Shown: piece after piece, positions 1 through 58,353 of the stretch | Position numbering within the stretch: position 1 is the first letter of the stretch | How the letters are laid out: each line of letters starts with the position of its first letter | Translations under genes and position numbers: made by a program | From: Thermoplasmata archaeon | GTDB taxonomy: Archaea > Thermoplasmatota > Thermoplasmata > RBG-16-68-12 > JAGMCJ01 | Assembly: GCA_046761005.1 (NCBI GenBank) | Contig: JBHIFI010000004.1 | Coordinates: forward strand, 1-58,353 | Length of the DNA stretch: 58,353 nt | Direction of reading: 5' to 3' | Notes under the pieces: model-generated | The model's database searches: none | The model's input: only the letters and a program-made list of their open reading frames with translations | Told to the model about the DNA's origin: nothing

Positions 1-238
1 TTCATTATCAGGGACGACGAAAGGCATATCTGCAAGGTTCTCTCTGCAACGACTTCAAGGACAGAAAAACTGAGGGTCTATGCCTCCACATCATTTCTTG
101 GTATGTATGCACGCCTTGTTATGCGTCTTCACGTACTCAGCTACGACCGCGTTCTGCTCTTCCGTTATGTTGACGCTCTCCCTTAGCTTGCGAAAAAGTA
201 GAAATAAGAAGACACATTCGGTAAGTGAGGCGGGAAGT

Positions 239-1501
239 ATGGCAATGAGAGAGTATCTGGAGCATTTTGAAGACCTACAGGTAGTGGAAGAACCCGTAGA
301 GGAGGACTCCTACATCACCAAGAAGCTTAGAGAGAATCCGACGACCCCCTTCCTCTTCGAAGATTTGAAGGGTTTCCGAGTCGCGGGAAACGTTTGGGCG
401 ACCCGCGAAAGGATAGCCAGCGCGTTGGGTCAGATGCAGGACGAGCTCCTTCTGAAGATGCTGGAGGCTATGAAGAATCCCGCGGACTTCGACGTCATCG
501 AGGACGCTCCTGTTCTGAAGAATATCGTTGACGACGTCGACCTTATGAGATCCCCCATAAACAAGTGGTATCCCGGAGACGGGGGAAGATACATCACATC
601 CGGTGTTGTGTTTGCAGAACTGGAAGAGAAGAGGAACATGTCCTTCCACAGGATGATGGTTTTGGATGAGACGAGACTTGCGGCCAGAGTGGTTCCCAGA
701 CACCTGTATGCGATGAGGAAGGAGGCCCTGGAAAGGGGAGAGGAGCTCAAGATCGCCGTGGCCATAGGTCTTTGCCCCTCGATTCTTCTGCCCGCCGGCA
801 TGTCAGTAGGCTATGAAACGGACGAGCTAAGGATTGCGGCGGCGCTAAGGTTAGCCACCCTCGGAGAGAATGTAGGAGCAACGACAATAAAGAGCGGTCT
901 CACTGTCCCTGGTTATGCCGAATACGTCCTGGAGGGGAGCATGATTGACGAGACGGCGAAAGAGGGTCCATTCGTGGACATCACTGGCACGTATGACAAG
1001 GTAAGAGACGAGCCCGTCATCGTGATAGACCGCATCTATCATATGGATGACCCGATATACCACGCCCTCCTGCCAGGAGGAAGAGAGCACTACCTCTTCA
1101 TGGGGATGCCACGCGAGCCGATGATCTATGAAAGCGTGAAAAAGGTCGTTCCCAAGGTAGGCGGTGTCCGCCTGACCGAAGGAGGATGCTGCTGGCTTCA
1201 CGGAGTCGTCTCCATAGAGAAGCAGGTGGAGGGCGATCCGAAGAACGCCATTATGGCTGCCTTCACGGGTCATCCCTCGCTGAAGCGTGTCATAATAGTG
1301 GACAATGATATTGACATTTACAACGACGAGAATGTTGAATGGGCACTGGCGACCCGATTCCAAGCTGACAGGGATATGGTCAAGGTGAAGCGCGCCCGCG
1401 GGAGTTCACTAGACCCGAGTGCGGGAGACACGACGACAAAGCTGGGCATTGATGCGACAAAGCCGCTCGCGGGGAAGGGCTTCGAGAGGGCTGGTTTATA
1501 G
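239..1501 (+). CDS. ubiD: UbiD-family prFMN-dependent decarboxylase (possibly anhydromevalonate phosphate decarboxylase)
   Basis: Motifs DGGRYITSG, NMSFHRM, EGPFVDITGTY, VDNDIDIY..VEWALATR, KLGIDATKP. Start set at ATG 239 (after GAGG); the ORF extension from 80 looks spurious. Confidence 0.9.
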   Translation: MAMREYLEHFEDLQVVEEPVEEDSYITKKLRENPTTPFLFEDLKGFRVAGNVWATRERIASALGQMQDELLLKMLEAMKNPADFDVIEDAPVLKNIVDDVDLMRSPINKWYPGDGGRYITSGVVFAELEEKRNMSFHRMMVLDETRLAARVVPRHLYAMRKEALERGEELKIAVAIGLCPSILLPAGMSVGYETDELRIAAALRLATLGENVGATTIKSGLTVPGYAEYVLEGSMIDETAKEGPFVDITGTYDKVRDEPVIVIDRIYHMDDPIYHALLPGGREHYLFMGMPREPMIYESVKKVVPKVGGVRLTEGGCCWLHGVVSIEKQVEGDPKNAIMAAFTGHPSLKRVIIVDNDIDIYNDENVEWALATRFQADRDMVKVKRARGSSLDPSAGDTTTKLGIDATKPLAGKGFERAGL

Positions 1502-1637
1502 GTCCGGAAACACGGAGCCATCTAGACAATTTCTAAGACTCGTCCCCGATTAACTTCTGAAGAACGGAGATGGGGGGTTGATAACCGAGCATCAAGACTT
1601 ATATAGACACCCTTCGATTGTCGCGACTAGTGTTCCC

Positions 1638-4304
1638 ATGAGACGAATCATTTCCCTTCTCCTTGCTCTGATGTTCATCGTCATTTCCCTGAGCTTCTCA
1701 ACTCCGCGGGAAGAGAAGTATCGTCCTCCCTTTGGACCCATATTGACACCTCCAAACCCAGAGGTCTATGGCTCTATGCCAACGCCAGGATTCAAGGAAT
1801 ATCCGAGGACGAAGGGAACGCGCTCAATCGGGACGGAAGAGCTTCTCGTCATATTAGTCGAGTTCACGGATTTCAGCCATCAGGGGTCGAACACGCAGGC
1901 CAAATACCAGAACCTGATGTTTAGCACGGACCCTGGTGAAGGCAGCCTCCACAACTACTACGATGAGGTTTCCTACGATCAACTCAATGTTGTCGGAAAT
2001 GTGTCTTCCTGGTATACGGTACTCAATCCGATGGGAGAGTACGGAGAGGACAGTACTACTGGCGTCGATGATTTGAATGGTCCCATCTACAGACTGGTTA
2101 CGGATGCGGTTCTGCTGGCGGATACTGATATAGACTTCAGCCAATATGACAATGATGGAGACGGAATAATCGACCATCTAGCCGTCGTGCACGCAGGACA
2201 GGGACAAGAATCCTCTTTGAACCCAAACACGATATGGTCGCACAGATGGGCGGTTCTCGATGCGGACCTCTCCGCTCCCGGAAACCAGCAGCTCATGGTG
2301 GACGGTGTTCAAGTCTACTGGTACACGATGCAGTCGGAGTTCTCTCCTGTCGGTGTATTCGCTCATGAGTTCGGGCATGACCTGGGCTTGGTAGACCTTT
2401 ATGACTCGGACGATGACAGCGAGGGGATAGGGTCATGGGGACTCATGGGGCAGGGTGCCTGGCTCGGAACTCCAGCGGGCTCGGAGCCCGCACATCCATG
2501 CGCCTGGTCAAAAGTGGAAGTCGGATGGGTGGTGCCCTTCGAGGTGCTGACCCCTCTCACGGATGAGTCCATACCACAGGTCGAAACCTCACCTGTAATC
2601 TATAAGCTTCCAGTGGGAGAGTCTGCAGCGGGAGAGGAGTATTTTCTCATAGAGAACAGGCAGAGGGTTGGCTTCGACTCAGCCCTCCCGGGAAGTGGTC
2701 TCCTTATTTGGCATATAGATGAAAGCGTGGACAGCAATGACGACCAGTTTCACAGGAAGGTGGATTTGGAGGAGGCCGACGAGGCCAACGGGGAAAATCC
2801 CACTCAGATGACCGATCCCTGGTTTGATTCAACGGAGGGTTTCACTCCCACATCGATACCGGACAGCAGCTCCTATACGAATGTAAGAACTGGCTGGAAG
2901 GTGAGGAACATCTCTCCCTCAAGCCCTCTCATGACTGCAGACATAACGAAAGAGGTCGAGGACGATCTGGCGGTCAAAGCTGTAAATGTGAAGAGCATCG
3001 CCCGGATCGGGGAAACCCTGACGATTCGAGCCAGCATAGAGAATAAGGGAACGAACAACAAGACGGATTTCAACGTCACACTAACTGTCTACAATAACAG
3101 CTATGATTCAGCGTCAGAAGTATACAATGAGACTATGACTGTGAATTCGCTTCCGAGTCGGATAGAGATGAACCTCACCTGGACTTATGCGCCCACCATC
3201 TCAGGAAAGATTCTCTTCGAGGTCTTCGTGAACCTCACGAATGATGAAATCCCTGAGAACAACGATAGGATAGTTCATTCGACAGTCAATACCATCTACT
3301 TCTTTGATGATGTTGAGAGCGGGAACATCGGATGGGAAACGAACTCGGCGGGTGTCGTCTACCGATGGGAGATAGTGGATGACACTATGCCTGGAGGCGG
3401 GAGCCACAGCTCCATCCATTCATGGAAGTTCGGTTTCTTTGGCGATCTAATGTGGGGACTTCCAACGGAGCGTCTGTACTTGCAATCGGAAAACATCTCG
3501 GTCTCAGGCGGTTCCACCGCCTATTTCAGCTTCTTCCACAAGTACTTCCTTGGGATGTCGCAGGAACGGGAAGGATTCACCCTCCGCAGGACGGACATCG
3601 CAAGAGTTCTGATATCTGTTGATGGGGGTCCATGGAACTTACTTGAGACTTTCGAGTTTTCCCAAGGATCTTGGAAGCTCAGCCTTTACGATATTTCTGC
3701 CAGTATTTCCCCCGGTAGTTCGGATGTTCGCATTAGGTTTGACATCGATGTTAGAGTACTCCCGAAATCCGGCGGGTGGTGGATTGACGATATCGCGATA
3801 CTCGAAAGCCCGCCAGAAGAGGGGCTCGTCCTGAGGATATACGAGAATACCGACAGCGTTGACCCTGGTGGCTATGCAGGCTATCTCATAAAGCTCACCA
3901 ATGTGGGAGACTTCTCGGACATATTCAGGTTCAGAATAGACTACCTCGTGCAGGGATGGAGCGCCTACCTGAGCCAGAACGCATCCAATATCGAAACCGT
4001 GCAGGACTTCGAGATAAGCCTCGGCCGGGATGAGGAAGCTATTCTGTTTCTTACGATCAGGACAACGGAAGAGACACCGAGAGGGAAAAAGGTGGAGAGC
4101 ATTCTTGCAGCAACCTCTCTGGGAGACACGAGCAAGAAAGACTCGGTAACCGTCATCACGATAATCAGGGAAGACCCGCTCTTTGGACTCCTCATAAAGA
4201 TATTCACATATGGCATCATCCTCCTCATCGTTCTGGCGGTTGTGGCACTGATTGTATCCCACCTGCGGGGAAGAAAATACAAACCTAAATATCCCCGCTG
4301 GTAA
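1638..4304 (+). CDS. Secreted, membrane-anchored M6 (immune inhibitor A-like) metalloprotease with CARDB, MAM-like and Ig-like domains
   Basis: Signal peptide MRRIISLLLALMFIVISLSFS; AHEFGHDLGLVDLYD zinc motif; WGLMGQG Met-turn; EYFLIENRQ..GFD..LPG.GLLIWHID; C-terminal TM plus basic tail; TATA-like TTATATA ~35 nt upstream. Confidence 0.9.
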   Translation: MRRIISLLLALMFIVISLSFSTPREEKYRPPFGPILTPPNPEVYGSMPTPGFKEYPRTKGTRSIGTEELLVILVEFTDFSHQGSNTQAKYQNLMFSTDPGEGSLHNYYDEVSYDQLNVVGNVSSWYTVLNPMGEYGEDSTTGVDDLNGPIYRLVTDAVLLADTDIDFSQYDNDGDGIIDHLAVVHAGQGQESSLNPNTIWSHRWAVLDADLSAPGNQQLMVDGVQVYWYTMQSEFSPVGVFAHEFGHDLGLVDLYDSDDDSEGIGSWGLMGQGAWLGTPAGSEPAHPCAWSKVEVGWVVPFEVLTPLTDESIPQVETSPVIYKLPVGESAAGEEYFLIENRQRVGFDSALPGSGLLIWHIDESVDSNDDQFHRKVDLEEADEANGENPTQMTDPWFDSTEGFTPTSIPDSSSYTNVRTGWKVRNISPSSPLMTADITKEVEDDLAVKAVNVKSIARIGETLTIRASIENKGTNNKTDFNVTLTVYNNSYDSASEVYNETMTVNSLPSRIEMNLTWTYAPTISGKILFEVFVNLTNDEIPENNDRIVHSTVNTIYFFDDVESGNIGWETNSAGVVYRWEIVDDTMPGGGSHSSIHSWKFGFFGDLMWGLPTERLYLQSENISVSGGSTAYFSFFHKYFLGMSQEREGFTLRRTDIARVLISVDGGPWNLLETFEFSQGSWKLSLYDISASISPGSSDVRIRFDIDVRVLPKSGGWWIDDIAILESPPEEGLVLRIYENTDSVDPGGYAGYLIKLTNVGDFSDIFRFRIDYLVQGWSAYLSQNASNIETVQDFEISLGRDEEAILFLTIRTTEETPRGKKVESILAATSLGDTSKKDSVTVITIIREDPLFGLLIKIFTYGIILLIVLAVVALIVSHLRGRKYKPKYPRW

Positions 4305-4313
4305 TTTCCTATT

Positions 4314-5969
4314 GTGTTTGTGGAACATCCTCTTCTCAAGGATGGTCACATCGAGGAGAGAGAGTATCAGATAAGAATTGCCAAGTCCTGCTCCAAGAGG
4401 TCCACGCTCGTCGTTCTACCCACGGGCATGGGAAAGACTGTCATCGCTATTCTTGTAATCGCAGACACAATCGCCAAGGGAAAGAAGATTCTCTTTCTTG
4501 CGCCCACCAAGCCGCTTGTGGCACAGCACGCAAAATCGTTAGGGAACTTCATGAAGAACCCGAACCTCGTTCAATTCACGGGAGAGGTCCCACCCTCCTC
4601 GCGCATCGATCTTTGGCGGGAGCACGACATCGTTGTATCCACGCCTCAGGTCATACAGAATGACCTAGAATCTCGTCACATAGATTTGAGTGACCTCTCG
4701 CTGGTGATATTCGATGAGGCCCATCGGGCGGTCGGTGACTACGCTTACGTCCCAATAGGCAAGCTGTGCAAGGAGAGTAGAATCCTCACGCTCGGGATGA
4801 CAGCGTCGCCGGGAAGCGACCCCGCCAAAATCCTCGAAGTGTGTGATAACCTCGGAATCGTCGGCGTGGAGATAAGAACGGACTACGACCCGGATGTTGT
4901 GAAGTATATTCATGACATCGATGTGGATTACATCGGCATTGAGGTCCCGGAGAACTTGAAGAAGATAATTACCCAACTGAGAAAGGCCCTGGGCAAGCAG
5001 GTTGAGGAGCTGAGGAAGTACGGATTCCTTCAAACGGACAAACCAGTGACTCGGCGGGACCTACTGGACGTTCAAAAGGAGATCCAGAGCAGACTCGCGA
5101 AAGGGGAGAAGCACTACAAACTCTTCAGGTCAGCGACTTTGCAGGCAATGGCGATGAAGATCGATTATGCTATTGAGTTTGCTGAGTCTCAGGGAATAGA
5201 CGCGCTGAGGGAGTATTTCGACAGGATGATTGAGGAGAGTAAGGATAAGCGCGCAAAGAAGTCGTCAAAGGAAATCCTCAAGAATTTTGAGGTGTTGCAG
5301 GCGTTGAGCCTTACGAAGGGAGAGGGATTCGACAGACCGAAGCTGAGGAAGGTAATCGAGATCTTGAAGAGGCAGTTCAGGGAGAAGGAGGAGTCTCTGG
5401 CGATAGTCTTCACTCACTACAGGGACACCTCTGAAACTGTGACGCGGCAGCTCGAGAAGATTAGTGGATTCAGACCTGCGAGATTCGTGGGGCAGGCTAG
5501 TAGAGGAGAGGATCGAGGACTCAAGCAGAAGGAGCAAGTCGAGACCATAGAGAAGTTTAAGCAGGGCGTCTACAATGTTCTCGTTGCGACTAGGGTGGCC
5601 GAGGAGGGCCTTGATATTCCATCAACAGATCTGGTCATATTCTACGAGCCCATACCCTCGGAAATAAGAACGATACAAAGAAGAGGGAGGACAGGAAGAA
5701 AGAGGCCAGGAAAGGTTGTTGTTCTAGGTTCCAAAAGCACGAGGGACGAGTGGTATCACATCTCCGCCAAGAGAAAGGAAAGAAGAATGCACCGAGAGCT
5801 CGAAAAGCTCAGGCAGGAACTAAAGCAGAGTATTTTTGTCGGCGAACCTGGTCAGGAGACCTTCGGTGATGCTGGAGATATGATAAGCGATCTCAGAAAA
5901 AGGTTAGAAAAGAAAATGGAAAAGCGGCCCGCGAAGAATACGAAGCAGGTTTCTCTCGAGGACTATTGA
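4314..5969 (+). CDS. hef: Hef/FANCM(Mph1)-like SF2 helicase, no ERCC4 nuclease domain, C-terminal PIP box (copy 1)
   Basis: LPTGMGKT, DEAH, MTASPG, FVGQ, EEGLDIP, QRRGRTGR; ends KQVSLEDY. Confidence 0.9.
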   Translation: MFVEHPLLKDGHIEEREYQIRIAKSCSKRSTLVVLPTGMGKTVIAILVIADTIAKGKKILFLAPTKPLVAQHAKSLGNFMKNPNLVQFTGEVPPSSRIDLWREHDIVVSTPQVIQNDLESRHIDLSDLSLVIFDEAHRAVGDYAYVPIGKLCKESRILTLGMTASPGSDPAKILEVCDNLGIVGVEIRTDYDPDVVKYIHDIDVDYIGIEVPENLKKIITQLRKALGKQVEELRKYGFLQTDKPVTRRDLLDVQKEIQSRLAKGEKHYKLFRSATLQAMAMKIDYAIEFAESQGIDALREYFDRMIEESKDKRAKKSSKEILKNFEVLQALSLTKGEGFDRPKLRKVIEILKRQFREKEESLAIVFTHYRDTSETVTRQLEKISGFRPARFVGQASRGEDRGLKQKEQVETIEKFKQGVYNVLVATRVAEEGLDIPSTDLVIFYEPIPSEIRTIQRRGRTGRKRPGKVVVLGSKSTRDEWYHISAKRKERRMHRELEKLRQELKQSIFVGEPGQETFGDAGDMISDLRKRLEKKMEKRPAKNTKQVSLEDY

Positions 5970-6095
5970 CAGCGACATCACTGGGCTTCTTCCATGTCGG
6001 GCTACATTATCATCATCGATTTACAGGCAGATTGCCAGTGCGACTATCCTTATATACAACTTCATCCTTAATCAAAGGACTACGGAGTGAGAACA

Positions 6096-6524
6096 TTGGC
6101 CAGAGGTCTTTACGCGGGACGAAAGCTGAAGAAGAATCGAAGCAAGCTCAGATGGAGCGATCGCTATTACAAGAGGAGAATGCTCAGGCTCAGGGAGAAG
6201 TCCGACCCGCTAGAGGGCTCTGCGCAGGCAAAAGGCATTGTCCTGGAAAAAGTGGGCATCGAGGCAAAGCAGCCCAACTCCGCAATAAGGAAATGCGTAA
6301 AAATCCAGCTCATCAAGAACGGCCGCCTGATCACGGCATTCGCTGTGGGCGACGGAGCAATCAACTTCATTGATGAGCACGATGAGGTCTTGGTCGAGGG
6401 AATCGGCGGGAGGATGGGTCGTTCATATGGTGATCTGCCTGGCGTCAGGTTCAAAGTCATCAAAGTGAACGATGTCTCCTTGGACGAGCTCGTAAGGGGA
6501 AGAAAAGAGAAACCGATAAGGTAA
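6096..6524 (+). CDS. rps12: 30S ribosomal protein S12 (uS12)
   Basis: [10 protein letters not shown]...[21 protein letters not shown]...[10 protein letters not shown]; TTG start at 6096 (GTG at 6087 is an alternative). Confidence 0.98.
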
Positions 6525-6534
6525 TGGTGATTTT

Positions 6535-7188
6535 CTGAAAGAAGAGAAGACCGAGACTGAACCGCCGAAGGAGAAGGAGACGACTGAGCCACCCGAAAAG
6601 CCCGAATCCCGGGTGAAAGAGTCGTCTGGTGTGCTCTTATTCAATGAATATGACCTTTCCGAGGTTGTAATAAGGGACAAGGGCCTGGGAAGATACATCA
6701 ATCTCGAGCCTGTCGTCATCCCGCACAGTGGCGGGAGACATGCCAACAAGCGATTCGGAAAGGCGAAGACCAATATCATCGAGAGGCTCATCAACAATAT
6801 GATGAGAACCGAGAACTATACCGGAAAGAAGACCAAATCCTATGCCGTGGTTCGGAATGCACTGAAGATAATACACGAAAGGACAAAAACGCATCCCGTT
6901 CAGGTTTTCGTTCAAGCTCTCGAGAACGCAGCTCCCAGGGAGGAGATTACTCGACTCCGCTTTGGCGGGATAAATGTTCCAAGGGCAGTGGACATATCCC
7001 CTTCCAGAAGACTGGATATGGTCCTTAGGAACATATGCAAAGGTGCGGTTGCCGCGTCTCACAAGAACAAGAAGCCCGCCGAGCTCTGTCTCGCTGAGGA
7101 AATAATTCTGGCCTCGAAGGGTGACATGAATTCCTTTGCCGTTTCGAAGAGAGACGAATTCGAGAGAGTTGCCGCCTCTGCGCGCTAG
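6535..7188 (+). CDS. rps7: 30S ribosomal protein S7 (uS7) with an acidic/Pro-rich N-terminal extension
   Basis: PHSGGRH..KRFGK...IIERLIN, ALENAAPREE, AVDISPSRR, ERVAASAR. Start uncertain: CTG 6535 after a GGTGA SD, or GTG 6613. Confidence 0.95.
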   Translation: MKEEKTETEPPKEKETTEPPEKPESRVKESSGVLLFNEYDLSEVVIRDKGLGRYINLEPVVIPHSGGRHANKRFGKAKTNIIERLINNMMRTENYTGKKTKSYAVVRNALKIIHERTKTHPVQVFVQALENAAPREEITRLRFGGINVPRAVDISPSRRLDMVLRNICKGAVAASHKNKKPAELCLAEEIILASKGDMNSFAVSKRDEFERVAASAR

Positions 7189-7191
7189 GAG

Positions 7192-9396
7192 ATGACCATG
7201 GGAAGAAAGGAGGAAAACATAAGAAGGGCCCAGGCTCTTATGCACAAGATCGATTTCATACGGAATATCGGAACCGCGGCCCACATCGATCATGGCAAGA
7301 CGACTTTGAGCGACAATCTGATCGCGGGGGCGGGGATGATGTCAGAGGAGCTCGCTGGAAAGCAATTGCTGCTCGACTACGATGAGCAGGAGCAGGCCCG
7401 GGGAATCACCATAAACGCGGCAAACGTCTCAATGGTGCATGAATACGAGGGGAATGAATATCTCATCAATTTGATAGACACACCGGGTCACGTGGATTTT
7501 GGTGGGGATGTCACGCGAGCAATGCGCGCAATTGATGGCGTCATCATTGTCGTCTGTGCGGTTGAGGGAGTGATGCCACAGACGGAGACGGTCATCAGAC
7601 AGGCTATGAAGGAGAAGGTCAAACCTATTCTTTTCGTAAACAAGGTCGACAGACTCATCAACGAGCTCAGGGTCGATTCAGATGAGATGCAGCAGAGGTT
7701 CCTGAAGATAATAATGGAGGTCAATGAGAGAATCAAGAAACTTGCACCTGAGGAGTTCAAGAACGAGTGGGTAGTAAAGGTGGAGGATGGTAGCGTGGCC
7801 TTCGGTTCCGCCCTCTACAACTGGGCAATTTCAGTGCCCTTCATGGAAAGGAGCGATATAACCTTCAAGGACGTATATGATTACTGCGCAAACGATGATC
7901 AGAAGACACTTGCAAAGGTCGCTCCCATACATCAAGTTCTGCTCGACATGGTAATAAAGCACATGCCCAATCCAGTAGTGGCACAGAAAACAAGAATTCC
8001 TCACATCTGGCACGGCGATCTCGACTCCGAAATCGGAAAGGCCATGATTAACTGCAAAGAGGACGGGCCGGTAGCCCTCATGGTGACGAAAATAGTAATG
8101 GACCCTCACGCGGGCGAGATATCCGTCGGTCGTCTTTTTAGCGGGAGGATGAACAAGGGGCAGGAACTCCAGGTGATAGGCATGCCCAACCCGAACAGGG
8201 TGCAGAACGTTGCTCTTTCAGTAGGAGCGGACAGGATAACGGTGGAGGAAATCGATGCGGGCAACATTGTCGCCGTATCTGGTCTCAAGGACGCAATCGC
8301 CGGATCGACAGTATCCTCGGACCCGAACATGGAGGCGTTCGAAAGAATCGTTCACTACTCCGAACCAGTCGTCACCGTTGCCATCGAGGCAAAGCAAACG
8401 AAAGATCTGCCCAAGCTTGTCGACGTCCTCAGAATCATATCGAAGGCCGATCCCTCCATTCAGGTCGAGATAAACCAAGAGACGGGAGAACATCTCCTCT
8501 CTGGGATGGGAGAGTTGCATCTTGAGATTACTGAGTACAGAATAATAAATGATCATGGTGTGGAGATAACATCATCCGAACCGATAGTCGTATACAGGGA
8601 ATCGATAGAGGGAAGTGGAGGGCCATTCGAGGGCAAGTCCCCAAACAAGCACAACCGCTTCTACCTCGAGGTCGAGCCACTTGAGAAGGAGGTAACAGAG
8701 GCCATTCTCTCTGGAGAGATTCAATCGGGGGGAAAGATAAAGCGCACGAAGGAACTGGCAAAGAAGCTCCAGGATCTCGGAATGGACAAGAAGGAGTCCA
8801 AGAACGTCTCTGCCATTCACAACTCCAATATGTTTATCAATGCAACGTGGGGGATTCAGTACCTTCACGAGACGATAGAGTTGTGCAATGATGCATTCGT
8901 GGATGCGATGGAGAAGGGCCCCCTTGCGCAGGAGAGATGTCAAGGGGTTAAGGTCAGACTTGCAGATGCGAAACTTCATGAGGACAGCATCCACAGAGGA
9001 CCGGCCCAGGTGATACCTGCGGTGAGGTCAGCGATCTATGGAGCCATGTGTCAGGCGGGTAGGGTCCTCTTGGAGCCCAAGCAGAAGGTTTTCATAAATG
9101 TCCCTCAGAACCTTCTCGGAAATGGGGTGAGGGAGATGCAACAGAGGAGGGCGGTCATAGAGGATATGACTCAGGACGAGGAGATGGCGAACATAGTCGC
9201 TAAGGCTCCCGTTGCCGAGATGTTTGGATTCGCAACATCGATAAGGAGCGCGACAACTGGTAGAGCCCTCTGGTCCACCGAGAACTCGGGCTTCGAGAAG
9301 CTTCCCGCTGACCTCCAACCTGATGTTGTGAGGGGGATAAGAACCAGAAAGGGGCTGAAGCCAGAGCCTTATGATGAGAAATACTACATGGCCTGA
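7192..9396 (+). CDS. fusA: Translation elongation factor 2 (aEF-2)
   Basis: [21 protein letters not shown], diphthamide loop [12 protein letters not shown]. Confidence 0.99.
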
Positions 9397-9450
9397 GAAG
9401 GAAAAAGAGATAAATAGCGAGAGGCATTAAGGAGGGAAAATTAAGGAGAT

Positions 9451-10728
9451 ATGAGTATGCCAGAAAAACCTCATCTGAACTTGGTGTTCATAGGCCATGT
9501 CGACCACGGAAAATCCACTCTAGTAGGGAGACTGCTGCTTGAGACGGAATCTATAGAAGCCCACGTGATCGAGAGGTACAGAAAGGAGGCTGAAGAAAAG
9601 GGAAAGGCGACATTCGAGTTTGCGTGGGTAATGGACAAGTTGAAGGAAGAGAGAGAAAGAGGCCTCACGATAGATGTGGCCCATAAAAGGTTTGACACAG
9701 ACAAGTTCTACTTCACTATAATCGATGCACCCGGTCACAGAGACTTCGTCAAGAACATGATTACGGGTACGAGTCAGGCGGACGGAGCTGTACTCGTCGT
9801 TTCTGTTCCTGACGGACCGCAGGCCCAGACGAAGGAGCACGTATTCCTGGCGAGGACGCTGGGAGTGGAACAGATGATCGTTGCAATGAACAAGATGGAT
9901 ACCACCAGGCCAGAGTATGACGAGAAGAGGTATAATGATGTCAAGGAGCAGGTTTCCTCTCTCCTCACGTCCGTTGGCTACAATGTGGATGACATCCCGT
10001 TCATACCGGTCAGTGCCTTCAAGGGGGACAATGCCACGAAGCCCTCAGACAATCTGGGCTGGTTCAAGGGACCAACGATTCTTCAGTCGTTAGATCTGCT
10101 GACAGTACCACCCAAGCCCACCGAGCTTCCGCTCAGGTTGCCCATTCAGGATGTGTATACAATCACGGGAATCGGAACCGTTCCAGTCGGAAGGGTCGAG
10201 ACTGGCGTGCTCCTGCCAGATATGAAGATATCCATGCAGCCCGCGGATAAGACAGCCGATGTCAAATCCATCGAGATGCACCACGAAACTATTCCGAAGG
10301 CGGAGCCTGGGGACAATGTGGGCTTCAACGTCAGAGGAATAGCCAGGACTGACATCAGGAGGGGAGATGTTGCTGGACCTCACGAGAATCCTCCGACCGT
10401 AGCCAGCTCATTTACCGCAAGGATTATGGTGCTGAATCATCCCAGCGTGATTACCAAGGGATACACTCCCGTCTTTCACTGCCACACGGCACAGGTTGCA
10501 TGCACATTTGAGGAGCTCCAGGCAAAGCTGGATGCAAAGACCGGTGAAACGATAGAAGAGAATCCGGAGTTTCTGAAGACGGGAGATGCGGCGATCGTCA
10601 AAATCAGACCAACGAAGCCGATGGTGATTGAGAAAACGAGTGATTTCCCACAATTGGGAAGATTTGCAATCAGAGATATGGGTCAGACCGTCGCTGCCGG
10701 TATGTGCATCGACGTGGAGAAGAAGTGA
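9451..10728 (+). CDS. tuf: Translation elongation factor 1-alpha
   Basis: [41 protein letters not shown]. Confidence 0.99.
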
Positions 10729-10737
10729 TCCTATCTC

Positions 10738-10763
10738 CTCTTTTTCCTTTTTTTGGGTTTTTT
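10738..10763 (+). terminator. T-rich tract between tuf and rps10 (probable partial terminator)
   Basis: CTCTTTTTCCTTTTTTTGGGTTTTTT shortly after the tuf stop; archaeal intrinsic terminators are oligo-T. Confidence 0.5.
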
Positions 10764-10764
10764 G

Positions 10765-11079
10765 ATGGTGCAAAAAGTTAAGATTTTTTTGTATGGGGCT
10801 GACCGGGAGAAGATTGACCAGGTTTGCGGGCAGATAAGGACGATCTCCGAGAAGACTGGCGTAGCGATGAGCGGTCCCATTCCCCTCCCCACGAAGAAGA
10901 TCGTCGTTCCCTGCAGGAAGAGCCCAGACGGGGAGGGATCCGAAACCTGGGACAGGTGGGAGATGAGGATTCACAAGAGGCTTATCTTTCTCGACGCTGA
11001 TGATAGAAGGGCCCTCATGCAGGTCATGAGGATTCCCTATCCAGACGGTGTTCACATAGAGATTGAGCTGAGATCGTAG
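10765..11079 (+). CDS. rps10: 30S ribosomal protein S10 (uS10)
   Basis: [37 protein letters not shown]; followed directly by T6 (11080-11085). Confidence 0.98.
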
Positions 11080-11093
11080 TTTTTTCGGAATCG

Positions 11094-11238
11094 TGAGGCG
11101 TCGAGTACTGCGAAAAATCTTCGAAAGGTCACCGCAACAACCTTGGGGGGCTACCAAACGAGGTGCAGAGGAGGGGCCTGCACTCAAACGCAGTACTCGA
11201 CATATGCTGGATGCGGTTCCTTTCCTGGCAGCTCCTCA
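11094..11238 (-). ncRNA. Putative structured non-coding RNA (multi-hairpin, family unknown)
   Basis: Perfect 13-bp inverted repeat 11100-11112/11189-11201 enclosing three hairpins; G-U pairs and a UGCG tetraloop work only on the minus strand; minus-strand BRE/TATA-like AAAAATTAATA at 11260-11270. Confidence 0.45.
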
Positions 11239-11392
11239 ATATTATTAGAGACGAACTACTATTAATTTTTATCTGTCTCATAATATCATAGTGGATGTGA
11301 ACAGCCATGCGTTCGAAATTGACGAAGGATTTGCGAGGCTTGCAAATTCGGAGAAAAGGTATTTATGCTGTCCTGATACTAAAGCGGAAAGA

Positions 11393-11466
11393 GGGCCGGT
11401 AGATCAGACTGGAAGATCGCCACGCTTGCAACGTGGAGGTCAGGGGTTCAAGTCCCCTCCGGTCCA
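11393..11466 (+). tRNA. tRNA-Ala(TGC)
   Basis: Acceptor GGGCCGG/CCGGTCC with G3:U70, anticodon arm CCACG-CTTGCAA-CGTGG, T-arm GGTTCAAGTCC; no encoded CCA; upstream GAAAAGGTATTTATG promoter. Confidence 0.97.
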
Positions 11467-11536
11467 TTGAACCTTCCAGATTTGATGAAATAAGGCGTTG
11501 TGGTAGTCCAACAAACTTTCCATCACGAAACGGAGA

Positions 11537-13141
11537 TCACAAAAAATCATCGAGTGTCGGTTGCTTCGGTCTAGGTCTCCAGGTCTTCTCTGGGTCTGTT
11601 TCCGAAACTTGCTCATCCAAGGATGCTTCGCCTTTGTGTGTGGCAGAAGCTATCCTGTCCACGAGACGTTTCATCCTTCTCTCCTTTTTGATGCCCGCCC
11701 ACAGATATCTCTCGTCTGCGCTCCTGTCCGTCGTGAGAATAACGACTCGCCCCTTTGCATCCCTTCCAGTCCTCCCTTTCCTCTGTATGAGTCTTATATC
11801 GCTGGCAACGGGCTCGTAGAATATGACGAGGTCGACCTGAGGCACATCGAGACCTTCCTCGGCTATGCTGGTGGCAACCATGACATTGAAATTCCCTCCC
11901 TCGAACCTTGCGAGTGTTTTCACCTGCTGCTTCTGAGTCATTCCCTTCCTCCCCTCACGAGTCCCCTGTCCCACGAACCGCTTGACGGATACTCCAATGT
12001 TTTCGAGAAGACCTACAATATGGTATACAGTGTCCCGCAACTCTGCGAAGACTATTATCTTTGAGGTTGGCTTGAGCCAAAGCTGATTTCTTATCGTCGC
12101 CAGCATCGGCTCGATCTTGGGATGGGAAGGCCCCTTCCACTTCTTTGCTGCGTTGTACGCTCTCTGAACCCTCGCGTCCTTCATGAAAGCGGCATCATAC
12201 TTCGACCTACCTTCTCTCGTCTTTGGCTCGAGGAATTTTAGAAAGGAATCAACGCCCTGCCTCTCTATGCACAGAATCGCGTGATTCGCCACTTGAGCCA
12301 GGGAGAGCCGCCTAGAGGCCTGAAAGAGGTAGGGCGGGAACTTTCCTCCCTTGCTCCTCACAGCCATCTGCTTCCTGACATCGGTAAGATCTTGTATCCT
12401 CACGTGGATATTCTTTCTATTGCGCAGGAACCCGTACCTTCTGAGAGCGTTCAGCTGTTCGTGCAGGTATTTCGTGAGGTATTTGGAGATCTTCTTCATG
12501 ATTTCAGACGGGGGAACTTCCACCCAATCGATGCTCACTTCTTGGACGTAGGGGGCGACATCCACGTCTTCCCTTGTCCGCATGATGAGATTCTCTATGC
12601 CCAGGCTCCTCGTGACTTCCTCAATTCTCTCTATCTCATGTCCTGGGGAGGCCGTCAGTCCGAGGACTAGCATTCCCGGACATAGCTCTCTCAATCCCTT
12701 CGCCAAGGGAACGTAGGCGTAGTTTCCAACTGCACGGTGAGCCTCATCGAATACCGTCAGAACGATGTTGTTTGGAATCATCCCCGCGTTCAGATCATTG
12801 ACTGCAACCTGTGGAGTTGCAACGACAATATTGGATATGTTCCATAGGGTGGTTCGCTTCTTCTTCGGCACTTGACCCGTCAGGCAGATCGGACTTCCCA
12901 ATGTCAAGAACCTCCGGATGCTGTTTGCATGCTGATTCGCCAGAGGTCTTGTGGGGGCCAGTACTAGGGCACGACCGCCTCTTCGAAGCTTCTTTGCAAT
13001 CACCAGACAAGCTATGACGGTCTTCCCAAGACCTGTGGGTAGAACGACGAGACTGCTCTTTCCAGCCGCCTCATCTGCAATGGTGGTCTGAAACTCGCGC
13101 TCTTCGATGACATTTTCCCTCACGAAGGGGTGTTCTAGCAT
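11537..13141 (-). CDS. hef: Hef/FANCM(Mph1)-like SF2 helicase, no nuclease domain, C-terminal PIP box (copy 2)
   Basis: LPTGLGKT, DEAH, LTASPG, FVGQ, EEGLDVP, QRKGRTGR; ends KQPTLDDFL; same N-terminus as copy 1 (EHP......IEERE.Q). Confidence 0.9.
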   Translation of the reverse strand: MLEHPFVRENVIEEREFQTTIADEAAGKSSLVVLPTGLGKTVIACLVIAKKLRRGGRALVLAPTRPLANQHANSIRRFLTLGSPICLTGQVPKKKRTTLWNISNIVVATPQVAVNDLNAGMIPNNIVLTVFDEAHRAVGNYAYVPLAKGLRELCPGMLVLGLTASPGHEIERIEEVTRSLGIENLIMRTREDVDVAPYVQEVSIDWVEVPPSEIMKKISKYLTKYLHEQLNALRRYGFLRNRKNIHVRIQDLTDVRKQMAVRSKGGKFPPYLFQASRRLSLAQVANHAILCIERQGVDSFLKFLEPKTREGRSKYDAAFMKDARVQRAYNAAKKWKGPSHPKIEPMLATIRNQLWLKPTSKIIVFAELRDTVYHIVGLLENIGVSVKRFVGQGTREGRKGMTQKQQVKTLARFEGGNFNVMVATSIAEEGLDVPQVDLVIFYEPVASDIRLIQRKGRTGRDAKGRVVILTTDRSADERYLWAGIKKERRMKRLVDRIASATHKGEASLDEQVSETDPEKTWRPRPKQPTLDDFL

Positions 13142-13304
13142 CAGACTCCATAGAAGGTGAACATGTAATAAATGTAATCAGGGGTTCAGTGAAACTTTCA
13201 GACCCGCTTGCGATTCCTGATTGAGGCGTCAAAAAACTTGCGGACAACTCCTAATACATACACAAAGCCAAAGACAGATATAGACGCGAAGTCATGATGA
13301 AACG

Positions 13305-14015
13305 ATGGACGAGATCGAGATCTCGCCTGGAACGAAGATTAGTAGGCACCACGCGCTTTTCCTAGATGATGAGAATCTTCTCGTAATCGCTGACCTTCAT
13401 CTCGGATACGAAGGTGCCCTCCTGGAACAGGGCGTCTCGATTCCGAGATTCCAAAAAAAGGTGATGATGGAAAGGCTCACGAGACTCCTCGAGAAATACG
13501 AGCCTTCCAGGATTCTCATAGATGGTGATTTCAAGCACGAGTTCTCAAAGAACCTAGTCCAAGAGTGGGAGGAGGTCAACGAGGTCCTAGATTTCATCTC
13601 GGACAAGGCTGATGTCGAGCTGATAAGGGGCAATCATGACAACTTCCTGAGGACTATCCTATCGAAGAAGGGTCTCGATCTTTCCATGACGTCTTCTCTT
13701 GGCGGATACACCTTCGCTCACGGTCACAATAAGATTAGCTGGAAGGGGTCGCTGGTAATGGGACACGAGCATCCTTCACTCGGCCTCAGGGACAAGATAG
13801 GCGCCACAGCGAAACTTCCGTGTTTTCTCGTCACTCGCAACGCAATAGTGCTCCCCGCATTCTCCCCTCTCGCATTAGGCACAGATGTAACTACGTTGGA
13901 TTTCATATCTCCTCCGCTAGAAGGCATTTCCGCTGATGAGAGTCACGTATATGCGATTGAAGAAAAAACAGGTCTTTTGGACTTTGGGAAGTTGGAGGAT
14001 ATTCTAGGAATATAA
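13305..14015 (+). CDS. Calcineurin-like metallophosphoesterase (COG1407/PdeM-like)
   Basis: IADLHLGYE, GDFKHEF, GNHD, HGH, GHEHP, LPAFS. Confidence 0.9.
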   Translation: MDEIEISPGTKISRHHALFLDDENLLVIADLHLGYEGALLEQGVSIPRFQKKVMMERLTRLLEKYEPSRILIDGDFKHEFSKNLVQEWEEVNEVLDFISDKADVELIRGNHDNFLRTILSKKGLDLSMTSSLGGYTFAHGHNKISWKGSLVMGHEHPSLGLRDKIGATAKLPCFLVTRNAIVLPAFSPLALGTDVTTLDFISPPLEGISADESHVYAIEEKTGLLDFGKLEDILGI

Positions 14016-15467
14016 TCAAGCGGTAGCCCTACTCTTTTTCTCCTTGTCGCCCGACAGAAGATTTCTGACGGTTCGCTCCAGAACTGTGACAGCTGCGTAG
14101 TTCTCAGCTCTGAATGCATCTTGAGCCTTGCGAAGCATTATCTTCGCTTCATTCACTCCCACTCTTCGCGAATCAGCTTCCTCTATCGTACTCCTCATGG
14201 ATTCGAGATCTTCCTGAGCCATTGATGTCAGGTAGGTCGACTCGAGCTCAATAATGGAATCATCAAGAATCTTCCTACCTTCGGGGGGGAGCTCCCGTCC
14301 TTCCTTTATCGCTTCTGATTTCTCGGATACTATCTTTCCAATTTCGATGAGGGCCTGCGTGAAATCTTCGTCTCTTCTCAGATCACCTTCCTTTGAGGCA
14401 ATCCGTCTAATCGATCTCTTGACGAAACTTATGCTCAGTTGGGCGAAATCTATGGAATCTTTGAATTCCTCCTTGAGGAAAGCCTTTTCCGCTTGATTTA
14501 GCGATCTCTCCGCAACGAGTACTCCGATATTTTTCCGGCGCGCTTCCTCTATCTCTTCCATTGCCTTGTCAATTGCCTCACGAGCAGCTCTAATGGTGGA
14601 CCCCTTCAAGCTGCGCACAGTCTCTTCCAGCTCAAGGAGATGTCTCTTTGCCCCTACAAAATTCCCCTCATCGAGCGCTTCCGATGCTTCCGCTATGCAC
14701 TCCTCCATCCATGATGTGTCTATTCCCAACTTATGAAACTCTTGTATTTGCGGGGACAGATCAGTCACTCTTTCTGATATCTCCTCGTGGTCTTGAGCCA
14801 AAAGCAACTCATGTCTCTCTTTTTCTAGTATCTCTATGTCTATCCACTTCCTCACTGCCTTAAGGAGGTCTCTCGCTTTCTTCAAATCCTTCTCTCTTAG
14901 TGCTTCACTGGCTTCGCTCAGGAGTATCTCGCTTTCAAGTGTGACCGAGCCACTTCTTTTCAGATCCATTACAGAAAGCTTCGTGCCTGCAAGTTCCTTC
15001 TGGATCTTCTTCAGTTGCTTAGCTTGCTTCATACTCTTCTTTGCTTCAGAGAGAAGGATTCTGAGAGCCCCAAAATTGGAATCTGCCAGTGCCACTTCTG
15101 CTGCCTTGAGTATCTCGAAGGTTTCTGATAGGTCATAATCTTCCCGGCCCAGCTCTTCGGCAGAAACCATTACCTCGGAAATCGTGTCGTACGCTTTCTT
15201 GGTACGCTTAGAGAGTTTGCCAACCCTCAGCGCCTTGCTGCAAAGCAATGACGACTTTCTGTAATCCTTGTTCTTGAAATGGAACTTCGCGTCGGAGAGC
15301 TTTCCAACCATCTCCTTCGTTTCCGCATCCAATCCTCTGAGTTCCTTGAGTAGCGTTTCTGCCTTGGATATCTTCGCCGCGGCAGTCTCAACCTGGGACT
15401 TCCTTGGGGCTTCCTTGGACGTCTCTTTGGACGTTTCCTTGGGCTTCTTCTTGCCCATCTCTCTCAC
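14016..15467 (-). CDS. Hypothetical all-helical/coiled-coil repeat protein
   Basis: 483-aa ORF rich in E/K/A/L with recurring A..AL..GNF..A units; no catalytic motif recognised. Confidence 0.75.
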   Translation of the reverse strand: MREMGKKKPKETSKETSKEAPRKSQVETAAAKISKAETLLKELRGLDAETKEMVGKLSDAKFHFKNKDYRKSSLLCSKALRVGKLSKRTKKAYDTISEVMVSAEELGREDYDLSETFEILKAAEVALADSNFGALRILLSEAKKSMKQAKQLKKIQKELAGTKLSVMDLKRSGSVTLESEILLSEASEALREKDLKKARDLLKAVRKWIDIEILEKERHELLLAQDHEEISERVTDLSPQIQEFHKLGIDTSWMEECIAEASEALDEGNFVGAKRHLLELEETVRSLKGSTIRAAREAIDKAMEEIEEARRKNIGVLVAERSLNQAEKAFLKEEFKDSIDFAQLSISFVKRSIRRIASKEGDLRRDEDFTQALIEIGKIVSEKSEAIKEGRELPPEGRKILDDSIIELESTYLTSMAQEDLESMRSTIEEADSRRVGVNEAKIMLRKAQDAFRAENYAAVTVLERTVRNLLSGDKEKKSRATA

Positions 15468-15620
15468 CCTTGATTGAGGAACTCAACGGGACTGAAACTG
15501 TCTCAAAATAGGTGCCATATCAAATTAAAGCTGACCTTATGGATATCAAGAATGATAGCGTTGATGTTTCTCGCATCATTTTAATAGGTATCCTTGCATA
15601 TGCACCCCGGGGAGGATAGA

Positions 15621-16739
15621 TTGGCGAAGAAAAAGACGACCATCTCTGTCATAAAAGCGGACGTTGGAAGCTATCCAGGGCACGTTGTGGCCCATCCGCA
15701 TATCGAGGATGTGGCCTGTGGCTTCCTTCAAGAGGCCAAGGATGAGGGAACGATTAATGATTTCAGAGTCACTCATTGCGGCGATGATCTTGAGCTAATC
15801 ATGTCCCACAAGAAGGGTGAGGATTCCGAGGAGGTTCACAAGCTTGCTTGGAAAACCTTCGAGGAAGGCACCAAGCACGCAAAATCCCTCAAGCTCTACG
15901 GCGCGGGACAGGACCTCCTTTCGGATGCCTTTTCTGGAAACATCAGGGGAATGGGCCCCGGAATAGCGGAGCTCGAATTCACTGAAAGACCGGCGGAACC
16001 GGTAGTAGTTTTTATGATGGACAAAACGGAACCAGGAGCATTCAACCTTCCCATATTCAGGATGTTCGGTGATCCTTTCGCAACGGCAGGACTCATAATA
16101 GATCCATCAATGCATTCTGGCTTCGTCTTTGAGATATGGGATATAATCGAACACAAGAAGGTGATTATGAAGTGTCCGGAGGAGCTGTATGATATTCTCG
16201 CCTTAATAGGCGCCAAGTCTCGATTTGTCATAAAGAGAGTCTTTCCCAAGAAGGGAAAGCTTCCTCCGAAAGAGCCGGTAGCAGCCGTCTCCACGGAGAA
16301 GCTTGCGCACATAGCGGGGGAATACGTAGGAAAGGACGACCCCGTGGCGGTCGTGAGGGCGCAATCTGGACTTCCAGCCTTGGGTGAGGTTCTGGAGCCA
16401 TTCGCCTTCCCGCATCTAGTCAGCGGTTGGATGAGGGGTTCGCACAACGGTCCATTGATGCCTGTTTCTCTAGTGGACGCGAAATGTACGAGATTTGATG
16501 GCCCGCCAAGAGTCTTCGCACTCGGCTTTCAGATCAATGACGCTACGCTGGTTGGACCTGTCGACCTCTTCGACGACCCCGCCTTCGATGGGACAAGAAA
16601 AGAAGCTGCGAGGATAGCGGACTATCTGAGGAGACACGGTCCTTTCGAGCCCCACAGACTACCACTTTCGGAGATGGAATATACCACACTGCCGAATGTC
16701 CTTTCCAAACTCTCATCAAGATTTGAGGAAATGAAATGA
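15621..16739 (+). CDS. fbp: Fructose-1,6-bisphosphate aldolase/phosphatase (class V)
   Basis: ISVIKADVGS.PGH, HCGDD, LYGAGQDLL, DKTEPGAFN, YVGKDDP, GWMRGSH, HGPFEPHRL; TTG start after GGAGG. Confidence 0.97.
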   Translation: MAKKKTTISVIKADVGSYPGHVVAHPHIEDVACGFLQEAKDEGTINDFRVTHCGDDLELIMSHKKGEDSEEVHKLAWKTFEEGTKHAKSLKLYGAGQDLLSDAFSGNIRGMGPGIAELEFTERPAEPVVVFMMDKTEPGAFNLPIFRMFGDPFATAGLIIDPSMHSGFVFEIWDIIEHKKVIMKCPEELYDILALIGAKSRFVIKRVFPKKGKLPPKEPVAAVSTEKLAHIAGEYVGKDDPVAVVRAQSGLPALGEVLEPFAFPHLVSGWMRGSHNGPLMPVSLVDAKCTRFDGPPRVFALGFQINDATLVGPVDLFDDPAFDGTRKEAARIADYLRRHGPFEPHRLPLSEMEYTTLPNVLSKLSSRFEEMK

Positions 16740-17410
16740 AGAGTGTCATTATCATCAATTTCAAGTCCTATGAGGAGGGCACTGGCAAGAGGGGTTTTGA
16801 GCTCGCCAGGATATGTGAGAAGATATCCCTCGACTCGGGTATCGAGATAATAGTGTGCCCTCCACTTGTTCATCTTGGTCAGTACGCTGATGAGCTGAGC
16901 ATAGCGGTTTTCTCTCAGCATGTCGATGCAGTTGTGGAGGGAGGATATACTGGTCACGTCACGCCGATATCGGTCAAGGAGTCTGGCGGGCAGGGAACCC
17001 TAGTAAACCATTCAGAGAGAAGGATGCTGATCGCGGATATCGAGCGGGCCGTGGTTGAGTGCAAGAAGGCGGGACTCGCTACGGTAATATGCACAAACAA
17101 TGTGAGGGTGAGTAAAGCATGCGCTTCCCTGGCTCCGACCTATATTGCGATCGAACCGCCAGAACTCATTGGTGGTGATGTGCCTGTCACCAAGGCAAAA
17201 CCTGAGGTGGTCCGTGGCGCAGTAGAAGAGATAAGATCTGTCAATAGAGATGTTGATGTTCTGTGCGGAGCTGGAGTCAAAACTGGGAAGGACGCTCGGA
17301 GGGCTATCGAATTGGGCTCTTCTGGGGTTCTTGTTTCCTCTGGAGTCGTTAGGTCAAAAGATCCTGAGAAGACGCTGAAGGACCTTGTGTCTGGTCTTTC
17401 AAGAGAGTGA
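16736..17410 (+). CDS. tpiA: Archaeal-type triosephosphate isomerase
   Basis: INFKSY, QHVD, NHSERR, AIEPPELIG, CGAGVK; ATGA overlap with fbp. Confidence 0.97.
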   Translation: MKSVIIINFKSYEEGTGKRGFELARICEKISLDSGIEIIVCPPLVHLGQYADELSIAVFSQHVDAVVEGGYTGHVTPISVKESGGQGTLVNHSERRMLIADIERAVVECKKAGLATVICTNNVRVSKACASLAPTYIAIEPPELIGGDVPVTKAKPEVVRGAVEEIRSVNRDVDVLCGAGVKTGKDARRAIELGSSGVLVSSGVVRSKDPEKTLKDLVSGLSRE

Positions 17411-17591
17411 CCTCAATCGGCTTCTCCGGTATTCCAAAGGCTCAGAATTCTTCCCCGTTTCGGTTCTTCAATGAGGGTTTAGTACTGAGCGGGAATTGTT
17501 TCCAGTCCTTCCTTTGATGAAATGTCTGCTAGACAGGTCTTTTACTTGCCCTCAGTCAGGATAAATAGACGAGCTGAGTTGGAGTTATAGG

Positions 17592-20204
17592 ATGATGAGG
17601 TCTATTCTTGCCTCAGTTGTTCTCATCTTAGCAATCCTTGCTGGTCTTCAACCAGGGACTTCCGCCGAAGAGACGGGTAGACTCATCATCAATGAGGTGA
17701 TGTACGACCCCTTTGGGGATGAAGTCGTTGGAGAGTGGATGGAAATCCTTGTTGTGGAGGGAGAAACATACCTTGGGAACTGGACTCTGAGTGACCTTGA
17801 TGGCCATCTATTCACTCTCCCGCCTCTAATAGTTCCCGCTCAAACATACATACTCGTGAGAACTGGAAAAGGAATCCCTGAGCTCGATCCGAGTGATGGC
17901 AGAATCACGTTATACATGAACTTCTCCCAGCCAATACTCAATAACAATGGCGATGAAATCCTCCTGGATAGTGGCGGGGCCGTTTTCGATTTTTTTGCCT
18001 ATGGCCCAGACAGCCTCGTCGACTATCCTCCCCTTGGGATCCACTGGGAAGGAAGAGATTTGGTTTCTAGAACAAACCAGTCCCTTTCGCTCTTTCCGGA
18101 TGGAAAAGTGATAGATGGGCCAGAGGACTGGTTCTCTCTGCCTCCAACTCCTAGCTCATCCAATGGCGACTTCCAGACAGGAGTAGATGAGATTTTCTTC
18201 ACTGAGGTCTACTACAACAATCTGAGGGATGATGAATACTTCTGCATATTCAATGGCGGGAATCGAGTCGTCAATCTAACAGGATGGATCGTCACAGACC
18301 TAGAAGGAGAGATCTCCTTCCCTGGGCATAGCGTAATTGATCCGAAACAAAAACTGTGTATCACTCACAACTCGACCTCTTACTTCGAGGATTCGCTCGT
18401 AGATGCAGATTTCACATATGGCCATGGTGATGCCAGACGAATGATACATTGTGGTGGTCATCTAGTACTTAGAAACGAGGGGGACGAGGTTATACTTTTA
18501 ACATACTATGGCTGGGAAATAGATTCCTTTGTTTGGGGGGATTCAGAGGTAACACTTCCTGGATGGGTGGGAAAACCTGCGTCCACGACTAGGAAAGGTG
18601 CGCTCGCAAAGAGACTGCAAGAGAATGGGGCGTATGTTGACACCAACACTTCTCAGGATTGGGAGACCTTGAGGGACTTCGGAATAGGTCAGTCGGATTT
18701 CAAGCGGGAAATGTTCACCGTGAGCGGTTCTGTGATTTCCTTCTATTCTCCAGGGATTTCTTTGGCTGTAGTCAGAGAACAGATAGGGAAGGCAACTGAA
18801 AGCATACTATTGAATGCGTATCAATTCACAAGCAAAGCTCTGAGCGATGATTTGGCAGAGGCCATTTCAAGAGGGGTCAAAGTGAAAATCCTCCTTGAGG
18901 GACAACCGGTAAGCGGTGTCAACAGCAGGGAAGTCTGGATTCTTGAGAACCTTTCCTCATTGGGGGCTCAGGTGAGATTTTTGATGGGCCTACCCGAGGA
19001 TAGCATATTCAAGAGGTATGCGTATAATCATGCAAAATACGCCGTGGTCGACAATGGAAGCTTATTGATTTCCTCCGAGAACTGGGTAAACAACGGCTAT
19101 CCTGAGGACGGAGGAGGAAACAGGGGATGGGGTTCTGTCATAGAAGATGAGGCACTCGCAACATACTTCGCGAGTGTTTTCTATGAGGATTGGAACCCGC
19201 TTCGAAGGGACAGCATAGCATTTGACTACGCTTTTGACCGACTCGATATCTACCAAGATGAGGAGATATTCTCTGGATATGAGGCGCCCTTCCTCAGCGA
19301 GCTGAGGGTCACCGGGGATGTGGAGGTAATCGCCGTTGTCGGACCTGATAACGTGATGGACAACGACACTGTCTTGGGAATGATCGATTCCGCTGAGGAG
19401 AGGATATACGTCGAACAATTCTTTCTTCGGAAAGTCTGGAACGTGGGCGGGGAAAGGATATCCAATCCATTTCTAGACAGACTGATAAAAGCGGCTGAAA
19501 GAGGCTGTGAAGTGAAAGTCCTGCTCGACCCCACATGGTACAATGTCCTTCAAGAAGATCCCAATGACAATGATGATACTGTGGAGTTCCTGAGTTCCTT
19601 GGGAGCGAGTAGGGATATCGATTTGAACGCCAAGCTGATGAATACAGATGCCCATGGTGTACTAAAGCTCCACAACAAGGGAATGGTTGTTGATGGCAAT
19701 TGGGTCCTTATATCTAGCCTCAATTGGAACTACAACTCCTTCGCGAGGAACAGGGAAGTCGGTCTGTTAATAAGAAATGAGAGGATAGGTGCCTATTTTG
19801 AGCAAATATTCGTTCGCGACTGGAAAGATGACATTAAGGCTCCAATAGCTAGGATAGATGGCGATCCATTCGCGATAGTAGGAGAAGCCATTACGCTTAG
19901 TGCCCTGAACTCGTTTGATGACCAGGGAATAGTTCGTTTTTCATGGGACACAGACTCAGATGGCATCGAGGATTCAAATGACTCCGTGATTCTTGTCTCT
20001 TTTGACAAGGCGGGAGCCTTTCTGGTAACGCTCGAAGTCGAGGATGGGTGGGGGAATTCGAACACGACTTCCATTAGAATAGTCGTAAAGGAAAAGGAAG
20101 CTCAATTCGGCTGGGAATACTTCATTCCGATTGTACTGGTCTCGATGATCGCGCTTGCAGGATCCCTTTATTATCTCAGAAAAAGGCGCGCAAAAAATAT
20201 ATAA
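17592..20204 (+). CDS. Exported, membrane-anchored phospholipase D-superfamily protein: 2x lamin-tail domain, 2x HKD, PKD, C-terminal TM
   Basis: Signal peptide; LIINEVMYDP..EWMEI and IFFTEVYY..DEYF (LTD); HAKYAVVD..SSENW and HNKGMVVD..SSLNW; PKD-like FSWDTDSDG..VTLEVEDG; TM plus RKRR. Confidence 0.88.
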   Translation: MMRSILASVVLILAILAGLQPGTSAEETGRLIINEVMYDPFGDEVVGEWMEILVVEGETYLGNWTLSDLDGHLFTLPPLIVPAQTYILVRTGKGIPELDPSDGRITLYMNFSQPILNNNGDEILLDSGGAVFDFFAYGPDSLVDYPPLGIHWEGRDLVSRTNQSLSLFPDGKVIDGPEDWFSLPPTPSSSNGDFQTGVDEIFFTEVYYNNLRDDEYFCIFNGGNRVVNLTGWIVTDLEGEISFPGHSVIDPKQKLCITHNSTSYFEDSLVDADFTYGHGDARRMIHCGGHLVLRNEGDEVILLTYYGWEIDSFVWGDSEVTLPGWVGKPASTTRKGALAKRLQENGAYVDTNTSQDWETLRDFGIGQSDFKREMFTVSGSVISFYSPGISLAVVREQIGKATESILLNAYQFTSKALSDDLAEAISRGVKVKILLEGQPVSGVNSREVWILENLSSLGAQVRFLMGLPEDSIFKRYAYNHAKYAVVDNGSLLISSENWVNNGYPEDGGGNRGWGSVIEDEALATYFASVFYEDWNPLRRDSIAFDYAFDRLDIYQDEEIFSGYEAPFLSELRVTGDVEVIAVVGPDNVMDNDTVLGMIDSAEERIYVEQFFLRKVWNVGGERISNPFLDRLIKAAERGCEVKVLLDPTWYNVLQEDPNDNDDTVEFLSSLGASRDIDLNAKLMNTDAHGVLKLHNKGMVVDGNWVLISSLNWNYNSFARNREVGLLIRNERIGAYFEQIFVRDWKDDIKAPIARIDGDPFAIVGEAITLSALNSFDDQGIVRFSWDTDSDGIEDSNDSVILVSFDKAGAFLVTLEVEDGWGNSNTTSIRIVVKEKEAQFGWEYFIPIVLVSMIALAGSLYYLRKRRAKNI

Positions 20205-20225
20205 GGACGCTACAAATGGATTCCC

Positions 20226-21218
20226 GTGGGAGACGGAACGACCTTCTCGGCAGGCGAGGTTGAGAAATTCGGGTACTGCCCGCTCAGCTGGTGGCTAAGT
20301 GAAAAAGATGCGGAGGAAGAGGACCTCTCGGATGGCGAAAGGAAGCATGCTGAGATTGCGGCTGAAATCACAACGATAAGGAGGAGAGAGGGGTCGGCCA
20401 AGGAGTCGGAAACGGCTGTCCTCTACTTCGCTGTTGCCGCCACATTCATATCGATTCTTGGCTTGACATTTCTCCAAAGGGAGCAGAATGTTGGCGAAAT
20501 CTTGCTGGTAATCTCTCTGATTTGGCTCCTGGCAGCCTCCTACTTCCTCTACAAGGGGGAAACTCTGGCCACTCACGAAGACCGCCTGATATCCGAGAGA
20601 GTTGTTCTCATTTTCGCGATGATAGCTACTGTGATTGCGATTTATTCCGTCTCGACTGCCACTCTTGAGAACATACTTCTCAGCCAGATACTTCAGGTGA
20701 TTGCTCTTAGCTGGCTCATAGGCGCCTCCTTCTTTCTCTACAGATCGCTCAAGCATCTCGCGATCGCTGGAACCAAGAGAGAGATCCACGACGTCAGGGA
20801 AGGAAGCATCGAGTTCATTGATGATGAGCGAATAAGACCTAAGATGTTTGAATCGGCGAAGTATAGGCTGAGAGGAAGACCTGACTACGTTGTTCTTGAG
20901 GGAGAATACCATATTCCTGTGGAGATTAAAACGGGGAGGACGCCGAGAGGTCCTCTCTTTTCTCACATTTTGCAGACGGCAGCATATTGCATTTTACTTG
21001 AGGATGAATTTGGAAGACCACCGCCGTATGGCATTCTGAAATATGGTGATGTGGAGCATGAGATCGACTACACAACAGATCTCAAGCAGCTAGTCTTGAA
21101 CAAGCTGGACGAAATGAGCGAAGCTAGGAGAACAGGTGTAGTTCACAGAAATCACTCTCGAAAGATGAAGTGTGTTAGGTGTTCGCGGAGGATGATCTGC
21201 CCAGAGAAGCTTGCCTAA
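20226..21218 (+). CDS. Solo Cas4-like (RecB/PD-(D/E)xK, Fe-S) nuclease with four inserted transmembrane helices
   Basis: YCP (C18), G...H41, RGRPD220, VEIK (E233/K235), Q250xxxY254, C316xxC319-x5-C325; hydrophobic segments at aa ~64-175; TATA-like AAAAAATATATAA at 20192-20204. Confidence 0.85.
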   Translation: MGDGTTFSAGEVEKFGYCPLSWWLSEKDAEEEDLSDGERKHAEIAAEITTIRRREGSAKESETAVLYFAVAATFISILGLTFLQREQNVGEILLVISLIWLLAASYFLYKGETLATHEDRLISERVVLIFAMIATVIAIYSVSTATLENILLSQILQVIALSWLIGASFFLYRSLKHLAIAGTKREIHDVREGSIEFIDDERIRPKMFESAKYRLRGRPDYVVLEGEYHIPVEIKTGRTPRGPLFSHILQTAAYCILLEDEFGRPPPYGILKYGDVEHEIDYTTDLKQLVLNKLDEMSEARRTGVVHRNHSRKMKCVRCSRRMICPEKLA

Positions 21219-21508
21219 TCTATTTTCTCTTTGGAGGAATGGCTCAGCCGATTCTCGATTCTCTCTATAGCTTCTTTAATCTCCACCACTTCCTCCCTCA
21301 TTTGGAGCATCTCCTCCTCGAATGGCGTGAATGCCCTCACGGAGAAGATTCTGTGGCTGATAAATACCCCGACGAACATCGCTCCTATGACAGCAAGAAT
21401 TGCAATGATTACCAAGACAACCAAGAAAAGGAAGAAGTTGGCGATTATGTCACCGAAGGTTATGACTTCCGTCATCTGGGCAGTCAAAATAACGACTAGG
21501 ATTATCAC
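21215..21508 (-). CDS. Small hypothetical membrane protein (2 TM plus short coiled coil)
   Basis: Two hydrophobic stretches, then EEEMLQMREEVVEIKEAIERIE; the frame stays open upstream to ~21553, so the true start may be earlier. Confidence 0.7.
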   Translation of the reverse strand: MIILVVILTAQMTEVITFGDIIANFFLFLVVLVIIAILAVIGAMFVGVFISHRIFSVRAFTPFEEEMLQMREEVVEIKEAIERIENRLSHSSKEKID

Positions 21509-21549
21509 GATAGTCAGCCAAAGAAGTGTCCACCTACTGATTTTGATTA

Positions 21550-22032
21550 TTATCCCCTCCTCAAGAACAATCGCTGTCTGAAAGGACTCTCTTCAAGTTC
21601 CCCAGCTCCCCAAGACCCATTCTCATCCTCTGAAGATATCCAAAAGGCGACAGTCCCATCCTCTCGTTCCACGATCTTGACGGTGCAGTTGTACCACCAT
21701 TCGTCTTCTTCGACATATGCGTTAACATCTATGCGCATGTTACTGGTTTCATTGAACAAGACCCTCTGCTTCGTTACGTAACTCTCATTCTCCATAATGG
21801 ACTTGACGTAGGATTCGTTGTCAGTGCCTTGAACCAGTATCGATATCTTGGTGTACTTGTTGTCTGAAAGTGCCCCCTTTATGTAAATTTGCATCTCGTC
21901 GTCGTTCACATCAATCAACATCAATGGAATCGTGGCTATATCCGATTCTCGGTGCCCCATTAGGGACGGGGTTATTATGTTCAGGAGCAGAAGTGCTAGC
22001 ACGACTGAAACCATTGCTGTCTCCTTCAACAT
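21550..22032 (-). CDS. Hypothetical exported/membrane-anchored beta-rich protein
   Basis: N-terminal hydrophobic helix followed by an acidic beta-strand-pattern domain with N-X-S/T sequons. Confidence 0.75.
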   Translation of the reverse strand: MLKETAMVSVVLALLLLNIITPSLMGHRESDIATIPLMLIDVNDDEMQIYIKGALSDNKYTKISILVQGTDNESYVKSIMENESYVTKQRVLFNETSNMRIDVNAYVEEDEWWYNCTVKIVEREDGTVAFWISSEDENGSWGAGELEESPFRQRLFLRRG

Positions 22033-22083
22033 TCAACTACGCAATCTGTAGGCGGTACATAAAGCTTAGTCGCCTGCCTGATG

Positions 22084-22096
22084 AAAAAATAAAAAA
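22084..22096 (-). terminator. Oligo-T terminator downstream of the RHH gene
   Basis: Minus strand reads CCCCCCC-TTTTTTATTTTTT. Confidence 0.6.
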
Positions 22097-22175
22097 GGGG
22101 GGGAGGTAAGCGTGAGATGGTAAGGATGGTCCTACAGATAGTAGGATGATCCCATCCCTGACAATCGTGACAAGG

Positions 22176-22442
22176 CTAGCGTTTGAGGTATTCTTTCCGA
22201 AGTTCCTTTATTTCGTTGATCGACCTCTCTGCCTCTTGGATTTTCTTCATCTTTTCGGGAACCAGCTCGACCCTCTCATATACTAGGTCTCTTATGGCAA
22301 CCCGTATGGCTTCTGACTTCGAGGGAAAGTCGTCCGCTTCCACCAGGAAATCCAGGACCTCGATGAACCGTCTGGGGATTCTGATAGTGACCTTCTCCGT
22401 ATCTTTTTTCACAGTATCGCCTTGGTTCGCTGGGATGTCCAT
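22176..22442 (-). CDS. Ribbon-helix-helix (CopG/Arc) regulator, CdrS-like
   Basis: EKVTIRIP...LDFLVE.DDFPSKSEAIR.AIRD pattern plus a C-terminal coiled coil. Confidence 0.85.
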   Translation of the reverse strand: MDIPANQGDTVKKDTEKVTIRIPRRFIEVLDFLVEADDFPSKSEAIRVAIRDLVYERVELVPEKMKKIQEAERSINEIKELRKEYLKR

Positions 22443-22578
22443 GTGACATTCTTTGACTTACGCTTGTCCGACAGTGTATTATATACATACTATTTAAGAA
22501 TATTCTATCGAGGATTCCAGGGAAAAAGCTTGGACAACTCCAATTGTTTTATATGGCAAATGAATATGCACTAGTCGC

Positions 22579-23709
22579 ATGACTCCAAAAGACACGATTT
22601 TCATGCTTCCTGGGCCTGTCAAGATGCATCCCAGGGTTCTTCGAGCAATGACGGCTCCCTATGTTGCCCATAGAGGAAAGGAATTCACCAACATCATCGG
22701 AGAAATCAGGGATCTGAGCAAATACTTGTTCCAGACGGAGAGCCATGTATGCATCCTTTCGGGCTCAGGAACCGCAGGCTTGGATGCTGCAATCAACAAC
22801 CTCTTTCAAAAAGGCGACAGAATTCTAAGTCTCACTAATGGCAAGTTCGGAGAAAGATTCCATGAGATTTGTGAAGTACATGCGAGATCTTCAGTTATCA
22901 GATCAGAATGGGGCAAGCCATTTGATCTCGACGAGCTCAGAAGAACCATGGAGGGCGATGAGTTCAAAGCCATAACAATCTGCCACAACGAAACCTCCAC
23001 TGGATTAACAAACCAATTGAGGGACATCGCCAAAATCGCAAGGGACCACGGAGCCATGGTCATAGCTGATGTCATCACATCGGCGGGTGGTCTACCGTTC
23101 AGGCCAGATGAGTGGGGTGTGGATGTAGCTGTTGTCGGTTCTCAGAAGTGTCTCGCAGCGCCCGCGGGCCTCGCGGTCCTTTACCTTTCGAAGAGGGCTT
23201 ACGAGAATCTTGGTGAGGGTGCGCCTTACTATCTGAATCTGAAAAAGCATATAGATAGAATAGAGCAAAAGAGTCAGACACCCTGGACTCCCGCCATTCC
23301 GCTCTTTCTAGCTCTTCGAGAATCTCTTCTCCTCCTCAAGGAGGAAGGATTGGAAAACAGAATCGCAAGGATTCACAGGCTCGCAGAAGCCGCGAGATCT
23401 GCAGTAACCTCCCTCGGATTAGACCTCTTTCCAGAACAGGCCTATGCCTCCGATACCGTTACCGCTGTAAAGTACCCGCCAGGCATCGAGGATTTCAAGT
23501 TTAGAGATACATTGAAAGAAAAACACGGTGTTGTCGTTGCCGGTGGCCAGGCACACGTGAAAGGTAGAATCTTTAGAATCGGCACAATGGGCTTCTGTAC
23601 CATGACGGATCTCTTGTGCACCTTCGGTGCAATCGAAAGCGTTCTCAGAAGCATGGGCTTGGACATGAAAAGGGGCAGCGGTACGGAGACTTTTGCCGAT
23701 TACATGTGA
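22579..23709 (+). CDS. Class V PLP aminotransferase (serine-pyruvate/alanine-glyoxylate family)
   Basis: MLPGP, SGSGT, HNETSTG, GSQKCLAAPAGL, QTPWTP, FRIGTMG. Confidence 0.93.
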   Translation: MTPKDTIFMLPGPVKMHPRVLRAMTAPYVAHRGKEFTNIIGEIRDLSKYLFQTESHVCILSGSGTAGLDAAINNLFQKGDRILSLTNGKFGERFHEICEVHARSSVIRSEWGKPFDLDELRRTMEGDEFKAITICHNETSTGLTNQLRDIAKIARDHGAMVIADVITSAGGLPFRPDEWGVDVAVVGSQKCLAAPAGLAVLYLSKRAYENLGEGAPYYLNLKKHIDRIEQKSQTPWTPAIPLFLALRESLLLLKEEGLENRIARIHRLAEAARSAVTSLGLDLFPEQAYASDTVTAVKYPPGIEDFKFRDTLKEKHGVVVAGGQAHVKGRIFRIGTMGFCTMTDLLCTFGAIESVLRSMGLDMKRGSGTETFADYM

Positions 23710-24695
23710 ATCCAAGCCACATCGACTTCATCGGTTCTGAACCTCTGTCGGACAGTCGTTTCGGGGATGCTCATTCTCAGACCTGAATCGTACATTAGCA
23801 AGCCCGTCCAAGCTATCATGGCACCATTGTCAATGCAGAACTCACCTGCAGGAACAAACATCTCAGCACCTCTATCGCGGGCCATCTTCGATATCATAGA
23901 CTGAAGTCTCTTATTCTGTGCGACGCCGCCGCCAAGGAGGATCTCATCTCTATCCACATGTGCCATAGCCCGCTCTGAGACTTCCGTGAGCATGGAAAAT
24001 GCTGTCTCTTGGAGGGAAAAGCAGAGGTCGTTATCCTCGACTCCTGAGGAGCGTAGCTGGAGAGCCGCCGTCAAAATCCCTGAAAAGGCGACATCCATTC
24101 CCATCACAGAGTAGGGAAGATCGAGCAATTCCTCTCCACGCTCGGCGAGCTCTTCTATTCTTGGTCCACACGGGAAAGTCAACCCAATCTCACGACCAAA
24201 CTTGTCTAGCAGGTTGCCAATTCCAATGTCCAAGGTTTCCCCAAAGACTCGATATCGTTTGTTGGAAAACGCAATCACTTGGGTATTCCCGCCAGAAACA
24301 TACAGGAGGACAGGATCGCTGCACCCTGTCCTTTTTCGTCCAATCTCGAGATGTGCTACACAGTGGTTAACGCCGATAATTGGAATGCCAAGTGATACGG
24401 AAAGAGCCCTCGCCGCCGTTGCAACCGTTCGAAGGCAAGGACCCAGCCCAGGTCCTTGGGAGAAAGCCACAAGATCCAAATCCCTGAAATCTACAGTTGC
24501 AACATTGAGGGCTTCGCGTATCAGGGGTACTATCATCTCTGCATGGAAATTCGCAGCTTCCCTCGGGTGGATTCCACCCTTCGCGGGAGAATAAATAGCA
24601 AATTCATTCGCCAAGATGTTGCATGACTCATCTGCGAGTCCAACCCCGACGGTATGGGCTGTTCCTTCGATTCCAATCGCAAGCACGAAATCCAA
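23700..24695 (-). CDS. kae1: tRNA N6-threonylcarbamoyltransferase Kae1 (stand-alone, not fused to Bud32)
   Basis: GIEGTAHT, GGIHPREA, SQGPGLGPCL, NHCVAHLE, VSGGNTQ, GETLDIG, DNGAMIA, RFRTDEV. Confidence 0.97.
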   Translation of the reverse strand: MDFVLAIGIEGTAHTVGVGLADESCNILANEFAIYSPAKGGIHPREAANFHAEMIVPLIREALNVATVDFRDLDLVAFSQGPGLGPCLRTVATAARALSVSLGIPIIGVNHCVAHLEIGRKRTGCSDPVLLYVSGGNTQVIAFSNKRYRVFGETLDIGIGNLLDKFGREIGLTFPCGPRIEELAERGEELLDLPYSVMGMDVAFSGILTAALQLRSSGVEDNDLCFSLQETAFSMLTEVSERAMAHVDRDEILLGGGVAQNKRLQSMISKMARDRGAEMFVPAGEFCIDNGAMIAWTGLLMYDSGLRMSIPETTVRQRFRTDEVDVAWIHM

Positions 24696-24828
24696 ATGTT
24701 CCTAGTTTGTATATAGTCTTTCTGAGGAAGGACTGGCTGAAATCTTTCCTGAGTTCTCACTCGGCACCCACAAAACAAGTTTAAAGTAGTATGAGAGAAA
24801 TCTAACTAAGCATACATGGGGGCTCCAC

Positions 24829-27800
24829 ATGTCGTGCACTAAAGTCGTAGCCACTATAGCCGTGTTTTTGATTGCATCTATGTTCTCGACTGTTCTCGGC
24901 ATCTATGCAGAACCACAAGATGAAGATAGGACAGACTTGATCAGCTCTAAGGTCCTTCTAGATTATGATCGGGAAGAGATTTATGCCGACCAAGTCATAG
25001 TGGGCTTTGCGGAAGACTTTGACTTCTCAACGATTCCGGAATTCGGTGCGAGGAACGGGTTGCAAACCCTTCGATTGTACCCGAATCTGAAAGAGGCAGT
25101 TTTTGGGATTTCCAGATCGGATTTGGACAAGGCTATGTTTCAGATCGCCAAAGACCCTTCGGTTAGGTACGTCTCTCCGAACGGATTCTACAAGATGAGC
25201 TACGTTCCTAATGATTCGTACTGGGGCAATCAATGGGGTCCGAAAAAGATAAAGGCTCCAGACGCTTGGAACCTTACAAAGGGGAACAGCTCAGTCGTTG
25301 TTGCAATACTCGATACAGGTGTAGATTATCTTCACGAGGACCTGTCTGCGAACATGTGGAAGAATCCATCGGAGGATGGCGGCGCCGAGGGCGTTGATGA
25401 TGATGTCAACGGCTATGTCGATGACCTCTATGGCTGGAACTTTGTTAACGACACGAAATACATCATGGACGACAATGACAGAAGGCCGGATGATACCCCT
25501 GATGACATTTATCATGGCACTCATGTCTCGGGAATCGTAGCCGCTGTGATTAACAATTCCAAGGGAATAGCGGGTCTCGCGCAAGTGAAGATAATGGCCG
25601 TCAAGGTCTTAGCCAGGAATGGTACAGGATGGATGTCCTGGATCGCCTCCGGAATCAAATATGCGTATGAGAACGGTGCTGACATAATTTCAATGAGTCT
25701 TGGCGGCTCTCTTGGTTCCAGTAGCGTTAAGCAGCAAGCAGAGAACGCCTGGAACAATGGCACTCTCCTCACGGCCGCGTCCGGAAATGATGGTACTAGC
25801 GGGGTATCATATCCTGCGAAATATGACACTGTCATTGCCGTTGGAGCGACAAACTCAGGTGATAGTAGGGCGGGCTTCTCCAATTACGGTAACGAGCTTG
25901 AACTCGTGGCACCAGGTGTCAACATCATATCCTGCAGAAGGCAAACACCACCAGGTCCGGGGAGTCCATACTATCAATACATGGACGGAACATCACAGGC
26001 AGCTCCGCATGTCTCGGGTGTCGCCGCACTGATGTTTTCGAGATATCCTTCCTATACCAACATGCAGGCTCGATTGATTCTCAGGAATACGTCGGTCGAT
26101 TTGGGCGACCCGGGAAAGGACATCTACTACGGCTATGGAAGGGTGAACGCCTATGAGGCCCTGCTCCCACAGAACAATGACGATCAGGCGCAAGAGATTA
26201 CCACGCTGGGAGATGACAAGTACTCTTTCGATGTCAATACTGAGAATTTCGGTATCGTGGCAATCAAATCGGTTTCTCATTGGCTAAACTATCCATACTA
26301 TCTAGACCTGTATGACACCCCGACTTATTCAACGAGCCTAGCTCAGACGACTTCCTACCCTGACGATGATGTTGCGTTCATTGCCATAGATGGCCATCAG
26401 CTCTCAGGAAATCAGACCTACTACTATTGGGTGAGGCATCAAGAAAGCGGAGAGAAGTACATATTGGAAACGGAGAACGGGTCCATCAGCCCTATGCCCG
26501 TTTTGAGCGTTGCAGCCCCCACAACATCTGTGATGAATTCTACGGAGATTATCGATGCTTTCCAGATCCAATTGCAGACAGGTATAACGTATGACATCGG
26601 CATGAGCGTTACATCCTCGGCGGACTTGGACCTCTATGCAGCTTGCGGGGATGTAGTAACCGATGAAGATGCGACAAGAAGCATCACCCGTTCGGGAACA
26701 GCCATAGAGAGGCTAGTTTTCGCAGCGAGAAGCAACAGATGGTGTATCGTCGTAGTCACGAATCCTTTCAAAGGTGTCTCGGAGTACACTATCACAGTCG
26801 ACACTCTTCCGGAGGATGAGGGTGTCTCCACTAATCTCTACTTCGGATCAAATGCAGCATCATTTCCAGAGTTTGCAATGGAGGTCAACCAGCAGCACAT
26901 AGGAGTTGTCGCCATAAAATCGATAACTCATGAAGGGAGCGATCCATGGTATCTAATGATCTATGATAACCCCAACTATCTGACTCCACTCGCTTATGGG
27001 GAGGCCTATCCGAATGATGATGTCGCCTTCATCGTTGTTGATGGTCACCTTTTGGGTTCAAACACGACCTACTATCCTCAAGTATTCCATTCCACTCAAG
27101 GTCACAGTTTCGCGATAGAGATGGAAAATGGTAGTCTGAGCGGTGTCCCTGAGATTGCGCCAGCCACTGTCCGAGCGGGCGATTTCTCCTCGAACGAGCT
27201 CTTCGACGCATATCAAATCTACTTGGAAGAAGACGTCATGTATGACATCTGGCTGAACGTTCCCGCTGGATACGACTTCGATCTTTTCGTGATATGTCAG
27301 GACCTAGCATCGGATAACTATTCCTTCGGCTCGGTATCGCCCTCGACCGGTGCGGACGAGAGAGTCATATTCGCGACGAACAGAACGGGCTATTGTGCAA
27401 TCATAGTCACTAATCCGCTCGGAGGTGCGACAAATTACCTTCTGGGTGTTGATTACTACGAGGAGGATGATGGAGTTCTTGCATATCTTCTCCGTGGTTC
27501 GGCGACTGCGAGCTCGAGGGAACTCGTAGTGGATGTGGATACGAGCCATTATGCCATCGTGGGAATCAAGTCCGTCTCCCACTTATCGAACTACGGATAT
27601 ACTCTCGATCTCTATGACAATCCAAACTACATCTCATCGCTCGCGCATACTGAATCCTATCCTGACTACGATTTCTCCTTCATCGCCGTCGACGGAAACC
27701 GACTTGCAACACCGGCAACCTATCATCCAAAGGTCGACAACATGGCACCTGGGTATCTCTATCATTTGGAAATTGAGAATGGCAGCCTTTCAGGTGTGCT

Positions 27801-30800
27801 GGACCTGACGTTTGGTGTTCCTTCGAGCGGTTCATTCACCTCAAGTGAACTACTGGACGCATACCAGATTCAGCTCCAAACCGGTCTTGCATATGACGTA
27901 GGCCTCGACGTTCCCATAGGTGCTGATTTTGATCTGTATGCTGCTTGCGGTTCCATCGTGACTGATGAGGATTCGGTTGCAAGCAACTCGACCTTTGCGG
28001 GCGTGAATGAGCGTCTCATATTTGCAGCAACGGAATCTGCTCACTGCTTGATTCTGGCGGTTAACAAGTTCTCCGGGTCGGGAACATATACGCTAACTGT
28101 TGATGTCTATCCGGAAGATACCGGGGTGGCGACTCATCTCATCTATGGTCCGGCCACTGCATCGTCTGAGGAACTCGCAATAGATGTGATTCCCGACCAC
28201 TACGGACTCATCGCAATCAAGTCCGTCTCTTACTATGGAACCTCGTCTTACGACCTCAGCCTCTATGACAATCCAAACTACGTCTCTTCGCTGGCAAGCA
28301 CTCAGTCCTACCCTGCCAATGATGTTGCCTTCCTCACCATGGATGGCCATGGTCTTCCTTCCAGAACGACATTCTATCCGAAAGTCACTCATCCCGCCTA
28401 CGGCTATGAATTCAATCTTGAGATGGAGAATGGCACGGCCACAGGAATCGTCGACATAGATGTGGGAACGCCGCAATCAGGAGGCTTCACATCCACAGAG
28501 ATAGTCGATGGATTCCAGGTCAATCTGTCCGCAGGTGTAAGCTACAACATCTCACTGAACGTTCCCCTGGGATTCGACTATGATCTCTACCTCGTAAGGG
28601 GTCAGTACCGCTCAGAGGAGGATTTCGATGCGAGCAGCGTAACGAGGACGGCTGGAGCAGACGAGTTCATCGTTTTCGTACCCTCTATCGATGGAAGCTA
28701 CCTCATAGTGGTGACTAATCCTCTCTCAGGAAGCTCGCTCTACACCCTGGCAGTATCAACCGCAGACCTCTCCGTTGTGGATACGGATGTCGTCTTCTCC
28801 AATCCCAATCCGATGGAGGGCGAGACCGTCCAGATTGGTGCCACCATAAGAAACCTAGGTTCACTGAATGTCACCTCTGCCAATCTCAGATTCTACGATA
28901 ACGATCCAGCATACAACGATCAGATCGGGTCCGCCCAGCCTATTTCCAATTTGGTCGTTGGGAACTTCGTCTACTTCGAGGTGGACTGGGATACGACGAA
29001 CCTTGCTGGAAACCATACGGTATTCGCGGTCCTATCGGACATCGATCCCCCAGATGCCTACGATGGAAATAATATGGCAACAAGATCTATCGAGGTTCTG
29101 CCCACTCCTCAGAATGAAAAACCGACGATCAGTATACTCAGTCCGACCCCAGGCGAGGAGGTTGCAGGAGAGATAACCATACAAGGCGTTGCCAGTGACC
29201 TAGACGGCACAGTCCAGTATGTTGAGGTCAAAATAGACATTGGAGCTTGGACGAGGGCAAATGGAACGAACTCTTGGAATTACACGTGGAATACAACGTT
29301 CTACACGAATGGCGCTCATCTGGTTTACGCGAGGGCCTTCGACGGTCTCGTCTTTTCGGATGTCGCATCTGTAGGTGTTACCGTAAACAACACGGGAGGC
29401 GTTGTCAATGTCCCGCCAGAGGCCGTCGTTCTCAATGCTCCGACAAATATCACTGATCACTCCATGCGGCTCTCCTGGAGTCAGAGCAACGACTCAGATT
29501 TCGCTATGTACGAGCTTTACCAATCCGAGACAAGCGGTCTTCTGGGTACGAGGATTGCCTACGTAACAGATAGACTGATCACTTGGCAATTCGCGGCGGG
29601 ATTGATTGAGTCGACCACATATTACTTCACAGTCAGAGTCATTGATACCGGGGGCCTCTACAACGATTCGAATCAGGTGAATGGTACAACGCTGCTATCC
29701 AATCTACCGCCAACTCCCGTGATCCTTCAGAATCCCTCCAACATAACCGCGCACACCATGCTTCTTACGTGGAGCGAGAACACGGATCCAGACTTCGCAT
29801 ATTACGAGATCTATCGCTCTCAGATTAGCGGCATAACAGGTATGCTGATAGAAACGATTTCAGCCAGAAACATGACGTCATATGTCGCTGCGGGCCTCAA
29901 TGCTACTGAGACCTACTACTTCCTCATTCGAGTGTACGACACAGGTGGCTTGTTTTCCGATTCCAATCAGGTCTCAGGAACAACACTCCCAGAGAACAGC
30001 CCCCCCGCTCCAGTGACTCTGAACCCTCCCACGGACATAACTGAAACCACGATGACTCTCACCTGGTCACAAAGTATGGCTGCGGATTTTGCTCGATATG
30101 AGATTTATCAGTCAGAGACACCTTTAGTTCTGGGTAACCTGATAGAGATCTTGTCCTCCCAGTTCTCCACGCTCTATGTCGCCATAGGTCTCAGCCCGTC
30201 CACAACTTATCACTTCACCGTTCGTGTAGTCGACACTGGAGGCCTCTACGCTGATTCCAATCAGATGAGCGGGACAACCCTTCCACCTAATGTGGAGCCT
30301 AGTGCAGTCTCCCTATCGGACCCCACCAATATTACCAGTACTTCCATGACATTGTCCTGGACGGAGAATGTGGATACGGATTTTGCTCGTTACGAAATAT
30401 ATCGATCTACCGTCATGGGTCCTATTGGGACCAGAATAGCCCTTATCGGTGACAGGTCTCAGACTTCATACATAGCCAGCGGTCTCAGCGGCTCAACAAC
30501 ATACTACTTCACCGTTCGTGTAGTCGACACTGGAGGCCTCTATGCTGATTCAATGCAGGTCTCAGGAACGACACTTCCCTCTAACGTTGAGCCTACGCCT
30601 GTGATTCTCGACCCACCATCCAACGTCACAGGGAGCACTCTTGTTCTGAACTGGAGTCAGAACAGCGATCCAGATTTTGCCAGATATGAGATCTATCAGT
30701 CCACAACACTGGGAGCCGTAGGAACAATGATAGATGATGTCCCCTTCCGGACGCAGACGACCTACACAGTCACTGGCCTGACCCAGCTCACGACCTATTA

Positions 30801-32625
30801 CTTCACGGTTCGTGTGGTGGATACAGGCTCTCTTTACTCAGATTCCAATCAGGTATCTGCAACGACGACAGAGGGGAACACTCCGCCCTCCGCTGTGATT
30901 CTCAGTTCTCCCACCGATATCACCGACACATCCGTAACCCTGGAATGGACGAGGAATCTCGACGCGGATTTTGCCCTTTACGAGATATATGTATCCCTCA
31001 TTGGGGGCCAGACTGGAACTCTCGTCGCTTCTATACCCGATAGAGATACGCTCTCCTATGTCGTCACGGGACTGCTCTCGGAGACATCTTATTACTTCAC
31101 GGTTCGTGTGGTAGACAACCTCAGACTGTATAGCGACAGCAGTCAGGTCTCCGCTACGACTCTGCCAGCGAACTCGCCACCGCAGGCGGTTTCACTCAAT
31201 GACCCCACAGACATAACAACAAACTCTATGACGCTCACTTGGAGCGAGAGCACCGATTCAGATTTCGCTCGCTACGAAATCTACATCTCCACAATAAGTG
31301 GTCAAATTGGATTTCTGGCCACAATTGTTTCCTCAAGAATCACAACTAGTGTAGTTATCTCAGGACTTTTGCCAATAATGACATATCACTTCACCGTCAG
31401 GGTAGTGGACACGGGCCTTCTGTACTCAGATTCCAATCAGGTCTCAGGAACGACTCTTCCACTCAACCAGGCACCCACACCTGTCGATCTCAGCAATCCA
31501 ACGGATGTCACTAACAACTCGCTTCGTCTATCTTGGTCAATGAATTTGGACGATGACTTTGCGACATATGACATCTTCACGTCAACAAGCGCGGGTTCTC
31601 CTGGCTCCTCAATCGCGATACTGACTGCTAGGAATCAAACCTCATATATCGTCACGGGCCTCTATCAGAATACCAACTACTACTTCACTATCAGGGTCAC
31701 AGACATAGGAGGTCTATTCTCAGACTCCAATCAGGTGACCGCCAAAACGCTTCCAAACAATGATCCTCCGACCCCCGTCCTACTTTATGATCCCATAAAC
31801 ATTGCTGACTATTCCTTGACGTTGATGTGGAGTAGGAACTCCGATTCAGATTTCGCAAGATATGAGATCTACAAGTCGAACGGCACAGACGAGTTGGGGA
31901 CGCTGGCTGCAAACATCACGGTTCAGTCCGTCACTGAATATACATTTTTCAATCTCGAACCTGAAACAACATATTATTTCGTCGTGAGGGTTGTGGATGC
32001 AGTCCTGCAAGCATCGAATAGCAATCAGGTCAGTGCGACTACGCTCAGGGCCTCCGCGTCCGTTGAGGATGACTTGGACAACGATGGTCTCCCCGACTAC
32101 TGGGAGGAAGAGTATTTCAGTGATCTGAGAGAAGGTGCGTTGGGCGATCCTGACGGCGATGGGCTACCAAACATCGTGGAGTACCACGATGGAACAGATC
32201 CCACAGTTCCTGACGAAAGAAGAGAACCGGGATTTCTGGATCAGTATCTTTGGATCATCATGCTAATCCTCGCGCTGATTTTCCTCCTGGGCATGATCTA
32301 TGCTTACTCAGGAAACAAGAGACTCAGAAAACAGATATCAAGGGAAAAAGCCGCCAGAAGAGCGCTCGTTGCCAAACATAAGAGAGAGCTGAAAAGGCTC
32401 CAACCACTTCTCATTCCAGAAATTGAGGTCGGTGTGCCTCCGCCTCCTCCCGGGACCACTCCGGGCGCTCCTGATCGAGTGGAGAAGGTTAGGAAAGCCC
32501 CGTCAACAAAGGTTGTTCCTCGGAAGAAGGTGACTCCAAAGGAGAAGCCCGCCAGGGTGAAGCCAAAACCGAAGAAGGTCAGCTCCATTCCTAAGAAAAA
32601 AGTGCCGCCACCCCCTGAAGATTAG
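24829..32625 (+). CDS. Giant membrane-anchored subtilase (S8) with 4x 217-aa repeats, CARDB, Ig-like domain, 9x fibronectin type III, Ca-binding DxDxDG repeats, TM and Pro/Lys tail
   Basis: Triad AILDTG, HGTHVSG, GTSQAAPHV; oxyanion AASGN; YYGYGRVNA; repeats visible in the translation; DLDNDGLPDYWE / DPDGDGLPN; TM near the C-terminus. Confidence 0.93.
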   Translation: MSCTKVVATIAVFLIASMFSTVLGIYAEPQDEDRTDLISSKVLLDYDREEIYADQVIVGFAEDFDFSTIPEFGARNGLQTLRLYPNLKEAVFGISRSDLDKAMFQIAKDPSVRYVSPNGFYKMSYVPNDSYWGNQWGPKKIKAPDAWNLTKGNSSVVVAILDTGVDYLHEDLSANMWKNPSEDGGAEGVDDDVNGYVDDLYGWNFVNDTKYIMDDNDRRPDDTPDDIYHGTHVSGIVAAVINNSKGIAGLAQVKIMAVKVLARNGTGWMSWIASGIKYAYENGADIISMSLGGSLGSSSVKQQAENAWNNGTLLTAASGNDGTSGVSYPAKYDTVIAVGATNSGDSRAGFSNYGNELELVAPGVNIISCRRQTPPGPGSPYYQYMDGTSQAAPHVSGVAALMFSRYPSYTNMQARLILRNTSVDLGDPGKDIYYGYGRVNAYEALLPQNNDDQAQEITTLGDDKYSFDVNTENFGIVAIKSVSHWLNYPYYLDLYDTPTYSTSLAQTTSYPDDDVAFIAIDGHQLSGNQTYYYWVRHQESGEKYILETENGSISPMPVLSVAAPTTSVMNSTEIIDAFQIQLQTGITYDIGMSVTSSADLDLYAACGDVVTDEDATRSITRSGTAIERLVFAARSNRWCIVVVTNPFKGVSEYTITVDTLPEDEGVSTNLYFGSNAASFPEFAMEVNQQHIGVVAIKSITHEGSDPWYLMIYDNPNYLTPLAYGEAYPNDDVAFIVVDGHLLGSNTTYYPQVFHSTQGHSFAIEMENGSLSGVPEIAPATVRAGDFSSNELFDAYQIYLEEDVMYDIWLNVPAGYDFDLFVICQDLASDNYSFGSVSPSTGADERVIFATNRTGYCAIIVTNPLGGATNYLLGVDYYEEDDGVLAYLLRGSATASSRELVVDVDTSHYAIVGIKSVSHLSNYGYTLDLYDNPNYISSLAHTESYPDYDFSFIAVDGNRLATPATYHPKVDNMAPGYLYHLEIENGSLSGVLDLTFGVPSSGSFTSSELLDAYQIQLQTGLAYDVGLDVPIGADFDLYAACGSIVTDEDSVASNSTFAGVNERLIFAATESAHCLILAVNKFSGSGTYTLTVDVYPEDTGVATHLIYGPATASSEELAIDVIPDHYGLIAIKSVSYYGTSSYDLSLYDNPNYVSSLASTQSYPANDVAFLTMDGHGLPSRTTFYPKVTHPAYGYEFNLEMENGTATGIVDIDVGTPQSGGFTSTEIVDGFQVNLSAGVSYNISLNVPLGFDYDLYLVRGQYRSEEDFDASSVTRTAGADEFIVFVPSIDGSYLIVVTNPLSGSSLYTLAVSTADLSVVDTDVVFSNPNPMEGETVQIGATIRNLGSLNVTSANLRFYDNDPAYNDQIGSAQPISNLVVGNFVYFEVDWDTTNLAGNHTVFAVLSDIDPPDAYDGNNMATRSIEVLPTPQNEKPTISILSPTPGEEVAGEITIQGVASDLDGTVQYVEVKIDIGAWTRANGTNSWNYTWNTTFYTNGAHLVYARAFDGLVFSDVASVGVTVNNTGGVVNVPPEAVVLNAPTNITDHSMRLSWSQSNDSDFAMYELYQSETSGLLGTRIAYVTDRLITWQFAAGLIESTTYYFTVRVIDTGGLYNDSNQVNGTTLLSNLPPTPVILQNPSNITAHTMLLTWSENTDPDFAYYEIYRSQISGITGMLIETISARNMTSYVAAGLNATETYYFLIRVYDTGGLFSDSNQVSGTTLPENSPPAPVTLNPPTDITETTMTLTWSQSMAADFARYEIYQSETPLVLGNLIEILSSQFSTLYVAIGLSPSTTYHFTVRVVDTGGLYADSNQMSGTTLPPNVEPSAVSLSDPTNITSTSMTLSWTENVDTDFARYEIYRSTVMGPIGTRIALIGDRSQTSYIASGLSGSTTYYFTVRVVDTGGLYADSMQVSGTTLPSNVEPTPVILDPPSNVTGSTLVLNWSQNSDPDFARYEIYQSTTLGAVGTMIDDVPFRTQTTYTVTGLTQLTTYYFTVRVVDTGSLYSDSNQVSATTTEGNTPPSAVILSSPTDITDTSVTLEWTRNLDADFALYEIYVSLIGGQTGTLVASIPDRDTLSYVVTGLLSETSYYFTVRVVDNLRLYSDSSQVSATTLPANSPPQAVSLNDPTDITTNSMTLTWSESTDSDFARYEIYISTISGQIGFLATIVSSRITTSVVISGLLPIMTYHFTVRVVDTGLLYSDSNQVSGTTLPLNQAPTPVDLSNPTDVTNNSLRLSWSMNLDDDFATYDIFTSTSAGSPGSSIAILTARNQTSYIVTGLYQNTNYYFTIRVTDIGGLFSDSNQVTAKTLPNNDPPTPVLLYDPINIADYSLTLMWSRNSDSDFARYEIYKSNGTDELGTLAANITVQSVTEYTFFNLEPETTYYFVVRVVDAVLQASNSNQVSATTLRASASVEDDLDNDGLPDYWEEEYFSDLREGALGDPDGDGLPNIVEYHDGTDPTVPDERREPGFLDQYLWIIMLILALIFLLGMIYAYSGNKRLRKQISREKAARRALVAKHKRELKRLQPLLIPEIEVGVPPPPPGTTPGAPDRVEKVRKAPSTKVVPRKKVTPKEKPARVKPKPKKVSSIPKKKVPPPPED
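26221..28760 (+). repeat. Four tandem 651-nt (217-aa) intragenic repeats in the S8 protease
   Basis: [AG]IKS codons start at 26260, 26911, 27562 and 28213, an exact 651-nt period. Confidence 0.9.
29407..32046 (+). repeat. Nine tandem ~294-nt FN3-coding repeats
   Basis: N..P..V.L..P..IT......L.W....DFA.YEIY...YYFTVRVVD.G..YSDSNQVS.TT repeated nine times. Confidence 0.92.
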
Positions 32626-32710
32626 ATTACACATAGGGTATCAAGTAACTGCCTCTTTTCGTGACCGGTAGAGAAAAAAGGTTCATTTGGAATAGGATCG
32701 GGGGATTGAA

Positions 32711-33106
32711 ATGGAAACGATAGAGATTAGGACCTCCTCGAGAACCGAACTCGTGGATATCACCGCCAAAGTGCACAAGGTCGTCAAAGACTCAGGGATA
32801 AGAGACGGGATCTGCCTAGTGTACACGCCTCACACGACAGCGGCCCTCACGATAAATGAGAACGCTGACCCGAGCGTTGGGAAGGACATAACCATGGAAA
32901 CAAACAAAGTGATCCCATTTGAGAATGGATACTCCCACATGGAAGGAAACGCGGCTGCTCACATCAAGTCGTCCCTCCTGGGTTGTTCCGTAACCCTCCC
33001 AGTGGAGAGAAGCAGTCTTCTCCTTGGGACCTGGCAGGGCGTCTTTTTCTGCGAATTCGATGGACCAAGAAACAGAAGAGCTCATGTGAAGGTAGTCCCT
33101 GGATAG
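32711..33106 (+). CDS. yjbQ: YjbQ/UPF0047 family protein
   Basis: PHTTAALTINENADP, HMEGNAAAHIKSSL, LGTWQGVFFCEFDGPR. Confidence 0.93.
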   Translation: METIEIRTSSRTELVDITAKVHKVVKDSGIRDGICLVYTPHTTAALTINENADPSVGKDITMETNKVIPFENGYSHMEGNAAAHIKSSLLGCSVTLPVERSSLLLGTWQGVFFCEFDGPRNRRAHVKVVPG

Positions 33107-33229
33107 CAGTCTCATAGACGGTGAGATAGGCAGATTGACTTGAAGGGTTCGGAGGGGTAGTCGAAAACAGGGGAGGGTTAGCTGGCACTACGGGTCCGAG
33201 AGTCTTATTGTGCAACCTTCTTCCCCGTT

Positions 33230-33254
33230 CTTGTGTATAAATTTTATAGACAAG
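33230..33254. promoter_or_regulatory. Palindromic operator candidate over the TATA box of the PEP-binding-domain gene
   Basis: CTTGTGTATAAA-T-TTTATAGACAAG, 11 of 12 positions paired. Confidence 0.5.
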
Positions 33255-33272
33255 TAAGTCTATTCAAGTAAT

Positions 33273-35012
33273 ATGAAAACGGACGCCCGTTTCACGGACT
33301 TCCAAGTCGATGTTGATTCGCTTCCGTCAGGGTTCAGTCTGCTAGGAGGTGGCTCTGTCGGAGGCAAAGCCATAGGCCTCATGTTCTCCAAATCAGTAAT
33401 TGAGGAGCGGGGTGAAGTGCTATGCGACTATCAAGATAGGCTCAAAATCCCTCGTTCCTGGATTCTTGCAACTGATGTTTTCGATGACTTCGTGGAAATG
33501 AACCAAGTAAACGATGTCGTACAGCTGAAATGTGACGGAGGGATAGATGTTCCAGAAATGAATAGGAGGATCATTGCGGGAAGGCTGCCCTCCCATTGCC
33601 TCGACTTCCTCAAAGGCATCCTCAAGGAGGAGGATAGACCACTAGCGGTCCGATCCTCAAGCTTTCTTGAAGACAGTTTGAGGCATTCATTCGCTGGAAT
33701 ATATCAATCTGTCTTCATTCCCAATGACGGGACTGTGGAGGAGAGAATTGCGCAACTTGAAACTGCAGCGAAGATCGTTTATGTATCCACCTTTGGTGAT
33801 GATGCTAAGGAATACAGGAAAAAGCACGAGATAGCTTGGCGGGATGAGAAAATGGGCGTTCTGATCCAGAGTATGGTGGGATGCCACTATCCCGACGGAC
33901 TCTACTATCCGTTGTTCGCGGGAGTGGCCTTCTCAAGGAACTACTACCCGTGGACGAACAGGATAAGATCGGAGGACGGCGTTGCCAGACTGGTCCTGGG
34001 ACTCGGTACCAGAGCTGTGGGTCGCTATTACGCCAGGGTTTTTTGCCCAGCATTTCCGAGCCTCAGACCAGAGGGCATGGTGGTAGAGGACATAATTAGA
34101 TACTCACAGGAGGTTGCTGACGTTCTGGACTTTAGATCAGGATTGCTAATAGAAGAAGGGATATCGAATCTCAAAGGAGCTAACAATAAACTGCACATGA
34201 TATGCTCGGCCCTTTCTCCGGAGGGCTATCTCACCGAAGCTAGTGCTGGACCTGGAAATGGAGAGAGATTACTGGCCACATTTGATTCGATACTCAATAG
34301 CGACAAGTATATGCCATTCGTCCCCCTGATCAAGAGCCTTTTGCAGAATTTGGAGAGGCGCTTCGGATTGCCTGTGGACATCGAGTTCGCGGTGGATTTC
34401 GAGCCAGCTGAGGATGGAGATGAGAAGGGAATATTCTACCTGCTTCAAGTTAGGCCTCTTGGCGGTAGGCCAGAACATAGGAGGATCAAACTACCGAAAG
34501 ACGTTCCAAAGGAAAAGATTATATTCCGCGCTGAGAAAATCCTGGGAAATGGTGTGAAAAGGAGACTGAGATACATAGTCTTCATCCCTCACACAAAGTA
34601 CGATTTCCAGAAAGGATTCGCAATTGCGCGAGAGATAGGGAATCTGAATAGCACTTTGGAAAACGAGAGTTATATCTTGATAGGGCCAGGAAGGTGGGCA
34701 ACGCAGAATCCAGAACTTGGAATCCCGGTCAGATACGGAGAGATCAGCAACGCCTCCGTCATTGTTGAGGTAAGCTACAAACGCTTCTCGCCCGAGCTCT
34801 CCTACGGCACTCATTTCTTTGGAGACATGTTAGTCACCAACATTTTGTACATCCCTCTCTGGCTAGAAAAGGGGGGATACCTGAACGAGAGGATTCTTTT
34901 GAAAAGCAGAAATCATTGGCACTCGGATGATATTCGGTTAATCGAAATTCCCCAAGGTGTCGATGTCTACGCGGATGGTGAGTCTCATGCCGCTATCGCA
35001 ATGATAAGATAA
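33273..35012 (+). CDS. PEP/pyruvate-binding (PPDK_N, ATP-grasp) domain protein
   Basis: VGGKA.GL, PLAVRSSSFLED...SFAGIY, MGVLIQ, GLGTRAV, PVDIEFA, FYLLQVRP; C-terminal LIGPGRW...PELSYGTHFF. Confidence 0.88.
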   Translation: MKTDARFTDFQVDVDSLPSGFSLLGGGSVGGKAIGLMFSKSVIEERGEVLCDYQDRLKIPRSWILATDVFDDFVEMNQVNDVVQLKCDGGIDVPEMNRRIIAGRLPSHCLDFLKGILKEEDRPLAVRSSSFLEDSLRHSFAGIYQSVFIPNDGTVEERIAQLETAAKIVYVSTFGDDAKEYRKKHEIAWRDEKMGVLIQSMVGCHYPDGLYYPLFAGVAFSRNYYPWTNRIRSEDGVARLVLGLGTRAVGRYYARVFCPAFPSLRPEGMVVEDIIRYSQEVADVLDFRSGLLIEEGISNLKGANNKLHMICSALSPEGYLTEASAGPGNGERLLATFDSILNSDKYMPFVPLIKSLLQNLERRFGLPVDIEFAVDFEPAEDGDEKGIFYLLQVRPLGGRPEHRRIKLPKDVPKEKIIFRAEKILGNGVKRRLRYIVFIPHTKYDFQKGFAIAREIGNLNSTLENESYILIGPGRWATQNPELGIPVRYGEISNASVIVEVSYKRFSPELSYGTHFFGDMLVTNILYIPLWLEKGGYLNERILLKSRNHWHSDDIRLIEIPQGVDVYADGESHAAIAMIR

Positions 35013-35027
35013 CCCCGGTCAGAATCA

Positions 35028-35903
35028 TTATGCAATCCTATTCGATGATCCATTGTTCATCTGTGCCATTCCGGATCTTTCCCATCCGTCTCCAAGAATC
35101 TCACGCAAACATCTCTTTCCTTCCTCCGCGGTTAGAGGCAGTCGGACAACTTGGAATCCCTCGTCACGAAGAAAGAGAAAGAGTTTGGATACCTCTGGAA
35201 GCTCAAGGCCAGCATCACTCATCACATCAGTGGAGGAGAAAGTCTCTCTCTTTGATCCATCAGCGATCTTTCGGCGATTTAGAAGAATCACCCTGTCCGC
35301 CAATTCCACTACAACCTCCACATCCTGGGTGGCGACAAGAAGGGTAACATTGAGAGAGTTCACCAAATCCATCAGCCTCTTTCTTGTTTTGCCATCTAGG
35401 CTTGAACATGGTTCATCCAAGAGAAGGATTCTGGGACGCATTGCGAGTATTCCGGCGATTGCTACCCTCTTTTTCTCGCCGGTGCTCATTTTGTGGGGGA
35501 CGCGGTCGCCGAAATCCTCGATACCGGTGAGCTTCATCGCCTCAGAGACCCGCTCAGAAACCTCCTCAACTGCTAGGCCCAGATTATAGGGTCCGAATGC
35601 AACATCCTCGCGAACAGAGGGCATGAATATCTGATCATCGGGCTCTTGAAAGAGGAAACCTATCCCCCGCCTAAGCTCTTGAGCATTCCCTCTCGTAAGC
35701 TCCTTTCCTGACATCAGAATTCTCCCACTGTCCGGGGAAATCAGTCCCGCCACCAGCTTCAGTATAGTTGACTTTCCAGCACCGTTCGGACCGAGTATTG
35801 CCACCCTCTCGCCCTCTTCGACTCCCAAGGATATGTTTTTGACAGCGAGTCTGCCTTTCTCATAACTAAAGCTCACATCTTCTAGGCGAATCATATCCAC
35901 CAT
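35028..35903 (-). CDS. cbiO: ECF transporter ATPase (CbiO/NikO)
   Basis: GPNGAGKST, FQEPDDQIF, MSTGEKKRVAIAG, LLLDEP. Confidence 0.92.
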   Translation of the reverse strand: MVDMIRLEDVSFSYEKGRLAVKNISLGVEEGERVAILGPNGAGKSTILKLVAGLISPDSGRILMSGKELTRGNAQELRRGIGFLFQEPDDQIFMPSVREDVAFGPYNLGLAVEEVSERVSEAMKLTGIEDFGDRVPHKMSTGEKKRVAIAGILAMRPRILLLDEPCSSLDGKTRKRLMDLVNSLNVTLLVATQDVEVVVELADRVILLNRRKIADGSKRETFSSTDVMSDAGLELPEVSKLFLFLRDEGFQVVRLPLTAEEGKRCLREILGDGWERSGMAQMNNGSSNRIA

Positions 35904-36619
35904 ATCACCCCAAGATTGCCAAGAATTAGAATCAATGAGACAGATGCGACAAACACCCCAAAGCCAACATCCACTGAGGATAACGCTTTCTGAGGACGCA
36001 CTCGAATATCTCCCTTGTATTGCCTGACCAAGAGGGCGTCAAAGATCCTGTCACCTCTCCAGAATGCCCTCACGATTATCATGCCAATCATAGTTGAGAG
36101 CGATTTCATGAATCGACCATCCAGGAGGTGTCTACCCTTTCTCCCTCCCCTGGCCTTTCTGGCTGTCAGTATTCGTCTCATCTCGTCATTGAAGAGATGA
36201 ATGTATCGATATGTGAATAGCACCAGAATGAGGAGAATTCTTGGAACCCCTAGACGTCTGAGGCCCTCAATCAGGTCTAGCAGAGATGTGGTTCCAGAAA
36301 GCAATATAACCGCCAGAACGCAGGTGGAAATCCTGATGAGCATAGCCAGCGCACTCAGCGGAGAGCCCACGAGGTAAAGGCTGAGACTTGCAAAGCCGAT
36401 GAAGGGCATCGAGAAAAGGAAACGGGTAACAAGAAGCTTTGGAGGAACCCGAGAAAAAAGGAGAAGTGCGAGCACAAACAACAGAGAAAGGAGAAGAACG
36501 TTCAGTTCGACGGAGATGGCGACCACAGAAATGAAGAGGAGCAACGAGACTATTTTCACTCTCGCATCGATAGAGCCAAGAGCAGATTCACCGGGATCAG
36601 GAGTGCTAGGTCCGTTCAT
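35891..36619 (-). CDS. cbiQ: ECF transporter T component (CbiQ/NikQ)
   Basis: DARVKI, multiple TMs, YRYI.LF..E..R...ARKARG, RA..RGDRI. Confidence 0.9.
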   Translation of the reverse strand: MNGPSTPDPGESALGSIDARVKIVSLLLFISVVAISVELNVLLLSLLFVLALLLFSRVPPKLLVTRFLFSMPFIGFASLSLYLVGSPLSALAMLIRISTCVLAVILLSGTTSLLDLIEGLRRLGVPRILLILVLFTYRYIHLFNDEMRRILTARKARGGRKGRHLLDGRFMKSLSTMIGMIIVRAFWRGDRIFDALLVRQYKGDIRVRPQKALSSVDVGFGVFVASVSLILILGNLGVIWWI

Positions 36620-36884
36620 TTCTTCTCCTCACGCTCATGCCCAGTCCGATTGTAAGGAGGAGAGTAAGAACCAGGCCCACGAGTCCAGCGAGAAAGGCGG
36701 TGAAATAGTCACTTCCATAGTCAAGAGGAGCCCGAAAGAAAGGCTCTTCTTCCTCGACATTCCCACGTTCCATCGTCTTTTCCAGGCCGTCCGCAAGCTC
36801 GCTGGAGAAGGCAAAGAAGAGAACGAGACCTACGGCCAGTATGAGTAACACGGCAAGGATGGCTTTGAGATAAGGAACCTTCAT
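36606..36884 (-). CDS. PDGLE-type accessory component (NikN/CbiN-like)
   Basis: TM-ADGLEK...APLDYG-TM. Confidence 0.85.
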   Translation of the reverse strand: MKVPYLKAILAVLLILAVGLVLFFAFSSELADGLEKTMERGNVEEEEPFFRAPLDYGSDYFTAFLAGLVGLVLTLLLTIGLGMSVRRRNERT

Positions 36885-37555
36885 TGAAGACTCACCTCCT
36901 CCTTTGAAAAGAGTGCCAACTTGGGCATCTTCAAGACCTCTGGAGAAACCCTTGAAATGAAGACGTATGTCCCCGTTGAGATGATGCCTTCTCCAATGCC
37001 TATAAGAGCATGGTAGCCCAGCATTGCGGGAAAGGCAATAGTTCCTACTATGCCATACGTTCCTCCGCTAACTGTATAGCTGAGAGATAGCTCCGTTGCA
37101 CACAATGCTGCCCCTAGAAAAATAGAGAGCCAGGATGCCATAAATACAGCAATCTCCAAATTCTGGCTTCTCAATCCTCTGAAGACAGACCATCCGACGA
37201 AGGAGCCCACGATTGCCATGTTGAGTATATTCAGACCTAGAGCGGTTATGCCCCCATCTCCGAAAACCAGACCTTGGACCAGTAGAATCGTCAGCATGAC
37301 AATCATGGCTGTCCACGGACCTAGAATAATGGCTATGAGTGCTGCACCGACGAAATGACCAGAGGTCCCGCCCAAAACCGGAAAATTGAGCATCTGGGCG
37401 ACAAAAACCGCGGCGGCTAGTACGCCCATTACCGGAATCTGTCTTTCATCCAGCCTCTTGTTCGCGGTGTAGATGGCAATCCCAACGAAGACTATCGCGA
37501 TAACCCATCCTACCCCAACAAGGAAAGGATCCATAAGGCCATCAGGTATGTGCAC
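36881..37555 (-). CDS. cbiM: Ni/Co ECF substrate-binding component (CbiM/NikM)
   Basis: GTG start gives the metal-binding N-terminus MHIPDG; AQMLNFP..GGTSGH, QGLVFGDGGITALGLN, IGIGEG. Confidence 0.95.
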   Translation of the reverse strand: MHIPDGLMDPFLVGVGWVIAIVFVGIAIYTANKRLDERQIPVMGVLAAAVFVAQMLNFPVLGGTSGHFVGAALIAIILGPWTAMIVMLTILLVQGLVFGDGGITALGLNILNMAIVGSFVGWSVFRGLRSQNLEIAVFMASWLSIFLGAALCATELSLSYTVSGGTYGIVGTIAFPAMLGYHALIGIGEGIISTGTYVFISRVSPEVLKMPKLALFSKEEVSLQ

Positions 37556-37565
37556 GGTTTTCTCT

Positions 37566-37596
37566 CCGTAGCACGACTTCCTTTTTCGTGCTACGG
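37566..37596. promoter_or_regulatory. Candidate NikR operator
   Basis: Perfect 11-bp inverted repeat CCGTAGCACGA-N9-TCGTGCTACGG between the minus-strand TATA (37613-37619) and the cbiM start. Confidence 0.7.
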
Positions 37597-37722
37597 TAGT
37601 AGCTGTACTTGGTAATAAATCTTTGGAAACTAGATGAGATGCCTCCCTTAGCCTAGCTTGTGAGGTTTTGTCACCTAGAGAGCAATGAATAAGATATAGA
37701 GACCTCATAAGGGCTTGATAAC

Positions 37723-38136
37723 ATGGAAAAGGTCACACGATTCGGTGTTTCCATCGAACCAGAGCTTCTGGAGAAATTCGATATGCTCATAAGGAAGAGG
37801 GGATACGAAAACAGGTCCAAGGCCGTCAGAGATCTCATGAGAGAGGAGATCGCTCGGACGGAGGCGGAAAAGGACACAGGCCGAGTGGTTGGAACGCTCA
37901 CCCTAATCTACAATCACGAAGCCGGGGAGGTTACAGACCGATTACTCCATGCCCAGCATCACCATCACAGAATAATAGCCTCCACGGCACATATGCACAT
38001 AGACAAAAGAAACTGTTTGGAAGTTCTCATGGTTCACGGAAAAGCGAAGGAGGTTCGAGACTTCGCCAACAAATTAGTCGCTACAAGAGGAGTCAAGCAC
38101 GGGAGGCTTGTGATATCTTCTACAGATATTCTCTGA
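37723..38136 (+). CDS. nikR: Nickel-responsive regulator NikR
   Basis: RFGVSI, GYENRSKAVRDLMR, YNH, QHHHH, H.H.D..NCLEV, GVKHGRL. Confidence 0.96.
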   Translation: MEKVTRFGVSIEPELLEKFDMLIRKRGYENRSKAVRDLMREEIARTEAEKDTGRVVGTLTLIYNHEAGEVTDRLLHAQHHHHRIIASTAHMHIDKRNCLEVLMVHGKAKEVRDFANKLVATRGVKHGRLVISSTDIL

Positions 38137-38258
38137 CAGTGAATACTCACCAAACAGTAACATATCGTTTTCCAACCACATACTAATACGGGACTGTTCC
38201 TCATTTCCCCTGAAGAACGTTCTATCAGAAACGTAAAATGTTTGACCTTCCTGATTCG

Positions 38259-39080
38259 CTACATGAGTAAGGTATGGAGAAGAATTGCGCCCCCAATGAG
38301 GAAGCAGTAAACTGAGAAGTAGTGAAGCTTTGCCCTTGTCACTATGAACCAGAGGGCCTTGATGGAAAGATAGCCGAAGAGGAGAGAAGAGAGAAAAGCG
38401 AGCGCAAGAGGGAAGGGATCTGGAAAGGTCTGGCTGCTTATTACCTCAAGGAGTTCAAAGGTCGCTGCCCCCAGGATGGCTGGAACGGAAAGGAGAAAGG
38501 AGTAACGGGCAGCAAGCTGACGGTCAACTCCTCCCAGCATTCCTGTGGCGATTGTAAACCCAGACCTGGAAATACCTGGAATGAGCGAAATGCCTTGGGC
38601 TATGCCAACGGAAAGGGCATCTTGGGCATTCATGAATTCCTTCTTTCTCTTTGGCAGGAGGGTAAGTGTCAGAACGATTCCTGTTATTACCAGAGCCGCA
38701 CTGATGACGAAAAGATTGTCGAACAGTGGCTCGATAACATCACGAAAGGCAAACCCAATGATGGCAGTAGGAATGCTCCCAAGAACTATGAACCAGGCAA
38801 GAAGCGATGATCTTTCGGTCAGAAGGATGGTCTCGAAGCTCTTCCCTTCTTTCTTGAGTCTGAGGGTTCTAGCCAAAGATCGAAAGATGTCAACTATATC
38901 CCTTCTGAAGACCACTATGACAACGATAGCAGTGGCAATGTGAAGCACCAAATCGAAGAAGATTGGCACTTCGGACTCCAGAAGCTTTTGGAAAAGAACA
39001 AGATGTCCAGAGCTGCTTACAGGAAGCCACTCGGTTGTTCCCTGAACCAAGCCTAACAGGATGGCGTGAAAAGGTGTCAT
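38259..39080 (-). CDS. uppP: Undecaprenyl-diphosphate phosphatase family (UppP/BacA)
   Basis: VQGTTEWLPVSSSGH, PGISRSG.TI, ARYSFLLSVPAI. Confidence 0.95.
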   Translation of the reverse strand: MTPFHAILLGLVQGTTEWLPVSSSGHLVLFQKLLESEVPIFFDLVLHIATAIVVIVVFRRDIVDIFRSLARTLRLKKEGKSFETILLTERSSLLAWFIVLGSIPTAIIGFAFRDVIEPLFDNLFVISAALVITGIVLTLTLLPKRKKEFMNAQDALSVGIAQGISLIPGISRSGFTIATGMLGGVDRQLAARYSFLLSVPAILGAATFELLEVISSQTFPDPFPLALAFLSSLLFGYLSIKALWFIVTRAKLHYFSVYCFLIGGAILLHTLLM

Positions 39081-39236
39081 GGCTTTGGGCTTTGGAGAGG
39101 TTCCTCCGATTTATATGTTTCCCGCTGGTTTCCACCTCATATGGGATACATGTCAAATGCCTCTTCCCGTGAGATTGGCTTTGTTCGTAAAAGTTTGTAC
39201 CAAAAATTACTTATTCTCGCCGGTCCAAGTAATAAC

Positions 39237-39584
39237 ATGGAGGATGTGGGCAGATTTCCCCGAAAGCGAATCGGACGCGGCCAGGTGAGGATAAAGAAAT
39301 CCTCAATTTCACTAAAGGAATCCGCGTTCTTTGAGTATCGGTGGTACAGGATTCTTGAGGCACTTCACGAAAGTGATGAGGAAATGACCCTCGAAAGGCT
39401 TATTCAGAAACTCAAAAAGATGGGCGTGAATGCAAATGAGACACTTATCAAAGAGGACCTTTCAAGACTTGAGGAACAGGATTACGTGGAGAGCTATCAA
39501 GAAAGTCAGTTTCTCCCTGAAAAGAGGTTCAGGCTCAAACAGAGGGGCTTGGAGAAAGTCAAGAGGATACTCAGAAAGCTCTAG
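39237..39584 (+). CDS. Putative winged-helix DNA-binding protein
   Basis: RILEAL...MTLE.L...L......IKEDLSRLEEQDYVES......FRL...G wHTH pattern; start uncertain. Confidence 0.65.
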   Translation: MEDVGRFPRKRIGRGQVRIKKSSISLKESAFFEYRWYRILEALHESDEEMTLERLIQKLKKMGVNANETLIKEDLSRLEEQDYVESYQESQFLPEKRFRLKQRGLEKVKRILRKL

Positions 39585-39879
39585 GTCGGGCCTATTTTTG
39601 GTTCGAAAGCGGGATAGCTCACTGCAAGGTTCTCAGTCTCACTCCTCGATGCTTGTATTTTATTTCCCACCTCCTCAGGTCAGATCCAAATTCACCCTTA
39701 GAGCAGAGGAGAACAGGGGAAAGGTCCAGTAGCTGAAATGATTATCGAACTTGCGGGGAAAAATCGTGGCCTCAGCGTACGTGGACTAATGCTCGGGATT
39801 GAGACCCCGAATCATATAGTCTCACCATCTGAAAATTCAACGCAATCCTTAAATCTCCTTGTACCTTTGAAAATCCTCC

Positions 39880-41070
39880 TTGTCCATCATTCCTGATTAT
39901 GGTAATCCGGCTGACCCTGCTGTCAGGTCAAAATATGGTTTCCTGGAGTCCAAAGTCGGTCTGATTGGGAACTCCTCCCTAGTCATTTCCAAACTTATGA
40001 TTGGTCTTCTCATCTCTAGCATAGCTCTATTTGGAGATTCGATGAATCACCTGACGGATATTGGCATATCTCTCGTCATTTTCTTCGGGTTTAGGTTAGT
40101 CAGAAAAGAAGCTGACTTTGAACATCCCTATGGACATGCTAGAGCGGAGCAGATTCTATCCGTCGCAGTTGCCACACTTGTGATAGTTATGGGAGTAGCG
40201 ATTCTTATCGGCTCCGCCCAGAGCCTCGCGAATCCGACCATAGCTTCTCAGCCCATCATCTCCGTGTTCATTCTGTGCTTTGCTGGAGTCAAAGAACTGA
40301 TGGCACAGTTCGCATTTAGGATTGGAAAGAGGATAGAAAGTGGCGTACTCATAGCAGATGGATGGAATCATAGGTTTGATGCCGTCGTGTCCGTCATCAT
40401 AGCGGTTGGAATCTACCTGACGACGCTTGGTGAGTGGCTAAGAGTTATTGATCCCGCCCTTGGCATTCTCGTCGCCCTCCTCATCATGTACACCGGTATT
40501 AGACTCGTGAAGGAATCTGGCGATGAGCTTCTCGGAAAAGCGCCGCCCGCTGAGGTCGTCGAGAGAGTCGTTCAGATAGCGGAAGCCGTTGAAGGAGTCA
40601 AAGACGCTCACGAAATAAGAGTTCACGAGTATGGTACAAGAAAGGTGATTTCACTCCATATAGCAGTTGAGGAGGGTATCACAGCGAAGGATGCTCATGC
40701 GATAGCGACCGAAGTAGAGACTTCTATTCACGAGACCATCAAAGTCGAGCCCACCGTTCATGTGGAACCTGTTGGTGTAGTGAAAAGGATGGAAGATTTG
40801 GAAGGAATAGTTACTGAGACTATCCAGCACTATGATGAGATTCTGTCATCCCACAACATAAGAGTCAGGCCCCGCGCGGGGGGTGGCGAGATAGATATGC
40901 ACATAATAGTGGACGGAAACATGAGCGTGGAGGAGGTTCACGAGCTTGCCCACAATCTTATGGATGATGTCAGGTTGAAACTTGAGGGATTTGAGGTTAG
41001 CCTCCACGTGGAGCCTTGCAAGAAAGAATGCAGCACTTGCGAGGAAATCTGTTCGAAGGGCCTTAACTAG
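39880..41070 (+). CDS. Cation diffusion facilitator with duplicated cytoplasmic dimerisation domain and Cys-rich tail
   Basis: DSMNHLTD, HPYGHARAE, ADGWNHRFD, two H.I....H...HVEP modules, CKKECSTCEEIC. Confidence 0.92.
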   Translation: MSIIPDYGNPADPAVRSKYGFLESKVGLIGNSSLVISKLMIGLLISSIALFGDSMNHLTDIGISLVIFFGFRLVRKEADFEHPYGHARAEQILSVAVATLVIVMGVAILIGSAQSLANPTIASQPIISVFILCFAGVKELMAQFAFRIGKRIESGVLIADGWNHRFDAVVSVIIAVGIYLTTLGEWLRVIDPALGILVALLIMYTGIRLVKESGDELLGKAPPAEVVERVVQIAEAVEGVKDAHEIRVHEYGTRKVISLHIAVEEGITAKDAHAIATEVETSIHETIKVEPTVHVEPVGVVKRMEDLEGIVTETIQHYDEILSSHNIRVRPRAGGGEIDMHIIVDGNMSVEEVHELAHNLMDDVRLKLEGFEVSLHVEPCKKECSTCEEICSKGLN

Positions 41071-41208
41071 GTTTCATGGCTCGCCCGACGCCATACGAAG
41101 AAGTCTGCGTGGAGGGTTCTCATCGGAGAGAACTGCCATCATACTTGGCATGATGAAGTTTCGGAGGCGTCAAAAAAACAAAATAGGACGCGGAGTCTAC
41201 TCCATAGC

Positions 41209-41562
41209 ATGGATCCGAAAGAAGCTATCAGAGTCTACCAATTTGCTGAGAGACTAAAATCAGAATTGATAATAGCAAACAACCTGATTCAAGAGACATC
41301 CCTTATGAAAGATGAAGTCTCTGGGGGAAAGAGGATTCTGCTCGCTTATATGAATGCGGTCCTCGGGGAGGCGAATCTGGCTGTCAACGCTGCTCAGTCA
41401 CCTCTCTTTGAGAGTATCGCCCAGAAGATTGGTTTGGCCGTTGAGAAAATAGGCCATTCCGATTTTTCAGACGCTTCAAAGGTGACAACAGAGGCTCTCA
41501 CCTTTTCTACGAGTGCGGCGGGAAAGGCAGCTCAGATCCTGAATGAAAACGATTTGTTCTGA
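41209..41562 (+). CDS. Hypothetical helical protein
   Basis: 117-aa ORF with GGAG upstream and typical composition. Confidence 0.7.
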   Translation: MDPKEAIRVYQFAERLKSELIIANNLIQETSLMKDEVSGGKRILLAYMNAVLGEANLAVNAAQSPLFESIAQKIGLAVEKIGHSDFSDASKVTTEALTFSTSAAGKAAQILNENDLF

Positions 41563-41649
41563 GAACTGTGTTCCTTAAAGAACACGACTCCAGCGTTTGC
41601 AAGAACTCTTTAGAACGGACGAAAGTATTGGCTCTGGAAGTTGACTTGC

Positions 41650-41982
41650 ATGAGACTCGCTTGCTCAAATTGCAGAGAGGTTTTCGACGACAGGAAGGAA
41701 GATTGTCCGAACTGCGGCGAAATGCATCAGGTGGCCACCCTCAAAGAGAGAATATTGCCAAAAGAGTCCGAGGAGGTTGCAAAGGAAATCGATGCATGCG
41801 GTTTGGGAGAGCTGGTTGGTCCCAGTGATTCCATCTTCATTAAGGTCGCACCGGGGAGGATGGTAGATGTCAGAGTGGTCCAGTCGAAGACTGCGTTTGT
41901 GCCTTCGGCGTGTCACCAAAGTGCGGATTTCTTATGGTGTGTCATGTCCTCCAAGCGACTGTCAAAAGAGAGGAGGACCTGA
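41650..41982 (+). CDS. Hypothetical zinc-ribbon protein
   Basis: CSNC-x10-CPNCG at the N-terminus. Confidence 0.65.
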   Translation: MRLACSNCREVFDDRKEDCPNCGEMHQVATLKERILPKESEEVAKEIDACGLGELVGPSDSIFIKVAPGRMVDVRVVQSKTAFVPSACHQSADFLWCVMSSKRLSKERRT

Positions 41983-41995
41983 ACCAAATTCATGA

Positions 41996-42070
41996 TGCTC
42001 CCGCCGGGATTTGAACCCGGGTGTCGGGCTCGAAAGGCCCGAATGATTGGCCGGACTACACTACGGGAGC
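41996..42070 (-). tRNA. tRNA-Glu(TTC)
   Basis: GCTCCCG/CGGGAGC acceptor, CGGGC-CTTTCGA-GCCCG anticodon arm, GGTTCAAATCC; upstream TATATAAAAA. Confidence 0.97.
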
Positions 42071-42119
42071 ATCGAGTGTCCAACAGGACCTTTTTATATA
42101 TCACTTTCTGGCGGACCGT

Positions 42120-42815
42120 TCAAAACTCGCGAGTCATCTCCCTTGCCAGGAGCTGATAGTCCCTTGAGTTCATCGCCGAAGGATTCACAGGGACGAGAAG
42201 AATTCCCTCGTTGAGAGTGACATACTCGTTCACCTTTTGGAGGAACTTGAGTGTGGCATCAAAGCTATTCTGAGTGATGAGATATTCAATTCCTTCGAGA
42301 AGCACAGGGCTACCTTTCTTCTCATTTAGGAATCTCGTTATGCTTGAGAGAATGCCAACGAGGTTTGTCGGAGAAAGGTATGCAAACGTTTCCTCCCTTT
42401 TCTCTGCCTTCGTTAGCCAAATCAGCTCTGCGCCCTCAGTCGGAAACTTTCTCTGGATCGTGCCTGGATGTATCCTCGTGATTCCCAAGCCCATTCCGAT
42501 ATCCTTGACGAGTGATGAGAATACCTCCAAACTTCTTTCAGGTCTCGCCTCACGAATGAGGTACCCTCCGCCCTTCCTCAACTCTTTGATTTCAGCATGC
42601 TCCTCAGTCTCAGGCTTCTCGAAGGTCAAGGACTCGATGTCTCTAGACTTGCTCTCAACTCTCTGATGTATGGTGGCCTTTCTGCTCTTTGCCATTATCC
42701 TGAATTCTGACATCGTGTACCCTTTAGTAGTGAGCTTTATGACATCATCCCACGCCTCGTTCATACCGTCCTCATATCCTTTGAGATATGCTTTCTTAGA
42801 ACTCTTCCTTGCCAT
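42120..42815 (-). CDS. DUF835 domain protein with short helical N-terminal domain
   Basis: GYLIRE..P, GLGITR.HP, IWLT, SPTNL, VLLEGIEYLI..NSF, L.REM. Confidence 0.88.
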   Translation of the reverse strand: MARKSSKKAYLKGYEDGMNEAWDDVIKLTTKGYTMSEFRIMAKSRKATIHQRVESKSRDIESLTFEKPETEEHAEIKELRKGGGYLIREARPERSLEVFSSLVKDIGMGLGITRIHPGTIQRKFPTEGAELIWLTKAEKREETFAYLSPTNLVGILSSITRFLNEKKGSPVLLEGIEYLITQNSFDATLKFLQKVNEYVTLNEGILLVPVNPSAMNSRDYQLLAREMTREF

Positions 42816-42859
42816 CCTCGATTGGATAAGCATGTTGCGAATAATGAACTTTGTGGGGA

Positions 42860-43615
42860 TTAACCGAAGTAGCCGAGGTCCTCCTTCCTCTCTACCTCTT
42901 CCTCCACCTCTTTGAGCTTGGAGGCGATCTGATCGATGTGTTTCGCTCTCTGCTCGAGGTTGCTGAAATCCAAATCTATTTCGAGAATCTTCTGCAATAC
43001 CTCCAGTACTGATTGAGCGCTCTTGGGATCTACAAAATATCCAGATGTCTCCCCCATCAGGCAGACGCATTCCAAGCCGTGAAGCTTTCCTAGACCAAGA
43101 AGAAGACCGCTTGCCCCTACTATTCCTGCACCGGGTTCACCCTTCGGAAAGACGACACCTAGCTTCTTCATATCTGCAACGAGGAAGTTGTGTGTGGCGG
43201 CTCCAATCACTCTAGGTTTGGCCACCATTCTTCCCACACCGTACCCACCGAGGGTGAATATCCTCTTCACCTTCATCTCCAAAAGAACGTTCATCACAAA
43301 ATCAGAGAGATCATACTGACCCTCAGGTGTCAGTCCTTGAAAATCGCCAACGAGTATAATGAGGTCTTCACGTTCAGCATCTCTCTCCACGTAGTGGAGC
43401 TGGTTCCCCACCAATCGTATGATTCCCCCATCCTCGACGACCACCTGCGGAGGAAAGTGCTTTGAGTATATATCTGCAAACTTCTTAGCATGGAGCTCGA
43501 AAAGAAGATGCTCAGCGGCTAGCTTCCCCACATTCCCCACACCCGGCAGACCCTCGATGAATATGGGATTCTTCAGCTCGGGCCTTTCCAGATATTCAAT
43601 CCTTATCTGTTCCAT
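42860..43615 (-). CDS. Proteasome assembly chaperone PAC2 family protein
   Basis: IEGLPGVGNVGKLAA, FPPQV, TLGGY, IVGASGLLLG, CLMGETSGY.VDP; conserved position after nop10. Confidence 0.93.
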   Translation of the reverse strand: MEQIRIEYLERPELKNPIFIEGLPGVGNVGKLAAEHLLFELHAKKFADIYSKHFPPQVVVEDGGIIRLVGNQLHYVERDAEREDLIILVGDFQGLTPEGQYDLSDFVMNVLLEMKVKRIFTLGGYGVGRMVAKPRVIGAATHNFLVADMKKLGVVFPKGEPGAGIVGASGLLLGLGKLHGLECVCLMGETSGYFVDPKSAQSVLEVLQKILEIDLDFSNLEQRAKHIDQIASKLKEVEEEVERKEDLGYFG

Positions 43616-43778
43616 TTCCACACCTCTGTGATTTGAGTTGTCTTCTGAATCTGCCATATCTGTCCTCTGGAGAGAATCTAGCCGGTAGGGCCATACCCGT
43701 CGGGGACCCGCATTTTGGACACTTTTCCCCAAGAGTGTAGATATTGCATTCTCTGCACTTTCTGATAAGCGTGCGCAT
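43596..43778 (-). CDS. nop10: H/ACA RNP protein Nop10
   Basis: KC..C..YTL...CPKCG....PARFSPEDRYG. Confidence 0.96.
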   Translation of the reverse strand: MRTLIRKCRECNIYTLGEKCPKCGSPTGMALPARFSPEDRYGRFRRQLKSQRCGNGTDKD

Positions 43779-43780
43779 AC

Positions 43781-44560
43781 TTACGCCTTTCTACTGAATT
43801 TTGCCTCTCCGCCAGCCGAGACTATGTAGCGGACGACCTTGTCCACCGTCTTGTTCATCTCCTCCTCTGCGGTCTTGTAATCAGGAGCTTTCACGACTAG
43901 CCTATATCTTGGAGCACCCACGTATTGAATGGAAATCTCTGCCTTCTTGTTCTTTTCCGCCTTGCCCAGGGCTTCACGTATGTGGACAATACCATCGGAA
44001 AGAGGACAGCTGATCTCAAAGAAGCCATCTATGTTCACAAGCGGAGGTTGAATGTTTTCCTTGGCCACCTCGACAAAGGCCCTCACCCAGTTTCCCTTGA
44101 ATCCCTCCTCCTTAAGAGATTTCTCATCGAAGACAACTTCTTCGAAGGCACCATAAAGGCTGCCAAATTTCTCGATGAGGTCGCCTGCGTGCTTTTCCCC
44201 TAGGGTTTTCACATCCATTCCACTACGCTCCGCCACAAGCTCCAATAGCTTGTAAGCCTTCTGCTCATTCTTCCATTGCTGTATCTTCTCCCTCTTCTGG
44301 TGTTCATTTACCTGCTTCAAGGAAAGATCGATGTGACCCTTGGAAGGGTCGACCCTGAGAACCTTGCAGACGACCTTTTGACCCTCACGAATGAAGTCTC
44401 TTATGTACTTAATCCAGCCAGTGGCGACCTCAGCGATGTGAATAAAACCCTCCCTATCCTCGTACTCATCCAAGGAAACGAATGCGCCGAAGTTCTTCAC
44501 ATTCTTTACAGTGCAAACAACGAGTTCACCCTCTTCAGGAAACTCGCATAGTCCTGCCAT
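43781..44560 (-). CDS. eif2a: Translation initiation factor 2 alpha subunit
   Basis: PEEGELVVCTV, GAFVSLDEY, GFIHIAEVATGW, HIDLSLK, YVGAPRYR. Confidence 0.97.
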   Translation of the reverse strand: MAGLCEFPEEGELVVCTVKNVKNFGAFVSLDEYEDREGFIHIAEVATGWIKYIRDFIREGQKVVCKVLRVDPSKGHIDLSLKQVNEHQKREKIQQWKNEQKAYKLLELVAERSGMDVKTLGEKHAGDLIEKFGSLYGAFEEVVFDEKSLKEEGFKGNWVRAFVEVAKENIQPPLVNIDGFFEISCPLSDGIVHIREALGKAEKNKKAEISIQYVGAPRYRLVVKAPDYKTAEEEMNKTVDKVVRYIVSAGGEAKFSRKA

Positions 44561-44745
44561 CACTCCACGACCTTCACTATTCCTCCCTTTACCTTCGCCT
44601 TCCCTCCCTTGGGATGCACAACAGTAGCACCGCAAACGAGACAGGTAACGACAGTTGATGCATGATCGAAAACGATTTGCTCGTTCCCGCAATCTAAACA
44701 GCGGACTTGGAGAAAATGGCTTTTCGGCTTCGGCAAATCGACCAT
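44560..44745 (-). CDS. rps27e: 30S ribosomal protein S27e
   Basis: PKSHFLQVRCLDCGNEQIVF..A...V.C.VCG....P.GGKA. Confidence 0.97.
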   Translation of the reverse strand: MVDLPKPKSHFLQVRCLDCGNEQIVFDHASTVVTCLVCGATVVHPKGGKAKVKGGIVKVVE

Positions 44746-44746
44746 C

Positions 44747-45025
44747 TCAGTCCTCCAGCTCAAACTTCTTCACCCTAAAGCATCTCCGGTGATGTGCCTT
44801 ACCGCACTCCTTACAACGGTAGCGAATATAGACGCGTCTGGTTGGCTTCTCCCTTCCTTCGTACTTGGCTCTCGGAAATCCTCCGTAGCCTGCCACGATT
44901 CGCCTGAATCTTCTCTGGCCTTTCTTGAACTCGCTCCTAGGTCTGGTCTTGACCTTCTCTATCTCGAGAGCGGTATGCATGTTGCAGGAAGGACAGAATC
45001 CTCTTATTGTGCGGGGCATTTTCAT
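44747..45025 (-). CDS. rpl44e: 50S ribosomal protein L44e
   Basis: MKMPR....CPSC..HT, GQRRFRR...GYGGFPR, KPT, C.ECGKAH. Confidence 0.97.
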
Positions 45026-45206
45026 CCTTCTGACCTCGTGAAACGTGCTATACACCAAACTTATATTTAGGATTTGGGCTAGTCGTGTTTGACTGGATTG
45101 ACACTACGATTCACCTGATGTAGGAGATTGCGGGTCTCCACTGAGAGAGAGTAAAAGGCCCGCGTTTTTGATGACCCGAGCGTGCGAATTGGTATGGTCA
45201 AGTAGA

Positions 45207-45245
45207 ATGGCAAAAATTATATATTCGCAATATAATAATTGCCAT
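45207..45245. promoter_or_regulatory. Nested palindrome over the promoter of the wHTH regulator
   Basis: ATGGCAA...TATATT-CGC-AATATA...TTGCCAT enclosing AAAAATTATATA (BRE/TATA). Confidence 0.55.
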
Positions 45246-45257
45246 GGTGATTAATAA

Positions 45258-45626
45258 ATGCAGGGGGAGATGAGGCTGAGCCGGAGAGACGGTGAGATAA
45301 TCGAGAGGCTCATCTTCACGGGGATGTCCAAGAATCTGGCCAAGACTCTTGTTTTTCTGTCAAAAAGGGATGAAACGACCTCCGTTCAAATAGAGAAAGC
45401 AACCGGACTCAGGCAACCCGAGGTCTCTCTCGCCATGCAGGAGCTGCGTCGAAGAGGATGGGTTACCAAGAGAGACATTAAAAAGGAGGGAAAGGGAAGG
45501 CCAGTTCACGCCTACCGCCTCTCTAGCCCATTCAGCAAAATCATCGCTACAATCAAGAAAGAGGAAGACAAGAAAATCGAGAGAATAGTAAAGAACATGA
45601 ATGAACTGCACTCTCTACTGAAATAG
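45258..45626 (+). CDS. Archaeal ArsR/TrmB-like wHTH transcriptional regulator
   Basis: AKTLVFL...E.TS..IE..TGLRQPEVS.AMQEL..RGWV....K.GKGRP...Y.L. Confidence 0.88.
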   Translation: MQGEMRLSRRDGEIIERLIFTGMSKNLAKTLVFLSKRDETTSVQIEKATGLRQPEVSLAMQELRRRGWVTKRDIKKEGKGRPVHAYRLSSPFSKIIATIKKEEDKKIERIVKNMNELHSLLK

Positions 45627-46298
45627 CTAGCGCATTTTTTCCACACCCTGCTCGGTTCCCACTAGAACGAGGTTGGCGAGCTTCAAGAAGAGGCCATTCT
45701 CCACAACACCTGGGATGTTGTTCAACTTCCTTTCCAGCCTCTTGGGAGATGCTATCTCCTCGAACTTGGAATCAAGTATGTAGTTTCCATTGTCCGAAAC
45801 GAAGGGTATCTTCTTGCTTCTTCTGAGCCCCACCTGTGCTCCCATCTTCTCAATCTTCTTCATCACCGCACCCCATCCAAATGGAAGAACTTCAACAGGA
45901 ACAGGTGACTTCGACCCTAGCTTCGACACTTGCTTGGACTGATCGATAACGATTATCAGTCTTCTCGAAACGCTGGCGACGATCTTCTCTCGCACGAGGG
46001 CACCACCCATCCCCTTTATGAGATTCAACTTTGGATCGACCTCATCAGCCCCGTCTATTGAAATATCCACTCTTGGATGTTCATTCAGATTAGAAAGGGG
46101 AATCTTGCATTGTCTTGCGAGATTCTCCGTTCCTATGGACGTCGGTATCCCTATGATCCTGAGCCCTCTATCCACCATCCTCCCCAATTTCTTTATGGTA
46201 TAGTGTACAGTGCTGCCTGTCCCGAGACCAACTACCATTCCATCCTTCACAAAATCGCAAGCGGCCTCTCCCGAAAGTCGCTTCAGCCTCTTCATCAT
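45627..46298 (-). CDS. rpiA: Ribose-5-phosphate isomerase A
   Basis: GLGTGST, DGADEVD, IKGMGGA..REK, PVEV, SDNGN, IPGVVENGLF. Confidence 0.97.
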   Translation of the reverse strand: MMKRLKRLSGEAACDFVKDGMVVGLGTGSTVHYTIKKLGRMVDRGLRIIGIPTSIGTENLARQCKIPLSNLNEHPRVDISIDGADEVDPKLNLIKGMGGALVREKIVASVSRRLIIVIDQSKQVSKLGSKSPVPVEVLPFGWGAVMKKIEKMGAQVGLRRSKKIPFVSDNGNYILDSKFEEIASPKRLERKLNNIPGVVENGLFLKLANLVLVGTEQGVEKMR

Positions 46299-46996
46299 AA
46301 ATCCCTCATCTCATCAATCATCCGACAAAGCTCGTCGATGACAAAGTCATTGTATTCCCTCCCTTTATCCGCAGTGGCTTTGGAGGAGTCCCCGCTCACA
46401 CCCTCCTTCCAATATTTCTCGGGATACCTCACGACCATGTATGGAGGAATCCTGCTTTCGCCCTTTGGCCTCTCGGGCTTAACCAGATCAGGACGAATTG
46501 CAAGGACACGAGAGGTCTCCAGAAGTCCGGAATGCCCATTCCCCTCTTCCACCTTGTTGGAGCGGCACAGAATCTCATAATCCGAGACAACCATCACATT
46601 GACATCCCTCTCGTCCACAAGCTTCTTTGCGGCCAGCCGGAGGGCAGCCATGTGAAGGCTTCCCGCATGACCCGAGAGGAGAACAATATTGCTGAATCCG
46701 TTTCTGGCCAGTTCGCACATCACATCATAGGCGAGAGATCTCACTGTGTCAAAACTTATGGATATTGTACCTGGGAAATTCCTGGTGGAGGAGCAGTTTG
46801 CATATTTTATGGGGGGAGCGATGAAAGCTCCCGTTCTCTTCCCGACTTCTGAGGCAACATACTCTGGTTGGATGGAATCCGTGCATAGGGGTAGATGCGG
46901 ACCATGTTCCTCAACAGCCCCGATGGGAACTATGACCACTGGATTCTCTTTCACTCTCTCTCCAAACTCCTTCGAAGTCATTTCATCGAGAAGCAT
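46295..46996 (-). CDS. Creatininase/amidohydrolase family protein
   Basis: PIGAVEEHGPHLPL.TD, FPGTIS, SGHAG, GHSG..ETS, GVSGD...AT..KG. Confidence 0.92.
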   Translation of the reverse strand: MLLDEMTSKEFGERVKENPVVIVPIGAVEEHGPHLPLCTDSIQPEYVASEVGKRTGAFIAPPIKYANCSSTRNFPGTISISFDTVRSLAYDVMCELARNGFSNIVLLSGHAGSLHMAALRLAAKKLVDERDVNVMVVSDYEILCRSNKVEEGNGHSGLLETSRVLAIRPDLVKPERPKGESRIPPYMVVRYPEKYWKEGVSGDSSKATADKGREYNDFVIDELCRMIDEMRDL

Positions 46997-47233
46997 TATT
47001 CTCCTTTAGGCTAATCGCGAGAACCCAAAAAAAGCTTGGGGTGAGTAACAACGGGACCTCGCTCATTCACTTGAGAAGATTAGGACATGAACCTGAAACG
47101 AAGTGGGCATGAGCATCTCTTTGTAGAGGTACGATGTGGAACTGAGAGCCATAAGAGTCATATGAGAGTATGTGATGATGTGGGATGTCATAGTGATCTC
47201 ATGATTAAGAAACGAATCTACATGTGATGTCGA

Positions 47234-47908
47234 ATGAGGGTTGCTTCGCTGTTCTCAGGCGGGAAGGACTCAACCTATGCCCTCTTCCTAGCCCAGCAAA
47301 TGGGATGGAGCGTGAAGGCACTAGTAACGATAGTTCCAGAAAGAGACTCGATGATGTTCCACTTTCCGAATATAGAACTCACTGAGCTTCACTCAGCTGC
47401 TCTGGGCATTCCTCTGGTCTCAAGAAAAACGGAATCAAGGGAGGAGCTCGATGTTCTGGAAGAGGTTCTCAACCATTTGGATATCGAAGGTCTTGTGGTA
47501 GGTGCTATCGCATCTGACTACCAGCACACTAGAATAAACGAGATATGCCACAGGATTGGTTTGAGGACATTCGCTCCTATTTGGAGAAAGTCTCAGGAGG
47601 TCGTTCTTCGCGATGAAATCGATGCTGGGTTCGAAATCCTCGTGGTCGGAGTTTCTGCGGAGGGATTGACAGATGAATGGCTCGGAAAGAGGTTGGCGGG
47701 GAACAATCTCGAGAAGCTCATTGCTCTCAGCAAGGAGACACGTTTCAACGTGTCCGGAGAAGGGGGGGAATACGAAACTCTGGTTCTTGACGGACCTAAT
47801 TTCCGAAAAAGAATACAGATAATGGCTGCCACCCCTGAGTGGGATGGAAAAAGTGGCATGTATGTTGTGCATAAAGCGTCCCTTAGGAAAAAAACCAATC
47901 TTATTTAG
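47234..47908 (+). CDS. PP-loop ATPase, diphthine--ammonia ligase (Dph6) family
   Basis: SGGKDS, SMMFH, GAIASDYQ..R, PIW, GEGGEYET.V.DGP.F. Confidence 0.88.
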   Translation: MRVASLFSGGKDSTYALFLAQQMGWSVKALVTIVPERDSMMFHFPNIELTELHSAALGIPLVSRKTESREELDVLEEVLNHLDIEGLVVGAIASDYQHTRINEICHRIGLRTFAPIWRKSQEVVLRDEIDAGFEILVVGVSAEGLTDEWLGKRLAGNNLEKLIALSKETRFNVSGEGGEYETLVLDGPNFRKRIQIMAATPEWDGKSGMYVVHKASLRKKTNLI

Positions 47909-47941
47909 GTGGGTGTCAATACCCTCCACAGGGCCATACAA

Positions 47942-50701
47942 ATGAAGTCAACATGTCCACTAATCCTCACCCTGCTACTTCTCCTCATAACCGCCTCAGG
48001 TTCACCTGCCATTACTCCTGAGAGGGAGACAAAGAGCCTCTCCCCCTTGCTCGAACCAGCGTCTTCCCAGCCGGTGGACACAAAGGATGGTGTGACGGAC
48101 TACCATACATACACCGAAGTGGTTGTCGAACTCAATCAGGTAGTTAGTGACCATTCATCCATAGTCGCCCTCACCTCGATAGGCAATACATACCAGGGAA
48201 GAGGCATATGGGCGCTGAAGATATCTGACAATCCACAGATCGAGGAAGATGAGCCAGAGGTCTACTTCAACTGCTTGCATCACGCCAGGGAATGGCTGGC
48301 AACGGAGGTCTGTCTCTACATCATCAAGACACTAACAGGTGGATATGGAGTCAATCAAACGATAACGGATATTGTGGACCAGAGGCAAGTCTGGATAATT
48401 CCCATGGTCAACCCAGATGGAAGAGCCTTTGATGGTGGTGATGACCCCCGGTCTTACACGAATTGGAGAAAAAATCGATCTCCAAACTGGGATGGCACGT
48501 TTGGAACCGATCTAAACAGGAACTATGACTATATGTGGGGCGGGGCGGGAGCCAGCGATCAACCAAGATCGCAAACCTACAGAGGTCCTGGGCCGTTTTC
48601 CGAAACTGAGAGTAGCAGCATAAGGGATTTCGTCGCGCAGCACAACTTCGTTTTTTCCATCTCCTATCACTCCTTTTCCCAGCTCATTCTCTACCCATGG
48701 GGTAATACCGTGAACACCACTGAGGATAATCTCCTCTTTTCCACTCTTGCCAATGAGATGTCGAACAGGATCACGAACAAGGCTGGTTCAGCCCATCCCG
48801 GATACACTCCCCAGAAGGGCAGCGATCTCTACATCACATCGGGAACGGATGATGATTGGCTCTATGCAGAGATGGGAATCTACGCCTTCACAATTGAGTT
48901 GTATCCAGATCAAAGGGATATAAGTCTAGCGCTTTGGCCCCCGTACAACCGCTTTCATCCGAGAGAGGATAAGATACTTCCTGTCTGTGAGGATAACATA
49001 GGAGCCGCGCTCTATCTCCTCGAGATAGCGGATAATCCTTTCCAGGTTATTGATCACGTATCCCTGTCAACGACTGAGGAGAGATCGACAATCCCGAGAG
49101 GGCAATGGGGGAATTTCGATGTCACCGTCCTCAATGACGGAAAGAACGCCGATGTTTATGACTTGACATCTTCTCACATATCCAATTGGCTCATCGCGTT
49201 GGACAAGAATCAAGTGACCCTTTCGCCGAATCGAAGTTCTCAACTGTCCCTGAGCGTCCAAGTCCCCCACTGGGCGGCTCCTGGGAAGCACTATATCTGG
49301 GTGAATGCCACGTCCACAGTTTATCCAGGAGTATCCGATTCCATCAGGCTCGAGGTCAATGTTCCCTATTACCACGATGTCGGTGTAGTTCAGATGGGAT
49401 ATTTTGACCACGGAGAGATCTATCCCATGGGAAACTACTCGTTCACATCGGTCATCGAGAACTCCGGTGAGAGCCCCGAGTTTCCCTTCGACACATCTGT
49501 GGAAATCAGGAGATTAGGACCCCCGATTCCACAGGTGATGCTGACGGAGGGAGCGGAATCAGTGAATCCGTCATGGACCGTCATAGACTATGACGGGACT
49601 GGATCGAACAATGAATGGCATAGGGTATCAACGCAATCTCACAACGGTAGCTACAGCTGGTGGATAGGAAACGACGCCACAGGAAGATACTCCAACAGAG
49701 CCTACCAGATACTGATGTCTCCGCCCTTCAGCCTCGAGGGAGCCACGCGGGCCACCCTCCACTTCTATCAGAAGCTCAAGACGGAGGAAGGCTACGACTT
49801 CGCGGCCATCGATGTCGGGTTGGGCGGTACTTGGAAGGTCCTCGCTAGCTACAGCGGCCCTGTATCCTTCTTTTTCCAGAAATTCACCTTCGATATCTCC
49901 GATTTCATTGACGAGAAAGATATTCAGATTAGGTTCAGATTCTCCTCCGACGAGGGTATCACTGATGCTGGATGGTACCTAGACGACATAGTCGTGATAG
50001 GGGAGTTCCCTCAAGAGGTCGTGATTTATGGACCTGAAATCAGAATAGGCTCGACGATTCTCAACCCTGGCGAGGTTGAGACCATTGACTGGATATACAA
50101 GTTCAGAGAGGGTGGTACCTTCAAAATAGTGGCGCAGACCCTACTGTCCACCGATCAGAACGTAGAGAATAACCAGGCCCATGTAGTCATCGCGATTGAC
50201 CCATCCAAATACAGAATCCCCCTGAAGGAGGGTTGGAATCTCATATCCCTCCCCTTGGTCCCCGCCTCAAACGACCTGTCCACGATTCTTTCGCCCATAT
50301 CAGGGAAATACACTGTTGTGAGATACTACTGCTCAAATTCCATCGCCGACCCATGGAAGGAGTACAGCCCTTGGAAGAGATACTTTGATCTCGGTGAGGC
50401 GAACGAGACTATGGCGCTTTGGATTGAGGCGTCCGAGGATGTGGACTTCGACTTACAGGGAACTGTAGCTCCCGCCACAACGATACGCATGTTCGCAGGC
50501 TGGAACTTCGTCGGATATTCCTCACTCACAGAGAGGAGGGTTTCGGATGCCCTCGCTGGCTTGCCAGTGGTCAAGGTTCAGACGTATGATTCTTCTCCAC
50601 CCTTCTATCTGAGAGAGATGAGCCCCAATGAGTATTTCCGAACAGGATCGGGCTACTGGCTTCTGGTCTCACAAGATGTTGACTGGATTGTCTATCCCTA
50701 G
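47942..50701 (+). CDS. Secreted M14 zinc carboxypeptidase (carboxypeptidase T-like) with Ig-like, MAM-like and C-terminal GWNL-repeat domains
   Basis: Signal peptide; HHAREW, NPDG, WRKNR, DLNRNY, SYHSFS, FTIEL; LKEGWNLISLP..GWNFVGY..GYW tail. Confidence 0.92.
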   Translation: MKSTCPLILTLLLLLITASGSPAITPERETKSLSPLLEPASSQPVDTKDGVTDYHTYTEVVVELNQVVSDHSSIVALTSIGNTYQGRGIWALKISDNPQIEEDEPEVYFNCLHHAREWLATEVCLYIIKTLTGGYGVNQTITDIVDQRQVWIIPMVNPDGRAFDGGDDPRSYTNWRKNRSPNWDGTFGTDLNRNYDYMWGGAGASDQPRSQTYRGPGPFSETESSSIRDFVAQHNFVFSISYHSFSQLILYPWGNTVNTTEDNLLFSTLANEMSNRITNKAGSAHPGYTPQKGSDLYITSGTDDDWLYAEMGIYAFTIELYPDQRDISLALWPPYNRFHPREDKILPVCEDNIGAALYLLEIADNPFQVIDHVSLSTTEERSTIPRGQWGNFDVTVLNDGKNADVYDLTSSHISNWLIALDKNQVTLSPNRSSQLSLSVQVPHWAAPGKHYIWVNATSTVYPGVSDSIRLEVNVPYYHDVGVVQMGYFDHGEIYPMGNYSFTSVIENSGESPEFPFDTSVEIRRLGPPIPQVMLTEGAESVNPSWTVIDYDGTGSNNEWHRVSTQSHNGSYSWWIGNDATGRYSNRAYQILMSPPFSLEGATRATLHFYQKLKTEEGYDFAAIDVGLGGTWKVLASYSGPVSFFFQKFTFDISDFIDEKDIQIRFRFSSDEGITDAGWYLDDIVVIGEFPQEVVIYGPEIRIGSTILNPGEVETIDWIYKFREGGTFKIVAQTLLSTDQNVENNQAHVVIAIDPSKYRIPLKEGWNLISLPLVPASNDLSTILSPISGKYTVVRYYCSNSIADPWKEYSPWKRYFDLGEANETMALWIEASEDVDFDLQGTVAPATTIRMFAGWNFVGYSSLTERRVSDALAGLPVVKVQTYDSSPPFYLREMSPNEYFRTGSGYWLLVSQDVDWIVYP

Positions 50702-50850
50702 GTCCATTCACTCCGGACAGATGCTGTTGAGGCTCTCAAAAAGGAGTTCTGAGTGCCCCCAGATTCCACTCGAAGGGGACTTGGCGCTGATGAGCTGAAA
50801 AACCACATTGCCAATACGAAGAGTTGGATACCTCAAAGAGAGGAGCGAAA

Positions 50851-50923
50851 TGGGCCCGCCCAGATTTGAACTGGAGTCACTAGGTCCCGAACCTAGAAGG
50901 ATACCAAGCTACCCCACGGGCCC
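50851..50923 (-). tRNA. tRNA-Pro(CGG)
   Basis: GGGCCCG/CGGGCCC acceptor, CTAGG-TTCGGGA-CCTAG anticodon arm, AGTTCAAATCT T-arm. Confidence 0.96.
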
Positions 50924-51153
50924 TCTTTATCTGTATTCCTTTTCAGCATTTTATTCTTTCTTGGCTCTCATTCTCGATTGGGAGAAACAATGGGCATTCT
51001 TTCCGAACTGGCGAGTGGCGGAATAGAGTTGTTCTTTGCGTTACAAGAGACACCAGACGCCTATTGGGTAAGTCTTGGCGGTAGAAGGAGTTCGTTGATT
51101 GCCGATGGTTATTTCGACAATCTTATATAGGGGGATATTCTACCCACCTCCCA

Positions 51154-51831
51154 ATGAGGAGCGGGCTGCGAGAACGGGTCGCTGCCGACATAACTCTGAG
51201 TGATGAGCCTGGTAGAACGATGAGAAAGTGGCGAGAAGAGATGGGTGTCTCCCAATTCAACCTGTCCAAGGAGATGAATGTCTCTCCCTCGGTGATCAGC
51301 GACTACGAATCAGGAAGGAGGTCTTCTCCCGGCATCAAAACGGTTAGACGCATCGTCGATGCCCTGATGAGGCTGGATGAACTCTCAGGAGGAAAATTTT
51401 CAAAGAAGTTCGAGGGTGATGATAACGAAGGCATATTGAGCATCAGGGAGTTTCCAGTGGGAATTCCTGCAGACATATTTGTCAGGGAGATCGAGGGTGC
51501 CAGCCTGGCAGAGAAGGCACCTCCCATCAACAACGTCAATGGTTACACTATTCTGGACAGTTTGAAAGCAATAACACAAATGGGCTCATCGGACTATCAC
51601 AAGATATACGGATGGAGTAGCCAGAGGGCTCTCATATTCGTTGGTGTTAAGTTCGGAAGATCTCCGATGGTGGCTGTCAGAGCCCATCCGCTCAAGCCAG
51701 CAATGGTCGTCTATGTTAGACCCGAGAGGGTCGACTCACTTGCCATAAAGCTCGCAGAACTCGAGAAGGTCTGCCTCGTTAGAACCGATCTTGAGGTTCC
51801 GAAACTCGTGGAAAGACTTGCAGGGTTGTGA
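51154..51831 (+). CDS. XRE-type HTH transcriptional regulator (COG1709-like)
   Basis: ITLS..PG.TMRKWRE...SQ..L.....[17 protein letters not shown]; [18 protein letters not shown]. Confidence 0.9.
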
Positions 51832-51835
51832 TATA

Positions 51836-52891
51836 TTGGAAGTTGGAATAGTCAGTTATGGAGGCTACGTTCCGAGGTGGCGTATTACACCTGTCGAAAT
51901 AGGAAAGGTTTGGGGAACAGATGGCGAGGCCATCAGCCGCGGACTGAACATAAAGAGCAAGTCCGTCCCTGCACCTGATGAGGATGTAACAACCATGTCC
52001 GTCGAGGCCGCCAGGAACCTCATGAAGAGATGCAACATCAACCCCAAGGAAATCGGAGCTATATATGTAGGTTCCGAATCGCATCCATACGCTGTAAAGC
52101 CAACTGCAACGATAGTCGCGGAGGCTATCGAGGCCTCACCTCATCTGACAGCAGCGGACTATGAGTTCGCATGCAAGGCCGGAACAGCAGCTATACAGAC
52201 ATGTATGGGTCTCGTCGCCTCAGGTATGATGAAGTATGGAATGGCCATCGGAACAGACACGTCTCAAGGTGCTCCAGGCGATGCTCTGGAGTATTCTGCC
52301 TCTGCAGGTGGCGCGGCCTTCCTCATTGGAACAGAGAATATATCAGCAAGAATAAACGAGACGTATTCCTATACGACAGATACCCCTGACTTCTGGAGGA
52401 GGGAAGGGCAACTGTACCCCAAACACGGAGGGAGGTTCACTGGGGAACCCGCTTACTTCAAACACGTCCTGACCTGCGGCGAGAATCTCATGGAAATTGC
52501 TGGGACGACTTCCGATGATTACGACCACGTGGTCTTTCATCAGCCGAACGGGAAGTTTCCGCTTAAGGCAGCAAAGAAGCTGGGCTTCAGCAGGGAGCAA
52601 ACGACGACAGGTCTCCTCTCCCCCGTAATAGGGAACACTTATTCTGCAGCTGTTCTCCTTGGTCTCGCAGCGATTCTCGATGTCTCAGAACCAGGAGTCC
52701 GGATATTGGCGATTGCTTATGGTTCAGGTGCCGGGTCAGATGGTTTTGATATCACCGTCAAAGAAAGGATAAAGGAGCTCAGAAATGACCCCTACCTTTT
52801 CGTGGACAATATGATATCGAGCGGGAAGTTCATTGACTATGCAACGTACGCTAAGTTCAGAGGCAAGATAGTACTGGCGGAGGGTGCCTGA
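51836..52891 (+). CDS. Hydroxymethylglutaryl-CoA synthase (archaeal)
   Basis: [60 protein letters not shown]. Confidence 0.96.
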
Positions 52892-54060
52892 TGCGAGATG
52901 TAGCTATCATCGGAATAGGTGAGACGGAGTTCGGGGAACTCTGGTACAAATCCTTTAGGGAGATAGGCATAGAGGCCGGACTCAAAGCGATAGAGGATGC
53001 GGGGATAACTAGTCAGCAAATCGATGCCCTCTATGTGGGAAACATGTCAGCAGGGAAGTTCATAGAGCAGGAGCATATCGCCCCCCTCGTCGCAGACTAC
53101 TCCGGACTAGCAAATTTGCACCTTCCATCGGTTCGGGTTGAGGCCGCGGGAGCCTCGGGAGGCGTGGCACTAGCCACAGGGTATATGGCGGTTGCCTCGG
53201 GCATGTACAACATCGTCGTCGTTGGAGGTGCTGAGAAGATGACGGATGTTGGGGACGCACAGGCACTCCAAATCCTCTCAGCAACTGCGGACCAGGAATG
53301 GGAGTCTGTCTTCGGTGCGACTTTCCCAAGCTTATATGCGATGATGGCCCGCAGGCATATGCACGTCTACGGAACGACAAGGGAACAGCTTGCTGCGGTC
53401 GCTGTCAAGAATCACAGGAATGGGGCCATGAATCCCAATGCACAATACAAGAGGGAGATATCAATGGAAATGGTTCTCAATGCTCCTCCGGTCGCCAGTC
53501 CCCTTGGGATGTTCGACTGCGCACCTCTATCAGATGGAGCTGCGGCTGTTGTCCTCTGTCCTGTAGAGAAAGCCAAGAAGTTTACGGACACCCCGATCAG
53601 GATCGTTGGCTCCGGAATCGCAACGGATACGCTTGCGCTCCACAGCAGGAGAGATATTTGCACGATGGATGCCACGGTAATTGCAGGCAAGAAGGCCTTC
53701 CATCAGGCGAAGAAGACACCTAATGAAATAGATGTTGCAGAGATCCACGATAACTTCACGATTGCGGAAATCATGGCTATCGAGGATTTGAGGTTCTTCA
53801 AGAAGGGAAAGGGTGGTGAGGCTACTGAAGAGGGTATGACTGCCCTCAACGGAGAGATATCTGTGAATACCTCAGGCGGGCTGAAGGCGAGGGGGCAGCC
53901 CGTTGGTGCAACGGGCGTTGCCCAAGCCATCGAAATCGTTCGACAACTTAGAGGAGAGGCGGAGAAACGCCAAGTTGATAATGCAACCTTGGGCTTGGCC
54001 CATAATGTAGGAGGAACGGGAGCGACCGCTGTTGTTCATATATTCGAAAGGGGTGATTGA
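52891..54060 (+). CDS. Acetoacetyl-CoA thiolase (archaeal, SCP2-type)
   Basis: [56 protein letters not shown]; located between HMGS and DUF35. Confidence 0.93.
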
Positions 54061-54519
54061 TTGGCTATTCCTAGGTTCTGGCGGGAGACGCCCAGCAGAT
54101 ATAACCTCTTCGCATCAAGGTGCGGAAACTGCGGGAAGATCTATTTTCCCCCACGATCCGTTTGTCCAAGTTGCCACAGGAGAAGCATAGGCAGGATGGA
54201 ATCTATCAAGCTGTGTGGTACGGGAAAGGTCGTTTCCTATTCGGTAGTTCACGATGCTCCAGAGGACTTTGAGATGCAGAAACCATATATCATTGCAATA
54301 GTGGAAATGAAGGACGGAGCTAGACTCACCGCACCTATCATAGACTGCGATGAATGCGACATTAAGATAGGGATGGAAGTTGAGGCGACTTTCCGAAAGC
54401 TCGGCGAGGAGGGGAAGGCGGGAGTAATACACTACGGGTACAAGTTCAGGCCCACAAATGAGTCCCTCCCGAAAAGTGATCTTCCCGAGGACAATGTACG
54501 ATCCAATAGAAAGGAGTGA
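54061..54519 (+). CDS. DUF35 Zn-ribbon/OB-fold scaffold protein
   Basis: PRFWRE..RY.L...CGNCG..YFPPR.VCPSC, FRKL....G.IHYGYKF. Confidence 0.95.
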   Translation: MAIPRFWRETPSRYNLFASRCGNCGKIYFPPRSVCPSCHRRSIGRMESIKLCGTGKVVSYSVVHDAPEDFEMQKPYIIAIVEMKDGARLTAPIIDCDECDIKIGMEVEATFRKLGEEGKAGVIHYGYKFRPTNESLPKSDLPEDNVRSNRKE

Positions 54520-55240
54520 ACGCATCGAAAAGGATGTCTGCCAGGGCATTCGCAGGAAATACTATCGCTTCAGGCCGGCGAAGTGGTACGGCGGGATCGT
54601 GACGGGCGATGTCGTGGGATGCAATCTTCTCTGTCTTTTCTGCTGGGCGGGAGACGGAATATGGGGACACACGAAGAAAGTGGGAGAGTTCTATGATGCA
54701 GAACAGGTCCTTCATAAGATGAAAAGAATCTCCGAGAAGACGGGATACACGCTTTGGCGGCTCAGCGGGCAGGAGCCAACCATCGGAAAGGAACACCTCC
54801 TCTCCCTTCTTGAGCTTGTAGACCAGACCAACTACAATTTCATTCTTGAAACAAACGGAATCCTCATCGATCGCTCATACGCGGATAATTTGGCAGCATT
54901 TGGGAATCTGCACGTACGGGTCTCCCTCAAAGGGTGCAGTGAGGAAGAATTCACCAGACTTACAGGTGCGAATAGGGGATTTGAGCTTCAGCTGAATGCA
55001 TTATCCAATCTGATGCAGGCGGGGGTATCCTGCCACCCCTCTATAATGAGCTCCTTCTCAGACGAGGATGAATTCTCCCGCTTGAGGGACAGGCTTGCAT
55101 CAATTCATCCTTCTTTCCCTCGGGACCTCGAAATTGAGGAGCTCATCCTTTATCCGCATGTGAAAAGAAGGCTGAAGGGCGCCTCGGTTCGGTTGAGCAA
55201 GAATCGTGGAGTTAATTGCGCACCAGAGGACCTAGCCTGA
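54494..55240 (+). CDS. Radical SAM protein of unknown function
   Basis: RKYYRFR...YGGI.T.D.VGCNLLCLFCW, RLSG.EPT, FILETNG, VRVSLKG. Confidence 0.9.
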   Translation: MYDPIERSERIEKDVCQGIRRKYYRFRPAKWYGGIVTGDVVGCNLLCLFCWAGDGIWGHTKKVGEFYDAEQVLHKMKRISEKTGYTLWRLSGQEPTIGKEHLLSLLELVDQTNYNFILETNGILIDRSYADNLAAFGNLHVRVSLKGCSEEEFTRLTGANRGFELQLNALSNLMQAGVSCHPSIMSSFSDEDEFSRLRDRLASIHPSFPRDLEIEELILYPHVKRRLKGASVRLSKNRGVNCAPEDLA

Positions 55241-55289
55241 GTCATAAACTAGAAATACGATGACTCTGTATATCTGGAAGTTGAGCATC

Positions 55290-55565
55290 ATGGACATCAA
55301 GCTTCTAGACCTGAAGAAGACTCTGATGAGAATCGAGATATCAGACTCCGATGAGACGATAATCTTTCCACTTTTGAGCCAGCTTCTCAAGGACAAGGAT
55401 GTTTCTGACGCGAGGTATATCCCAGGTCATCCACAGCTTGACAGACCCCAGATCTTCCTAAGAGTGAAAAAGGGAAGACCGCAAACTGTTTTTCGGCGGT
55501 CGGCGAGGCAGCTCTCCAAGAAGTTCGACGAGTGCAAGACTCTTCTTGAAAAGGAATTCAAATGA
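55290..55565 (+). CDS. rpoL: RNA polymerase subunit Rpo11 (L)
   Basis: IEI...DET...L...LL.D.DV..ARY..GHP.LD.P; size fits. Confidence 0.8.
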   Translation: MDIKLLDLKKTLMRIEISDSDETIIFPLLSQLLKDKDVSDARYIPGHPQLDRPQIFLRVKKGRPQTVFRRSARQLSKKFDECKTLLEKEFK

Positions 55566-55575
55566 TGTGTTCTTG

Positions 55576-56856
55576 ATGGAAGAGATTCTGGGAATCGAGG
55601 CTTCCCTCACAGAGGCCCCTGGAATCGGCGGGAAGCTTAGGATAAGACCAGAGGATTTCATCGTCGAAGAGGTATCAATTCCCTTGACAAAGGCGAAAGA
55701 TGGACGCTACACAGTCGCAAAGATTAGGGCGAGAAACTGGGAAACCAACAGATTAGTCAGGATCCTCGCAAGAACTCTGAGAATCAGCAGAAGAAGAATA
55801 AGATTCGCGGGAACGAAGGATAAGAGGGCGGTAACCACTCAGCTCGTTCAATTCGACAGTCCGCCTGAAATGCTGGGAAATCTGAACATAAAGGATATTG
55901 AGATTCTGGATGTCTTTCAAACGGACAAGAGAATCGATCTTGGCAACCTTTTGGGAAACAGGTTTCGCGTTAGAATCGGTAACATAAAGCTCTCCAGATC
56001 AGAAACGCTCGAGAGAGTATCGAGAATCACACATTCTATAATTGAGATCGGAGGATTTCCTAATTTCTTCGGAGTCCAGCGGTTTGGCGCGGCAAGACCT
56101 ATTACCCACGTCATAGGAAGGAAAATATGCAGGGATGATTTTGAGGGAGCGGTTCTGTCATATCTTGGACATCCATTTCCAACCGAATCGGATGACGTTC
56201 AGGAAGCAAGAAGACTCCTTGACAATAGCCACGATTTCTCCGGGGCACTAAAGGCCTTTCCAAAGAACCTGTCATTTGAAAGGGCAATTCTGAACCATCT
56301 GGTCAAGAACCCCGAGGACTTTGTAGGTGCGATATTGAGCCTCCCGCCAAATCTCCAGATGATGTTTGTTCACGCATATCAGTCCTATCTTTTCAACAAG
56401 ATTCTCAGCAAGAGGTTGAGGAGGAGTCTCCCACTCCACGAGCCCATTCTAGGTGACTTGATTCTCCCTGCCAAGAACGACGGACTTCCGGACAGAAGGA
56501 GACCAGTGCTCGTCAACGAGGGAAACATCACCAAAGCTGCTAGAAGAGTCCAGGAGGGAAAGGCTTTCGTTAGCGGACTAATTCTGGGAACCAATCCGCA
56601 TTATGCTGACGGGGAAATGGGCGAGATCGAGACATCCGTCATTGAGAGGGAGGGGGTGAAGCCCCAAGATTTCCTTGTACCAAAGATACCGAGAATCTCA
56701 TCGAAGGGCTCGCGTAGGGAGATTCTTGGGCCGCTCAAGGACTTCGAGTTCTATGTCGGAGAAGATTTCGTCAAGGCATCCTTTGAACTCATTCCAGGAA
56801 GCTATGCCACATCCTTGCTGAGGGAATTCATGAAAACCGACATGATGAGCTACTAA
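55576..56856 (+). CDS. truD: tRNA pseudouridine(13) synthase TruD
   Basis: PEDFIVEE, AGTKDKRAVT.Q, GNLLGNRF, PNFFGVQRFG, HAYQSYLFN, GSYAT.LLREFMK. Confidence 0.96.
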   Translation: MEEILGIEASLTEAPGIGGKLRIRPEDFIVEEVSIPLTKAKDGRYTVAKIRARNWETNRLVRILARTLRISRRRIRFAGTKDKRAVTTQLVQFDSPPEMLGNLNIKDIEILDVFQTDKRIDLGNLLGNRFRVRIGNIKLSRSETLERVSRITHSIIEIGGFPNFFGVQRFGAARPITHVIGRKICRDDFEGAVLSYLGHPFPTESDDVQEARRLLDNSHDFSGALKAFPKNLSFERAILNHLVKNPEDFVGAILSLPPNLQMMFVHAYQSYLFNKILSKRLRRSLPLHEPILGDLILPAKNDGLPDRRRPVLVNEGNITKAARRVQEGKAFVSGLILGTNPHYADGEMGEIETSVIEREGVKPQDFLVPKIPRISSKGSRREILGPLKDFEFYVGEDFVKASFELIPGSYATSLLREFMKTDMMSY

Positions 56857-56933
56857 TAGCCTCGGGATTCAAGGTCCAGTACGCAAAGAGGATTCGGATA
56901 GAAGTAAGAACGTCCAATCAACCGAAAGTCGCG

Positions 56934-57995
56934 CTATACCATTCCCCAACTGTGCTCACAATTCCCTACGAAACGACCTAGATCTGAAAGCGTCCTTCTC
57001 TTGAACCCACACTTGAAGTCGAACTTCACGACATTGACGGGATATTCATTGTAGTACAGGTATGTGCAAAAGAACCTCAGAAAGGGCTGCTTCACCTTCC
57101 AATGGGCTCGAGAATAGGCCTTCATGACCATCTCTATGCTTCTGTCCTCCTCACGTCCCCGAAGAGTGAATACGGGAAGGTCGTTCTCATACCTTTTGGA
57201 CATCGCTATGTTCTTGATCTTATGAAAATCCCCGTAGGAAGAGTCATAGAACTGCCAACTTCTTGAGAGCGGCCATTCACCCCAGTCGAGTCTGCTGTTG
57301 TGTCCTAGAGACCTGCGGAAAGCGGGCGGGCCTATATGGGGGATGAAATAGTCGACGTAACAACCGGAATCGGTGTGAAAGACGCCCCAGTACCAAGGCG
57401 ACGTGGGGCTGTTTATCCTCACCTTCTGGAAGTAGGCGGTCCCCTCCTCTTCGGTTTCGATATCATCAATCCTGATTCTGCCGGTCACCTGCGTCCCTCT
57501 GATCTTGTGCATCAGATAACCCAAATCCGCGAAGTAGCGTTTCCCAGTTGGCTCTATCCTAGACATGAAGGGTGTCCAAGGCACCATCTTCATCTCTATC
57601 TCCACATCAGGTCTTCTGATCGTGACCAGATGATCCTCACCCTTTCTGGCAAAGCTGTAGGTATTATCATTCTTGAGAACAAGCTCACCCTCGTTTTCAT
57701 TCCACCTCGAAGTCGTCCTTCCCTGATCGATGAAGAGAGGCTCCCTCATTCTCCTTCCGTCAAAAAACCATGAGGCGCACAGTCCATAGAAAGTGAGATG
57801 ATTTCCCTCGCGTTGGATTGCCAACCTGTTCAGCCACGGAACATCATTAACTTCAACAATCCTTGTGTTCCTCGTTCCCAAGAGAATCATTAGCTGTTTT
57901 GTTCTTTCCGGATTTTCCCGATTCTTGAGGAAGAATATGTGCCACCACCACCACCATGTCCGGTTCTTCAGCTCGCCTATTCTATCAATATCCAT
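56934..57995 (-). CDS. Hypothetical aromatic-rich beta protein (tocopherol cyclase/CrtC-like fold, inferred)
   Basis: TWWWWWHIFF near the N-terminus, G.I.I.....EGTAYFQKV, PWYWG.FH, C-terminal GNCEHSWG. Confidence 0.7.
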   Translation of the reverse strand: MDIDRIGELKNRTWWWWWHIFFLKNRENPERTKQLMILLGTRNTRIVEVNDVPWLNRLAIQREGNHLTFYGLCASWFFDGRRMREPLFIDQGRTTSRWNENEGELVLKNDNTYSFARKGEDHLVTIRRPDVEIEMKMVPWTPFMSRIEPTGKRYFADLGYLMHKIRGTQVTGRIRIDDIETEEEGTAYFQKVRINSPTSPWYWGVFHTDSGCYVDYFIPHIGPPAFRRSLGHNSRLDWGEWPLSRSWQFYDSSYGDFHKIKNIAMSKRYENDLPVFTLRGREEDRSIEMVMKAYSRAHWKVKQPFLRFFCTYLYYNEYPVNVVKFDFKCGFKRRTLSDLGRFVGNCEHSWGMV

Positions 57996-58161
57996 TATCC
58001 TCGAGAAGCTCACGTTAGTGGCAAGAATGGTATGATATAAATTTGTTCCCGCTGTCTCCACCAGACTTCGAAAACCATCCCTCGAGGGAAAAAAGCGCAT
58101 ATCGACAATGCAGTATCGCTCCAGACGAAATCTGGCGGGTAGGATTAGGACTCAAGGTTCA

Positions 58162-58252
58162 TGGACTCAGCGGGATTTGAACCCGCGACCTCCACCTGTT
58201 TCGCTCAAGAGAGATGCGAAGGTGGCGATCTTCCAGACTGATCTATGAGCCC
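58162..58252 (-). tRNA. tRNA-Ala(CGC) with a 17-nt intron at 37/38 (58198-58214)
   Basis: GGGCTCA/TGAGTCC acceptor with G3:U70; CCACC-TTCGCA-[TCTCTCTTGAGCGAAAC]-A-GGTGG forming a canonical bulge-helix-bulge. Confidence 0.96.
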
Positions 58253-58353
58253 TCGGCAATCAAGATTACAAAACGTTTCATTTATAGGTTTTTATTCGCC
58301 CTCTATCCTCTTGAGGTTCTCCTCATAGACTTCCTTCGATATCCTGCCCTCTT

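Follow-up and report, generated by a model that had tools for sequence, protein, structure and literature searches.

The C-rich regions of the Firmicutes small RNAs (sRNAs) RoxS and FsrA pair with Shine-Dalgarno (SD) sequences, and related sRNAs share C-rich seeds, according to PMC8216469. Among archaea, the review PMC5867862 describes anti-RBS loops in sRNA154 and RBS masking by sRNA41 of Methanosarcina mazei. A third point of comparison is provided by bacterial sibling sRNAs such as the Neisseria pair of PMC5362039, with two diverged copies per genome, identical putative seeds and stems that drift with compensation.

Here we describe a predicted sRNA, P1, in a 58,353-nt stretch of DNA (the window) from an uncultured Thermoplasmata archaeon, together with a diverged paralog, P2, at another locus of the same genome. 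To our knowledge, the archaea with described functional sRNAs are few and all cultured, and we know of none from uncultured sediment or vent Thermoplasmata. A literature search found no paper on the P1/P2 RNA.

P1 and P2 resemble RoxS/RsaE and FsrA (PMC8216469) in being predicted stand-alone RNAs in the size range of ~100-150 nt with at least two C-rich stretches that are unpaired or placed in loops and complementary to G-rich SD sequences. They show no sequence or structure homology to RoxS/RsaE (no Rfam match at E<=10), and they differ from RoxS/RsaE and FsrA in having an archaeal host, a BRE/TATA promoter and no Rho-independent terminator, in having a three-way junction that is enclosed by a long stem, and in presenting a loop with CCCUCC, which holds the exact pentamer of the 16S tail, rather than UCCC repeats; their function is here a prediction. 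By their description in PMC5867862, sRNA154 and sRNA41 are alike in being archaeal, intergenic and conserved in the genus, with anti-RBS loops that mask ribosome binding sites. However, the host of P1 and P2 belongs to the Thermoplasmata, another archaeal class, and sRNA154 and sRNA41 have validated targets and nitrogen-dependent expression, whereas P1 and P2 are known here from sequence alone. With the Neisseria siblings they have in common the two diverged copies, the identical putative seeds and the compensated drift of the stems, but the siblings are bacterial and Hfq-linked, and P1 and P2 are unrelated to them in sequence. If the anti-SD reading developed below is true, SD masking by sRNAs with C-rich loops would reach a third archaeal lineage.

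Conservation, promoter and strand of P1

The window carries a plus-strand run of genes for EF-2, EF-1alpha and ribosomal protein S10 (rps10), followed by tRNA-Ala(UGC), and P1 is located in the last spacer, 12 nt from the rps10 stop codon and converging on rps10 (Table 1). The metagenome-assembled genome (MAG) to which the window belongs (G000) is 94% complete. Six sequencing runs are listed for the stretch, all of DNA from hydrothermal vent metagenomes, and three of the six contain part of it.

A sequence-only reading of the window had proposed that the rps10-tRNA-Ala spacers of relatives be compared. When 41 related genomes were searched at the DNA level, the element was found in this spacer in 6 of the 7 other genus members with 86-91% identity, and matches outside the genus were at chance level only. 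The genus member for which this search yielded no P1 (G003) is 88% complete and assembled into 450 contigs. Regional identities were calculated for each ortholog against the window copy in a syntenic alignment of the six sister genomes (Table 1). Since the identity in the RNA block is higher than at the third-codon positions of rps10 and in the flanks, P1 is under purifying selection within sharp bounds, and its conservation, as judged from this alignment, is well above neutral. An indel of 15-21 nt is present between the rps10 stop codon and position 11092.

Table 1. Features of the P1 locus and its surroundings (positions in the window; identities are to the orthologs in six sister genomes)
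Feature	Position	Strand	Remarks
EF-2	7192-9396	+	
EF-1alpha	9451-10728	+	
rps10 (ribosomal protein S10)	10765-11079	+	Pfam Ribosomal_S10, E=1.6e-24; convergent with the sRNA; 85-88% identity (CDS), 65-73% (third-codon positions)
T6 run	11080-11085		likely rps10 terminator
Predicted sRNA P1, ~146 nt (RNA block)	11092-11237	-	88-93% identity; full-length covariance model matches of 146-183 bits
3' CCUC	11095-11098	-	can pair with 5' GAGG, 11234-11237 (tentative)
Long closing stem, 3' arm (CGCAGUACUCGAC)	11100-11112	-	perfect 13-bp inverted repeat
U4-5 tract	11113-11117	-	in the junction before the 3' arm; UUUU in 14/14 copies
Hairpin 2 domain, long and irregular	11121-11161	-	UCG-GGU-GCC ... GGU-ACC-CGA in P1; RNAalifold consensus and per-copy MFE
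24-codon ORF (AUG) inside the sRNA	11203-11129	-	same-frame GUG counterpart in P2
C6 run	11145-11150	-	near apex of hairpin 2; invariant in 14/14 copies
Hairpin 1, GUGCAGG-CCCCUCC-UCUGCAC	11163-11183	-	7-nt loop CCCCUCC, 11170-11176
Long closing stem, 5' arm (GUCGAGUACUGCG)	11189-11201	-	perfect 13-bp inverted repeat
5' hairpin domain	11206-11232	-	UGCC-AGAAA-GGCA in orthologs; both-side changes in 4/4 pairs when P1 and P2 are compared, 94% of cells paired
14-nt spacer	11238-11251		50-64% identity
Promoter block	11252-11275	-	box TTAATAG, 11259-11265, after purine/A-rich CAGATA(A/G)A; 83-88% identity
Intergenic DNA beyond promoter block	11276-11352		19-32% identity
tRNA-Ala promoter	near 11355-11368		diverges from the P1 promoter
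tRNA-Ala(UGC)	11393-11466	+	ARAGORN and Rfam, 64.5 bits
DEAD-box helicase gene	11537-13141	-	

The 5' end of P1 was defined by the onset of conservation and by promoter spacing. We place the start at about G11237, because a BRE/TATA-like box that matches the boxes of tRNA genes, TTAATAG, is found on the minus strand 21 nt upstream of the conserved GAGGAG. The 3' end may lie at about 11083-11092; no oligo-U terminator was found on the minus strand past this end. The conserved upstream block reads CAGATAGAG-TTTAATAG on the minus strand (AAAAA-TTAATAG in the window copy), and the arrangement at P1 is TTTAATAG, 21 variable nucleotides and GAGGAG. The geometry at P2 is alike, with an A-rich CTTAATAT, 21 nt and AGAGGA. 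The tRNA genes of G000 are preceded by an A-rich stretch and then CTTAATAT, TTTAATAT, TTTAAAT or TTAAATA; such a hexamer was found upstream of 11 of the 29 tRNAs, mostly at -29 to -32, as compared to a chance expectation of 0.012 per 27-nt window.

The orientation claimed in the sequence-only reading was borne out for P1, both by the promoter at the right distance and by the pairing: standard pairs fill 236 of the 239 cells of the P1 consensus structure when it is read as minus-strand RNA versus 217 when it is read from the plus strand, and the minus strand has 20 G.U cells versus a single A.C cell. Changes in the closing stem within the six full-length P1 orthologs are exclusively of the type U-A to U-G. 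Folding on both strands, which had been suggested, favoured the minus strand of P1 in the pair counts and in RNAalifold (-45.1 versus -42.6 kcal/mol), but the single-sequence MFE z-scores were weak and unremarkable (-1.74 for the minus strand and -1.99 for the plus strand). The comparisons among genomes support P1 as a minus-strand gene with its own promoter. For P2, the tests lean toward the opposite strand: under the structure derived from P1, standard pairs occupy 206 of 244 cells on the given strand and 215 of 244 when the strand is reversed, 8 G.U cells stand against 17 A.C cells, and RNAalifold gave -45.5 kcal/mol for the given strand versus -49.1 kcal/mol for the opposite one. The strand assigned to P2 therefore rests on its homology to P1 and on its oriented promoter.

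The paralog P2 and the range of the family

A search of 79 genomes from the order with a covariance model built from the six P1 orthologs (R1) gave matches in 10 of these, including 8 genus members. All members of the genus were recovered, and in all seven sister genomes there was in addition a second, weak full-length match of ~137 nt (24-30 bits), which we refer to as P2. The matches in G011 and G018 were 70-80 nt long, with a GC content of 0.66-0.73 and scores of 19.7-20.9 bits, and were judged false on sequence; weak matches in G000 (C15:27568, C11 and C12) look like chance matches in coding DNA. Using a second model built from P1 and P2 together (R2), the P2 of the window's own genome was found at G000:C15:6622-6764 with a score of 89.8 bits. 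The census of the genus is P2 in 8 of 8 genomes and P1 in 7 of 8.

The search of the own genome for further copies, named in advance as a check for a MITE, yielded no second copy by DNA similarity and one divergent paralog by covariance model. A MITE or other dispersed repeat was rejected, with BLAST returning the locus itself plus chance matches of 14-21 nt and the covariance model returning two copies at fixed loci.

In G000, P2 is neighboured by genes for a CDP-alcohol phosphatidyltransferase and a ZIP transporter (Pfam, G000 only), and in the sister genomes the sequences downstream of P2 look similar to one another. Downstream of P2 come first a U-rich stretch and then the TATA-like box of the next gene. 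For the ZIP transporter gene after P2 (L047:1439-1500, G000:C15, minus strand), this box is placed ~23 nt before the GUG start codon in the sister genomes, so that the ZIP transporter mRNA is probably leaderless.

Outside the genus, R2 gave no match in any of 33 genomes of the order (E<=0.1) or in any of 147 genomes of the class, representing 65 other genera (E<=0.01, strict filters, 20 candidates scored per genome). A motif pattern run over all GTDB species genomes returned 10 stretches, of which nine were Thermoplasmata MAG records confirmed by R2 and one was a Deltaproteobacteria record that R2 did not confirm; in metagenome contigs the pattern returned four stretches, none of them confirmed by R2. 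In five other families of the order, the models found nothing after rps10; the gene is followed in other families by tRNA-Ala after ~40 nt (G012) or ~260 nt (G011), or by other genes. As far as searched, the two siblings appear to form an sRNA family restricted to one genus of uncultured Thermoplasmata, and we consider this a genuine, previously uncatalogued and genus-restricted archaeal sRNA family. In such a delimited, promoter-driven family with two diverged siblings, helices and candidate seeds can be defined without culture, and the family is usable for RNA family databases and for annotation of these MAGs.

Fold and covariation

A perfect 13-bp stem had been claimed for the element, and it is present (Table 1). 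Its arms are separated by 76 nt, and it is the sole perfect inverted repeat of at least 13 nt with a gap of at most 120 nt in the window. In first-order Markov simulations, one or more repeats of this kind arose in 18 of 200 runs, so that the repeat is only mildly unusual when taken alone. Since the inverted repeat and the single-sequence folding are both weak alone, the case rests on the comparison with other genomes.

Covariation, another of the checks proposed, was counted on an alignment of 14 copies of P1 and P2 that was fitted to the model; in this alignment 91.5% of the cells contain standard pairs versus 30-45% when the partners are slid by 1-3 columns. Both sides have changed in 18 of the 40 pairs, and the observed values were reached by none of 500 shuffles, but most of the double changes separate P1 from P2 and therefore represent few independent events. 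Two compensated pairs of the long stem were also seen in a sequence-only MAFFT alignment, in which the arms are free of gaps. Among the 14 copies, eight pairs of the long stem are invariant, two are compensated (U-A to C-G and U-A to G-C) and one shows wobble changes only, while two U-A pairs have changed to U-G within P1. Two inner pairs are unpaired in P2, and the stem extends outward instead.

Three hairpins inside the stem, one of them capped by a UNCG loop, had been predicted, and one third of this prediction is supported. The hairpin with the CCCCUCC loop (hairpin 1) is present and conserved with compensatory changes: 4 of its 6 stem pairs have changed on both sides in the 14 copies, a G-C pair has become A-U inside P2 (L035), and a C.A mismatch is repaired to U-A in the P2 of the window's own genome. 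The other two, UUGG-UAGCCCC-CCAA and AAGGUUGU-UGCG-GUGACCUU, can form in the window copy but are broken in the orthologs, where CCAA becomes CCAU and AAGG becomes UAGG, UAUG, UUGG or UAAG, in each case opposite an invariant partner strand. The UGCG tetraloop is absent from P2, and a better reading of this region is a single long irregular hairpin (hairpin 2) with the C-run near its apex, the inner pairing and register of which differ between P1 and P2.

The pairs of the 5' hairpin are UGCC/GGCA in P1 and CGGAA/UUCCG in P2. A GCTG/CAGC pairing that had been proposed remains as an alternative in the window copy; it competes with UGCC/GGCA, which is the one that covaries with P2. The window copy (11206-11232, minus strand) has itself lost the UGCC/GGCA hairpin that is kept in the five other full-length orthologs, with GGAAAGGAA in place of GAAAGGCAA. 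A terminal TGAGG/CCTCA pairing had also been put forward. Of this, GAGG/CCUC can pair, with both-side changes in 3 of the 4 pairs, but the helix is weak, with 82.7% of the cells paired. We suggest tentatively that it closes the molecule.

Candidate functions and known RNA classes

The sequence CCCUCC in loop 1 is identical in all 14 copies, where it is placed in a hairpin loop of 6-7 nt with an unpaired probability of ~0.9. Loop 1 contains CCUCC, the anti-SD pentamer of the 16S rRNA of the same organism, the 3' end of which reads ...GGATCACCTCCTTTG (start of contig C86) with the tail GGAUCACCUCCU, CCUCCU. The host uses SD sequences, as seen in 1286 crude ORFs, where GGAGG upstream of the first ATG peaks at -12/-11 (34 and 22 matches; background 1-5). 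The earlier claim that a loop exposes CCUCC as the complement of the host SD is thereby upheld, and two features of the class of C-rich/anti-SD sRNAs were found, namely a C-rich/anti-SD sequence displayed unpaired and host mRNAs with the complementary SD.

Other motifs are equally or nearly as constant. Apart from the C6 run in hairpin 2, the sequence CGGUGA is present on the 3' side of this hairpin in 13 of the 14 copies. The U tract, with the context G-R-UUUU(U)-S between arm 2 and the closing stem in all 14 copies, resembles an Sm site, the binding consensus of which is a single-stranded R-A-U4-6-G-R flanked by stems. Two LSM-domain genes were identified in G000, at C81:85-276 and C56:1686-1880, and the U tract may be an Lsm/SmAP site.

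The P1 locus is very probably a real non-coding RNA gene. Because its loop is identical to the sequence with which the ribosome docks on mRNAs, the sRNA probably regulates translation. Our preferred reading, which we hold tentatively and with somewhat less than even confidence, is that P1 and P2 are sibling trans-acting sRNAs that mask SD sequences, possibly assisted by Lsm; it is suggested by the layout of the anti-SD loops, which matches that of RoxS/FsrA and of M. mazei sRNA154/sRNA41. P1 would be transcribed from its own BRE/TATA promoter as a stand-alone RNA of ~146 nt that folds into a 5' hairpin and a closing stem of 10-13 bp around a three-way junction. Of the two arms that leave this junction, arm 1 would display CCCUCC and the longer, irregular arm 2 the C6 run, with the U4-5 tract in the junction. 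The exposed C-rich loops would then pair in trans with the G-rich SD regions (GGAGG...) in some of the mRNAs and block the binding of the 30S subunit, and the U tract may serve as an Lsm/SmAP site. The CCUCC core is a short seed of 5 nt only. When a 17-nt segment with loop 1 was compared by RNAduplex with positions -35 to +15 of 2312 crude starts, 337 matches at <=-16 kcal/mol were obtained versus 183-335 for five shuffled loops; the scan has no discriminating power for targets.

It is conceivable, if unlikely, that P1 and P2 are real sRNAs of another kind, which bind proteins as part of an RNP or as a protein sponge, and in which the invariant motifs (C-rich loops, CGGUGA, U tract) would not be antisense seeds but sites recognized by proteins, e.g., of the KH/poly(C) or Lsm type. 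Such a scaffold would fit with the shortness of the invariant motifs, several of which are in or near structured contexts, with a U tract like an Sm site in a genome with two LSM genes, with the lack of specific targets that stood out in the duplex scan, and with the closing stem and internal multiloop, which recall the layouts of Y-like RNAs. However, a search of the 94%-complete G000 revealed no TROVE/Ro gene, the Rfam scans linked the element to no RNP RNA, Y RNA, SRP and RNase P included, and the exact anti-SD pentamer in a host that uses SD sequences would be left as a coincidence. A more far-reaching proposal, which we consider quite unlikely, is that an archaeal RNP with bound Lsm and with P1 and P2 as its RNA cores would be a global gate on SD-dependent translation. 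By offering an imitation of the 16S anti-SD tail (CCUCC) in trans, the two RNAs would compete with 30S subunits for mRNAs that carry an SD, with the SD-like GAGGAG 5' end switching the loop between a masked and an exposed state, and would thus be a lineage-specific, riboswitch-like "anti-SD decoy" that is not gene-specific.

The RNA might also be directed at the ribosome itself, an improbable arrangement in which the 5' GAGGAG of P1 or AGAGGA of P2 would dock on the 16S tail as an SD mimic, CUCCUC/UCCUUU of hairpin 1 would mask the 5' end in an intramolecular switch, and the RNA would act on 30S subunits, by titrating or marking them, and not on mRNAs. The GAGGAG of P1 is perfectly complementary to CUCCUC (loop 1 plus its 3' arm), three P2 copies allow AGAGGA to pair with UCCUUU, and the 5' bases have a second, exclusive partner in the 3' CCUC; but the pseudoknot is mismatched in four P2 copies (UCCUAU), purine runs of 4-6 nt are common at 5' ends, and the proposal comes purely from inspection of the sequence. 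Highly improbable is a small protein of 20-24 amino acids, encoded from the AUG at 11203 in P1 (MSSTAFECRPLLCTSFGSPPRLLR) and from a GUG at the same place in P2. Although the frame is open in both, with its start codon (AUG/GUG) at the same position, the ORF was judged non-coding because indels of 1-2 nt among the orthologs shift the C-terminus and stop (20, 24 or >40 amino acids); moreover, the in-frame substitutions are nearly all non-synonymous (1 synonymous, in P2) and are located in loops and junctions or compensate pairs, and there is no SD 5-12 nt before the start. Equally hard to credit is the reading as a cis-acting part of the str/rps10 locus, be it a bidirectional terminator, rps10 antisense RNA, protein-bound DNA palindrome or MITE relic, for which the convergent position 12 nt from the rps10 stop and the perfect palindromic stem might speak, since a homologous copy (P2) is found at an unrelated locus, each genome has only two copies at fixed loci, the U-A to U-G changes within P1 are tolerated only as minus-strand RNA, the element has its own promoter and other families of the order have no such element after rps10.

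The sequence-only reading had seen no tRNA, SRP, RNase P or C/D-box identity in the element, and this was confirmed by the Rfam scan that it called for and by inspection. With Rfam 15 (4227 models), four tRNAs were the only matches in the window at the gathering score, and at E<=10 there was no match over the element in positions 10900-11500 and only two chance lncRNA matches (12.8-14 bits) at the P2 locus. The model RF01820, which we take to be the RsaE/RoxS family, matched neither P1 nor P2 at E<=10. Together with the conservation, the covariation with P2 and the promoter, this agrees with the view of a novel structured minus-strand non-coding RNA outside the known families. Elsewhere in the window, a tRNA match of 91 nt (58162-58252, minus strand; RF00005, 55.5 bits) was missed by ARAGORN, and its length suggests an intron-containing archaeal tRNA.

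Several classes were considered individually and rejected. C/D-box and H/ACA guides gave no Rfam match of snoRNA type and no conserved box was seen by eye; GUGAUGA is confined to a single P2 copy, and on the minus strand the stem is not followed by an ACA. Y RNA and Ro RNPs were set aside on the TROVE and Rfam results given above, and K-turns, hammerheads and other ribozyme cores were neither seen by eye nor matched in Rfam. The window copy shares GGUAGCC...UGCGG with the consensus of 16S helix 45, but mimicry was rejected, as helix 45 of the host reads GGTATCTG...CTGCAGATGG and P2 has no such motif. The SRP RNA is located elsewhere than the P1/P2 element.

An archaeal RNase P RNA (RF00373), including its reduced form, was likewise rejected, since the element gave no match and all seven sister genomes have a normal one, 269-274 nt long (203-215 bits), elsewhere. 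The contigs of G000 contain no RNase P RNA match and the 3' end of its 16S rRNA is located at the very start of contig C86, which indicates that rRNA and non-coding RNA loci are fragmented in this MAG; the missing RNase P RNA is an assembly gap. One sister genome contains a partial look-alike of RNase P RNA, unrelated to the P1/P2 family, of 146 nt (L046:2814-2959; G004:C204:8898-9043, plus strand) with a score of 47.2 bits, below the cut-off. It keeps cores like GGGAGAAAGUC and ACAGAAGGGGGCUUA; the genuine RNase P RNA of this sister genome lies ~1 kb upstream of it, and a weaker look-alike (24.8 bits) was found in another sister genome at G002:C169:1003-1147.
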